DNA of 64,000 bases, taken from Blepharisma stoltei ATCC 30299 (Eukaryota; Protista; Ciliophora). The stretch is taken from assembly GCA_965603825.1 (NCBI GenBank), contig CBFDEM010000018.1, positions 1 through 64,000 of the forward strand, given 5' to 3'. The position numbers and the translations under genes were made by a program. The notes under the pieces were generated by a model. The model saw nothing but the letters and a program-made list of their open reading frames with translations. It was not told the origin of the DNA and searched no databases. Position 1 is the first letter of the stretch; each line of letters starts with the position of its first letter. Shown piece after piece: positions 1 through 64,000 of the stretch.

Positions 1-3000
1 AACCCCTAACACCCTAACACCCTAACACCCTAACACCGCTAACACCCTAACACCCTAACACCTAACACCCTAACACCCTAACACCGCTAACACCCCTAAC
101 ACCCTTAACACCCTACACCCTAACACCCTAACACTCCTAACACCCTAAACACCCTAACACCCTAACACCCTAACACCCTAACACCCTAACACCCTAACAC
201 CCTAACACCCATAACACCCTAACACCCTAACACCCTAACACCCTAACACCCTAACACCCTAACACCCTAACACCCTAACACCCTAACACCCTAACACCCT
301 AACACCCTAACACCCTAACACCCTAACACCCTAACACCCTAACACCCTAACACCCTAACACCCTAACACCCTAACACCCTAACACCCTAACACCCTAACA
401 CCCTAACACCCTAACACCCTAACACCCTAACACCCCTAACACCCTAACACCCTAACACCCTAACACCCTAACACCCTAACACCCTAACACCCTAACACCC
501 TAACACCCTAACACCCTAACACAACCCCTAACACCCTAACACCCTAACACCCTAACACCCTAACACCCTAACACCCTAACACCCTAACACCCTAACACCC
601 TAACACCCTAACACCCTAACACCCTAACACCCTAACACCCTAACACCCTAACACCCTAACACCCTAACACCCTAACACCCTAACACCCCTAACACCCTAA
701 CACCCTAACACCCTAACACCCTCCCCTAACACCCTAACACCCTAACACCCTAACACCCTAACACCCTAACAACCCTAACACCCTAACACCCTAACAACCC
801 TAACACCCTAACACCCTAACACCCTACACCCTAACACCCTAACACCCTAACACCCTAACACCCTAACACCCACCCTAACACCCCTAACACCCTAACACCC
901 CTAACACCCTAACACCCTAACACCCTAACACCCTAACACCCCTAACACCCTAACACCCTAACACCCTAACACCCTAACACCTAACACCCTAACACCCTAA
1001 CACCCTAACACCCTAACACCCTAAACACCCTAACACCCTAACACCCTAACACCCTAACACCCTAACACCCTAACTACCCTAACACCCTAACACCCTAACA
1101 CCCTAACACCCTAACACCCTAACACCCTAACACCCTAACACCCTAACACCCTAACACCCTAACACCCTAACACCCTAACACCCCTAACACCCTAACACCC
1201 CTAACCACCCTAACACCCTAACACCCTAACACCCCTAACACCCTAACACCCTAACACCCTAACACCCTAACACCCTAACACCCTAACACCCTAACACCCT
1301 AACACCCTAACACCCTAACACCCTAACACCCTAACACCCTAACACCCCTAACACCCTAACACCCTAACACCCTAACACACCCTAACACCCTAACACCCTA
1401 ACACCCCTAACACCCTAACACCCTAACACCCTAACACCCTAACACCCTAACACCCTAACACCCCTAACACCCTAACACCCTAACACCCTAACACCCTAAC
1501 ACCCTAACACCCTAACACCCTAACACCCTAACACCCTAACACCCTAACACCCTAACACCCTAACACCCTAACACCCTAACACCCTAACACCCTAACACCC
1601 TAACACCCTAACACCCTAACACCCTAACACCCTAACACCCTAACACCCCTAACACCCTAACACCCTAACACCTAACACCCTAACACCCTAACACCCTAAC
1701 ACCCTAACACCCTAACACCCTAACACCCTAACACCCTAACACCCTAACACCCTAACACCCTAACACCCTAACACCCTAACACCCTAACACCCTAACACCC
1801 TAACACCCTAACACCCTAACACCCTAACACCCTAACACCCTAACACCCCTAACACCCTAACACCCCTAACACCCTAACACCCTAACACCTAACACCCTAA
1901 CACCCTAACACCCTAACACCCTAACACCCTAACACCCTAACACCCTAACACCCTAACACCCTAACACCCTAACACCCTAACACCCTAACACCCTAACACC
2001 CTAACACCCTAACACCCTAACACCCTAACACCCTAACACCCTAACACCCTAACACCCTAACACCCTAACACCCTAACACCCTAACACCCTAACACCCTAA
2101 CACCCTAACACCCTAACACCCTAACACCCTAACACCCTAACACCCTAACACCCTAACACCCTAACACCCTAACACCCTAACACCCTAACACCCTAACACC
2201 CTAACACCCTAACACCCTAACACCCTAACACCCTAACACACCCTAACACCCTAACACCCTAACACCCTAACACCCTAACACCCTAACACCCTAACACCCT
2301 AACACCCTAACACCCTAACACCCTAACACCCTAACACCCTAACACCCTAACACCCTAACACCCCTAACACCCTAACACCCTAACACCCTAACACCCTAAC
2401 ACCCCTAACCACCCTAACACCCTAACACCCTAACACCCTAACAACCCTAACACCCTAACACCCTAACACCCTAACACCCCTAACACCCTAACACCCTAAC
2501 ACCCTAACACCCCTAACACCCTAACACCCTAACACCCTAACACCCTAACACCCTAACACCCTAACACCCTAACACCCTAACACCCTAACACCCTAACACC
2601 CTAACACCCTAACACCCTAACACCCTAACACCCTAACACCCTAACACCCTAACACCCTAACACCCTAACACCCTAACACCCTAACACCCTAACACCCTAA
2701 CACCCTAACACCCTAACACCCCTAACACCCTAACACCCTAACACCCTAACACCCTAACACCCTAACACCCTAACACCCTAACACCCTAACACCCTAACAC
2801 CCTAACACCCTAACACCCTAACACCCTAACACCCTAACACCCTAACACCCTAACACCCTAACACCCTAACACCCTAACACCCTAACACACCCTAACACCC
2901 TAACACCCTAACACCCTAACACCCTAACACCCTAACACCCTAACACCCTAACACCCTAACACCCTAACACCCTAACACCCTAACAACACCCTAACACCCT

Positions 3001-3039
3001 AACACCCTAACACCCTAACACCCTAACACCCTAACACCC
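1..3039 (+). repeat. Telomere, (CCCTAACA)n, chromosome end
   Basis: ~380 tandem CCCTAACA units with scattered small indels, joining unique sequence at ~3040; this unit is known from Blepharisma and Stentor. Confidence 0.98.
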
Positions 3040-4788
3040 AAGCTGAGTAAATGCATTTTATCAATTTTCTTATTTTGCTTCGTTCCCAAATATTAAAACT
3101 TTTTTAGTCGAAACAGGATTACCTAAAACAATGATTTTCTTGCTAGCTGCACCATATATAAATTCTTGGCATTTGTATAGGTTAATTTTTTGATTTTATC
3201 ATGGGTGTTATGAAAAATTGCCATATCCTTTGTGATTTCTAAATTAGGTGAGACAAATTCAACTCTATCCTCCTTTATTTTGGTTAAGATGCCTTCTGGG
3301 TTCAAATATCGTTATGGCGTTAGTTCCAAAACAGCCAATTATATAAGTATTGGTCTTTGGGTCTTGCCTTATCTTGATGATATTTATTCTCCTTTCAAGC
3401 GAACAGGGCCTTATTTGCTTATTTTGAATGATAGATAGATTCATAATGCTTGGATTTCTGCCTATTTTTTACTTTTTGCTATCTCAGCTGTCCAAAATCG
3501 TTCTTTGACATTCGCTATCACATATGGAAAATTCATATCAGTTGTAAAGCACAACTATTTGCCATCTGGGCTGAAAGCACTACAATTCAAGAGCTCACCT
3601 ATAGTGAATTTAAGCTCAGATGTGTTGGATATCATTTGACATGTCTTTCATCTCTAAGACTTCTTGCTGTCCTGCTTGATCTTCATCATCATAAAACTTG
3701 TAGCAAGTAGTGAAGTTGTTAGAGACATTTTATCATAAATTTCTATAAATCAATACCTTCTACCTATAGTAATTATTATCTAATTTTTGACTCTTCTATG
3801 GTTGTTTATTACATGAAGTTCAACAGAAATTTAAAATAAGCAAATTGAATCAGTGGAACTTATGCTCCTCCAAAATTAAATTTAGTCTTTGTAGCTAATC
3901 TAGAAGGTAGCTTTCTGGAGTGGAAATTTTGAGAAGGTTTCTGGCTTGAGATTAATGTTTCTCATATAAGGCCAATACAAATTATCGCTAAGTCTTAGAA
4001 ATATCAAGTCTATAAATTTTTGGAAGTCTTGACTGTATTTTTCTTTAATAGTGATATCTGGAATAAAGAGGTTAGATTAAAAGACTTCATTGAAACTGTC
4101 ATTCAAATTATATTTCCCAATAACAAGGCTACTTTTATCTCAATAGAAATTTCAGTTTTAAAGCATAAGTTGTCTTCAAAATTTTCAATGTTTGAGCCTA
4201 CTCAGTCATTTTTCTCAAATTCCAGTCATTTGTTGTGCTGCAATATATCCAAAAATGCTTTGCTTCTAAAACATTTCCAATTTTTCACAAGCCATTTAGG
4301 CTATGAAAAGACAAATATCAACCTTGATAAAAGAAATTCAAGTTTAGCTAAATTTCTTAGAGAAAACCAACAAATTTAAAAGAAGAACTCTAAAAAAAAC
4401 GCCACACAAGAAAAGGCAAATCAAGCAAGAGGGCCTTAAGAAGCCTCGAAAGCTACATATGTGTGAAGAGAACTATACGGACCAAAATTATTGCGAAGAT
4501 CTTGAAAGGTAGTCAGGAACTTACGAAACTGATATTAATATTACAGCATTGATGAGCATATTTGAAGAGGACAAAATTGTTTCTCGTGTCTAAGATATAT
4601 TAATAAATTCAGCATAGGTAAATCGAATATGGTTATACATCTTTAAAGGCTTTTTTAAATAAGCGTGTATTTTTGGCATAAATTGGCTCACTAATAATCC
4701 CTTTTATGGAAGTTATTGAAAAAGATTAATGATTCTATTTTGTGAATTTTATTCAATTGATCAAAATTTTACGTTATTACATTTAAAC

Positions 4789-5565
4789 ATGAATATAAGC
4801 TGTATCGAAGACCAGCCTCCCTCAATAACCCCTGATTCCTTTCACAATTTTAAAAAACTTAACCCAAAGACAGTCTTCAAATCCCAGCTACACACTTTTT
4901 CAAAACCCCAACGAATAAAAGGATTCCAACTATCAGCTGGCCCTCGAAGCAGCAGCATAAGCCCCATGAATCGCTTTCTCTCTACAGAACAAAGCCACCA
5001 CCCAGCTCTTTCTTCAAGAAAACTCGAAAAAGAGCTCAGAGAAATAAATTGCCAGCTTAATGATGAAAATTTTCCTCCACGAATAAATTCGACATTTGAC
5101 CAGAGTTCTTTGCTTCATAACAAATTCAAAATGATACAGAAGCCCTATCAAAATCCCAAGTACAATGAGGTGGTTTATCTCAATAAATTGTGCAATCATT
5201 TAATTGAGGAACAAAATAAGCTGAAAATTAAGCTAGCACAGCAGGAAGATATTATTGAAGGAATGAAAGGAAAATCAAGCACACATGGCCACCCTTTGAA
5301 ATTGTTCCAAGAAGCTGTAAACCATTTAGAAAAAGAAAGAAAAATAAGGCAGTTAAGTGCGAGAAGATCGGCAACGCCAAGAAAGAGGAGTATTATTATA
5401 AATCATAACTCGGCTTGTAAGGAAAATCCTGTAAACCTGTCGCTCAATTTGAAAGGGATAAAGAAAGATGACGACGAGCTGTTTACGTTTCGACCAAAAT
5501 CTCCAACAACGCCTAATAAAGGAGCATTCCCAAGAGAAGTATTCAGAAGAATAAAAAACAGTTAA
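4789..5565 (+). CDS. Hypothetical protein with coiled-coil and basic low-complexity segments
   Basis: Open 259-codon frame from ATG 4789 in an A-rich context (alternative ATG 4729) to TAA; no family recognised. Confidence 0.7.
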   Translation: MNISCIEDQPPSITPDSFHNFKKLNPKTVFKSQLHTFSKPQRIKGFQLSAGPRSSSISPMNRFLSTEQSHHPALSSRKLEKELREINCQLNDENFPPRINSTFDQSSLLHNKFKMIQKPYQNPKYNEVVYLNKLCNHLIEEQNKLKIKLAQQEDIIEGMKGKSSTHGHPLKLFQEAVNHLEKERKIRQLSARRSATPRKRSIIINHNSACKENPVNLSLNLKGIKKDDDELFTFRPKSPTTPNKGAFPREVFRRIKNS

Positions 5566-5633
5566 ATTTGTATTAATATTTAGGTTTTATATAACTTATT
5601 AGACATAAATTACGAATTTTCAACAATCTATTA

Positions 5634-6161
5634 TTAAACTGTAATTGGTCCTAGATAAGCTTCGCTCATTTCACAAACCCCCATCATTTCATTCCCATTG
5701 ACTCTTACAGACATAATTCTCAGTCTTACATCGCCGCCTGCTTGAATTGTTTTTGAAGGATCTGTCTTATTGACCCATCTAGGGTGAAGTCTAGCTTCTG
5801 GCTCCAAATAGTAATCTGCAGCTATATTTTGTGCTGCCACAAACATGCTCATAGGTCCCAGCGTGGCTGTGAAGCCAACTTCTATGACTTGACTCACCAT
5901 GGCGTCAGCGACTTCACCTTTATAAGGCATAAAGACCAAAGTTTTATATATAAGAGTATGAACAAAACGTCGCCGCTGGAGTCTTTACCTTCCCTTCACG
6001 AATTTTTTCATGTTTGAGCACTTTTACGATGTAGCCGGATTTTGTGTCGAATGGGCCTTCAATTGCACCGTTGAGGAGGATAGCGAGATACTTATTGATT
6101 CTTTTTCCGAGGTATTCTGGGGTTAGTTTAGGTTCTTCTTGAGACTTAGAATGAAAAACAT
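5634..6161 (-). CDS. RPB7: RNA polymerase II subunit RPB7-like, with three small indels (frameshifted copy or consensus error)
   Basis: Reconstructed MFFILSLKKNL(K)LTPEYLG...IEGPFDTKSGYIVKV...REGKV(K)DSSGDVLF..Y-KTLVFMPYKGEVADAMVSQV..VGFTATLGPMSMFV..GGDVRLRI..YLGP; indels near 6128, 5985 and 5948 lie in A or TA runs. Confidence 0.8.
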
Positions 6162-6399
6162 TATAAAATGGCTCGCTAGTTTTTATGAAGATTTGGAATC
6201 TTAAGAGTCCGATTTAATTTTCTTAAGACTTTATCTATTTTAGACTATTTAAATTCAATAGCAGGTCGATTAAATAATTGAGTGCCTTGTTCTTTGCTTT
6301 TATTAAATATGTCCAGTTAGAAAGAGGCTGCGCCTTCTATTTAAACTCTCCGAGATTTATAGTAAATGTAATAGCTAAAGCCTGTTTTAAATTAATCAG

Positions 6400-7517
6400 T
6401 TACTCAAATTATTTGTAGTTATGAAAATATTTTTAAACAAGTTTTAAAAGAAATCGACTCTGATTCTACAAAAATTGGTAGCTATGTTGAAAAATTCTGA
6501 CAAGCACAAAAACTATCGAGAATCGAGAAAGATCCAGTTTTAAATTTGTTAGCCTTGCAGTCAAATGAAGCTGTTGAAAAAGCCAAGGCAATCTTTACAG
6601 TAAAATTAAATAATAATATCGTGTTATTCTGTGAAATAGGAAGGCAAATTGATGCAGTTATCAAGAGATTTCACAGAGAAAAGTCCAAAGGAATTTCGCA
6701 TGAAATTCATTCTGAATTGAAAAACATTCATAATAGCTTTGAAAAGGTAGGGGAGAATTTACAACCAGAATTAAGTAAGTATAAAGAAGCTATCAGAATT
6801 GATCCAAATGATGCTGATGCATACAATGACATAGGAATTATCTTCTATGATGAAAAGAGAATTGAAGAAGCAGTAAAACATTACAACGATGCAGTTAGAA
6901 TCAATCCAAACTGTGCATTTTATTATTCAAATAAAGGAAATGCTCTAGCTGAATTAGGCAGAAGAGAAGAAGCTATGGAATGTTATAAAGAAGCTATCAG
7001 AATTTATCCAAATAATGCTGATGCATGCATTGGCATAGGACTTATCTTCCTTAATGAAAAGAGATATGAAGAAGCAGTAAACTATTACAACGATGCAATT
7101 AGAATCAACCCAAACTGTGCAAAATATTATTCAAATAAAGGAAATGCTCTATATAAGTTAGGGAGAAGAGAAGAAGTTATGGAATGCTATAAATAAGCTA
7201 TCAGAATTGATCCAAATTATGCTGATGCATACAATTGCATAGGAGTTATCTTCTATAATAAAAAGAGATATGAAGAAGCAGTAAAAAATTATAACGACGC
7301 AATTAGAATCGATCCAAATAATGCTGATGCTTACTATAACATAGGAGTTATCTTCTCTAATGAAAAGAGATATGAAGAAGCAGTAAAGCATTACAACAAT
7401 GCAATTCGAATCGGCCCAAACTCTGCAACTTATTATATAAATAAAGGAGATGCTCTTGGAGAGTTAGGCAGAAGAGAAGAAGCTATGGAATGCTATAAAA
7501 AAGCAAATAGTTTATAA
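6400..7517 (+). pseudogene. 5'-truncated copy of the TPR-array gene at 16216-18497, ~7 TPR motifs, internal TAA
   Basis: Near-identical to 16463 onward; GAA>TAA at 7194-7196; lacks the N-terminal Cys/His motif; 3' flank 7518-7753 matches 18498-18723. Confidence 0.85.
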
Positions 7518-8074
7518 ATGCTTAATTTTATCAATAATAAAGTAAATTTTGCAGAGATTTTATTATTAGTATATATCATATAAATTATTAAATATATATG
7601 ACTTACATTAAAGTTATAGACTCATTAGAATAGCCAAAGGGAAATTATATAGGGAACTACTTTAAAACAAAATGCAATTTTTAGAAAGCTACGGAAAATG
7701 AATTAAGAGATTAAGATATATAGGAGCAATTAAAATGCCATGTGTAGATTAAATATTATAATTCTGCTTGAGAAAAAGTTGAACCTAAACTTTGGCTTTG
7801 AATATTAATAAGTATTCCAAACAATTTTTCAAATATTGCACGTTAGTAGCATTTCAGAATTATTTCATCAATCATATTCCAAACTTATTCAGACTATAGC
7901 ATGCCAATTCTTTTAATTCATCGAAAATGGACCGTAATCGATTTACTCAATTTTTGAAGTAGGGATAGTAAGAGTTATTTCCTTCATTTTAAAAATTTTA
8001 ATTGAGAGAATTGGATTTTATAAAAAATTAGCAAATGCGAAGCTTATTCATAAAAATCCATTTCAAATTCCAAT

Positions 8075-9110
8075 ATGATATTTTAATTGTCACTCTTCTC
8101 TTCAATACTTACGGCCTCATCACTTGCAACCCAAATGCCTGCATTCCTAAAGCTGTAATTTTTATATAACAAAGCGATGGAAATTACGACTTAAGCTGCA
8201 TGAAATCATATTTTGGCTTTGATTCTGGATCAAGCTGGATCTTTGGTGATTCCTTTCAAAAATCTGATTATAGATCTTGCAAAAAAGCATGGTCGATATG
8301 CCCTCATTTTTTTGGGCAACGGAGTCTGTGATCAGCATTTCAACATTCCTGAGTGTAGCTATGACCTTGGAGATTGCAGCTACTGTGGCAATGAGTGCAA
8401 ATTGCATTTAGGTCTAGAAAATCAATTAATGGAAGTTACAGTCCAGCATGCAATGTTCCTTCTTGCTATTATGCAAAAACGTATGCTGAAAATGCTCTGT
8501 AGAGTGCAACTCAATAATCTGAGGAAATGGAAATTGCAATAGCGAATGCAACAACGCTCAGTGCAATTATAATAACGGAGACTGCTTAAGTCTCACTTGT
8601 GCTGAAAATTGATTTATTTTAGATGATAGGAGACCAAGCTTGTAACAATGAAAAATGCGAATATGACAAAAACGACTGCGGATGTACACCAGAATGTCCC
8701 AACAGTATATGAGGAGAGGGGGTATGCAAAGAAGAATGCAATAATTTAGTCTGTGAGTTTGATAAATGAGATTTTGGGAAAAGTGCGATTCTGAATGGAA
8801 TACTGCCACTTGCAAGTGAGACTATATTTGTGGATCTCTAAGTTTTTCGCAGTCGACGGCTATGGGAAGTGCAGTCCTGGGTGCTTAGTAGGGTAATGCA
8901 ATTATGATCAAATGATCTCAGATTCTGAAAAGTGGCACAAAAACCAGGAATGATTGGTTTACTCTTTATCAGCAGATAACTAGAAATGATACCGTTCTAA
9001 TATGACTTCTGAGCGGCATCTAGCTATAAGTGCAATCTCATTATGGCTCTAGACAAAATGAATGCCATCCAGAGTGCTTTATACCTGATTTTTTTTTCTT
9101 GGATATTAAC
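8075..9110 (+). pseudogene. Degenerate LNR (Lin-12/Notch repeat) cysteine-rich secreted-protein gene
   Basis: LNR-type motifs in different frames: LGNGVCDQHFNIPECSYDLGDC, GNGNCNSECNNAQCNYNNGDC, DQACNNEKCEYDKNDC; several frameshifts and stops. Confidence 0.75.
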
Positions 9111-9552
9111 TAAGCCTTCTTGCGTTGTAGAAAACTGAATTTAGCTTTTAGCTTGAAATTTTCTTAATTTTTCAGTAGTTTCTGATGCTATTTCTTTTTC
9201 AGAAATCTCTCATTTTCCAATAAATAGTGATTGATAATAAGGTGTTGAAAACTCCAGAAATATTGGACTGAGGCAAAAGCATAATCCAATAAAGTATTCA
9301 TCTTTGGCAAAGCTTATCTTACTTCTGGGATTGCATCGATAATTGATAGAAATTTAGCCATCTGGAACCCTTGCAGAATACATCATCTATTTATTTTAGC
9401 AGGCTTTAATGAATATTAAACGCTCCAGCCTTTTTTAAAAGTTTTGATTTAGATATAAATTTGTAAAGATATAATTTCAAAGCTAAAAAAATGATTTCAA
9501 ATTGTGGTCTTTAATGGAATATAGTAATTTCGATCGATAATCATAATAACCG

Positions 9553-11541
9553 ATGGAACTTTTTCCCGAAGAGTTAACAAACGCTTTTGAATTTAAGGAT
9601 CACCTCAATTTTGGAGGTTATGGAACTATCTATCGAGCCATAAAGAGAAGTAATTTTTATTCAGGCAATGGGCAAATGTATGCAATAAAGGCTGTAGCCA
9701 GAACTAGCACAGGGTCAACCTGGAAGGATATTGGAGCAGAGCTACAAGTACTCTCATGGGCTAATCCATACAAACTTCGTTTAGACTCCTTTTTTGTTAA
9801 AGGGGAAACTTTCTACATGGTCATAGATTATTGCCAAAATGGTGACCTTCTTAAAGCCGTAGTTGATAAGATTTGTGCCCATGAAATATTTGAAGAGGAC
9901 GAAATCTGAAAATATTTTATCCAGATCTGCTTTGGGCTCGAGTCTTTGCACTACAACGGATTTATTCATCGAGATCTTCATCCACAAAATATCCTTTTAG
10001 ACGAAAATAAAGATATTAAAATAGCTGATTTTGGCACTTCTCGCTCTTTACTCACCAAAACAATTCAGGGTGTTGCCAGCTACCAGTCTCCTAGGACTCA
10101 TAGTGGAGATCTCCAGGTTAAAGAAAGTGATGTTTGGGCAGTAGGCTGCATTTTGTATTATCTCTGCAACCTTGAGCATCCTTTTGGCGATAATGTGAAT
10201 AAAATAAAAAATGAGCCTCATAGGCCAATAAGAAGCGAATACTCTAATGAATTGAGGTATTTCGTTGATTGATGCCTAAAGAAGAGGCGAGAAGATAGGC
10301 CAACAATAGTTGATATCTTAACTAATGAGTTTATAGTCAATAAAACTCTAAGCTTAGGTATTACAATTCCACAAACATCTGCTATGAATGCAGCTATTTA
10401 CCAAATCCAACTTGAGAAAGAAAGGGAAAGAAATGAGCAGCTTAAAAAGGAGTTATCTAAATATAGAAAAGAGAGCATAGCCCGGAAAAATGAAATTGGG
10501 TCGCTTAAAGAAGAAATAGGCTACTTAAACAGCATAATAAATGAGAATAAAAAGAGTGAGAAAGATCTCAAAGACAGGATTGAAGACCTGCTTAATTCTC
10601 AAATGATTAAGATTCCTCAAGCCCAAATGATCCAAGAGCTAAGAGAGAAGAGATCTGAAATTTTAAATAGATCAAATGGCCCAGAATTAGAGCAAGACTT
10701 TAGAAGAACCTGCTCAAAGTGCAGTAGCGATATTTATGCTCTTCAGCAAGCTTATCAAGATTATACTAATGCTTATCGCCAAAAAGCATCTCTTTATACA
10801 ATTACAGGAAAAGACAGCAGAACTAATTTGATTATTTATGATACAGAAAATAATATTAAGGAAGTCAGGATTGTAGAGACTCCTCAACCTCTGGATTGGG
10901 GTACTTGCATTACTCAGCTTCCTAACGGTAATTTATTTTGCTTTGGTAATAGCGAACTTTCTGGAGTTTCATTGATAATTGGCGAGAATAATATTTTCAA
11001 AGAGCTGCCATCTGGAACTCCTTGCTGTGCCTCATCAGCTATCTACTTCAATAATAGTGTTTATTGCTTTGGAGGATGAAATAATCAAAATTTAACTCTT
11101 TCAAAGAGATTTGATTTAAATAAAAGCCGATGAATTAAATTAGAGCCACTGCCACAAGCCGATTGCCATTGCAATAGTGTAATATTTAATGGGGATATTG
11201 TGATTTCTGGATATGATAATAAAAATCTTTTGAGGTATTCAATTGGTAGCAACACTTTCGTAGCAACTCCTTATGATTTTCAAGCTCGTAAAGGCAAGAT
11301 TCTTATAAGTACAGAGAAACTGTATTTAATTGAATGTGGTAGTAATGGATCAATCTATGAAAGCGAATTGTCAAATGACACTGCCTGGAGACGAATTGGA
11401 GACTCAGTAATAAGATCTGATTTGGATCAAGTTTATTTGTCATATAATAAAGGAGGAATAAACATTGTATACCTTTATGGTGATCCTACTAGTTACTTCA
11501 AGTTTAATTTAGAGACGAAAAGATTAAATAAGCTAGATTAA
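9553..11541 (+). CDS. Ser/Thr protein kinase (NEK-like) + coiled coil + kelch-like repeats, 662 aa (TGA=Trp)
   Basis: ORFs 9553, 9946, 10384 and 11200 share one frame, joined only by TGA (EIWKYFIQIC, VDWCL, FGGW, SRWIKL); GGYGTIY, AIK, HRDLHPQN, DFG, SDVWAVG; kelch-type VYCFGG..RFD..W..L.PLP. Confidence 0.9.
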
Positions 11542-11680
11542 AATAATTTGATAATAAATAGGTCTCGTTTAATAATCTTTACTGTAACTCTTTCAATATC
11601 TTTTATTGATCAATCTGACTTATGTACTTAGGCACTTATTTAGGTTGAGTGGAAAATGTCAGCTATCTAATAATCATTAT

Positions 11681-13834
11681 ATGATGGCAAAGAAATGTTT
11701 CGAACCTGAGTGCATGAATGAGGTGGGCTATGCATGCAAATACTCTTCTCCTGACACTTTATCTTGTGAAGTGCATGCTTTTGAGCATATAAACTTGCCT
11801 AATAGATCTCATAATCTTCAAGCAATTTTTATGCAGCCTTGTAAAGGGACAAACTTGCTTAACTGTCAAATAAGTACTGTTTCTAAAGACCTCAACAGTA
11901 AACCCAAGGAAACAGAAAGCACTTTAAACGTCATAGACACCTTAAGAAATAAAACAGCTGAGATATTGAGTAGACCAAACAATCCAGAATTAGAGATAGA
12001 TTTCAGAACAACTTGCTCAGCAATTCAGAAGAATCTTAGTCTTTATGATCCACCACTAAAGCAAGCATGCCAATATTATCTTAAAGCTTATCAACACAAG
12101 ACATCTCTTTATAATACTACAAGAGATTATGAAAACAGCAGAACTAATTTGATCATTTATAACACTGAAACTAAAACTCAAGAAGTCAAAGTATTCAAGA
12201 CTCCAGAACTACTAGACTTAAGCACTTGCATAACTCAACTTCCAAATGGCAAGCTATTCTGTTATGGTAAATATAGAGTTTCTGGGATTACAGTGCTAAT
12301 TGATGTAAATGGTGATGTTAAAACACTACCATCTGGAACTCATTGCGCTGATTCATCATGTATCTATTTTAACAACAGCGTCTATTGCTTTGGAGGAAAT
12401 GATGAAAATCGTTGTGCTTTAACTCTATCTAGTAGATTTGATTTAAATGAAAATCGATGAATTCAATTAATTCCAATGCCAAAAGCTGATTATTATTGCA
12501 ACAGTATTATATTTAATGGAAATATTTTGATTTCTGGGTGGAAAAATAGAAATATTTTGTTATACTCAATTGATATTGACTCTTTCTCGATGATTCCTTA
12601 TGAGTTTGAAGAGAAGAAATGAAAGATTCTGATAAATGCAGAGAGTTTGTATTTGATTGAATGCCCTGGATCAATTTATGAAAGCAAAATTGGAATTTAT
12701 TCTAATTGGAGACGAATTAGAAAATCAAAAATCAATTGCAATATTTCTCAAGTGTATTGCTCATATAATAAAGGAGGAGTATACATCTCAACTATTAGTC
12801 TGCAGACTAAACAATATTATTATTTTAATTTAGATCAAAAAATCATTATTGATGTTGCTTACTATAATAAACATGTCGCACTTAGAAGAGTAGATCAAAA
12901 GATTGAAGCGATAAAATGAAATAACCAGAATTTTAAGCTCGATCCTTATTATCTGGATGAATGAAATCTAAAAGGCAATACACTATACAATTTAGGGGAA
13001 AATCTAGAAGTAATCGAAGTGAATGACGAAGCAATCAAACTCATTCCAAAGAGCACTTGCTTTTACTATAATAAAGCCAACGCTTATATGAAGTTAAAAC
13101 GATATCTAGAAGCAATTGAATGCTATGACGAAGTAATTAAACTCGATCCAGACTATGCTATATATTACAGTAATAAAGGCAATGCCTTTAATAATTTAAA
13201 AAGATATCCAGAAGCAATCGAATGCTATGACGAAGCAATCAAACTCAAACCAAAAAACGCTAGCTTTTACAATGATAAAGGCAACACTTTTTATGATTTA
13301 AAAAGATATCTAGAAGCGATCGAATGATATAACAAAGCAATCGAACTCAATCCAAACTATACTATATGTTACAATAATAAAGGCAATGCTTTTAATAATT
13401 TAAAAAAATACCTAGAAGCAATCGAATGCTATGAAGAAGCAATCAAACTTGATCCAACTAATGCTGATTTTCACTATAACAAAGGAAATGCTTTAAATGA
13501 ATTAGGTAGATATCCAGAAGCATTAGAAAGCTATGATGAAGCAATCAAAATCAATCCATATAAGGCCAAGTATTTAAATGGTAAAGGTAATACTCTTTAT
13601 GCTTTAGAGAGATATCAAGAAGCAATGCAATGTTATGATGAGGCAATCAAACTTAAACCCAATAATCCTTTGCATTTCTGCAACCGAGCAAGAGTGCTTA
13701 ATACTCTCAGAACAGAAGAAGCAGCTTTGCAGGATTTTAATAGGGCTTATAATTTGAAGGAAGAAAAATCAAATAAGTGGTGTTTTCTTTGGGGATGAAT
13801 GAAGCCTTTCTGAAAAAGATTTCAAAATTATTAA
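11681..13834 (+). CDS. Cys/His (B-box-like) N-terminus + kelch-like repeats + ~8 TPR motifs (TGA=Trp)
   Basis: One frame through ORFs 11606, 12647 and 13019 via TGA to TAA 13832-13834; CFEPEC motif, VYCFGG, and EAIECYDEAIKL.P...YNNKGN repeats; the true C-terminus may be frameshifted (alternative end 13995). Confidence 0.85.
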
Positions 13835-14098
13835 CGACGTATTTGGCCGAGACTGTATTGAACTACTCCAAAAATAACAGATTTAGAATAAATTTGGTTA
13901 TAATAAACCGTCATTATAATAATTATATATCCAGCGAACCTCCATTTGCTCTGGCCATAGAAAATACGGAAATATGCAAAAGTGCGATTGATTAAAAATT
14001 GTCCTTTTATATTTCCATTAATAGATCTCATTTAATGCTCTTGTGTTATTAACTATATAGCAGATTTAAATAAAATTAGCTAGCATTATAGTAAATAT

Positions 14099-15864
14099 AT
14101 GGAGCTTATGCAATGTTTCGAGCCAGGTTGCAACCATGAGGTTGAATACTCGTGTCCATGCACCTCTCCTGATACTCTATCTTGTGAATTTCATTTCGGG
14201 AAGCATTTGAAGCTCCCTAACAGAACTCATGCTTTCAGCTCGATTTTTGTAGAGCCATGCCAAGCTACCAAAGAAGAAATTCTTAAGTTTCTTATAAAGG
14301 CAAACTCAAAAAATAGCAAGCTAAGAGGGAAGATCCTAGCATCCTTTAGCCAGCGCATTTTTGAATCCAAAAATGATATTGAAGAACTCTTAAAAAATTT
14401 GGATTCTGGCTCAGCTCAAATAACCAATTATTTTACAAAAATTTCTCAAGCTCAAAAATTATTCAAATTAGAGCAAGACCCAATTTTAGGACTATTGAGT
14501 TTACAACCTGATGAAGCTATTAAGAAATTAAAAACAATTATCCCAATTAATCAAGAATGGTCCAAAACAGCAAAGATATTTTGTGATCTCAGCGGAAAAA
14601 TTGATAAAATGATTGAGTGCTTTATTGGAGATAAATTTGAAGCTTATTTAGATAAAAGACTGTCTAATATAGAAAACACTCTTCAAGAACACAATAAAGT
14701 TATTAAATCAGTCAATGAAGAGCATAAAAAAATAATTGACTGAACGAACGCTCAGATAGCGAACATTAAAGACTCTATTTCTAAACTAATAAATGAGAAT
14801 AGAAAAAGCGAGAGGGATCTCAAAGACTGGAAAGAAGAAATGATCCCTAAAACAACAAATGAAATAGACCTGCTTGATTTTCAAATAATTAAGACGACCC
14901 AAGACCTTAGCAAAAATAATGAATCAGAAAAGGTCCAAGAGATCCTTAAGAGCTAAGGGAGAAGAGATCCGAAATTTTAAATAGACCAAATGACCCAGAG
15001 TTAGAACAAGACTTTAGAAAAACCTGCTCAAAATACAGAAGCAATGCCTGTGTTGATGATCCTACTCTTCAGCAAGCTTATGGAGATTATATTAATGCTT
15101 ATCGCAAAAAAACATCACTTTATACTATTACAAGAAATGGCATCAGAACTAATTTAACTATTTATGATACAGAAAATGATAGTAAGGAAACCAGGATAGT
15201 AGAGACTCCTGAACCACTGGACAATTGCACTTGCATTGCTCAGCTTCCTAATGGTAGTTTATTTTGCTTTGGTAGAGACAATCCAGGTTCTGGAGTTTCA
15301 TTGATAATTGATGAGAATTATAGAGTTCAGCAGCTGCCATCTGGAACTCCTTGCTGAAACTCATCAGCTATCTATTTCAATAGCAGTGTTTATTGCTTTG
15401 GAGGATATAAACAACGTTATTTAAATCTATCAGAAAGATTTGACTTAAATGAAAACAGATGAATTAAATTAAAGCCGCTGCCAAAACCTGATTTCAAATG
15501 CAATAGTGTAATATTTAACGGGAATATTGTGATTTCTGGAAATATTAGTCAACATCTTGTGAGGTATTCAATTAGTAGCAACACTTTCACAACAATTCCT
15601 TATAAATTTAGAGATGCTAGACACAAGATTCTTATAAGTGCAGAAAGACTGTATTTAATTGAATCTGATGGAGCATTCTGTGAAAGTGAATTGTCAAATG
15701 ACACTGCCTGGAGGCGAATTGGAAACTCAGCAATAAGATCTGATTTGGATCAAGTTTATTTGTCATATAATAAAGGAGGAATAAACATTGCAATCTATCG
15801 TTCTAATCCCATTAGTTACTTCAAGTTTAATTTAGAAACAAAAAACATAACTAAACTAGATTAA
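14099..15864 (+). CDS. Cys/His (B-box-like) + helical region + kelch-like repeats; 2-nt insertion at ~14946 causes a frameshift
   Basis: CFEPGC..CPC..CEFH..H..H start; the C-terminal half is paralogous to 10540-11541; ATCC[TT]AAGAGCTA versus paralog ATCCAAGAGCTA gives TAA at 14954-14956. Confidence 0.8.
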
Positions 15865-15939
15865 AATAATTTGCTAATATATAGGCTTTATTTAATAATC
15901 TTTTGCTATTAACTCTTTAGCTCTGTAAAATTACCGCAT

Positions 15940-16030
15940 AGGTCAATTTATTTATATTTGTTGGACGGAGAGCATTACTTCAAGTTTGATTTGGCTTCAA
16001 AGAGATTGAATAAATCAGAAGAATTATAAA
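15940..16030 (+). pseudogene. Remnant 3' end of another kelch-like paralog
   Basis: CATTACTTCAAGTTTGATTTGG (HYFKFDL) resembles the SYFKFNLETK ends of the 11541 and 15864 genes. Confidence 0.5.
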
Positions 16031-16215
16031 ATGATTAGTTAGAAGAATTTTTAATGGTTTTTATATATAAATGTAAGGATTGCTAATGCTTTATCATAAA
16101 TTACACTTCTTTAGATGTTCCTAAAATGTTTTTAATTTCACCTAAGTATTAGAATTCTAAATTATTTTTTAGATATTTATATGCAATGCATATTAGGAAT
16201 ATAAATTGTAATAAT

Positions 16216-18497
16216 ATGAGCACTATAGGATGCTTTGAGCCAGAGTGCGACAGTGAAGTTGAACTTTTATGCAATTGCACTTCACCTGTGATTTATTCTT
16301 GCTTAAAACACATAGTGAAGCATTGCGAATCTAGCGAAGGACCTCATAATTTTAGCTCGATTTTTGTAAAGCCCGTTGAAGGCACAAAAGAAGCAATCCT
16401 TGGCTTTCTTATGGAAGAAAAGTCGAAAATTGAAGAAATGAAGGCAAATATAATAGCATCCTTTACTCAAACTCTTTGTAGTTATAAAAATAGTTTTAAG
16501 CAAGTTCTAAAAGAAATCGACTCTGATTCTACAAAAATTGGTAGCTATGTTGAAAAAATCTTTCAAGTACAAAAGCTATCGAGAATGGAGAAAGATCCAG
16601 CTTTAAATTTGTTAGCCTTGCAGTCAAATGAAGCTGTTGAAAAAGCCAAAGCAATGCTTACAGAAATATCAAATAATAATATCGTGCTATTTTGTGAAAT
16701 ATGAGGGCAAATTGATGAAGTTATCAAGAGCTTTCACAGAGAAAAGTCCAAAGGAATTCCATATGAAGCGCATTCTGAATTGAAAAACATTCATAATGGC
16801 TTTGAAAAGGAAGGGGAGAATTTACAGCCAGAATTAAGTAAGTATAAAGAAGCTATCAGAATTGATCTAAATAATCCTGACTCATACAATGGCATAGGAG
16901 ATATCTTCTATAATGAAGGGAGATATGAAGAAGCAGTAAAACATTACAACGATGCAATTAGAATCAACCCAAACTGTTCAATTTATTATAGAAATAAAGG
17001 AAATGCTCTTAGAGAGTTAGGGAGAAGAGAAGAAGCTATGGAATGCTATAAAGAAGCTATCAGAATTGATCCAAATAATGCTGATGCATACAATGGCATA
17101 CGATGTATCTTCTATAATGAAGGGAGATATGAAGAAGCAGTAAACTATTACAGCGATGCAATTAGAATCAATCCAAATTCTGCAATTTTATACAATAATA
17201 AAGGAGATGCTCTATATGAGTTAGGGAGAAGAGAAGAAGCTATGGAATGCTATAAAGAAGCTATCAGAATTGATCCAAATAATCATTATGCATACAATGG
17301 CATAGGAAATATCTTCTATAATGAAAAGAGATATGAAGAAGAGTAAAACATTACAACGATGCAATTAGAATCAACCCAAACGATGCAATTTATTATACAA
17401 ATAAAGGAGAAGCTCTTAGAGATAGAGGCAGAAGAGAAGAAGCTATGAAATGCTATAAAGAAGCTATTAGAATTGATCCAAATAATCATTATGCATACAA
17501 TTGCATAGGAAAAATCTTCTATAATGAAAAGAGATATAAAGAAGCAGTAAAACATTACAACGATGCAATTAGAATCAATCCAAGTGAAGCATGCTATTTT
17601 TTATGGAAAGGAGATGCTCTTAGAGAGTTAGGGAGAAGAGAAGAAGCTATGGAATGCTATAAAGAAGCTATCAGAATTGATCCAAATAATGCTGATGCAT
17701 ACATTGGCATAGGAATTATCTTCCTTAATGAAAAGAGATATGAAGAAGCAGTGAAACATTACAACGATGCAATTAGAATCAACCCAAACTGTGCATTTTA
17801 TTATTCAAATAAAGGAAATGCTCTATATAAGTTAAGTAGAAGAGAAGAAGCTATGGAATGCTATAAAGAAGCTATCAGAATTGATCCAAATTATGCTGAT
17901 GCATACAATGGCATAGGAAAAATCTTCTATAAAGAAGAGAGATATGAAGAAGCAGTAAACTGTTACAGCGATGCAATTATATTCAACCCAAACGATGCAA
18001 TTTATTATAATAATAAAGGAGATGCTCTATATGAGTTAGAGAGAAGAGAAGAAGTTATGGAATGCTATAAAGAAGCTATCAGAATTCATCCAAATAATGC
18101 TGATGCATACATTCGCATAGGACTTATCTTCCTTAATGAAAAGAGATATGAAGAAGCAGTAAAACATTACAACGATGCAATTAGAATCAACCCAAACTGT
18201 TGAATTTATTATAGAAATAAAAGAAATGCACTTAGAGAGTTAGGGAGAAGAGAAGAAGCTATGGAATGCTATAAAGAAGCTATTAGAATTGATCCAAATA
18301 ATCATTATGCATACAATTGCATAGGAAACATCTTCTATAATGAAAAGAGATATAAAGAAGCAGTAAAACATTACAACGATGCAATTAGAATCAATCCAAA
18401 CTCTGCAAACTATTACTTTAATAAAGGAAATGCTCTATATGAGTTAGGCAGAATAGAAGAAACAGTGAAATGCTTGAACAAAGCGAGGAGTTTATAA
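16216..18497 (+). CDS. Cys/His (B-box-like) + helical region + ~16 TPR motifs; 1-nt deletion at ~17342
   Basis: MSTIGCFEPEC..CNC..CLKH..H..H; TGA read-through at 16702 and 18201; GAAGAAG-AGTAAAA versus repeat consensus GAAGAAGCAGTAAAA shifts the frame. Confidence 0.85.
16840..18480 (+). repeat. Tandem 204-bp (2 x 34-aa TPR) repeat array, ~8 units
   Basis: Recurring GAATGCTATAAAGAAGCTATCAGAATTGATCCAAAT ... AAACATTACAACGATGCAATTAGAATCAACCCAAAC units at high nucleotide identity. Confidence 0.95.
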
Positions 18498-18899
18498 ATG
18501 CTTAATCTTATCAATAATAAAGTATATTGTAGAGATTTTCTTATTAGTATATATCATATAAATTATTAAATATATAGGATTTACATTAAAGTTACAGATT
18601 CATTAGAAAAGCCAAAGGGACATTATATAGGGAACTAAACAAAATGCAATTTTTAGAAAGCTACGGAAAATGAATTAAGAGATTAAGATATATAGGAGCA
18701 GTCAAATTGCCATGCGCAGATTAAAGCCTATATATTAATTAAAATTTCATAATAAGTATATACAATTAAACTTTTAAAATGACTGATAATTAATTTCGAA
18801 ATAAAAGGATGGCAGCTTTAAATTTTTCATCACTTAATCCTCATTTGACAAAATAAATTATTTCGGGTTTGTTTTGTGGCACCTACAATTAAAAGCATA

Positions 18900-19342
18900 A
18901 TAATTTTTTTTGTAATGAAGATTTAAAGTAAATTCAAGAGTCTGACTGATTTCTCCAGACAGTTTTTCTACTACAATGTTAACTACTCTAGCTTCATTAA
19001 GAACTCCTTGAACCACCATATAATTGCTATATCCTCTTCCCTTCCAAATTGCATCAACCTAAATATCAAAATGCCTCACAAATTCAGGAATCATCTCACA
19101 ACCCAGCTCGATTTCAATATCAAAAGTATTCTCCCTACCAAAGCTTTTACCATTCCACATAATTCTTTTTTCTTTTATTTCTAATTGGAAATCAGATGGC
19201 TTCATATCGAAATGAAGCCCGCTAAGATAAATATCTCCAAATTTTTCAATACAAATCATACTAGTCACTCCAGAAACATCATTATAATGGCATTCATCAA
19301 CATCCTAGTCATTGTCTTTTTCTTTACTAATTTTATTATGCA
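18900..19342 (-). pseudogene. Degenerate coding fragment, possibly CS/p23-like
   Basis: Frame ..GLHFDMKPSDFQLEIKEKRIMWNGKSFGRENTFDIEIEL.. interrupted by in-frame TAG codons; the domain guess is weak. Confidence 0.35.
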
Positions 19343-19624
19343 AAATAATTCTATTATTAGTGTCTTTTAATATATATTAATTTTGCATTACCTTAATAAA
19401 AAATTTTGATAGAAAAAGAAGATAACTGTAAATTCATATCAAAAAGATCAATCTTTTTCTGCTGTAGCTTAAGAGAGCTTGTGTCATGATAAACCACTTA
19501 TTGATTGAGAGGATTTCCCGCAAGAACAGAGTAATCAGGGAGTTGGTCTCAATCTCTTACAGAGTTCCATGAATTCTCTGCAATAACTCTTCCTCTGGAG
19601 TACAAGTTTCTTTTTTGGCATTCA

Positions 19625-19942
19625 TTAAATCATGCATTTATAGGCTCTATGAACTTCTTTATATAAAGCAGTCCAGCATAAATCCTCGGGCTACTTTTAC
19701 AACCACATTCGTATCTTTAAATTTTGCGCCACAATACCCTTGCCAGTATTCCGCATCTTGTCCTTGCTCAATCCACCTCACAACGGCAACATTATGAACA
19801 GGAATTTCTAGTGAAATTAATTTTCACTTATCACTAGCCATCCTTTCATTAGAGGTTACTGACATAATCATCCTCCCATTGCTATCAAAAGCTTCTAAAG
19901 TGACAAAAAGTGGGTCATTCACATTCAGGCCAGTTATGATAC
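19625..19942 (-). pseudogene. 5'-truncated F-box-associated (FBA, Fbs-type sugar-binding) domain fragment
   Basis: Translates (TGA=W) LFVTLEAFDSNG..KWKLISLEI..VAVVRWIEQGQDAEYWQGYCGAKFKDTNVVV, resembling the G(K/Q)D.Q.W.G.YG signature; no in-frame upstream ATG. Confidence 0.6.
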
Positions 19943-20032
19943 CTAGTTAATATAATTAACTATTTGATGTACTGAATTTTAAGGATTTAAACCTTAAAAT
20001 CTTTTGAACAATTATATTGCCTTAATAAAATA

Positions 20033-21839
20033 ATGGCTTGGTGGAAAGAGTTTGGCCAGGACCCCAGTGAAGAATTTGAAAGCGAGATTGAAGACGAAGA
20101 AGAATATTACGAAGATGAAGAAGAATATTCTCAAGAAGAGCCTAATCAAAAAGTCGTTTTTAGGGAAAGAGAAGAAGTCGCCTCAATGGGTCAAAATCTG
20201 TATCGAGAACTGTTGGTTAATACTTCAAACAAAGGCAAGCAAGAAAATATTATAAAAAATTATGAGACATCAAAAAAGATATACAATGACGAGCAGTTCC
20301 CTGCTGGTCTTTCAAGCTTGTGCCATGATTGGCTTTTACCAAACTTCCAGTGTAAAAAGCGTAATTGGAAAACTTTTCAATGGAAGCGTGCTTCAGAATT
20401 ATTTAAGCAGCCTATAAAGGTGTTTAATAATATTGATCCAAATGATATTATGCAAGGACTTTCAGGACTTGGCGACTGCTATTTGCTATCAACGTTATGG
20501 ACTGATTATATAGTAGACGATTTTTTCCCATGCTTCACATCGAACGAAATTGCCTTTGCAGGATCTCGAATTGAACGAGGAGTTTCTGAATTGTGGGTTT
20601 TATTGCTAGAAAAAGCTTGGGCAAAACGATTTGGAAGCTACTGAGCAATTGATGGAGGTTTTGCTGAGCATTCACTAAGGGATTTGACAGGAGGACCTTG
20701 CGAGTTTATTCCTATAAACGACGAATCACTATGAGATAGAATGTTTGAAGCAAATGAGAAAAATTGGATTATTTGTGCTAGCAGTTATGAAGAAGATGGA
20801 GCTCAAGACTGTGAATCCGATGGGCCTCGTAATGGGCCATGCTTATGCTGTAATTGACACCAAAGAAGTGACTTCAAGAAGAGGTAAAGAGCAAATTCTT
20901 CAAATAAGAAATCCATGGGGAAACCAAGAGTGGAAAGGTGACTGGTCAGACTCTTCAGACTTATGGACTCCTCAATTGAAAAAGCAGTGTGGATGGTCTA
21001 ATTCAGATGATGGAACTTTTTGGATACCTTTCGAAGACTTTGCTCAATATTTTGTAAACGTCACTATTTGCAGAGTTCACGATAATTATTATTATGAAGG
21101 ACTTCACCATACTCAAGGACAGGGACAGTTTGCAGTTTATAAAGTAACACTTTCCAAGCCTGGAAGTACGTATTTTATAACAACTCAAGTAGATGAAAGA
21201 AGATTTAATGAAGAAGATGGCTATCAATTTTCGCCAGCCAGGATCATTGTTGGGAAACTAAACCAAAGAAAGCAAGGAGGCAAAGGTCGTCGCCTAACGT
21301 TTATTAGTGGTTTCTGTGATATAATGCAAAGAGACATTTGAACGATGAATGAACTTGAAGTAGGAACTTATTTAGTTTACGTCCAAATGGACTGAATACA
21401 AGACGTAACTGAAGACTATGGCTTTTCAGTTTATTCAGAGTCCCCAGTCAAGCTTGAAGACGTCACTTTTCAAGAGAAAAATTTTCTTTATGATGTCTAT
21501 ACCTACAACTTGGCAAAGCAAACAGTTGATCCAAGTTTACTCTCAGAAAATATTTACTTTTATGAAGTTGAGCGTCTTGGACCTGGGGAAGATGGGAAAT
21601 GTATGGAAGGAATTATGTTTGATGTAATTAGAAATAAATCAGAAGACCTCATTATTGAATTAGAAGTGCTCCATAAATCATTAGAAAATGTAGAACTTGT
21701 GGGAATTTATGAAGGGAAAGACTCGTATAAAATAAAATTGAAACCAGAAGAGAAAAAGGTTGTTGTTAAAAGACAAGTGATTTTAACTGAAGAGATAGAT
21801 TGCAGAGTAACCAAGACAAAGAAAATAATAGCTATTTAA
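20033..21839 (+). CDS. Calpain-family cysteine protease (CysPc + domain III); internal deletion and frameshift, probably defective
   Basis: QG..LGDCYLLS, VDDFFP, ELWVLLLEKAWAK..GSY, DLTGGP, GHAYAV, IRNPWG..EWKGDWSD; frame change near 20815; the ~40 aa normally found between LLSTL and W..IVDD is absent. Confidence 0.85.
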
Positions 21840-22610
21840 TAAGGAAAAAAATTATTATTTAATAAATTGCAAGAATGATAACAAATTATATGAAATTTAT
21901 TTAATTCCAAGCAAATAAATTTAGCTAGGTTTTGGGTACTTTTACAATCTAATAGAGAAGGTATATTGCTAAGTACTGTAAAAGTGATCAAAGGTTAAAA
22001 TTTCGAATTCAATTTAAAAGCTTTGTTTTTTCGAATCTGCAATCGGAAATTACAATAAAAAGGCTTAAAAGTTCAAATTAGGTAAAATTGTTTTTAAAGA
22101 CTCAAACAAATATTGGATTTAAATTGTTTAATTAAGCATAGATAGATTTAAATTTATTATAAATAACTATTAATTTTATAAAAGCACTAATACGGTGAAA
22201 TTTGTTGCCAAAAACATAAAGAAAATTATTACAATAATTTAAGCCTTCTTAATTTTTAAACATTTTAAAATGATAAATGATTAAATATTTCAATTTATAT
22301 ATTTAAATATTCTAAGATAAATCTTTAATGTATATATGAAAAAATCTTTGGGATCACAGCTTATTATATTCAATCGGAGAAAAGAATGAGGCTATTGAAA
22401 AAAATAAATTTTCTGTTTGTGAATAATAAAAGTAGCAGTCTTTACTGAGCTTCCATTTATTATGATTATAAACCTAAATTTGTTGTTATTTTTTTTTTCT
22501 TATTGAAAAATTTCAAGGTAAGTCGTTATGCTTCGATAATAATCTGTAGTATAAACTCAAATTTAAATTTTCTTATTAACTTTTTGATTAATTAGTAGTT
22601 TTAATAAACA

Positions 22611-25600
22611 ATGGAAGATGATTTACTAGCAGCATCAAATTTAAAGGCAATTTCCCATACAAGCTCTTCATTAAACTGGTTTCACATATTTTTAATTATC
22701 AAAAACTCATTTTTTGATGCTTTTTCAATAATATATAGCTGCCAAGCAAAGAGAGTTTCTCCAAATAATTCCAATGAAAAACTCCTTCAAATTATATTAA
22801 GTATTATAATTTATCTCCAAATAGCAAGATTTAATTGAAGCAAAGATCTCAATATGAATGATTACATCGGAAAGAATTGAACCATTTTAAGCTATCTGAG
22901 CATTGATCAAATTTGTGCTGATTCAGGATACCTCTATGGCTGTTTTTTAATGTCAAGTATTTCTGTTTTAATATGCGCGATTTTTGTATTTTTGTTTTCA
23001 ATAATAAGCTATCAAAAACTGGCTTTTAAGTCACACATTGCTTTAATTCCAAAAATAATTATGCTTTTTCTATCAACAATAGGATTCATTCCATCCCTTG
23101 TTATTTTTATGTTTACACTAAAAAATTCAATAAGTAAAGAAAACTCAATAGAAGAATATTCTACTTGTACAGACTGCAATTTGAATCTTGGGGCTACTGG
23201 AATTGTTTGATCGCTTATTAATTTGATTTTATTACCAATAATTGCATATGGGAGAGAGATTTTTTCAGCAGAATTAAGACATACTTTTGCATTGAGAAGT
23301 CTCAAAGCAAGAGCTCACTCATCAATAGACATTGAGATGATTTCTTTCTCTATTATTATCTCTGTAACTTACGTTTTAATTAGCGATTACAGCTACTATT
23401 TTCATCAGACAATCCTTGTCCTCTACTCTTTATATATCCTTTACAGAATTCTGAAATATGCTCCGTATTACAATATTTTTTTGAATGCATTAATTTTTGC
23501 TAAAAATTCAGCAATTCTATTTACGACTCTAGCCTTTCTTTTTGGTAATGCTATAGGAGATTCTCAAGTTACAATTGTCTTTTTTTGGCTAATCAACCCA
23601 ATATTAATCTTCATCTCTTTGAATTATGCTATGAAAATAATTAAAGAAATCGGGGAAAACACAAGTTATAATTATGATCAGTATAATTTTGAGCTACGAT
23701 TAAGGAAAACCTTAATGGATGATTCGCCTAGTAATCCCACAAGTGTCCTAACTGAATTCTCAGAAGCTACAAAAAGACGAGGATACAAAGCTGATAAACT
23801 TTTTGTGATTTGGGAGTCCAACTATTGCTTCTACAATCTTGGAGACGAAAGACTAGGAAGGGTAAAATTCTATAAAATTTTTCTTTTCAAGCCCACTATT
23901 GAAGGCTGCTTTCAAGAATGAGCAGTTTCTAGGCTATTTGAAAAAAATAATATTGGGGTTTACGAAGATGTTAGCACTATATATTACTTTCTGGAGTTAG
24001 ACAGCATCAAGGCGAAAGATGAGCTCCTGTGTAACAAGCTTATTGATTTTTGGAACGAATTGACATCTTCAAGGCCAAAAATAGAAAAGCTCAACTTAAT
24101 AGCAGAAACGGTATCAGACACTATGGATGCTGTTAATAATGGATACTCAAAGCTTGTTAAGAATTTCCCAAATCGGGCTTCTTGCCACGATTTATATGGC
24201 TCTTTACAGATTGATATCCTTGGAAAGCAAGAATATGGCAGTAAATTGATAATGAAAAGGGAAAGTCTGCGCATGATAGACCTTCAGGAAAATAAAAATA
24301 AATTTTCACCTTTTTCTGAAAATAATGGGTTCATTATTATTTCTGCTAATAATGACTCATTTGGCACTATTTTCTATGCGAATTCTATAGCAGCTCATAT
24401 TTTAAAGCAAACTATAGGCAGTATTGTTGGTTCAAAAATATTGACTTACATTCCTGAGCCCTATTCCAAAAACCATTATAAATTCATGAGAAGGTACATT
24501 AAAAACTGTGTTAAAACAGAATCAGGCATAGGGATGCCAAATGTTCTCCAAACTGACCGAGGCTATTTGGTGGAGTGCAACTTTGAATTTCATTTGGTTT
24601 CCCTAATTAAAAATATTTATTATGTTCTTGCAATGAAGCCAGTCTCAAAAACAAGAGAAATCGCTTTAGTTTCTGATGATGGGATAGTCCAAGCGCACAG
24701 TGAAAGTTTTTTACATTATATTGAGAGTTCCAAAGAAACTGGAAAAAATGAAAATATCAGTGATTTGATTCCAAACCTCAATTTTGCTCTTCTCAAATCT
24801 CATGTGCCAGTTATGATTGGACACGGTAATAAACACTTGCTATTTGTATTAATTAGGACCACATTAAAATCTACAAGCTTGAATTTATTACTTTTAGTTC
24901 ACAACCAGCAAGAAGTTGAGGAATGAAATCGAGGGGAAGATGAGTTTCAAAAAGAAATGAATGAAGTGACCTTAAAAAATTTCCAGTTATTGGCTTTATC
25001 AAGAAGCGATCTTCGAAGTAACACGTTAAGCAATTCCTTGTACGCAATCAATGCTATGGAAAGAGCAAACCAAAATGAGGAAAAAGATGAGAATAAAATC
25101 AGCGAAAAAGTGGTCTCCAACACTTGGGGAAGCAGCTACTCATCTCTTAGCTTTATAAGTAAGTGATATTTAGACTATGGAGAAAAAAAGAAAAAGAATG
25201 CTCAAATTGCGCTGAAAGTAACCCAATGGACACTTGCAGCATCAATATTAGCGATTATTGGAATGAATATTGGAATTTTGTTTTATATTAAAACAGAAAT
25301 TCAGCATTCAAATGACTTATCAAAGGCGGAACACTTCGCCTCCATAATGCTGCAGATAACTAGGATTGCGGGGTTATCAAGAGCAATAGACTTTGCAACA
25401 ACTTATAATGGCCTTAACACGACGTTTTTAGAATCCTGTTTCAATACAAGCTTAGCTATTTTGAGCTCACTTCAAAGCACGATCTTGGCTGACTATGATG
25501 AGTGGAGCTACTGTTCAAGCTCAGAAATGGTGACAAATGAAATAATTCCAATATGAACCCGAGATACCTTGCACACTAACTCTCATTACAATTTTTATGA

Positions 25601-26789
25601 TATGGTTACAGTTTATCTGAAACGTGTAAAATATATTCAGGGAAATTCATTTATCAATAATGTCAAGCAAGGCCAAAACTATTCAGATGACGAATTTTTT
25701 TTAATTGTGAATGGATTTGGGGTGGGCTATCAAATACTCAATACTACTCTTGCTGGACTTATAGACTGCGAGGTAGATAGGATAAATGATGATGATGTGG
25801 TAGTCATTGTGTTGATTTCGATGGGGATTGCTATATTGGGTACTCTGTCTGCGGTACTGCTAATCTTGATAGTTAATTTTAGTAGGAAATATAACGAAAT
25901 TTGGAATTTCATCAGAAAGCAAGCAATCATTTCTTATATTGAACTTTTTCAAAGCTGCTTTAATAGGCTTTCAACTGTTTTGGATTGTGCTTCAGATCAG
26001 CAAGAGAGAGATTTTCATAAAATAAACAAGGAAAAACTAAGACAGATACGAGAAAAATTTACAAGAAAACTTGCTGCATATTTTCTTCTACTTATCAGTA
26101 CTTCTATAGTTTATTATTTTGTTGTTGGTTATGTACTGTATCCTGCTTGCAAATCAAATCTGATTAAAAGAAATCATCTATTGGAAGCATACTACGTGAG
26201 GGTAAGCCAAATTTCTGAGGCTAGCTATCTTGCAGCTGAGTTGGCTCTTGGAAAAAATAGCCCAGCTCCTCAAATCCTCTATCCGCATTTTGATATGAAA
26301 GATCCATATAAGAGGATCTTTGAAGTTAGAGACAGCTATTATGTATCAGGCCATGTTATTAGTAGTATGAAAAATAGAGAACTTTTTACAAGCAATTTAG
26401 CAATGCTGTTTTTTGAGAAAGTGCCCAACGCAAAAGATGTGATTTTTGATATAGGAACTTATCCTGGAGCTCTTCTATTAGGAGCAGAATACACATACTA
26501 TGGCTATTCCAATTCAGTGAATATTGTTAAGGAGTTAAATAAATTTTTGAGACGAGCATGAATATTGCAAGAGATGATTAGAGCTCGAACTCCAATATTT
26601 GGAAGAGATTCAATGAATTATGTAGATAAGCAAGTAAGCTATGTCAGTTCTTTAACAGCTTTTTATGGGGTATTTTCCTTTCTGTTGTACTGCGCCTTAT
26701 ACTGGCCGGTCATTAGAAAAGAGAGCAATAAATTGCAAAAGCTTTATGAGATTTCTCAGCTTATCCCATCAGCAACAAATAAAAAATAG
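22611..26789 (+). CDS. Large multi-pass membrane protein with central PAS domain (TmcB/TmcC-like), ~1390 aa (TGA=Trp)
   Basis: Eight ORF-track fragments share one frame, joined by 8 TGA; N-terminal TM bundle; IIISAN..FGTIFYANSIAAHIL..IVGSKILTYIPEPYSKNHYKFMRRY PAS-like motif; C-terminal TMs. Confidence 0.88.
25626..25640 (+). other. Candidate 15-nt spliceosomal intron GTAAAATATATTCAG
   Basis: GT..AG, 15 nt, A at position 10; in-frame with no stop, so not forced by the ORF. Confidence 0.7.
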
Positions 26790-27002
26790 CAGATTAAATT
26801 AAAATTTTGTAAATATAAAAACAGTTTAAATTTAACTTGGTAGCTTACGTTATTTTTCTATTAATTATAATTATTAACTATCTATCTATTGATTACCGAA
26901 TCATCATCAAAAACTTTTAGTTTAAAAATTAAATTAAATAATAATGATTTTTGATTTATTGGATCCTAATCATTAGTAGTAGCCTCCCTATTAAATTACA
27001 AA

Positions 27003-27846
27003 ATGAAGGATCATAAAAATTTGATAGGGTATTCAGGTTGCTATTTTTAGTTGGATTTCCCATTTGGACTGGCATATATTTTGGAATCTATTTTCCTCTT
27101 GAAAATCGAAGCTACGAAGACGCTATTTGCAAGATTACAAGCATTGACACATATATAGCTTGTCAACTTTATTACCAAAATAAACTTTTGGTACTTAATT
27201 GATGGAGTTTACTACCCTGGCTATGGTTATGAGTCTAATGTAGCTGATTCTACTGTGTCTGACTATACCGAAGACAATATATATCCTTATTCTTATTCTT
27301 CTTGTATCCAAGACAAAGGTGACTCTAAATGTTTACCTGGACAACTATTTTTACCTAGTCGGTCTTACAGCAAAACTCATGGTGTCCCAAGATTCGTTAT
27401 CGACAACAGTGTCAAATACAGATGGTGACTGCATAGCAAGGATGAAAAAGCCGAGCCCTCAGAACTCAAAAATTTGGGTACCCTAAGAGTAATCTCACAA
27501 ATTCTAGAAGTTTTGTTTAAAGATAAAATTTGCATACCTAAAGACGATTATAGAGCCCTTTGGGCTATTACATTCGGTTTTCTTACTGTCCTGCCAATTC
27601 CCGTCATTATGACTGCTTTCTTATGAGAATTTTGTAAATTCACGCCAGTTAAAAGAACTGAGCTGAAGTATTGAATTGCCAAAGTGACAATGAGAAAAAA
27701 AAGACCAAGCAAGTTTTAAGTAATGAAAGGCCAACTAGAAGGGCTTTATATACGATGAGCCCTTTTCTTCTTGCAGAATTTCGAAGTGAAAAGCTAGAAT
27801 CATTCCCAAAACCTTTGGTGCGCTATTTGCAAACTGTATAGCATAA
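27003..27846 (+). pseudogene. Frameshifted copy of the two-TM gene at 56445-57296
   Basis: Colinear with the reverse complement of 56445-57296, with several 1-nt indels (e.g. ~27037, ~27198, ~27499). Confidence 0.85.
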
Positions 27847-28139
27847 TGCTTGGGCCTATGAAGAATACAATTAGAGGCTTTTAATTATTTATCGTCATTT
27901 TTGAGAAACTAGATGATTGATTTTTATGCTTACTTGATTAGTAGAGGGGGTATTTTATTTGTAATTACTTAAAATTCTGCTGTAAATTGAGTGCAAACAT
28001 TTTTGCAGGCATAATATGTCTACTTGGCCCTAATTAAAAAATACTTATTTACTTTCATTCCTAAAGTCTCCATAAGCATTTATAAAAATGCAGCATGATT
28101 AAAGAGCAAGAATTTAACAACAAATTTTATTAAAAGTTT

Positions 28140-28921
28140 TTAATTTTCAGTCTCCTTTTTGAGGAGAAGAACTTTGATCATGTCCCATGTATCATTGGCC
28201 CTAGTTTCGATTCCTATGATAATTTTATTTAGAGTTTGGACTTCGCTTTTGATACCTTGGATATTGTCATTGATTTCTTTATAAAGCCCTTTTATTTCTG
28301 CTTTAAACTGAATCTGATCGTTTTTCATGCCATCAAATGACTTTTGAATTTCTAGTTTAAACTGAATCTGATCGTTTTTCATGCTATCAATTGACTTTTG
28401 GATTTCTGATTTAAACTGAATCTGGTCGTTTTTAGCACCATCAATTGACTTTTGGATTTCTGATTTAAACTGAATCAGATCGTTTTTCATGCCATCAATT
28501 GACTTTTGGATTTCTGTTTGAAACTGAATTTGATCGTTTTTCATGCCATCAATTGACTTTTGGATTTCTGTTTGAAACTGAATTTGATCGTTAATTGCCT
28601 CTTTGATTTCTTTTTTAAAATTTTTACTTCTGCCTAGATATATTGTTTAGAATAAAATATTCTTGTTTATTTCTTTTAAAAATAGAGAGGCTTAATTTTT
28701 TGTGGTTATTTTTGGAGTGGGAAGTCATTAATCCAATGTGAGCACCACAGAATACCGCTTAAACCTATCCCCTTCATAATGATATCAAGTATGCGATTTA
28801 AATTTTTCTGATTTCAAGCAGAGTTGTTGCTACTTTGAAAATGAAGATTAGCAACGGGTATTGCTGGAAGACTCTGGATTGTCCTAACGGTGCGTCTTGC
28901 AATCTCAGCTAGTTTAAGCAT
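28140..28921 (-). pseudogene. Coiled-coil 18-aa-repeat gene (paralog of 55445-56167), interrupted after its TM segment
   Basis: MLKLAEIARRTVRTIQSLPA..MKGIGLSGILWCSHW, then ~90 nt AT-rich sequence with an in-frame TAA, then intact repeats (NDQIQFKSEIQKSIDGMK)n and IETRANDTWDMIKVLL. Confidence 0.75.
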
Positions 28922-29074
28922 AATTATATAATAATTATTTATTTTTATATATTAACACTTGATCCTATATAAAAAATACTCATTCACTTTAATTCCTAAA
29001 AGCTCCATAAGCATTTATAAAAATGCAACATGATTAAATAGCAAGAATTTGACGACAAACTTTATTAAAGGCTT

Positions 29075-30310
29075 ATTACTTTTGAGGCCCCTTTTTGAGG
29101 AGAAGAATTTGTACCATGTCCCATGTATCATTGGTCCTGGTTTCGATTTCTATAATTTTTTTATGAGAATTTGGACCTCAATTCAGATAGATTGGAGATT
29201 ATCTTTGATTTATTTATTAAGCTTAATCTGTTGAGCATAGAAATCTTCAATTAGCTCTTTGATTTCTCTTTTAAACTCAATATGATCGTTTTTCATGCCT
29301 TGAATTAACTCTTTGATTTCTGCTTTAAACCCAATCTGATTGTTTTTTATGCCTTGATTTGGCTCTTTGATTTCTGCTTTAAACTCAGTCTGATCGTTTC
29401 TGTCTTCTGTATTAAGCTTATTCTGCTGAGGATTGAAATCTTGACATATCTCTTTGATTTCTGCTGCTAATTTTCGGAGGTCTCTCTTATAAAGCAGGCA
29501 TCAGCCAACAAAAAAGCCGCTTCAAATATGACTAGAGTTCCGTCTAAATGAAATTGTGACCCTATAATGCTATCAGTTGATGGCCTTCGAAATAGGAATT
29601 GTGGCTAGAACAATAAGGATTAAAAAATAAATCCAGATTATTTTGAAAATATCTTTATTTCTCTTTAACTCACTTTTATTGTTTCTTTCTTTGAAGGATA
29701 AAATTTTTCGGCTCAACACATTGTCAAATGTTATGATGCCGAATATCGTATGGAGTCAAAATATAAGAATTATCCCTAGATACATCTCATATTCCATTAA
29801 AGCACACAAAATCTTTCATAAATAAAATCCTATTAGATTTATCCAATATATTTGAGCTATCATATTAAAGACTTTCATAATCTCTGTTAAAATTTCTATA
29901 TGTATATACTCTTTTAAGGCAAACTTTAATGTAAATAAAGCTTCCAATAAGTATCAAAATTGTGTAGAAGACTAATAAATAGTCAAAGAAACAAATATCC
30001 ACAAAATCATACTCATATCTTCAATTATTTATTATAAAAACCCCTAATGCAACTGCATATAATAATAAATACCAGCTACTCTCAATAAAAAAGAAACTGA
30101 GAGCATTTGATATTCCAATCATTTGTGGAATTCAGCTATACTGCAATTTCAATTGCTTTTCACTCGTAATAAAGCAAAGAATTCCTGAAGAATAAAATCA
30201 TATTTCATTTCATATCAAAACATTGTTTTCCGCTTACATCAATTGCATCAAGTTTTTGAAAAATAAAGCTATCTAAAACCAAAAGTGCAAAATGAAATAC
30301 CCATAAAATG
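29075..30310 (-). pseudogene. Chimeric remnant: deleted copy of the multi-TM gene joined to a third coiled-coil repeat 3' end
   Basis: 29546-30541 matches 31056-32209 with an internal deletion; 29075-29470 encodes DQTEFKAEIKE repeats and TRTNDTWDMV with stops and frameshifts. Confidence 0.7.
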
Positions 30311-30890
30311 ATCATATTAATAAATGTATAAATTCATTTTTTGTAAGAAAACTAGCTTACTGGCAAATGAAAAAGAGTACTTTCAAATAAAATTAACTCA
30401 AAATGTTAAAGTGTTGTGATAAAACAGCTTATAACTTTGAGAGATCTTCACCTTCTCTCATAATAAAATGGCATTTCAGTATAGTGGAGGAGGAAATCTT
30501 TTAGATGAGTAAAACAATCCCAATAACTCTAAAAAATTCAAAAAGCTAAGCATAATTATATAAAATGGGCTCTTATAAAAAATCTAAGCTTAATTTGAGC
30601 GGAAAATAATTGTGCAAATTTTGATTATGAGACTTCAGAACGAACTAAGCCCGATCTTTTCCGTTTCCCGAAAGCTATTTTCTTCTTTGAGATAAAGAGC
30701 AAATCGATTGGAAGAATGCTTTTTTGAAAATAAAACCTTGAGTCAGAAAATAAATTCTTTTAAAGAACCTGGATGATTTAGAACCAAACTTTTTATTTTA
30801 AAAATTCAAATATCTGTAGCAAAAAAATAGGGTATTTATTTCTGCTTTTAAAGCTTTAAAGTTAATAATTTATTGGTTTAATTCTTTCTC

Positions 30891-31970
30891 CTAATCGAAA
30901 AACATGCCTAATACTTTCATCCCTAAAAACCCATAGACCATTATTCCATAAATATTTTTAAAAAAACATTCTGGAGACTGGTCCACATAAGCATCTGGAA
31001 ATTCCAAGAAAAAACCTATTTGCCAAACTCATGAAACATAAAATAAATCGTCTAATATGAAATTTGTAGACCCTATAATGAATATAGTTATGGCCTTCGA
31101 AGTAGGAATAGTGGCAAGAAAAATAAAGATTATAAAATAAATCCAGATTATTTTGAAAATATCTTTATTTCTCTTTAACTCACTTTTATTGTTTCTTTCT
31201 CTGAATGATAAAGCTTTTCGATCCAACACATCGATAAATGTTATGATGCCGAATATCGTGTGGAGTCAAAATATAAGAACTATCCCTAGATACATCTCAT
31301 ATTCCATTAAAACACACAAAATCTTTCATAAATAAAATCCTATCAAATTTATCCAATATATTTGAGCTATTATATTAAAGACTTTCATAATTTCTGTTAA
31401 AATTTCTATATGTATATACTCTATTAAGGCAAACTTTAATGTAATAAAGCTTCCAATAAGTATCAAAATTGTGTAGAAGACTAATAAATAGTCAAAGAAA
31501 CAAATATCCACAAAATCATACTCATATCTTCAATTATTTATTATAAAAACCCCTAATGCAACTGCATATAATAATAAATACCAGCTACTCTCAATAAAAA
31601 AGAAACTAAGAGCATTTGATATCCCAATCATTTGTGGAATTCAGCTATACTGCAATTTCAATTGCTTTTCACTCATAATAAAGCAAAGAGTTCCTGAAAC
31701 ATAAAATCATATTTCATTTCATATCAAAGCATTGTTCATGTTAGAACTAAACAATTCATATGAATGAGCATAAAATTTTCTGAAAAACTCAAATAAGAAA
31801 TCAGCATTGTCATCTAAGTATTTCCCTAATAAAATTAAAATTGAGTTGGCTGCAAACGATTGCAAAATAATATAATATCCTTTTCCTCTTGCATCAGCTA
31901 TGTCAATCTTTTTAAAGATAAAGCTGCCTAAAACCAAAAGTGCAAAATGAAATACCCATAAAATGAACAT
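30891..31970 (-). CDS. Hypothetical polytopic membrane protein, ~359 aa (TGA=Trp)
   Basis: ORFs 31719, 31326 and 31029 share one frame, joined by TGA, ending at TAG 30891; many hydrophobic segments; start uncertain. Confidence 0.7.
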
Positions 31971-32306
31971 ATTTATAAACGCACAAGTTCATTTTTTGCA
32001 ATAAAATCTTTCTAGAACTAGCCTACTGACAAATGAAAAAGAGAACTTTCGAATAAAATTAACTCAAAATGTTCAAGTGTTCTGATCAAAAACAGCTTAT
32101 AACTTTGAGAGATCTTTACCTTCTCTCATAATAAAATGGCATTTCAGTATGGTGGAGGAGGAAATCTTTTAGATGAGTGAAACAGTCCCAATAACCCCAA
32201 AAAATTCAAACAGCCAGATTTGAAATATTTTATGTAAAACTTATATAGAAATTGCTCGAATCAAAGGCTTTACTTAGTAAAAAGAGGAAATGGGCTGATA
32301 GATACA

Positions 32307-33356
32307 ATGATATCTCAAAAAGAGAGTATTGAAAAACTAAAAGAAGTTAAAAGCCTGAAAGCTATAAAGGCTCAAAACCTCAAAAAGAAAAGATATAAAG
32401 CTTCTCTTGAATCCATCAGAGATATCAGGAAGAATCACGAAAATGGTTCTAGCGTCAGAGATTTTTCAGACGTTTACCTAGAAACTGACTCAGAGAAATC
32501 CTTCGAATCCAAAAGCTCACACTTACACACATTTTCAGCAACAAATTTAAGCCCGAAAAAAATTCCCTTCTTCGATGAGAACTTGAAATTAAGCGCCGAA
32601 CTGGTCGAATACTTTGAAAACCCTAGCTTTGACAAAACTCTTGAGCAAAAAAAGCTCGATAATTTAGTTGAATATTTTCAAGTAAAACTTATATAGGAAA
32701 GATATAAATTAATATCCCGAGAACTGAAAGAAAATGAGTACAGAAAAATGATCACAAAAAAGATTAAAAAATTAGTTAAAAAATTCTTCAAAAAAAAGCC
32801 TGAAAATAATAAAAATCTCGCAAGATTTAATACCAAGAGGAGAGGAGGAATAAATAAACAAGTAATGCCTATTTAGACCTTCCAATTTACAATGCAAAAA
32901 AAAATGAATGAAATTGATGAAAAAATTCAAAGGCATATAGAATTACTAATAGCTGAAGAAGCTACGAGAAAAGAACAGATGAATCAGCTGCCTTCGTTCC
33001 CGTCTAGATCTAAAAGTCCAGAGAAAAAGCAAGTCGAAAAAAGCTTAAGGCGGTATTTGGATCTTGAGTGCAGCACCATGGATAAAGATGCAGATAAAGA
33101 TATGGAAACTGAAAAGAGCCAAATTAAAATGAAGCTAGGGATTGATAAAGTATTAGCTGAAGCACGAAAACAAAGAATATTTAAAAGTCTTGACGCTAAA
33201 GCCAATGGGATGTCCTTCAATTTAGAACGTGGTGAGTGGATGCCAAATCTGAATAAATGCAATTCTATAAATGGATTGAAAAAGATGAAAAAAAATACGA
33301 AAAATACTTTATCGCAAATAATCGAAATGGGAAAATTACGATTTCAAGGGAAATAA
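32307..33356 (+). CDS. Hypothetical Lys-rich coiled-coil protein with two 15-nt introns
   Basis: Removing 32682-32696 and 32862-32876, each ending in an in-frame TAG, gives one continuous ORF. Confidence 0.85.
32682..32696 (+). other. 15-nt intron GTAAAACTTATATAG
   Basis: GT..AG, A at position 10, removes an in-frame stop. Confidence 0.9.
32862..32876 (+). other. 15-nt intron GTAATGCCTATTTAG
   Basis: GT..AG, A at position 10, removes an in-frame stop. Confidence 0.9.
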
Positions 33357-34719
33357 TTAGAATTTCTTCAAAAAAATTTTGAAAACCGTTTAAATTACTA
33401 ATTTAATGACACTAAATGATTTCTTTAAAGAGCTTTATTAATTTTCAGAAATCTTAAAATATCTGATTCTTTATAATTATAGACAGGTTTCTATAAAACT
33501 TAGAAGAACTATGCTATTATATAAAACTATTGAGAAATCCAATGTTTTATTCTCCTTAGAATTAAAAATTGGAAATAAAAGCCAAAAGTGTTCAAAGTAA
33601 AATTTCTTTCAGAAGAAAATAATGATGGTGGGTTAGCTAAAGCAGCGGCACATGCCCACCCTGCAAAATATAAGAATTCTTTAAAAACTCAAAAATCAGG
33701 TCATATATCATCAATAAAATAATAAGCTAAAAATAAAGAAGAACACAAATAAATTGCAAAGCTATATACTTCTATAAGTTTTGCTTCAATTTCTTTGATC
33801 TCATATTTTTGTAATATAAGCTTCTTAAAATTATCAGGACATTCAGATAACAAAAAAAAATTCGATTTAAGAAACCAAAAAAATTCTCTAACCACGCAAA
33901 TTTCAAAAAAAACAGAGTACACAACGTAGAAAAATGGGAAAAATGATTCTTCTCAATTATTTAATCCGCACCAGAAGCAAAAAAATATTTCAGAATAAGC
34001 AATGTAAATGACTGACAAATAATTAGATGTGCCTGATGCAATATCGATCCTTTTGTATCCAAATTCTTCTATATGACTTATAAAAATTAAACTAGTGATA
34101 GATCATAATACACTTCCACTGAGTTTTTTAATTATTGGCTTGAGTAAGATGTAAACTGCTGCATTTAGATTTGCTATGGACAATGAAATGTTATAGTTGT
34201 ATGGGAGACTACAGATATGATACAGACATTTATAAATAATTGATAGCGCATACAGAGTATAGCATAATGAGACAAAATTGTCATCAGATATTAATTTCAA
34301 AAGACTTTGGCTGTTCATTTCATAAATAATCGGGCATGAGTGATAGCTAAGTAAACACAAAAATCACTCAATCACATAATAGAACAGAAAAATTGGCAGA
34401 AAGTTGATTGGGAATAGAGAGAAAATTGCTCACTTATATTTTGAAATATTATGCCTTTCTATATATTGTCCAAATAGTAAGGCAGCGACTAAAGCAATTG
34501 AGATGGCAAAAAATGTAATATCTCACATATTTATTTCAAATAATTATTACTACAAAGAACTTTTAAATTCTCCTCCGTTAATATATCAATAATTACATAT
34601 TAAGGCTTTATAATCATAATATAAAGCTTATTGAAAAACTTCAGAAATATATTGCAAAATTAAGGCTTTTAGAAGCCACTTAATATTACTAAACACAAAT
34701 TATTAGAAGATATGGATTA

Positions 34720-37227
34720 TTAAAGTTTATCCAAGAATCTATCGAGAGGTGGAATTGGTCCTTCCATTCCTTTTCTTACTCTAATTGCATTAACAATTTC
34801 ACTGGACTTGGTGCTAGGGTCAAGAGGATCTCCACTTACAAGTGCCCAGTGGTCGAACACACATTGAGGGAAGGCTTGTCCTGAAGTCTGAGATCTCAAG
34901 TGAGCAGTGAACCCGAAACTTTCAGCGACTGGCAAGTAGCATTTAACCATAGTAAGAGGAGTACCAGAAACTGGCTCTTCAGTGTTAACAATACCTCTTC
35001 TAGAGTTCAAGCATTGATAGACACCTCCAATAACTTCAGTTGGGCATTGAATTTCGACTAAGAACATTGGCTCTTGTAGCACTGGTTGGGCAGTCAAATA
35101 GGCAGCATAGTAAACTCTTCTGGCAGTTGGGACAATTTGTCCACCACCTCTGTGGATGGCATCAGTGTGGAGATAGGCGTCCAAAATGTTCATTCTGATG
35201 CCTCTCATGTTTTCTCCTGACATACATCCTTCCTTGGTAGCCCATTGGAAACCAGCTTCCATGGAGTCTTTGATTTCGTTCATGTATTGGATACCTTTGG
35301 TGGCGTCGACCAAGATATTGGCTCCAGTGGTTTCTGGACCGAAACACCAGATCTTTTTGGCGTCGTTGGAGTCCCAGCCATATTTGTCTTGGAGGAGCTT
35401 AGCTCTCATCTTTGGCTCAGTGTTAGGGGCAATGTCACCTTTTTCGACATCTTCAGCGAGGCCGCTGGCGAATGGCTCAGCAGTGACGTAGAGCCTGTTG
35501 TGTTTGTTAGGGGACTTGGACATACAGACTTGGTTAGAAGTGGCTTGGACAGTTTCTTTGTAAGTGACGACTGGGTCAGTCTTGATGATTTCAATGCCAG
35601 CGAAGTCAGTCAAATCATTTAAGCAGATTTCGACGTGGAGTTCTCCGCAGCCTGCAATAATGTGTTCTCCAGTTTCTTCTGAGCTACATTGGACAAGAGG
35701 GTCACTCTTGGACAGCTTCTTGAGGCCGTCTACAAGTTTTGGTAAATCAGCAGCGTTCTTTGGTTTGACGGCTACTCTGACGACAGGGCTGACTGAGTAT
35801 TTCATGTTTCTTAAGGTGTGGGCTTCTTCGTGGGTTGAGATGGTACCGGTTTTAAGGAGGAACTGATCGACTCCGACAAGTCCGACGGTGTTTCCACAAG
35901 GAACGTCTGGGATGTGTTCAGTGGTTCTTCCCATCATAAGGACAGTTCTTTGGATAGATTTGAGGTAAAGATCGTCTTTCTTGCCTGGGTGGAAGTTAGG
36001 CCCCATAATTCTGACTTTTTGGCCAGTTGAGACTGTTCCTGAGAAAACTCTTCCGAAGGCGACAAATCTGCCTTTATCAGTTGACGGAACCATTTTAGAG
36101 ATGTAAATCATAAGTGGTCCATTAGGGTCACAGTTTCTAATAGCAGTGGCGCACTCGTCATCAAGAGGGCCTTCGTATAAGTAGTCGACTCTGTATCTCT
36201 GCGCGACTTTTGGTGATGGGAGGTGGAGGACAATCATTTCTAACAAACAGTCAGCGGCATTGATCCATTTCATCATGACCTTCTTTAAGAGCTTCTTTTC
36301 TCTCAAATCTCTGTCTTCAGTCTTAAGCTCAACTCCAAGGTGGACAAGCATCTTGTCGACAGCTTCCATATTGCCTTCCATGATGTTTCTGGCCAATCTT
36401 TGTATTGGTTCAATGACAAAAGCATTGAAAGCTCTCTTAAGTGGCTTTCCGGTGTCTGAAAGGTTAGTCTTTTTCCATTTCTTGGACTCGGCATCGAAGT
36501 AGTTTTCACCCCATAATCTTTTCATCATTTTGTTAGGGTCAATACCGAACTTGCTAGCATACATGTGGGCGAACCTCTTTAAGGTGAAAGCCCAGCCCAT
36601 CAGTCCTGAGCCGAAAGCGACGTTGCCTTTGGTTGGGTCGACTTGGAGGTCTCCCATAGTTCCGTCGTCGTAGGTGGCAATGATGGAGTTAACTTTTTCA
36701 ATAGTTCTTGAGAAGCCTTGGAACATGGACTCTGGGTCAAGCTGGAGTTCCAGGAGGTTTCTGTCGACCTTGTTGATCATAAGAGCTGGCTTGATCTTTT
36801 CTTGTAAGGCCTGTCTGAGGACTGTCTCTGTCTGAACGCAGACACCTTCAACGCAGTCAACAACCACGAGGGCTCCGTCAGTTACTCTGAGGGCAGCAGT
36901 GACTTCTGAGGAGAAATCGACGTGGCCAGGGGAGTCGATTAAGTTGATAAGGAAATTGTTTTCTCTGCCTGAGCCGTCAGCGTCGTATGGGTAGTAAAGA
37001 GAGACTCCAGTGGATTTGATGGTAATACCTCTCTCCATTTCGTCTTGACGAGTGTCTGTGTATCTGGCGTCTCCAACCTTGGATTCTGCGATGATTCCTG
37101 CCTTGCCAATCAGGGAGTCAGTGAGTGTTGACTTGCCGTGGTCGACGTGAGCAATGACGGACATGTTCCTGATGTTCTCTTGCCTGTCCATGATTTCTCT
37201 GATCTGCTCCACTGTGAAGTTAACCAT
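34720..37227 (-). CDS. EEF2: Eukaryotic translation elongation factor 2
   Basis: [46 protein letters not shown], diphthamide loop [12 protein letters not shown]. Confidence 0.99.
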
Positions 37228-38295
37228 TCACTATTTTATTATATTGAGAGATAATGGCCGCAGATAAGACAATATTCAAGCCAATATGGAGGTGCTCAGA
37301 TGTGTAAAGAGAGATCAGATGCTGTCAGGGATCATAAGTAGAAGGTGTCAAACCATGGGGAACGAAAACTAAAAAAATTCTGGGAAACTGAGGAGGCTAA
37401 GGATTTTCAAGAGGGATTTCTGGCCATGAGGCCGCAGAATTGAAAGATAAATTAAGATTAATAAGCAAGATCATGCTTAAAGCAAGCAGAGAGTGAAGAA
37501 ATAATGCTGATGCGATTTTGAAGGATAACTGTTCTTAAGTGCAAGCCTTGGATGTATTTTTGAGAGCAAAAATAGGGTTGATATTTTATGGAGTGATAGA
37601 AAAAGAAGAGAGTATGGTAAGATTTGAAAATCTTTTTAAATTTAAAAACTAAATTGTTTTTAAAATACATGAAATTCATTATTAAACTGATTCCGGTCTA
37701 ATCTCGTCAATTTTTTAAATTTAGTTGATTTGTGGAGTAGCCCCAAAATGTGAGATTACGATAAGATAAATAAAACGTAGATATTCATATAACCTGGCAA
37801 AAATGGGAGTAGATCTTTAGGGAAAAAAAATTTAAATTCGAATTAAAATATTAGGCTTGTCCTTTTAACCATGACAAAATTAATTTTGTTTATTCATTTT
37901 GCAATAATTATAAGAAAAGTAATTTTTGAAAGTTTTATATATAAATACTAATACGTTGAAATTATTTGATTTTGCTTATTATTTAAGCAGCAATTATATA
38001 GTTTCAAAAAGTTCTGATTTTTTCCTAAAATTATTAATAAATAAAATCTGCTTTTTAATTCCTCATAAATTTTAACTTCTTAAGCCGCAATTTATAAATT
38101 CAATTATCCTATCTATTTAACAAATCTCAATAAATTCAAAAATCACACCCTTTTTATTTAACTTTATTCGAACTGGCTGCGTTTTAAACTGATAAAGCTA
38201 ACAAAAATATAAATATTAAGAGAGAATTACTTAAAATAAAATTCTTTAAAAAATGCTTCTATTAATAATATTTTGAATTGATTTGCTGTACTGAC

Positions 38296-38730
38296 TTAAA
38301 AATTTGAACCAAGTCGACTGTTATTTTGCATAATTTTCCTCTCTTCAGAGATGCTAGGAAGCTGATGTGGACTAGCTTCACCGCAAGCACTTGCTTTTTT
38401 CTCTAAATCCATTTGAAAATCAATCGGCTCGAGCTGAACATATCCGTTTTCTATGGAAAAAGGTAGTTGAGCATGAGCAGATAATTGAGAAAGCTGTCTG
38501 TATTTTTTGTTGCACCCTGGTACCCTGCACGCATAAGGCTTCTCACCTGTGTGAATAAATCTATGCTCGATAAGATTTTGCTTACTAACAAGCTGCTTGT
38601 TGCATATATTACAGACAAAAGCTCGTAAAAATAGATGCCTTGTATTTATATGGCGTTTTAGGTTGTATTTGCTTCTGAATTCGCGAGCACACCAAGAATA
38701 ATAGCAGGTAAATTTGATATTTTCTTCCAT
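38296..38730 (-). CDS. C2H2 zinc-finger protein, damaged duplicate
   Basis: Three fingers and an HTGEKPY linker; a 12-nt deletion removes RKVH (second His of finger 3); a 1-nt deletion truncates the tail. Confidence 0.8.
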   Translation of the reverse strand: MEENIKFTCYYSWCAREFRSKYNLKRHINTRHLFLRAFVCNICNKQLVSKQNLIEHRFIHTGEKPYACRVPGCNKKYRQLSQLSAHAQLPFSIENGYVQLEPIDFQMDLEKKASACGEASPHQLPSISEERKIMQNNSRLGSNF

Positions 38731-39785
38731 TTTAAAGTTACTGAGAAGTAACATTTTCATTTTTTTCTGTTTAATTAGATTAATGCATAAAAAAGGCGAA
38801 AATCGGAAAACTGACAGCACTGGTTTTTGAGTATTAAAAAGTGGGATGCAAAAATAATAGAGTTTTTATAGATCTTTCTTTACCTAGAGTTTGGGAGATA
38901 AAGTAAACGTCGTAAAGAAAATATTTATAATATTAAAAAGAAAAAGAGAGCTGATTCTGATGATAAATTTCTGAAAAAGAAATTGAAAGGAATGAAAATT
39001 AGGAGTACTTAGAGGGTTAGGAAGATGAATTTTACAATAATAAAATTCTGATTAGATTTGCTGGGTTTTTTTACATGTTTAATAGATTTCATATCTTTTT
39101 TATATTAATATGAAAATATTAAGAAACAGTTTTTACTGTATTTCTGTTTTTAATTTATGTTGTGTTTAAGTAGAATATTTTTATGTGGATTTCCTAAAGC
39201 TTTAGCTGCATATTTCCGCCATGAGCTTAACAATAGAATCTCGAAAAATTCCTCCTTTATTTTAATTGGTTTTTTAAGGTCAAACTCAACTCGTTTTGCT
39301 AGAATGATGCTTTAAAATTGATAAAAAATTCTTTACAAAAATAAATTAGATTCGAATTAAAATATTAGGCTTGTACTTTTAGCCATAACAAAATTAATTT
39401 GTTTATTCATTTTGTAATAATTATAAGAAAAGTAATTTTTGAAAGTTTTATATATAAATACTAATACGTTGAAATTATTTGATTTTGCTTATTATTTAAG
39501 CAACAATTATATAGTTTCAAAAAGTTCTGATTTTTTCCTAAAATTATTAATAAATAAAATCTGCTTTTTAATTCCTCATAAATTTTAACTTCTTAAGCCG
39601 CAATTTATAAATTCAATTATCCTATCTATGTAGCAAATCTCAATAAATTCAAAAATCACACCCTTTTTATTTAACTTTATTCGCACTGGCTGCGTTTTAA
39701 ACTGATAAAGCTAACAAAAATATAAATATTAAGAGAGAATTACTGAAAATGAAATTCTTTAAAAAATACTTCTATTAATGATATT

Positions 39786-40256
39786 TTAAATTGATTTGCT
39801 GTACTGACTTAAAAAATTTGAACCAAGTCGACTGTTATTTTGCATAATTTTCCTCTCTTCAGAGATGCTAGGAAGCTGATGTGGACTAGCTTCACCGCAA
39901 GCACTTGCTTTTTTCTCTAAATCCATTTGAAAATCAATCGGCTCGAGCTGAACATATCCGTTTTCTATGGAAAAAGGTAGTTGAACATGAACTTTCCTAT
40001 GAGCAGATAATTGAGAAAGCTGTCTGTATTTTTTGTTGCACCCTGGTACCCTGCACGCATAAGGCTTCTCGCCTGTGTGAATAAATCTATGCTCGATAAG
40101 ATTTTGCTTACTAACAAGCTGCTTGTTGCATATATTACAGACAAAAGCTCGTAAAAATAGATGCCTTGTATTTATATGGCGTTTTAGGTTGTATTTGCTT
40201 CTGAATTCGCGAGCACACCAAGAATAATAGCAGGTAAATTTGATATTTTCTTCCAT
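39786..40256 (-). CDS. C2H2 zinc-finger protein (3 fingers)
   Basis: CYYSWC..H..H, CNIC..HRFIH, TGEKPY, CRVPGC..HRKVH. Confidence 0.9.
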   Translation of the reverse strand: MEENIKFTCYYSWCAREFRSKYNLKRHINTRHLFLRAFVCNICNKQLVSKQNLIEHRFIHTGEKPYACRVPGCNKKYRQLSQLSAHRKVHVQLPFSIENGYVQLEPIDFQMDLEKKASACGEASPHQLPSISEERKIMQNNSRLGSNFLSQYSKSI

Positions 40257-41185
40257 TTTAAAATTATTGAGAAGTAACATTTTTCATTTTTTTCTGTTTA
40301 ATTAGATTAATGCATAAAAAAGGCGAAAATCGGAAAACTGACAGCACTGGTTTTTGAGTATTAAAAAAGCGATGCAAAAATAATAGAGTTTTTATAGATC
40401 TTTCTTTACCTAGTGTTTGGGATCCAAAGTAGACGTCGTAAAGAAAATATTTATAATATTAAAACGAAAAAGAAAGCTGATTCTATTGATAAATTTCTGA
40501 AAAAGAAATTGAAAGGAATGAAAATTAGGAGTACTTAGAGGGTTAGGAATTTGAATTTTACAATAATAAAATTCTGATTAGATTTGCTGGTTTTTTTCTA
40601 AATGTTTAAAACATTTCATATCTTTTTTATATTAATATGAAAATATTAAGAAACAGTTTTTACTGTATTTCTGTTTTTAATTTATTTTGTGTTTAAGTAG
40701 AATATTTTTATTTGGATTTCCTAAAGTTTTGCTGCATATTTCCGCCATGAGCTGAACAATAAATCTCGAAAAATTCCTCTTTATTTTAGTTGGTATTTTA
40801 AGGTCAAGCTTTTCTCGTTTTGCTAGAATGATGTCAAGAACTGCTATATCCTATTAGTTGAAGCTTGTTTTAGATGGTTATACAAAATGCTCCATAAAAA
40901 ATATTACATCGGTACAAAAAATATAATAGTCATTTATGTAACTGCTTGCATGATTTAAACGATGTTTTTTCTCAAAAATTACTTTTTCATGCTAATAACT
41001 GAGCTAAGCTCAGCAGAATCCCTAGCTCAATTAAAATCAATTTTTTTTTATTATGTTTTTTGAACAAATAATTTATAAGCATTCAGCATTTAGCGTCATC
41101 AATAACTTATATAAGATTTAATTAAAAAATTTCAGAGATAGAGAATACCAAAACCTGCTATACACTCACAGAAGATTTAATAAAG

Positions 41186-42441
41186 ATGGATCGTCTATCA
41201 AGTAAGTCTGCATTGCTAAAAGGAGCACAGGTGAAGATGCGCTGTCTAACAGCAGGCAAAACTACAAACTGAAGGTGAAACATCCGAACATTATTGTTCA
41301 AAGACCCAGAATTGCGAACAGGCTCAGAAATTGAGGCACTTGAGTGTTTTTTATCTGTAAAGCATAAGCAAGGACAATCGGTTCCTCTCCCAATACATCG
41401 AAAGTGGCAAGCTAAAATCTCTATGCAAGGTCATAAAGTGCCATTCTTACAGCCATGGCTGCGAAGTCTATAAAGAAGGAAGCATCGGAGACTGTTTTTA
41501 CATCATTTTTGATGGAAAAGCCAAGCTCATCTCTTCAAAAACCTCCCTCGTTAACGAGCTTCTCCCTGGAGACTCCTTTGGAGAGTTTGCTTTACTATAC
41601 GGTCAGCCTCGCACAAATACAGCGATTACTACAGAAGATTCTGAGCTGATTGAGCTAGACAGAGACTCATTTGAAAAAATCGTAAAAGTAAGGCATAATC
41701 AGAGCGTCCTTTTTGACCCTATTGATATTCTCCCATTCTTAAAAAATACTGTTTTATTTAGATATACAAGGCCAGAAAACTTGGAATTAATAGCACAAAT
41801 AATGACTCTAAGAGAGTATTCGGCGAATACTGTTCTACTAACCCAAGACGAGCTTCCTCCAGGGATTTTTATAATTTATTCAGGCTCAATAAAGATTTTC
41901 AGATCAATGTCTTTTAGGGAGTCTGCTACAAACTGCACAGAGTCAATGATAAAAAACCCGATAGAAGGAGATAGGACTGAACAAAAAGAAATTACCATTG
42001 CAGAGTTAGGGCAAGGAGAAAGTATAGGGGATTATGATAGTTTTAACGAAAGCAGGGCAAAATTTTTTGCAGTCACCAGCATGCCAAGCTTGGTATTTGT
42101 AATAAGTAAAGCGGATATAACACGTGACATTTTGTATGATATGAATGTAAAAGCACTAGAAACCCCTGATGACCAACAGCTCAGAGAGACCTATTTCCAA
42201 AAGCAAAAATGGAATATTTATAAGAGCAAGCTTATAAAAACAGTCAAAACTGAGATGACGCTCTCCAAAAGGTAAATTTTAGGTTAGTAAATGGAAAACC
42301 TCGCTAAGGTCAGTCACCCCTCAGCCAGTCGAGAGACTTAATTTAGACCAGATCCACCTGCCCCCTATCCGGCTTTCAAGCAAATCCCAAAGCAAAACTC
42401 CAGTGAAGCAGAAAATAAAATACCCACTTACAGATAGATAA
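41186..42441 (+). CDS. Tandem cyclic-nucleotide-binding domain protein with three tiny introns (TGA=Trp)
   Basis: After splicing 41357-41372, 41688-41702 and 42272-42287: VYKEGSIGDCFYII..G..GDSFGEFALLYGQPRTNT and LTQDE..GIFIIYSG..ELGQGESIG; ends TAA 42441. Confidence 0.88.
41357..41372 (+). other. 16-nt intron GTAAAGCATAAGCAAG
   Basis: Required to bring the N-terminus into frame with the first cNMP domain. Confidence 0.85.
41688..41702 (+). other. 15-nt intron GTAAGGCATAATCAG
   Basis: GTAAG..CAG, A at position 10; in-frame, so not forced by the ORF. Confidence 0.75.
42272..42287 (+). other. 16-nt intron GTAAATTTTAGGTTAG
   Basis: Removes TAA and opens a further ~51 codons to TAA 42441. Confidence 0.75.
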
Positions 42442-42455
42442 ATTTTGTTAATAAA

Positions 42456-42794
42456 ATGGTCAAACGAGTGATTCTAAGGAAAAGATGCCCTTACCACACC
42501 AAATCTCACAAGATCAGACAGGTAAAAACACCAGGAGGCCGTCTCCTTGTTCACTACGTGAAGAAAATCGCTAAAGGACCTCACTGCAAAGAGACTGGGG
42601 AAAGATTAGCAGGTATTCCAGCATTAAGACCTAAAGAATACTCAAGAATCAACAAAAAGGACAGGACTGTCTCAAGAGCTTACGGTGGAGTTTTATCACA
42701 TAAAACAGTAAAAGAAAGAATTATTAGAGCTTTCCTCACTGAAGAAGTTAAGGTCATCAAGAAGAAAATGCAACAGCAGAAGAAGACCAAGTAA
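42456..42794 (+). CDS. RPL34: 60S ribosomal protein L34 (eL34)
   Basis: Y.TKS.K...VKTPGGRL, GIPALRP, TVSRAYGG, RIIRAFL.EE. Confidence 0.97.
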   Translation: MVKRVILRKRCPYHTKSHKIRQVKTPGGRLLVHYVKKIAKGPHCKETGERLAGIPALRPKEYSRINKKDRTVSRAYGGVLSHKTVKERIIRAFLTEEVKVIKKKMQQQKKTK

Positions 42795-43088
42795 GGATTT
42801 ATTAACTAAGTCTTTCTAAATTCATCAAAATTTTTCCTCCATAGCAGGAAGCCTATGCTTGTGGATTATGCTTTAAAAGTAAATTTTTGTTTTTCATTGG
42901 GAAATTTTGCCTCTAAATTGATTTTTTTATTGTATTAGCTTATTATTTATAGGATTTATCATGTAATAAGGCATTTCAAGCTAAATTGCAAGCTCTCATT
43001 TTCAGCTGATTAATTCACAAAATTAGTTTTCAGCTTTAGAGAAATAACTAAGAAAATACTCTTTCATAATTAAACTGCTAATATTCAA

Positions 43089-44663
43089 ATGGCAGCTGAT
43101 ATCCGCATTAAAGGCGAAGGCAAGCCAATTCCTCACATCCTACAAAAGCCTAGAAAAAACCAGTTTGACGAAGTCCTTCTTGAATCCGAACGACTCCTTA
43201 CAGGCTCAAATGCGAACGCTGAAATTAATCTACCTAACCCCGATCTCACTGTAAATCTCAAATCTTTGTCAAGCCTGTATTTAGATGCCAATAAAAAATT
43301 CATTGAGCTTAAAAAGAAACTTGAGCAGTTCTACTTGGACGCCAGACGTGAGCATCCAATTCTTCATCCGAACCGCTCGCATCAATGAACAAAATTACTG
43401 TACCAGTCCCTCCATAAACTGCTGAATGAGTGTGTTTTCACAAGTGCTAGGAAGCTACAATTAGAATGCCTTGACCGTGTATATGATTGATACTATGAAA
43501 AAATTGGAAAAGAAAATAGCTTACAGGTAGAAGAAGAACAGCCGAACGGCGGCGTGATTAGAGAGCCTATAAGTGTTTTTGAGATTGAAGACGAAGTAGA
43601 GCAGCTAGGAGACGCCCAGAATTTTGATAAATTATCACATTATAGTCGAAGGCAAATAAATTCAGCTAACAGCCAAAGGCCGATAACTGCTATATCTACT
43701 TCTTCAAAATGGCTTGAACAAAGGCCTCAAAGCACTTTTAGAGGTGCAGTCCAAGCTTTTGTAGGGGCTGGAGAGCCTATAAAGCCTACAGATGATCCTG
43801 GCTTTGAAAGCACCTATGTCACCTACAAGCCGCTTGGAGAAGACGCAGAAAAGTTAATGGAAAAAAGATTCCAGAACTTCAGAAACAAAGAAGTCGCTGA
43901 AAAAAGGCTCAGAGACGAGATGAACCAAAAAGTCAAAAGATGGGTCAGCGCACGAGCAAAACGAGCTGAAGAGCAAAGCAGGAGGACCGAAAGCTTCAGA
44001 TTCGCATCAAAATTCGAACAAAGAGCTTACTCTCCTGCTCGGCCAGCGACTTCTTCATCTTTTAATGTAGGAAAAGCAAGCTTGATTGATTTTACGAAGC
44101 AAATTGACCCACAAATAGACTTAGAAAGTGAGGACAGCAAACTTCCCCCACTGGTTGACGAGACTTTGCCGATGCATAAACTTGATAAAGTAAATACTTT
44201 AAGAAAGCTCCATGGAGACCTTATAGATGCTAGGAATGTTGATGAAGGTAAATTAATCCAAGACCCAAGCGCAGTTACACTTACCGTGTATCCTCAGTCT
44301 ACTTCTAAAGGCTGATACAAGCAAAGTGACACAAGTCGGCCAGTTACAGCTGGGACCACATTTCCAGCCCCCAGAAGTAGCAGCTTAAGAGCTCTTGACA
44401 GGCCTATAACAGCCCAGACAAGAGGCCAAATTGAAGAGCTATACGAAGTCAAGCGAAGATTGGCAAGCCACAATATCCCTTGTTCTTTTGACGCAATGAA
44501 ATATGCTTTGTTGACACCTGACGACCTGCCGTCAGAGCAGCTGACTGTTTCAAGCTTGCCCAAGCCTGGAGCTGGGTTATTGCTGAACCCGTTCATCAAA
44601 ATAGGGAAGAAGAAAAAGAAGAAAAAAGGCAAGAAAAAGGGCAAAAAGTCGAAAAAGGCGTAA
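43089..44663 (+). CDS. Hypothetical 524-aa protein with RPx(S/T) motifs and a poly-Lys tail (TGA=Trp)
   Basis: ORFs 43089, 43554 and 44460 share one frame, joined by TGA only. Confidence 0.85.
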
Positions 44664-44678
44664 TAATGTTTATGTTTA

Positions 44679-45251
44679 TTATTGAAGAGATAAAAGCTTT
44701 AAAATTTTTCTTCTGGCTGACGGGGGGATGTAAAGCCTTTCTAAATCAGCTGCGGTTAATTGGTAAAACTCAGAAAGAGAGATGCCTTCGTCGTAGAATG
44801 CAGGCAAATATTGGCTAAGGCTAAGAGAATTCAAGACTTCTTCGAGAGATGCAGATGAACTGTAGATTGCAAGGTAATTTAAGCCGTCTTCTGGGCTGCT
44901 AAGGCTAGCTGGGGTCTTTGATGGCGGCTCTAAATCAATAATGACTTGTCGTTGGCTGTTTGTTTTGTTCTGGAGAATTGAGGTAAAGCGATTTTGGACA
45001 TTTTGAAGCGTTTTCTTAATTGTGTAGCCATTTTGTAGTTTTAGGATTATTAGTGCCAAAGCTCGTGATAAGGCTTCTTCAGTGCTTTCAAAGTCTGAAG
45101 AGCCACTGATAACTTTAGTTTCTTCGCTAAGTTTGAGTTTTCCATATCTTACGATATTTGAGCAGCCTTGGTTTCAGATTTCCCAAAACTTGTTTTTACT
45201 TCTATGAACCATGTAAATCTTTTCTCTTGCATTGATTTTGGCGCTTTCCAT
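44679..45251 (-). CDS. WGR-like domain + SAM domain protein, 190 aa (TGA=Trp)
   Basis: ATG 45251: ..SKNKFWEIWNQGCSNIVRYGKL..DFESTEEALSRALALIILKLQNGY (WGR-like); C-terminal LEEVLNSLSLSQYLPAFYDEGI..LTAADLERL.IPPSARRKIL (SAM). Confidence 0.85.
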
Positions 45252-45480
45252 AATTAATTATATCAGTCAGTGCAATATCCGAACTTGTATAATTTATTCA
45301 TAAAAAGCTCTTTTCAAGGTGCTTAAAATCTAAATCCCCATTTCATGATGATTTCATTTTTTTAAGCATATAAAGTAAATTAAATGTTTTACATTAATGC
45401 TCTCTTCCTTGAGGAATGTATGAAAAGTAATAACTTAAATTTTAAAATTTTTGTTATTTAGATTTGTAACAAACATAAAT

Positions 45481-45978
45481 ATGGGCAAAAGTGAAGACAA
45501 AGAACAAAGCGAATCATCTATCTCAGTTAACCCAGATAACTCAGGTCCACCTCCGAATAATAATCCAGGGTATACTTATCCTGTAGGAGCGCCTATTGCG
45601 GAGTACCCTTATGTTGCCAATGGAAATCAAAACTACCCTCCTCAAGCTGACCCATCTTGCTATCCTAATCAACAGCTAGCTCCAATGTACATAGGCAGCG
45701 CAGTCGTAGTAGACCAGCCTCCTATGCAGGCACAAAATATTCCTATTCAATTTGGACGTAAGCCCGTCACAATGGTATGCCCACAGTGTCATGAGATGAT
45801 GAATACAGTGATAAAGAGAAGGCCAGGACTGTTCGTTTTTCTACTAGTGGTGCTTTTGGTCGTAGTCTTTTGGCCTGCGTTTTTTGTTCCTTTCTTCTTT
45901 ATCTGCTGGTATGATGTTTACCATAACTGTGGCAAGTGCAAAATGTCTCTTGGGTCGAAAAAGATACTTGGAGGATAG
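45481..45978 (+). CDS. LITAF-like zinc-ribbon membrane-associated protein
   Basis: Pro/Tyr-rich N-terminus, P.TMVCPQC, hydrophobic core, DVYHNCGKC. Confidence 0.9.
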   Translation: MGKSEDKEQSESSISVNPDNSGPPPNNNPGYTYPVGAPIAEYPYVANGNQNYPPQADPSCYPNQQLAPMYIGSAVVVDQPPMQAQNIPIQFGRKPVTMVCPQCHEMMNTVIKRRPGLFVFLLVVLLVVVFWPAFFVPFFFICWYDVYHNCGKCKMSLGSKKILGG

Positions 45979-46241
45979 CAAGAAAATAATTAAAATCTCA
46001 TTTAATCTGTGTAATCATCTAATTTTACTGATAAATTAGCTTAAATTCAGGCTAATCATATTTATAGAAAGAATGCTATAGGGTTTATCTTATTAACTAA
46101 GCCAAATAAGCTCTCAAATTTCTTTATGGCTTAGACTAATGGAAAAAAATCTGTAGTAGAGAAAGATTTTGTCTTTAGTTGTAATTTTGCAAGTAAATAG
46201 TTCAATCAGCTTGATTTAGTATAAGCAAAATATACTAATAA

Positions 46242-46595
46242 ATGAATTGGGTGGTCGATTTATTTTTCTCAGGCGAATTACTAAGGTCTCAACTTCGCAC
46301 ATTTAAAGATTCTGAAGATTTAACAGCTGAAGAATGTGATATAATTGAAAAGGCTTATAACAAAGGTTGGTGGATGCAGAATCTTTCTCAGCTCCCGATT
46401 ATGTATTTAGCTGTCACAGCGCTTAGCAGTAAAAACATTTATAAATTATCTTTGCGGAAAAAAGCAGGTGCTTATTTGCTTGTTGGAAGTGGACTTGGTG
46501 CTTGCTATTTGATTTTAGGAACATTTATATGAAATTATTGTTCTCAGGAAGCAGAACCTGTTTTGAAAAACTTTTTTAAGAATTATAATCCATAG
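46242..46595 (+). CDS. Small membrane protein (TGA=Trp)
   Basis: Read-through of TGA 46530 to TAG 46595; two hydrophobic segments. Confidence 0.7.
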
Positions 46596-47118
46596 AAATT
46601 AAGGAATCTAATTATCTAGGAAAGAGAAATAATATTAATTAGTAACTCGCAGGCTAGTTTTTAATGAGAAATCCTTAAAGTTACAAAAACTTTTTATATT
46701 GATTTTCATGTGTCAATTAATTAAGAATGTGTACTTAGAACTTGAAGAAAAAGAAATCAGGCCAGGACACGCTAAAATATTAATACCTTTGGAACTTAGA
46801 ATTCAATAATAGCATCACTTCTTTCAGGTTTGTTCTCCAAGTTAGTTTTAGTATTTTTGTTATATTTTATAGCACACCCTTTCTCTATTTTCTTACAGTG
46901 TAATAATCATTATTACAGCAAGTATATTTTGAATAAAAAACCCTCTTAATTGATCAAACCAATAAAATAATAATGCCTCCTCATCTTACTTTGCAGCTCG
47001 TCAAATATTTTATGATACCTTCATAATTGAATATAAGTACATTGCGATTATTCATCCATTTTAGCAAATCCAATTCAGAAATTTATAAGCATAATCAATT
47101 AAATAAAAATCTATTGAA

Positions 47119-47478
47119 ATGGGAGATCTAAAAGAAGATACCGACGACATCCTTAACTTTGCAGAATTAATTGATAAATATAACTCGTCCAAGGCTCATA
47201 ATAGACTGAAAAACACGATCGCTGCTCTTACTGCAGCAATTGCAATACTTTTACTCGTCCTCGCATTCTTTTATGTCCAGCACGTCCAAATGCTTGACAT
47301 TATCCAAAAGCAAGCGTCTATTCTTGAAGGGAAAGAAGAAATGATCAAGAAAATTCTGGAACATGGAGACAAGAACTCTTGGTCCAACTTCCTCATGAGG
47401 CAATTAACTGAATACTCAGAACGTGCCATTTTAGGATACGGGTATACTTTTGCTTCGAAGGTCTTGAGCTTTTTCTAA
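47119..47478 (+). CDS. Small single-TM protein
   Basis: 119-aa ORF with TM IAALTAAIAILLLVLAFFYV. Confidence 0.75.
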   Translation: MGDLKEDTDDILNFAELIDKYNSSKAHNRLKNTIAALTAAIAILLLVLAFFYVQHVQMLDIIQKQASILEGKEEMIKKILEHGDKNSWSNFLMRQLTEYSERAILGYGYTFASKVLSFF

Positions 47479-47575
47479 TTTAACATGCATTTATCAACTT
47501 ATTTCTATAAAATAATTAAAAATTTATAGCTATAAGAATAGATTTATAGTGCAGATATAATAAACTATTACAAAA

Positions 47576-48307
47576 ATGTCATTTCTCGTCAGTCGCAAAG
47601 ACCACCACCGTTCAGGCGTCAAAAAAGAAGTCAAGCGCTTTTTGGGCGAAAAAAAAGCAGGGACTGGAATTGACCCTAAAGGTACTTTTATTGAGTTTTT
47701 GAAAAAAGATGTGAAGCAAAATCTAGATGTCCACAGAGATACCGTAAAAAGTGTGGAAAATTTAGACTCAAGAAGTAACTTGCCAGCATTAGGCTGCACA
47801 AAAAAATATCGAAGTGTAGCTGCCGAGAGCAGAGAGCCAGTTCCATACAGGCTAGAGACGGACCATATTTCTTTCCGTGCAACTGACAGCAAAACAGGCT
47901 TCATTCAAGCAGGTAATAGCATAATGGGCAAGCCGAACCATACAGTCCCTAATCCAGTTGATAAAGGCTGGTCTCCAACAGTCCATAAGGTATCTATGAG
48001 AAACTGCCAGAGCACCCCTTATGATATCATAAATTTCGAAGAAAATCCCAATGCTGTTGTGAGGAAAGCTATCAATATTGACGCGAGGAGGGAAAAAGGA
48101 ATCACTGAGTTTTCAGATTTAACGAGACCACTGCATTCGGGTGTCAATAAAGAGCATTCTGAGGCGATTGAAAAAGATCAAAGGGTGTTTTTTAGGAAAA
48201 CAGGGATTTTTACACATATTTATGATGCGGCTGCTAGGCTTGGAAACATTACAATGCCATTTGATAAGCACCAGGATTTAGGAGGGAGACCAGCTTTTAA
48301 GTGCTAG
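47576..48307 (+). CDS. Hypothetical protein
   Basis: 243-aa ORF, AAAATG start context, coding-like composition. Confidence 0.8.
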   Translation: MSFLVSRKDHHRSGVKKEVKRFLGEKKAGTGIDPKGTFIEFLKKDVKQNLDVHRDTVKSVENLDSRSNLPALGCTKKYRSVAAESREPVPYRLETDHISFRATDSKTGFIQAGNSIMGKPNHTVPNPVDKGWSPTVHKVSMRNCQSTPYDIINFEENPNAVVRKAINIDARREKGITEFSDLTRPLHSGVNKEHSEAIEKDQRVFFRKTGIFTHIYDAAARLGNITMPFDKHQDLGGRPAFKC

Positions 48308-48411
48308 ATGTTTATATTTAGTTTAATAAAGAATTAATTATTTCGATTAAAAATTGGGCTAATTTAAAAAGGCAGTTTTGTAAAAATATTTATCTAAAAT
48401 TTGTTAATCAA

Positions 48412-50418
48412 TTAATCGACTTCTTCAACATTTGGTCCTTTAGGTTGTCCTCCAGTCTCTCCACCAGCTCCACCAGGGAATCCACCTGGGAATCCGCCAC
48501 CTGGGAATCCTCCAGGCATACCGCCAGGCATCCCTCCAGGCATTCCTCCAGGCATTCCTCCAGCAGCTCCTGCAGCTTGATAAATCTTGGTCATGATTGG
48601 GTTGCAGACTGCTTCAATTTCCTTTTGTTTAGCCTCATACTGTTCAGTTTCTGCATTTGGATTTGACTCAAGCCATCTTTGGATTTCATCAATTTTAGTG
48701 TCCAAAGCTGTCTTGTCAGCAGCTTCAATCTTGTCTTTTAATTTTTCGTCATTAAGAGTGTTCTTTAAGTTGTATGTGTAGCTTTCAAGCCCGTTACGAG
48801 CTTCAACTTTTTTCTTAAGCAGTTCGTCTTCCTGCTTGAATCTTTCAGACTCAGCGACCATTCTTTCAATGTCGTCCTTGGTAAGTCTGCCTTTGTCGTT
48901 GGTGATTGTGATTTTGCTAGCTTTGCCAGTTCCTTTGTCTTGGGCAGTGACGTTTAAGATACTGTTGGCATCGATGTCAAAGGTAACTTCAATTTGTGGG
49001 ACTCCACGAGGCGCTGGTGGGATTCCTTCTAAATTGAATTTGCCTAATAAGTGGTTGTCTCTTGTCATAGATCTTTCACCTTCGAAGACTTGGATGCAGA
49101 CACCAGGCTGGTTGTCAGCATAGGTGGTGAAAATTTGGGTTTTCTTGGTTGGGATGGTTGAGTTTCTAGGGATCAAAACAGTCATAACACCGCCGGCAGT
49201 TTCAATTCCGAGGGAAAGAGGGGTGACATCAAGCAGCAATAAGTCTTGGACTTGGCTGGATGAGTCTCCAGAGAGAATAGCTCCTTGGACTGCAGCTCCG
49301 TAGGCGACTGCTTCGTCAGGATTGATGCTTCTGCATGGCTCTTTTCCGTTGAAGAATTCTTGAATCAGCTGTTGGACTTTTGGAATTCTGGTGGAGCCTC
49401 CTACAAGCACGACTTCGTGGATTTGATTCTTAGCCAAACCTGAGTCTTTAAGCACTCTTTCGACTGGCTCAATGCAACCTCTGAAGTAGTCCATGTTCAG
49501 CTCTTCAAATTTGGCTCTTGTAATGGTTGCAAAGTAATCAGTGCCTTCTGCCAAAGAGTCAATTTCTACTGAAGCTTGAGTGGCTGAGGACAAAGTTCTT
49601 TTTGCTCTTTCACAAGCAGTCCTAAGTCTTCTGAGGGCTCTGTTGTTACCATGGATATCAATTCCGTTCTTTTTCTTGAAATCAGCTGCACAGAAGTCGA
49701 CCATTCTGTTATCAAAATCTTCTCCTCCCAAGTGAGTGTTTCCTGAGGTAGCTTTGACTTCAAAAATACCGTCTTCAATAGTAAGTAAAGACACATCAAA
49801 AGTGCCACCGCCTAAGTCGAAAATCAAGACGTTCATTTCACCTGCTCCTTTCTTGTCAAGACCATATGCAATTGCAGAGGCAGTTGGCTCGTTGATGATT
49901 CTTTTGACGTCAAGGCCTGAAATGGTGCCTGCGTCCTTGGTAGCTTGTCTTTGGGAGTCGTTGAAGTAAGCTGGGACTGTGACGACAGCGTTCTTGATGG
50001 TTCTGCCAAGATAAGCTTCAGCAGTCTCTTTCATCTTGAGTAAGACCATGGCAGAAATTTCTTCAGCGTAAAATCGCTTGGATTCACCTTTGAACTGGAC
50101 AACGATTTGTGGCCTATCATCAGGGCCGCAGACGACTCTGAATGGCCAAAGTCTCATGTCTTGTTGGACAATGGTGTCGTGGAACTTTCTTCCGATAAGT
50201 CTTTTAGCGTCAAAAACTGTGTTTTCTGGGTTTCTTGCGACTTGATTCTTAGCGGCATCGCCGATAAGTCTTTCTGTTTCTGTGAAGGCGACATAGGAAG
50301 GAGTTGTTCTGTTGCCTTGATCATTGGCAATGATTTCAACTCTGTCGTTCTGCCAAACACCTACACAGCTGTAAGTTGTACCGAGATCAATACCGATGCA
50401 AGGACCGTCTCCTGACAT
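48412..50418 (-). CDS. HSP70: Cytosolic HSP70
   Basis: [28 protein letters not shown] repeats, C-terminal EEVD. Confidence 0.99.
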
Positions 50419-50460
50419 TTAATTATAGATTGTGATGGGCTAGGGCTTTAAAAGGGATAT

Positions 50461-50475
50461 CGAAGGTTCTAGAAG
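50461..50475. promoter_or_regulatory. Heat-shock element cGAAggTTCtaGAAg
   Basis: Three perfect alternating nGAAn units ~43 nt upstream of the HSP70 ATG. Confidence 0.8.
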
Positions 50476-51439
50476 TCATTTTTCCAAAATGTCATCCATT
50501 AGATGAGTGAGAAGAAAAAGGGTTAAAGAAATAGCAGAAGAGCTGGGAATAAAGGAAAGACCAGAGAGATATTATGGGTGACTATGGAAATTATGATTTT
50601 TTACTTAGAAACCAAAGAAAAAGTTATGTCAATAAAAAGTGCATTTTTAATGTAAAGGATCAAGGAGCTTGAGAGCTGCAAAAAATCATATGGGAAGAGT
50701 TGCTTGAAAATAAACTCAGAAATAGATATGAAGATTAGCTAAAAGGATTTATTATTTAGAAAAAGAGGATTAATTTTAAGATCTTTTAGTATTTTAAGAT
50801 TTCGCTGAGAATCACAAAGATTTGCATACAAATTGGAAATTTAAAACAAGAAAATCTCTTTCTGCATCAATCTATGATAATCTCACTAAGCAGAACTATA
50901 TAGAATTCATACCTCTTTATGGATCGGGCATCTTGAGGAAGATTTCCACAATTAAGCTAATTTTGCCTGAACTCCCTATATCCTCTCCAATAAACACAGT
51001 CCCTAGCACAGCCAATGGACCTCAATCTCCATTTGTCTCTCAGCAACCTCAATCTCAGCCATTTCTGCAGTTTTTGATAGCATCTCTTTAATCCAAGTAA
51101 AAACCTGCGCCTGGAAATGCCAAAAAACCTTCTTCCTAAAGATCTAATGTGTCTGCTTTGGCAGAGGTGAGTGCTGCGGCGGCTGTGTCTATATGGAATG
51201 CAAAAATCTGCCTGAATGAGAAAATGAAATACGAGAACCCAAACTTTTGTATTGATACGTATCCCTGAAGTCTTTAGACAAACGAGCCACAAATCCCAGT
51301 TTCCAGCTGCAGCTGTCTGAGGTCTGGGTGTCTAAAAATCAAGCATGCTACGCAAATGGAAAATCCGCCAACCCTGCTGTAAGTGTAAGTGTGTCTAATG
51401 TGAAGCAGATATAAGGAAAATATAAAATTAATCTATTAT

Positions 51440-52432
51440 TTAAGTGAAGCTCTTTTGTGGAGCTTTGGTCCTTGGAGGAGTATAAGGTCTGTTTGCGCCT
51501 ACCCCAATTTGGCCTCCCATCTTCTTGTCTGCTGGTTTTAAGATCTGGAAGCTGCACATTAAGGTTTCGTCAACGCTCATTAAAGCTCCTGCATTATCAA
51601 ATTCTCCACAATAATTCGGAGCTGAAAAAAGGGTCACCAATTGTCTTTTCGCAAAAAATTCATATCCATCTTCTACGACCTGATGCGCTCTACACACCAG
51701 GTCTAAGTCATGTTTTCTCAAAAAATTCGCCACAATTTCCGGGCCAAAAGTAAAACTGACGCCTCTGTCATTTTCTCCCCAGCCTTGTACATCTTTATCA
51801 GGATCACTCCACAACAAATCACATATAAGTCCAGTGTCTGGAACGTCGCTTGGCCTCATAATTCTTCTGATCTGTTCCATATTGCTGAGCTCTGGGCTGA
51901 GTCCTCCGTGCATGCAGAAGATTTTGTCGTCAATAATAGAAGCTATAGGCAGACAATTGAAGCAGTCTGTGAAGGTTTTCCACAGCTTGATGTTGTACCG
52001 GCGTTTGCACTCGTCATAAAAGCCGTAAATTCTGTTGATGGAGGCACATTCGTGGTTGCCTCTGAGGAGGAAAAAGTTTTCTGGGTATTTGACCTTGTAA
52101 GCTAAAAGTAAGCAGATGGTTTCTAAGCTCTGCTTGCCACGGTCAACGTAATCGCCAAGGAAGAGATAGTTGGCTTCAGGCGGAAACCCTCCGTATTCAA
52201 AGAGACGGAGAAGGTCGTAGTATTGTCCGTGGACGTCGCCACAGATCTTTAGAGGAGCTTCAAGTTCCAGTAGGATGGGCTGGGAAATGAGGATATCACG
52301 GGCGCGAACACAGAGATTCCTGACTTCTTGTTCGGTAAGGTTGACTTGACGACCTGGACGGCTTCCACGAACTTCGAGGAGCCTGTCGATGATGCTATCG
52401 ATGTTTAAATCTGCAGTACCAGCTGTGACCAT
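51440..52432 (-). CDS. PP1: Ser/Thr protein phosphatase PP1 catalytic subunit
   Basis: [44 protein letters not shown]. Confidence 0.98.
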
Positions 52433-52874
52433 TTATGAATTATATAGGGTTGTTGAACGGAAGTTATGATGCTGAGCTGGCAATAAATACAAAATTTAAG
52501 GCGGAATTAGAATTCGCTAAGATTTTCGGAAATAAGGTTTTTTTATTTGAATGTTGTGGATTCGCATAAGGTTAATTCATATGGTTTTAAATATATGGAA
52601 TTTCATAGTTTATGAGGAATTTTTTTTATCAGATTTGAAAAATCTCAATGAATATGGCAAAGAATTCAATAATGATAAAGTTTTATTAATAAGAAGCACA
52701 TTTGTGCAGAGATACTTAAAATCTTCAGATTATTTTAATAAATTCAAGTTAACCTAATTAGCTAAGGCAAGAAAGATTTTAAAGAAATAGAAATTTTTAT
52801 GTTTGAATAAAACAATAATAAATAATTTCCATATTCAAGTATTGTATTGATTTAATTGGGATTATAAATTGAAG

Positions 52875-53570
52875 ATGTTTAGCCAAAAACCTTATTTAAA
52901 TTTTGCTCAATCTAGATAACCTTCTAAGGCGAAGTGCAATATTAATGTATATATTAAGTGGATTTCGCAAAAATAGACTAAAGGATTGAAGATCTAGGAA
53001 GAAAGCAGCTTAGAGCTTATAGAGTAAAGTTGTAAATTCTAAAGAAGCATTTCGAGCTGAAAGTGAAGAAATAAAAGCCTGTTACAGTCAGCTATGCGAG
53101 AAGCGCAACCAACAGCCACTGATTATATTCAAATAGAGGATTTTCAGTTAGCCCTTGATTTATAAACAAGCAGAAGTTTTATGTGGCAAAGAAGCCTTGC
53201 TAGATATTGCAGACAATCTGGAAAAATCAAAATTGCTCAAAATTACTTACAAAAAGCCTTGGCTATTCCAAAAAATCTTGCAGTCACTCAACTAAATATG
53301 TGTGTAATCCTTTCTCAAATGCAAAGTATGAAAAGGCCTTAGGCCATACTATGGAAGCCGTGATTATTTTGCTGGACGAACAAATCAGTTCAATGCAAAA
53401 TCCGTTTAAAAATATGAGGAACAAGCCTAATCCTGCCTATTGCTTCACATAATACAGGAGTTGAGTTTGGAATTTCAAACAAAAAAAACACAAGACGCCA
53501 TTACAATTTATAGAAAAGCCAAAAATCTCACAAAAGAAAATGTATTACAAGACCATCTCTCAAAATGAAG
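52875..53570 (+). pseudogene. Degenerate TPR-like gene
   Basis: Fragments such as LQKALAI and YEKALGHTMEAVIILLDE spread over several frames with many stops. Confidence 0.4.
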
Positions 53571-53957
53571 CTTTTAAGCATGAAGTCACATTAGTAATGC
53601 AAAAAACCTCAAAATATAGCCAAGCTAGCAGCAAACACCTTAACATAATAAGTAGAAAAGATATCAAAGTATGCCCAGCTTATCTTTCATAGCAAGGCCT
53701 TAAGCATATAAATAAAGCTTAAAAAATCCGTTGGCTCCCAAAAAAATAAAAAATCTAATTGAATATTCTAAAAACAAGCAAAAAACGCTGATACAAGCTT
53801 ATCAATAACCCAATAACCCCAAAACATAGCAAATCCCAGCCAAAATAAGTTCCATGATATCCTCAAATCAAGATACAAAGAGCCTGATCCCTTTCAGAAT
53901 GCTCCTTCGACTTCACCCTACCCTAATGTAAATTCTTAATATTTATTATATAATCAA

Positions 53958-54350
53958 ATGGTGCGCATGAATGTACTTGCGGACTGTCTGAAGAGCATAA
54001 TTAACGCCGAGAAGCGAGGAAAGAGACAAGTGCTGATCAGACCATCATCAAAAGTCGTCATAAGGTTCCTACGCTTGATGCAAAAGCACGGGTACATAGG
54101 AGAGTTCGAAGTGATAGATGACCACAGATCTGGCAAGATCGTTGTCGACTTGGTGGGCCGCCTCAACAAATGTGGCGTCATTTCTCCTCGTTTTGACATT
54201 GCTTTGACTGATATTGAACAGGTGGCTACAGATCTGCTCCCTTCAAGACAATTCGGCTATGTGGTTTTGACCACAACTTTTGGGATCTTGGATCACGAAG
54301 AAGCCCGTAAAAGACACACTGGAGGAAAGCTGCTGGGATACTTCTTTTAA
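53958..54350 (+). CDS. RPS15A: 40S ribosomal protein S15a (uS8)
   Basis: [52 protein letters not shown]. Confidence 0.98.
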
Positions 54351-54420
54351 CTAATACACCAGTTAATTCCATTGAACTTAAGTGAATGAAGTTATTATAT
54401 TAATCAAAATAAATAATATG

Positions 54421-55302
54421 CTAGAGCTTGAAAAATTTTGTTTTTACTATAGGCAGGGCTCTCATGCTGTTTTTAGGCTCTTGGATGTTTAGGATGATGT
54501 TTTGTTTAGATAGGAATTTACTTTTTTCTACATGAAGTCTGGGAGTAGGGGTTTTGACGCATTTTTTAGGTGCTTGAGCTGCTAGATGCTCAGACTTAGT
54601 TGTTGATATGTGTATTTTGGTTTCTGTAGGGCTTGATATGATTTTCAGTAAATTACTCATTTTAGGAGTATTTTCAATATTTTTGAGAGGCTGAAATTCG
54701 TGGAGAGCTGGCAATCTTTGGTGGTAGGAATTTATATCAGTAAAAGAACTGATTCTTGGAACTTCAAGGACTTTTTGAGTCAGCGACATATGAGATCGCC
54801 GCTTAAGCTCAAATTTGGATTTTATAGGGCCCGAGCTGTTATCTGTAGACATAGAATCAGGGGTCATCAGCATTGAAGGGTACTCTTGGCTAATTTCTTC
54901 GTAGTTAAAGCCTTTCCTTACATCCAAAGCATGGCGAAAAATAGCTCTTTCACCTAATTTTTTATTCTCCCTTTTAGGATTAGTAGAGATCGGAGAAAGG
55001 ATTTTATTATGCTTATTTCTCCTTACTGAATAAATAACTCGGCTAATCCTCTCTAGATCTATCTTGGGAGTCTCAATTAATTGGGCTTGCTTTTCCGCTT
55101 TTCCTTTTGGTTCACCCTGTAGAGCGTTGTCCCTTTCTATGCTTTGCAAGATATCATAGACGCCTGACCAAGGCGAAATTTCAAAGTCTTGGCTTTGAGT
55201 CATTTGTTTTCTTGTCTTATCAAAATGCGCTAATTGGCTGCTGATTTTTTCACTTTCCAAAGCTAATTCTGAAACCGAATCTAATATTGTAAAATTGTCC
55301 AT
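54421..55302 (-). CDS. Hypothetical protein
   Basis: 293-aa open frame from ATG 55302; Ser/Lys-rich; no family recognised. Confidence 0.75.
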   Translation of the reverse strand: MDNFTILDSVSELALESEKISSQLAHFDKTRKQMTQSQDFEISPWSGVYDILQSIERDNALQGEPKGKAEKQAQLIETPKIDLERISRVIYSVRRNKHNKILSPISTNPKRENKKLGERAIFRHALDVRKGFNYEEISQEYPSMLMTPDSMSTDNSSGPIKSKFELKRRSHMSLTQKVLEVPRISSFTDINSYHQRLPALHEFQPLKNIENTPKMSNLLKIISSPTETKIHISTTKSEHLAAQAPKKCVKTPTPRLHVEKSKFLSKQNIILNIQEPKNSMRALPIVKTKFFKL

Positions 55303-55444
55303 TATAATTTCTGATAATAGAGATCTAGTAAATTTAAAAGATATTATCAGCCTCAATGATTTTCATATATATGAAAATTTAAAATAAATCAAAGGGATTT
55401 TTCTATAAATGACTATCAAAAGGATGCAATAGCTTACACTTAAT

Positions 55445-56167
55445 ATGATTCTAAAGCGCACCTTTAGGGCAAGTCAGACTCTCCCAGCAATGCCCATCAT
55501 TCATATTAACTCTCAAAGTAATCACGACTCTCCTCGAAGTAGGAAAAGTATGGATCGCTTAGTTGGTTACATCGTGAAGGGGATAGGTATAGGCGGTGCT
55601 TTGTGGTACTCAAATTGGCTTAATAAAGACTTAAAAACAGATATCCAAAATTCAATTAAAGGCATGACTCAGTTTAAAGAAGAAATTCAAAAGTCATTTG
55701 ATGGCATGAAAAAAGATCAGACTCAGTTTAAAGCAGAAATTCAAAAGTCATTTGATGGCATGAATAACGATCAGACTCAGTTTAAAGCAGAAATTCAAAA
55801 GTCATTTGATGGCATGAAAAACGATCAGACTCAGTTTAAAGCAGAAATTCAAAAGTCAATTGATGGCATTAAAAACGATCAGATTCAGCTTAAAGCAGAA
55901 ATCCAAAAGTCATTTGATGGCATGAAAAGCGATCAGATTCAGCATAAATCAGATATCCAAAAGTCAATTGATGACATGAAAAGCGATCAGATTCAGTTTA
56001 AAGCAGAAGTAAAAGAGTTTAATAAAGAAATCAATGGCAATATGAAAGATATCAAAAGTGAGGTCCAGACTCTCAGTAAAAATATCCATGGAATCGAAAC
56101 AAGGACTAATGATACATGGGACATTATCAAAGTTCTACTCCACAAAAAGGAGACTGAAAAGTATTAA
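55445..56167 (+). CDS. Single-TM coiled-coil protein with 18-aa (54-bp) tandem repeats
   Basis: Basic N-terminus, GIGIGGALWY TM, ~6 x FKAEIQKSFDGMKNDQTQ. Confidence 0.85.
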   Translation: MILKRTFRASQTLPAMPIIHINSQSNHDSPRSRKSMDRLVGYIVKGIGIGGALWYSNWLNKDLKTDIQNSIKGMTQFKEEIQKSFDGMKKDQTQFKAEIQKSFDGMNNDQTQFKAEIQKSFDGMKNDQTQFKAEIQKSIDGIKNDQIQLKAEIQKSFDGMKSDQIQHKSDIQKSIDDMKSDQIQFKAEVKEFNKEINGNMKDIKSEVQTLSKNIHGIETRTNDTWDIIKVLLHKKETEKY

Positions 56168-56444
56168 GCTTTTAATAAAATTTGTCGTTAAATCTTGCTC
56201 CTTAATCATGATGCATTTTTATAAATGCTTATAGAGACTTTATGAATGAAAGTAAATGAGTATTTTTTAATTAGGGTCAAGTAAACATATTATGCCTGCA
56301 AAAATTTATGCACTCAATTTTAATTAATTACAAATAAAATGCCTCGTTATTAATCAAATATGCATAAAAATTAATCATCTAATTTCTCAAAAATGACGAT
56401 AAATAATTAAAAGCCTCTAATTACATTCTTCATAGGCTAAAACA

Positions 56445-57296
56445 TTATGCTATATAATTTGCAACACTGCGCACCAAAGGTTTTGGAAATGACTCAAGCT
56501 TTTTACTCCGCATTGCTGCAAGAAGAAAAGGGCTCATCCTATACAAAGCCTTTCCAGTTGGCCCTTTCATTACATAAAACTTGTTTGGTATTTTTATTTT
56601 TTTTCTCATTATCACTTTGGCAATTCAATCTTTCAGCTCAGCTCTTTTCACTGGAGTGAATTTAAAAAATTCTCATAAGAAAGCAGTCATAATGACGAGA
56701 ATTGGCAGGACAGTAAGAAAACCGAATGGGATAACCCAAAGGGCTCTATAATCATCCTTAGGGATGTAAATTTTATCTTTAAACAAAACTTCTATAAATG
56801 TGTGGTTACTCTTGGGGTACCCAAAATTTTTGATTTCAGAGGGATCTGTTTTTCCATCCTTGTTATGCAGCCACCATTTGCATTTGACACTGTTGCCAAT
56901 AGCGAATCTTGGGACACCATGAGTTTTGCTGCAAGACCACCTTGGTAAAAATAGCTGTCCAGGCAAACATTTAGAGTCACCTTTGTCTTGGATACAAGAA
57001 GAATAGGAATAAGGATACACATTGCCGTTTGTATAGTCAGACACAATAGAATCAGCTGCATTGGACTCACATCCATAGCCAGGGTAGTAAACTCCATCAA
57101 TAAGTACCGAAAGTTTATATTGGTAATAAAGTTGGTAAGTTATATATGTGTCAATGCTTGTAACCTTGCAAATAGCGTCTTCGTAGCTTCGATTTTCAAG
57201 AGGAAAATAAATTCCAAAATATATGCCAGCCCAAATGGGAAATCCAACTAAAATTAGCAATCCTGAATATACTAGCACATTTTTAAGATCCTTCAT
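56445..57296 (-). CDS. Two-TM protein with Cys-rich extracellular loop, 283 aa (TGA=Trp)
   Basis: ORF 56673-57296 continues through two TGA to TAA 56445. Confidence 0.85.
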
Positions 57297-57761
57297 TTTG
57301 AATTTAATAGGGAGGCTACTGCTAATGATTAGGATCCGATAAACCCCAAATTCATTTTTGGTTAATTTAATTTTTAAAGTAAAAGTTTTTGATGATGATC
57401 AAGATAATCAATAGATAGATAGTTAATAATTATGATAAATAGAAAAATAACGTAAGCTATTTTTATTTTTACAAAAATTTAAATCTGCTATTTTTTACTT
57501 GCCACTGATGGTATTAATTTATGTATTTTTTTTTCGAAAAACAATAAATTTAAAGTAAAAAAAGATTGATAAATTAATAATAAGAATTCTTTAAAAATAA
57601 TTCTATTTTAATAGCAAACTAATATAAAAATAGCTTGCCATTAATGACAGCTTTTCCAAAAATAAGATATATGATGCTCACAAAATGTAGGAAGCGAAAA
57701 AGTGTAGCCAAATAGTTTTGGTAAATGCATTGAATGGCCAAATGATATTACACAACGTATT

Positions 57762-59073
57762 CTGCTCCTAATAGAAGAGCTCCAGGATAAGTTCCTATAT
57801 CAAAAATTGCATCTTTTGCATTAGGCACTTTCTCAAAAAACAGAATTGCTAAATTGCTCTCTATTTTACATGCTACTAATAGCATGGCCTGATATATAAT
57901 AGCTGTCTCTAACTTCAAAGATCCTCTTATATGGATCTTTCATATCAAAATGCAGATAGAGAATTAGAGAAGCCGGGCTATTTTTTCCAAGAGCCAACTC
58001 AGCTGCAAGATAGCTAGCCTCAGAAATTGGCTTACCCTCACGTAGTATGCTTCTAATAGGTGGCATCTTTTCATCATAATATATAGCGTGGCGATTCAAT
58101 CCTTTTTCTTAAATATTACATCAGGGAGGCTAGCAATGTTTGGGCCTTGAGGAAGGGAAAAAATCTTGAGGATGCGCATTCGGATGAGTTTTGACTGATT
58201 TGAGTGGGATCAGCTACGCTAGGGCGGACTAGCAATTTTCACATAAGGTTGATACTTGAGCTAGAAGAGCCTAGCAATGCATAGAGCACAATTAGGCCAT
58301 TCAGACAATTCTCTAGTAAAAATATGGGGCGTTAAGCCTAAGCCTCGAGTTTCATCTTCGTCATGAAATCACCCGAAAATTCAACTTTTTCAGAAGCCTA
58401 CACGTGGCGCACTCAAATTTTCCAACTGCAAACTCATTTCCGATTGGAGCGCCACAATGATATGCCAATGTGCAGACTGTCAGCATGCAGAAAATTGCTA
58501 TGGAGTGGTTATTGGTGTATGTGACCTTTAGAACGCTTCTTTTATAAGTAGTTAATGTTAATAACACTTTTAATCAAATTGGATTTGCAAGCAGGATACA
58601 GTACATAACCAACAACAAAATAATAAATTATAGAAGAACTGATGAGTAGAAGATAATATGTAGCAAGTATTCTTGTAAATTTTTCTCGTATCTGTCTTAG
58701 TTTTTCCTTATTTATTTTATGAAAATCTCTTTCTTGCTGATCTGAACTAAACCATATCATAAAAATTGTAATGAGAGTTAGCGTGCAAGGTATCTCGGGT
58801 TCATATTGGAATTATTTTATTTGTCACCATTTCTAAGCTTGAACAGTAGCTCCACTCATCATAGTCAGTCAAGATCGTGCTTTGAAGTGAGCTCAAAATA
58901 GCTAAGCTTGTATTAAGCAGGATTCGAAAAACGTCGTACTAAGGCCATTATAAGTTGTTGCAGAGTCAATTACTCTTGATAACTCCGCAATCCTAGTTAT
59001 CTATAAAATTATGGAAGCAAAGTGTTCCGCTTTTGATAAGTCATTTGAATGCTGAATTTCTGTTTTAATATAA
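57762..59073 (-). pseudogene. Fragmented 3' part of the PAS/TM gene, with a deletion and a 500-bp insertion
   Basis: Matches 25283-25607, 25990-26170 and 26171-26490; ~380 bp deleted at ~58750. Confidence 0.88.
58067..58571. mobile_element. 500-bp insertion flanked by a CTTTT direct repeat (unclassified)
   Basis: Absent from the paralogous site (26161-26180); CTTTT at 58067-58071 and 58567-58571; no TIR seen. Confidence 0.55.
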
Positions 59074-59077
59074 GGAG

Positions 59078-59345
59078 ATAAAGGTTGTTGCCTGACGTTT
59101 ATTAGCGGTTTCTGTGATATAATGCAAAGAGACATTTGAGCAATGAATGAACTTGAAGCAGGAACTTATTTAGTTTACATCCAAATGGACTGAATACAAG
59201 ATCTAACTGAAGACTATGGCTTTTCAGTTTATTCAGAGTACCCAATCAAGCTTGAAGACGTCACCTTTCAAGAGCAAAATTTTCTTTATGATGTCTATAC
59301 CTGAAATTTGGCGAAGCAAACAGTTGATCCAAATTTACTCTCAAT
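59078..59345 (+). pseudogene. Calpain gene fragment (copy of ~21281-21547)
   Basis: AAAGGTTGTTGCCTGACGTTTATTAGCGGTTTCTGTGATATAATGCAAAGAGACATTTGA.. is colinear with the calpain domain III region. Confidence 0.9.
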
Positions 59346-59489
59346 AAATAATTTCACCCTAAATAATACCCAGAATCAGCTTATTTTATTTAATTTTCTT
59401 TGGACAACTCCATTTTCATATCCATCAATATAAATATCTTTATTGATATGAATTTTCTTTTACCATCATAAATTGTGTACAATAATTAA

Positions 59490-60569
59490 ATGGCCCACCG
59501 TACAAATCCATTCACCCAAGAGCTCATCGAGACAGCTAGAAAAATTGCTACCCCTGGCAAAGGAATTTTGGCTGCTGACGAGTCGACTGGAACCATTGGC
59601 CAGCGTTTTTCCAAGATCAATGTCGAGAATAATTACGAAAATCGCCAAGCTTACAGATCTCTCTTGTTCACAACCCCAGGCATCGGACAATACATCAGCG
59701 GCGTCATCCAATACGAAGAAACCCTCGATAACAAGCTGGAAGACGGCACTTCCCTCCAAGTTGTCTTACAAAGAGAAGGCATCGTCCCTGGCATCAAAGT
59801 CGACAAAGGGACTGTAATCATCCCAGGCACTGATGGAGAAACAGCCACCCAAGGCCTCGACGGTCTCGCTGAAAGATGCAAAACTTATTACGAAAAAGGC
59901 TGTAGGTTTTCCAAATGGAGAGCAGTCTTAAAAATAGGGCCAAATGCTCCTTCAGAAAGAGCCATTGAAGAAAACGCACATACCCTTGCGAGATATGCCG
60001 CAATTTCTCAAGCTAATGGGCTTGTCCCAATTGTGGAGCCTGAAGTCCTTGCAGACGGCACCCATACCATTGAGGAATGTGCTGAGAAAAGCCAAAGAGT
60101 TTTTGCAGCAGTCATGAATGCCCTTCATATCCACGGAATTTTGTTTGAAGGGATGCTTTTTAAGCCAAATATGATCACTCCAGGCATTTCAGCAGCAGAA
60201 AAGGTAAGCGCTGGAGACGTCGCATGGAGGACTGTGCAAGTCTTATCAAGAACTTTGCCTGCAGCTGTGCCTGGAGTCATGTTCTTGTCAGGAGGACAAA
60301 GTGAAGAGGAAGCTTCTTTAGAATTAAACGCCATTAATGCGCTGCCAGACGTAAAAAGACCTTGGACCTTGAGTTTTTCATTTGGAAGAGCTCTTCAAGC
60401 TTCGTGCTTAAAGGCATGGCAAGGAAAACGTGAAAATGTTGAGGCTGGGCAGGCTTCCTTTATTTCAAGGGCTCAAGCTAACTCTCAAGCAACTCTTGGG
60501 CAGTATCAAGGAGGAGCAGGCGGAGACGGAGCCAGTCAGAGTTTATACGTGAGCAATTACGTTTATTAA
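59490..60569 (+). CDS. ALDO: Fructose-bisphosphate aldolase, class I
   Basis: [48 protein letters not shown]-terminal Tyr. Confidence 0.99.
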
Positions 60570-60599
60570 GCTAATTCTTAGTTGATTTATCTGAATTTT

Positions 60600-60908
60600 T
60601 TAAAGATCTGCCTTTTGTGACTCGATATGCTCGGTCTCATAGGTATGCTCAGCCCCATGGCTGCAGCCACAGCCACCAGATGTTTCATGGCTTTCTTGGT
60701 CTACAGATTCATTAATGGCCTTTTCTTCGTGGCCATGGTCACATTCTCCTTCTGAATGATGGTGATCTTCAGCATAATGATCATGAGCATGGTCATGGGC
60801 ATGGTCGTGGTGATGGCCATGATCATGATGATGGTGGTGATGCTTACCATAATGTCCTAAAGCAAGAGAGATAAGAAGTAGCAGTACAAAGAATTTTGCG
60901 AAACCCAT
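60600..60908 (-). CDS. Small His-rich secretory-pathway protein
   Basis: Signal peptide MGFAKFFVLLLLISLALG, His/Asp-rich tract, CGC motif, C-terminal KADL. Confidence 0.8.
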   Translation of the reverse strand: MGFAKFFVLLLLISLALGHYGKHHHHHHDHGHHHDHAHDHAHDHYAEDHHHSEGECDHGHEEKAINESVDQESHETSGGCGCSHGAEHTYETEHIESQKADL

Positions 60909-60970
60909 TTATTATAAATTCTTACTATTCTCATATATGCAAAATAAATTAAGAACGTATTGCCTATAAA

Positions 60971-61741
60971 TTAACCATTAAAATTAGAAATTTGATGAAG
61001 AATTTCTGCTTTTTCTGCAGCGTCAGTGCTTCTTAATGCTAAAATGTCATTAGTTTGCTGAATATTTATCTGTGCTTCAGCAAACACAATTTCTTTGAAT
61101 TTATACAATTCCTGCAGTTTTGACTGAAGCATCACGATTTCATTGCAAACTTCTTCATTTGCCTTTTCAGGTTGTGAGGCCTAGCTATCAATTACTTCAA
61201 ATTTCTCAATTTCCATGTTCCTCTGCAAGCTATCCAAGCTCTCCTCAGCTAGTTTTATTGACTTCTGTTCAACTTCTCTTGCATATCTTAGCTCGTTTTC
61301 ATGCTTTTCGAGCTCTGCAATTTCTAAGTTTCAGTCTTTATTATATTTATTCAAAGTCTCCAGAAGTTTTTCTTTTGCTTGTCTGATCTCTTCAAGTCTT
61401 GTTTCTTGTTCCGAAATCCTTGATAAATAATCGTCAAAACTTTCTGATTTTTCTTCCACAGTCTGAATGCCTGATAAAATTATTTCTTTATCGGAGTTAT
61501 ACTGTGTTTTATAGTTATCAAAAATGCACTTAGATTGTTTTTTTAATGAAAATTCAGGAGGCGGTCTGTTTTCTAAGTCAGTTGATTTTGAAAAATTCCT
61601 TGGAATTGAAGAATGTGAAGCAACTTGTTTTGTGAAAGGGTTTGTTGTAGAGAGCTTTTGAGATCTCTCTGATTTCGATAGCTTGTGGTCAGGTATGTCA
61701 TCAAATTCTTTTCTTTGCCTTTTCAAATAAAATAAATTCAT
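60971..61741 (-). CDS. Hypothetical coiled-coil protein with one 15-nt intron (TGA=Trp)
   Basis: ATG 61741, TGA 61331 read through, intron 61181-61195 removes TAG, ends TAA 60971. Confidence 0.8.
61181..61195 (-). other. 15-nt intron GTAATTGATAGCTAG
   Basis: GT..AG, A at position 10, removes an in-frame stop. Confidence 0.88.
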
Positions 61742-61764
61742 CTTTATTAGGTAAATTATAGATA

Positions 61765-63957
61765 ATGGAAAGAGTTGACAGCAGCACAGATGCCTCTCCC
61801 AAAAACTTCCCATGGTGTGACTATCAGCCTCTCCTTCTTAACAAAACTGTTACTAATCGTCACGGAAAGGGAACTAAAGTTAAGCGAGGCCTGGAATCTG
61901 TTAATGGTTTCAGGCTTATCGACCCAGAGTTAAAAGAGATCGGGATTTTGGAAAAATCGAAATCAATGTCCCCTCATTTTAGAGGCTGCGACTTATTGAT
62001 AGGAATTTTTATCCAGTCTGAAGGAGAGCCAGACTTTTCTAAAACCCTTAAGGCAGTCATTACTAATATTGAGTATTTCCTTGAAAATAATCACTCAGTC
62101 GTAGTTGTAGCGATACTAGATGGACTTACAAAAACAGTCAATGAGAAATCCAAGAAAAAGATTTCACAAAATGAGGTAACCCAAATAGGGCTTAAGCCTT
62201 ATTCAAGTTATTTTGAAATTGGAAAAATCGCAGATAAATTTCATTTCGACACTACTCCAAATGAAAATTCAGCTAATTATATATCAAATTATAGTGGGAA
62301 AAAAGATGAAGATGAGATTGCTCATGCTTTTATGCATTCTAACTGAAAAATGGAAACAAATCAGAAGTATCCAATAGATTTTATATTTTGTATAAAGGAA
62401 AGAGAGGCTGGGAAACTCAACTCTCATTTGTGGTTTTTTGGAGGGTTTTGCCAACATATTAATCCCCGGTATGTAATTTTGCTAGATGCAGGCATCAAGC
62501 CTTCAAAAAATTCTCTTAAGTATCTTTATATTGCGATGAGGAATGATGAAAATATAGCAGGGTGCACAGGAGAAATGAAACCAAAAGCGAGCAGCTGTAA
62601 CAAGCTCTTTGAGTATGCCCAGAGGTCAGACTACAAATTTATTTATATGTTTGACAAAGGCTTAGAAAGTGTTTTTGGTTACATTTCAAGTCTCCCCAGC
62701 AATTTTAGCGCATATCGATGGGGGCCACTCAATATGAAAATTTTGCTTGAGTCTCATTTTAAATCCATTTGTAACCCTAACGAAATTGATTTTATGAACT
62801 CTAATGTCTATTTATCTGAAGATCGCCTACTCAGCTTGTCTCTTTTTGTGCAAGAAGATAAAAAATACATTTTAAGGTACGTGAAAAGATCAAAGGCCAC
62901 AGTAAATGTGTCTAATAAAGTGTACAAAATAATGATACAAAGGAGAAGGTGAATCAATGGAACATGATTCATTCTTCTTGAGTCAATTAAAAAGACAGGC
63001 TTTGTCATTAAATGCAAAACTGCACACTCCCCTTTAAGAAGATTCTTATTTTTAATACAAATGTTTTTGTATTTAACCAATTTCTTTTTTTCTTGGCTTA
63101 TCATTGGGTTTTTTGCTGTATTTTTATTAGGCGGGACTCATAAATTGAATTTGGATATGTATGTGCTGAATATATTGATGATCATATATGGGCTTCTGCT
63201 GTTTTATGTTTTAATCATATCTCTTGGGGTCTCTCCAAGAAAGCTAAAAAAGGTTGATACGTCGCTGACACTTGTTGCTTTTATTTTATTTCTAGTTTCA
63301 GTTGTAAGCTGTGTAGTTATTGGAATATTTTGATTGAGAGATAGTCAAGGGTCAGAACAAGTATATATATATTCATTACTAGTAGTTGGGATCTTATTTA
63401 TCTTAAATATTATGTTCTATTTAGAAGTTTTTATCAGTATGTTCCATTATCTTGCATTGATACCTATCTTAGTCAATATATGCATGATATATGCAATTTG
63501 CAATCTTCATGATTGTTCATATGATCCTCAAAAAATGACATTCGATGAGGAAAAAAGAATGAGGAAATTCCAGACTTTTCGGTCTTTTTGGACATTGATA
63601 TGAATTGCGTCGAATGGAATCTTCACGTATTTTATGTTTATTATGATAGAAAAAGAAATCGGCACAGTTTTAATTACAGTTAGCATGATTGGGATGATTA
63701 ATTTGTGTGTGAGGTTTTCTGGAGGGCTGGGTTATCATATTCAGGAATGATTGCTTGATAAGAAATGCTCAGAAAATTATCCAACTGAAATTAATTCTGA
63801 CCCTCCTCTGATAGAGCCTGATTCTAATTTGCCAGATTTAGACAAAGAAGAGGACTCTCACGAAAATGATAGGTTTCGAATATCTAATCCTGTTGCTTTT
63901 AGGCCAAGTGAACTTCGAGAGCATCAAGCTTCCTTTAGAAATTATGATCGAATTTAA
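61765..63957 (+). CDS. CHS: Chitin synthase-like glycosyltransferase (GT2), 730 aa (TGA=Trp)
   Basis: Five ORF fragments share one frame; DG, KE..AGKLNSHLW, LLDAG, LESVFGYI, FSAYRW, YLSEDRLL, QRRR-W(TGA), C-terminal TMs. Confidence 0.92.
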
Positions 63958-64000
63958 ATAGTTTTGCATTTAGGACCTAGTATAATTAATTTTCTGAATT

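Follow-up and report, generated by a model that had tools for sequence, protein, structure and literature searches.

Proteins of the TRIM/RBCC type (RING, B-box, coiled coil, and variable C-terminal domain), with TRIM-NHL and TRIM5alpha as examples, place a cross-brace zinc module at the N-terminus, followed by a long antiparallel coiled coil and a variable C-terminal binding domain, which in TRIM-NHL proteins is a six-bladed propeller; such families have expanded in particular lineages, and the loops of their binding domains evolve under positive selection. The KLHL/Keap1 BTB-Kelch proteins and the plant F-box-Kelch proteins share a six-bladed Kelch fold with variable B-C and D-A loops, through which Keap1 and the KLHL proteins engage substrates. 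The NLR/STAND proteins of fungi, animals, and bacteria join variable N-terminal domains to repeat "sensors" (TPR, WD40, Kelch) and form large, fast-evolving, clustered families. Subtelomeric contingency gene families concentrate at chromosome ends, are copied in segments from one end to another, undergo gene conversion, and include numerous pseudogenes.

The window analyzed here, the first 64,000 nucleotides of contig CBFDEM010000018.1 of Blepharisma stoltei ATCC 30299, carries a gene cluster that resembles each of these systems in part. Like TRIM proteins, its predicted products would combine a cross-brace-like zinc module, a long coiled coil predicted to be antiparallel, and a six-bladed propeller, and the family has expanded within its lineage, with signs of positive selection in loops of the propeller. 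Unlike TRIM proteins, they have no RING (none was found by Pfam in the TGA-free pieces of genes A-E), their Cys/His head has its own spacing and no detectable sequence kinship to zf-B_box, the propeller is Kelch rather than NHL or SPRY, a TPR tail is added, and some members bear a kinase in place of the head. The Kelch fold and its variable loops are shared with BTB-Kelch and F-box-Kelch proteins, but a three-helix bundle lies ahead of the propeller, the N-terminal partner is a new Cys/His head or a NEK-like kinase, and Pfam detected no BTB, BACK, or F-box in the window genes. The variable N-terminal domains, the repeats, and the large clustered families recall NLR/STAND proteins, whereas NACHT/NB-ARC, whose absence a first-pass annotation of these letters had already remarked, was missing from all window pieces in Pfam scans and from the canonical 884-aa protein mapped with module HMMs, so that the assembly module would be the coiled coil and not an ATP-driven oligomerizer. 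The family shares with subtelomeric contingency families its end enrichment, a distal block 95% identical on two ends, gene conversion, and pseudogenes, but consists of putative cytosolic-type proteins at the ends of somatic (macronuclear) ciliate contigs.

We favor, with a probability of about 0.7, the reading that the cluster is a subtelomeric patch of a near-Blepharisma-only, TRIM-like superfamily whose stable subfamilies expand separately under birth-and-death turnover. The core protein would be akin to a RING-less TRIM, with Cys/His head, helical region, three-helix bundle, and six-bladed Kelch propeller, in most cases followed by a TPR solenoid, while a sister architecture would set an atypical NEK-like kinase ahead of the same coiled coil and propeller.

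Five paralogs and a remnant beside a telomere

Telomeric repeats (CCCTAACA)n, many of them imperfect, occupy positions 1..3036 (358 exact units, the last from 3029); according to the genome paper, such repeats are representative, taken from a single read and appended to contig ends. A distal subtelomeric block follows (3039..6227), which contains no family modules and is 95% identical to a block at another contig end (G000:C6:3439-6685), where a telomere also lies directly before the copy. The block ends about 170 bp short of the truncation point of gene A. Read with TGA as Trp, the sequence after the telomere encodes five paralogs, all on the + strand, and one remnant, as the first-pass annotation had described; two of the genes, B and C, are intact, and the other three, A, D, and E, are disrupted. 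Their building blocks are a NEK-like kinase, an unnamed eight-ligand Cys/His head, a helical/coiled-coil part, a six-bladed Kelch propeller, and TPRs, and for each gene, other contigs hold full-length relatives that share its architecture (78-87% DNA identity).

Gene A (6396..7514, +) belongs to the head-helical-TPR (E-type) subfamily but is a pseudogene truncated at its 5' end, in which the HMM map places a helical part (6396-6779) and TPRs (~6780-7505; E 7e-33) without a head, and its assembly sequence has an in-frame TAA at 7194-7196 where other repeats and the repeat consensus have GAA. Its DNA matches that of gene E (16463-17386) at 89% identity, and the two also share a 3' flank (7272-7753 and 18252-18725). 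Gene E itself (16216..18497, +) comprises a head (16216-16386), a helical part (16387-16842), and a long TPR array (16825-18485), divided between the ORFs 16216-17343 and 17337-18494 by a 1-nt frame change at ~17337-17343 in the assembly sequence; relatives with long single open frames lie on C42 (1196 and 708 aa) and C12 (772 aa). Gene B (9553..11541, +) is intact, with a NEK-like kinase (9553-10422), a coiled coil (10423-10668), and a three-helix bundle plus Kelch propeller (10627-11538) on the HMM map, and its full-length copies on C10, C5, C53, and C39 show 85-87% DNA identity. Gene C (11681..13834, +), likewise intact, joins a Cys/His head (11681-11851) through a short linker to a propeller (11930-12856) and TPRs (12857-13780), and its product is identical to a public 717-aa protein (P0012).

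Gene D (14099..15864, +) contains a head (14099-14269), a helical part (14270-14704), a coiled coil (14684-14953), and a propeller (14950-15861) in two ORFs (14099-14953 and 14950-15861), the frame changing at ~14935-14953 between coiled coil and propeller. This frameshift is real: contigs from three independent short-read runs (14701-15188, 14772-15062, and 14771-15080) cross the site without an indel; in the contigs of runs X1 and X3, and of X9, a run guessed to be RNA, the junction shows neither indel nor splice. Small indels between reads and assembly occur at 13889 and 14046. Downstream lies the 3' remnant that had been labeled kelch (15964..16029, +), about 21 codons and a stop whose frame-1 translation resembles the C-terminal propeller strand. 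Contigs from three runs link 12775/12777, at the end of the gene C propeller, to position 15976 in this remnant.

In runs X9 and X11, which are RNA by guess only and whose contigs could derive from near-identical paralogs, gene bodies were covered while intergenic bins were near zero, and exact-match contigs fell within gene E (16521-16605, 16662-16748, 17115-17241, and 17359-17466). The broken genes D and E appear to be transcribed.

Predicted folds of the modules

In the head, C6, C11, C19, C29, and H32 are invariant and C21, H36, and H44 nearly so, with the spacing C-x4-C-x7-C-x-C-x7-C-x2-H-x3-H-x7-H. The head matched no Pfam or PDB family by sequence, and a Pfam search of 22 members gave no zf-B_box match even at E 10. 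Foldseek returned weak B-box, ZZ, and TRIM matches (E 0.4-4, all above 0.3), including the B-boxes of KAP1, TRIM5alpha, PML, and TRIM39, the best being the PML B1-box (probability 0.89, E 0.6), and the ESM-feature neighbors included zf-B_box clusters (0.79-0.83). The head is probably a B-box-like module with eight metal ligands for two zinc ions. The model of head and helical region is of low confidence (pLDDT 65), with helices predicted at 58-121 and 152-213. Its homodimer model scored 0.33 against 0.00 for the best control, a measure of model confidence only and barely at the mark, which 21 of 30 solved homodimers reach and none of 23 proteins with single-chain structures does. The modeled contacts are antiparallel (e.g., 61 with 133 and 112 with 62; partner pLDDT at least 65) and agree by 64% between runs. 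The model supports binding, short of demonstrating it, and the long helical region is probably an antiparallel coiled-coil dimer; head and coiled coil together would likely build a dimeric or oligomeric scaffold.

The Kelch identity of the propeller was set by fold, because its sequence falls below the Pfam cut-off on TGA-free window pieces (E 0.005-0.013); the kelch label of the first-pass annotation accordingly holds structurally and not by that sequence cut-off. The AlphaFold2 model (pLDDT 91.9, pTM 0.89, 23 strands) gave at least 500 Foldseek matches with E ≤0.001, headed by designed Kelch proteins, KLHL3, KLHL20, K13, and Keap1, and reached TM scores of 0.65-0.77 with probability 1.0 against Kelch structures including KLHL3, KLHL20, and Keap1. 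The blades show hhhhGG, Y, and W motifs, and paralogs carry precomputed PF01344 or PF24681 annotations. The predicted structure is that of a six-bladed Kelch fold with four-stranded blades.

TPR_1 and TPR_11 matched genes A, C, and E with E 1e-24 to 1e-74 (tandem 34-residue motifs). The gene B kinase matched Pkinase (E 8e-25), its best solved relatives being NEK7 and NEK1 (E 3e-17). Both the AIK Lys and the DFG are present, and the catalytic loop of gene B reads HRDLHPQN (Lys to His), as does that of its C39 relative; the C38 relative has HRDLHLQN. We regard it as an atypical NEK-like kinase with putative activity, since its omega of 0.16 argues for function; the kinase forms may supply a signaling output for the same binding module.

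Family expansion at contig ends and diversifying loops

The genome yielded at least 151 head matches and at least 152 propeller matches, from 275 and 413 candidates, respectively, and all scored candidates matched. Among the best 150 candidates per module, scored with profiles built from the window, 28 propeller and 20 head matches fell in the first 20 kb of a contig, where 3.1% would be expected (P 2e-14 and 5e-8, respectively). On 21 contigs of known length, 30 of 85 matches were no more than 20 kb from one end or the other, the expectation being 5.8%. The subtelomeric location noted earlier extends to the family, which is about sixfold enriched near contig ends, a figure that may be inflated by the best-scoring subset, the window-derived profiles, and the tendency of assemblies to break at repeats. 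Of 65 propeller units in the sampled loci, 26 run the full length in a single frame, 11 have a broken frame, 23 are either partial or divergent, and 5 end at a locus edge, a pattern that bears out the proposed birth-and-death turnover. A library-wide HMM search found 171 clusters in all among 1.84 billion representatives, and 30 sampled clusters comprised 19 from B. stoltei and 11 metagenome or transcriptome proteins. The superfamily is thus very large and almost restricted to Blepharisma.

Rapid diversification, another earlier suggestion, is indicated for the propeller loops that likely bind ligands. By parsimony counts of dN/dS, which are crude on paralogs subject to gene conversion, the B-C loops showed an omega of 2.29 in the full set (bootstrap 1.47-3.60, P 2e-5), with replication in two separate clades, clade II at 2.07 (P 1e-4) and clade I at 2.06 (P 0.02), whereas strands, bottom loops, and helices ranged from 0.5 to 0.8 across analyses and stayed at 0.5-0.6 both in the full set and in clade II. 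The head gave 0.1-0.6, and gene-wide values were 0.5-0.8. These estimates lend new support to a "sensor" role, in which the Kelch B-C loops would evolve under positive selection. The B-C and D-A loops presumably form the top face of the propeller, an assignment taken from the Kelch literature and not from inspection of the model, and this face, together with the TPRs, could bind varied protein ligands. We offer only tentatively, as an improbable extension of the preferred reading, that hundreds of end-enriched zinc-head/coiled-coil genes with Kelch (TPR, WD40) sensors, arms-race-driven top-face loops, and kinase-headed outputs constitute an independently built intracellular recognition system analogous to TRIM. 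If so, the opponents that shape the top-face loops would be bacteria inside the cell, viruses, toxins of prey, or selfish elements, and an innate-immunity-like ciliate family would have been built without an NTPase or RING.

An ordinary lineage-specific expansion of scaffolds or adaptors for cortex, cilia, or cell cycle, under relaxed constraint and with no recognition arms race, seems unlikely to a similar degree. Kinase families do grow large in ciliates (Stentor possesses 89 NEKs as well as novel kinase architectures), the gene-wide omega and abundant pseudogenes match relaxed constraint, and metagenomic homologs are single genes with housekeeping neighbors such as PP2C and a CDPK-like kinase. 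However, relaxation would push omega to 1 rather than about 2, the excess is limited to the B-C loops, the bottom loops of these alignments staying at 0.5, and concentration at contig ends and near restriction to one genus would be odd for housekeeping scaffolds.

Stable architectures and the remaining alternatives

In our architecture map of 20 family-rich loci, the commonest form contains every non-kinase module, in the order head-helical-CC-propeller-TPR (884 aa), and C5 carries two intact genes of this form in tandem. Judged from their sequences, the window genes are best described as subsets of this canonical architecture produced by deletion, truncation, and frameshift. Gene C is the canonical gene minus its helical module through an in-frame internal deletion: it clusters with full head-helical-(CC)-propeller-TPR genes in both head and propeller trees, and its closest DNA relative among those listed, C17:76474-79273, retains the helical part; comparison with the 884-aa genes on C5 supports this reading as well.

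The first-pass annotation had proposed interchangeable modules recombined within the cluster, and active, repeated module recombination, local or between subtelomeres, would generate immune-like head-plus-sensor diversity. Five architectures do adjoin one another here, and across the superfamily the head is also found upstream of WD40 and kinase domains, some head-bearing members being named MORN, ubiquitin-like, or RING-type proteins in UniRef. One head swap, the sole one, is also genuine, a kinase (B) versus a Cys/His head (D) on the same CC-propeller: the propellers of B and D differ by a dS of 0.22 and their coiled coils by 1.45, and kinase- and head-type propellers are mixed within one well-supported clade. 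However, head(+helical) and propeller trees are congruent at the subfamily level and architectures are clade-specific, with 9 and 11 architecture changes on the head and propeller trees against a minimum of 8 and shuffled means of 15.2 and 16.9, and local module shuffling is therefore not supported. The annotation had itself named congruent module trees as evidence against its proposal. The five window genes fall into four pre-existing subfamilies found at many other contig ends too, all window architectures recur on other contigs as full-length units, the odd forms of C and A reflect deletion and truncation, and the head-helical-CC-propeller (D-type) form is broken in all seven copies examined. 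We consider active, recurrent shuffling, within the cluster or between subtelomeres, quite improbable. Tandem and segmental duplication has spread the family among contig ends; gene conversion accompanies this spread, copies undergo internal deletion, truncation, or frameshift, and the architectures form a handful of stable subfamilies expanding separately, not freely recombining modules.

A role as ubiquitin ligase substrate receptors, like TRIM, BTB-Kelch, or F-box-Kelch proteins, is no more probable than shuffling. Such receptors typically have Kelch propellers and B-box/coiled-coil scaffolds, KLHL3, KLHL20, KLHL12, and Keap1 are among the nearest folds, and UniRef calls two head-bearing members "RING-type domain-containing"; yet Pfam finds no RING, BTB, BACK, F-box, or U-box in the window genes, and P0085, a "RING-type" member, gave no match to any Pfam family. 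A non-functional pseudogene graveyard or an assembly artifact of a repeat-rich contig end, suggested by three broken genes of five plus a remnant, by the trimming of unreliable "cruft" at contig ends described in the genome paper, and by the two read-assembly indels, is very improbable given the intact B and C, the two intact genes on C5, a core omega well below 1, the exact reproduction of the gene D region by independent short-read contigs, and RNA-guess coverage that follows gene bodies and not intergenic bins.

Five genes and a remnant behind a telomere

The window opens with telomeric repeats (CCCTAACA; 358 exact units) that extend over about 3 kb, from its start to position 3036. According to the B. 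stoltei genome paper, contig ends were given representative telomeric repeats taken from one read, which accounts for the noise in these repeats. Behind the telomere, positions 3039-6227 (3.2 kb) form a distal subtelomeric block without family modules, which shares 95% identity with the beginning of contig C6 (G000:C6:3439-6685, G000 being the window's own genome of 64 contigs and 41.46 Mb) and is found there, too, directly behind the telomere. An ORF of about 280-300 aa, likewise without family modules, occupies positions 4663-5562 of this block. The end of the block and the truncation point of the first gene of the cluster, gene A, are about 170 bp apart, an arrangement suggesting that the head of gene A may have been removed by rearrangement between contig ends.

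Five genes (A-E) and one remnant, all on the + strand, were confirmed where the first-pass annotation had placed them. Gene A (6396-7514) copies the helical and TPR modules of gene E, without the head, at 89% DNA identity, and reads TAA in place of the GAA of the repeat consensus. Gene B (9553-11538) encodes a protein kinase domain (Pkinase, E 8e-25) followed by a coiled coil and a propeller, and the nearest solved relatives of its kinase are NEK7 and NEK1. The catalytic loop of this kinase (9553-10422) reads HRDLHPQN, with His replacing the usual Lys; the motif is kept in a relative on C39, and a relative on C38 reads HRDLHLQN. SPR is found at the site usually occupied by APE or SPE, and dN/dS is nonetheless 0.16. 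The domain may be an atypical NEK-like kinase or a pseudokinase. Gene C (11681-13831) carries a Cys/His head, a propeller and TPRs; its head and linker rejoin the related proteins of contig C5 exactly after a gap of about 185 residues, and the helical part is retained in a C17 copy, the nearest of its listed DNA relatives. An in-frame deletion of that part explains the architecture of gene C. In the stretch separating genes C and D, contigs from two short-read runs differ from the assembly (+A at 13889, -1 nt at 14046). Gene D (14099-15861) comprises head, helical, coiled-coil and propeller modules and changes frame at about 14950. Gene E (16216-18494), in which the frame shifts by 1 nt at about 17343, joins a head and a helical part to a long TPR array. 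Between them lies the remnant of a propeller C-terminus (about 15964-16029, about 21 codons). One of the window genes has an identical counterpart among public Blepharisma stoltei proteins. TGA encodes Trp in this code, and therefore genetic code 4 was used for local translations; sequence searches were queried with TGA-free pieces or public protein ids only, and code-4 read-through translations were confined to local scripts.

Descent of the architectures and extent of the family

Module HMMs built from the window genes were mapped onto 29 fetched loci. The commonest arrangement in the first 20 loci combined all non-kinase modules (head, helical, (coiled coil), propeller, TPR) and accounted for 12 of the 75 grouped units, among which lone fragments were frequent; two intact tandem genes of this canonical type, each of 884 aa, are present on C5. 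The propeller tree contained two starred clades, one (clade I) with genes B and D, one C24 copy and two kinase-headed copies, and the other (clade II) with gene C, the canonical genes, and clades of headless propeller-only or propeller-TPR genes. The same partners emerged from the head(+helical) tree, which placed D with copies from C24 and C38 (95*) and C inside the canonical group (99*), and in which the rows nearest to E were head-helical-TPR genes from C42 and C12 (one side of a branch, support 74). Architecture labels changed 11 times on the propeller tree (minimum 8, shuffled mean 16.9) and 9 times on the head tree (minimum 8, shuffled mean 15.2), and none of 200 label shuffles scored as low as the real trees. 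A DNA search recovered, for every window gene, full-length relatives that share its architecture and lie on other contigs (78-87% identity). Judged from these comparisons, the architectures represent stable, inherited subfamilies rather than shuffled modules. Local module shuffling, the attractive origin proposed for the cluster's genes in the first-pass annotation, is unsupported and is corrected here: the module trees are congruent and the architectures inherited, the outcome that the annotation had itself set against its proposal.

Only one swap is real. Within clade I, either a kinase or a Cys/His-helical head stands before the same coiled coil and propeller. The propeller dS between B and D is 0.22, the coiled-coil dS is 1.45, and their DNA homology begins at 10623/14935, exactly at the D junction; gene conversion or a past fusion would explain the exchange of heads. 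Elsewhere in the genome, two loci (L017, G000:C19:46000-56000; L018, G000:C61:88000-98000) hold tandem clades of headless propeller-TPR and propeller-only genes, and two others (L019, G000:C44:652000-662000; L020, G000:C46:156000-166000) hold a divergent subfamily of shorter head-propeller genes (about 400-440 aa) arranged in internal tandem arrays, with members spaced about 2 kb apart and a TGA (Trp) codon within the head motif.

In the window's own genome, the head profile matched 150 of 150 scored candidates (275 at first look) and the profile of the propeller's first half also matched 150 of 150 (413 at first look), and the superfamily may amount to about 1% of the B. stoltei gene set. Enrichment near contig ends was observed among the listed matches: 28 of 150 propeller matches (expected 3.1%, P 2e-14) and 20 of 150 head matches (expected 3.1%, P 5e-8) are located no more than 20 kb from a contig start, and 30 of 85 propeller matches on the 21 contigs of known length lie within 20 kb of either end (expected 5.8%), with the caveats that only the best candidates were scored, that the 21 contigs were not picked blindly, and that assemblies tend to stop at repeats.

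A word-index search returned B. stoltei proteins only. The head-helical-coiled-coil profile, compared with 1.84 billion representatives, yielded 171 clusters at E up to 0.001, and among the 150 of these listed, the match starts at or near the N-terminus in nearly all. Thirty sampled clusters comprised 19 from B. stoltei and 11 of metagenome, Logan, JGI or MMETSP proteins, none of them bearing another organism's name. Two metagenomic members reside on gene-dense eukaryotic scaffolds from freshwater-labelled samples, with neighbours such as PP2C and a CDPK-like kinase. On ENA metagenome scaffolds of the GROS21 samples (L021-L023), which are gene-dense and eukaryotic, head-Kelch and head-WD40 homologs are present as single genes, and the gene calls give complete products of 408 and 864 aa, respectively. 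Across the superfamily as a whole, the head is also found in front of WD40 propellers (4 of 50 scanned) and of a kinase, and at the N-terminus of members listed by UniRef under MORN, ubiquitin-like or RING-type names. Our literature search found no paper on a ciliate B-box/Kelch/TPR family or a kinase-Kelch fusion; Kelch and TPR are absent from both versions of the B. stoltei genome paper (B-box and gene families also from the published one), and a Kelch or TPR fusion is absent from the Stentor kinome preprint.

Module folds and selection on the propeller

The TPRs of the window genes were unambiguous by sequence search, and the Kelch assignment was sub-threshold by sequence on window pieces. 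An AF2 model built on a 35-sequence alignment (pLDDT 91.9) consisted of a three-helix bundle followed by a propeller, for which Foldseek returned designed Kelch proteins, KLHL3, KLHL20, K13 and Keap1 (probability 1.0, TM 0.65-0.77). The N-terminal Cys/His head, in which C6, C11, C19, C29 and H32 are invariant and C21, H36 and H44 near-invariant, is an undescribed domain: comparison with PDB and Pfam by sequence gave no usable match, the HNH-nuclease matches (E 0.1-0.75) span 23 residues only and were attributed to chance, and Foldseek with the head-helical model returned nothing at E <= 0.001. The weaker Foldseek matches were the PML B1-box (probability 0.89, E 0.6) and the B-box-coiled-coil structures of KAP1 and TRIM5alpha, and neighbours of the head in ESM features carry zf-B_box (0.79-0.83). 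These weak, mutually consistent hints point to a putative B-box/ZZ-type cross-brace finger preceding the coiled coil. In homodimer prediction, the head-helical fragment scored 0.33 (best control, 0.00), with antiparallel contacts, partner pLDDT of at least 65 and 64% contact agreement between runs, and it reached a mark attained by 21 of 30 solved homodimers and by none of the 23 solved monomers. The prediction supports pairing of the fragment with itself.

Pairwise dN/dS was 0.16 for the kinase, 0.1-0.6 for the head, 0.4-1.0 (mostly 0.5-0.8) for the propeller and 0.5-1.3 for the TPRs. Omega within the propeller was estimated from parsimony substitution counts on a tree of 28 full-length propellers, with ungapped columns classed by model secondary structure and the bottom loops serving as the internal control. 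It reached 2.29 in the B-C loops (bootstrap 1.47-3.60, P 2e-5) and 1.11 in the D-A loops, and was 0.52-0.58 in the bottom loops, strands and N-terminal helices; analysed clade by clade, the B-C excess recurred in both clade II (2.07, P 1e-4) and clade I (2.06, P 0.02). Values above 1 are not what relaxed constraint or misalignment would produce, as both drive omega toward 1. In the propellers of Keap1 and KLHL proteins, the substrate-binding top face is formed by the B-C and D-A loops. Our analysis gives a clear, replicated signal of diversifying selection on the propeller B-C loops, a putative ligand-binding surface.

The proposal of a recognition family thus stood in part, in its modular build, fast turnover and positively selected putative binding surface, and fell in its shuffling origin; the accompanying view that this is not an NLR was borne out. 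The nearest parallel is a TRIM-like scaffold lacking a RING, here with Kelch and TPR binding domains, and the family would be a case of convergence on a TRIM-like design. An immune-like role is possible. To our knowledge, little is known of how free-living ciliates recognize intracellular threats or partners, and the family, with its preference for macronuclear contig ends, offers a testable candidate for adaptive recognition in an early-branching ciliate.

Frame changes and apparent transcription of broken copies

The 65 propeller units of the sampled loci comprised 26 of full length in one frame, 11 of full length with a broken frame and 23 that are partial or divergent; the other 5 are cut off at the edge of the sampled locus. 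Each of the seven D-type copies inspected was broken, although one C10 copy is in frame at the junction. Gene D (14935-14953) and the C24 copy (L008, about 4925-4945) share a -1 change of the same length within the same 30-nt block, and both retain long open frames, of 285 and 304 codons, to either side of it; given an ancestral frameshift and a neutral propeller, the probability of both staying open is about 6e-4. The favoured explanation of how D-type frames are kept open is gene conversion, acting repeatedly from intact neighbours. Some form of recoding, by which the frame change would be bypassed, is the less favoured alternative. Programmed frameshifting is considered unlikely: no slippery site was seen, and in D the shift would be confined to two codons. 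Assembly error and a tiny intron are ruled out: contigs of three short-read runs cross the D junction without an indel, and that of X9, a run guessed to be RNA, is unspliced there, the sole frame-restoring GT...AG is a non-canonical 20-nt stretch, and the C24 copy has the same frame change without any GT.

In X9 and X11, which are only guessed to be RNA runs, gene bodies are covered and intergenic bins are about 0, DNA-type runs covering both, and exact-match contigs are present on D and E; on this basis, both genes appear to be transcribed. A D-type copy on C38 (L010, G000:C38, 9464-9809) contains three tandem repeats of a coiled-coil segment of about 108 nt.
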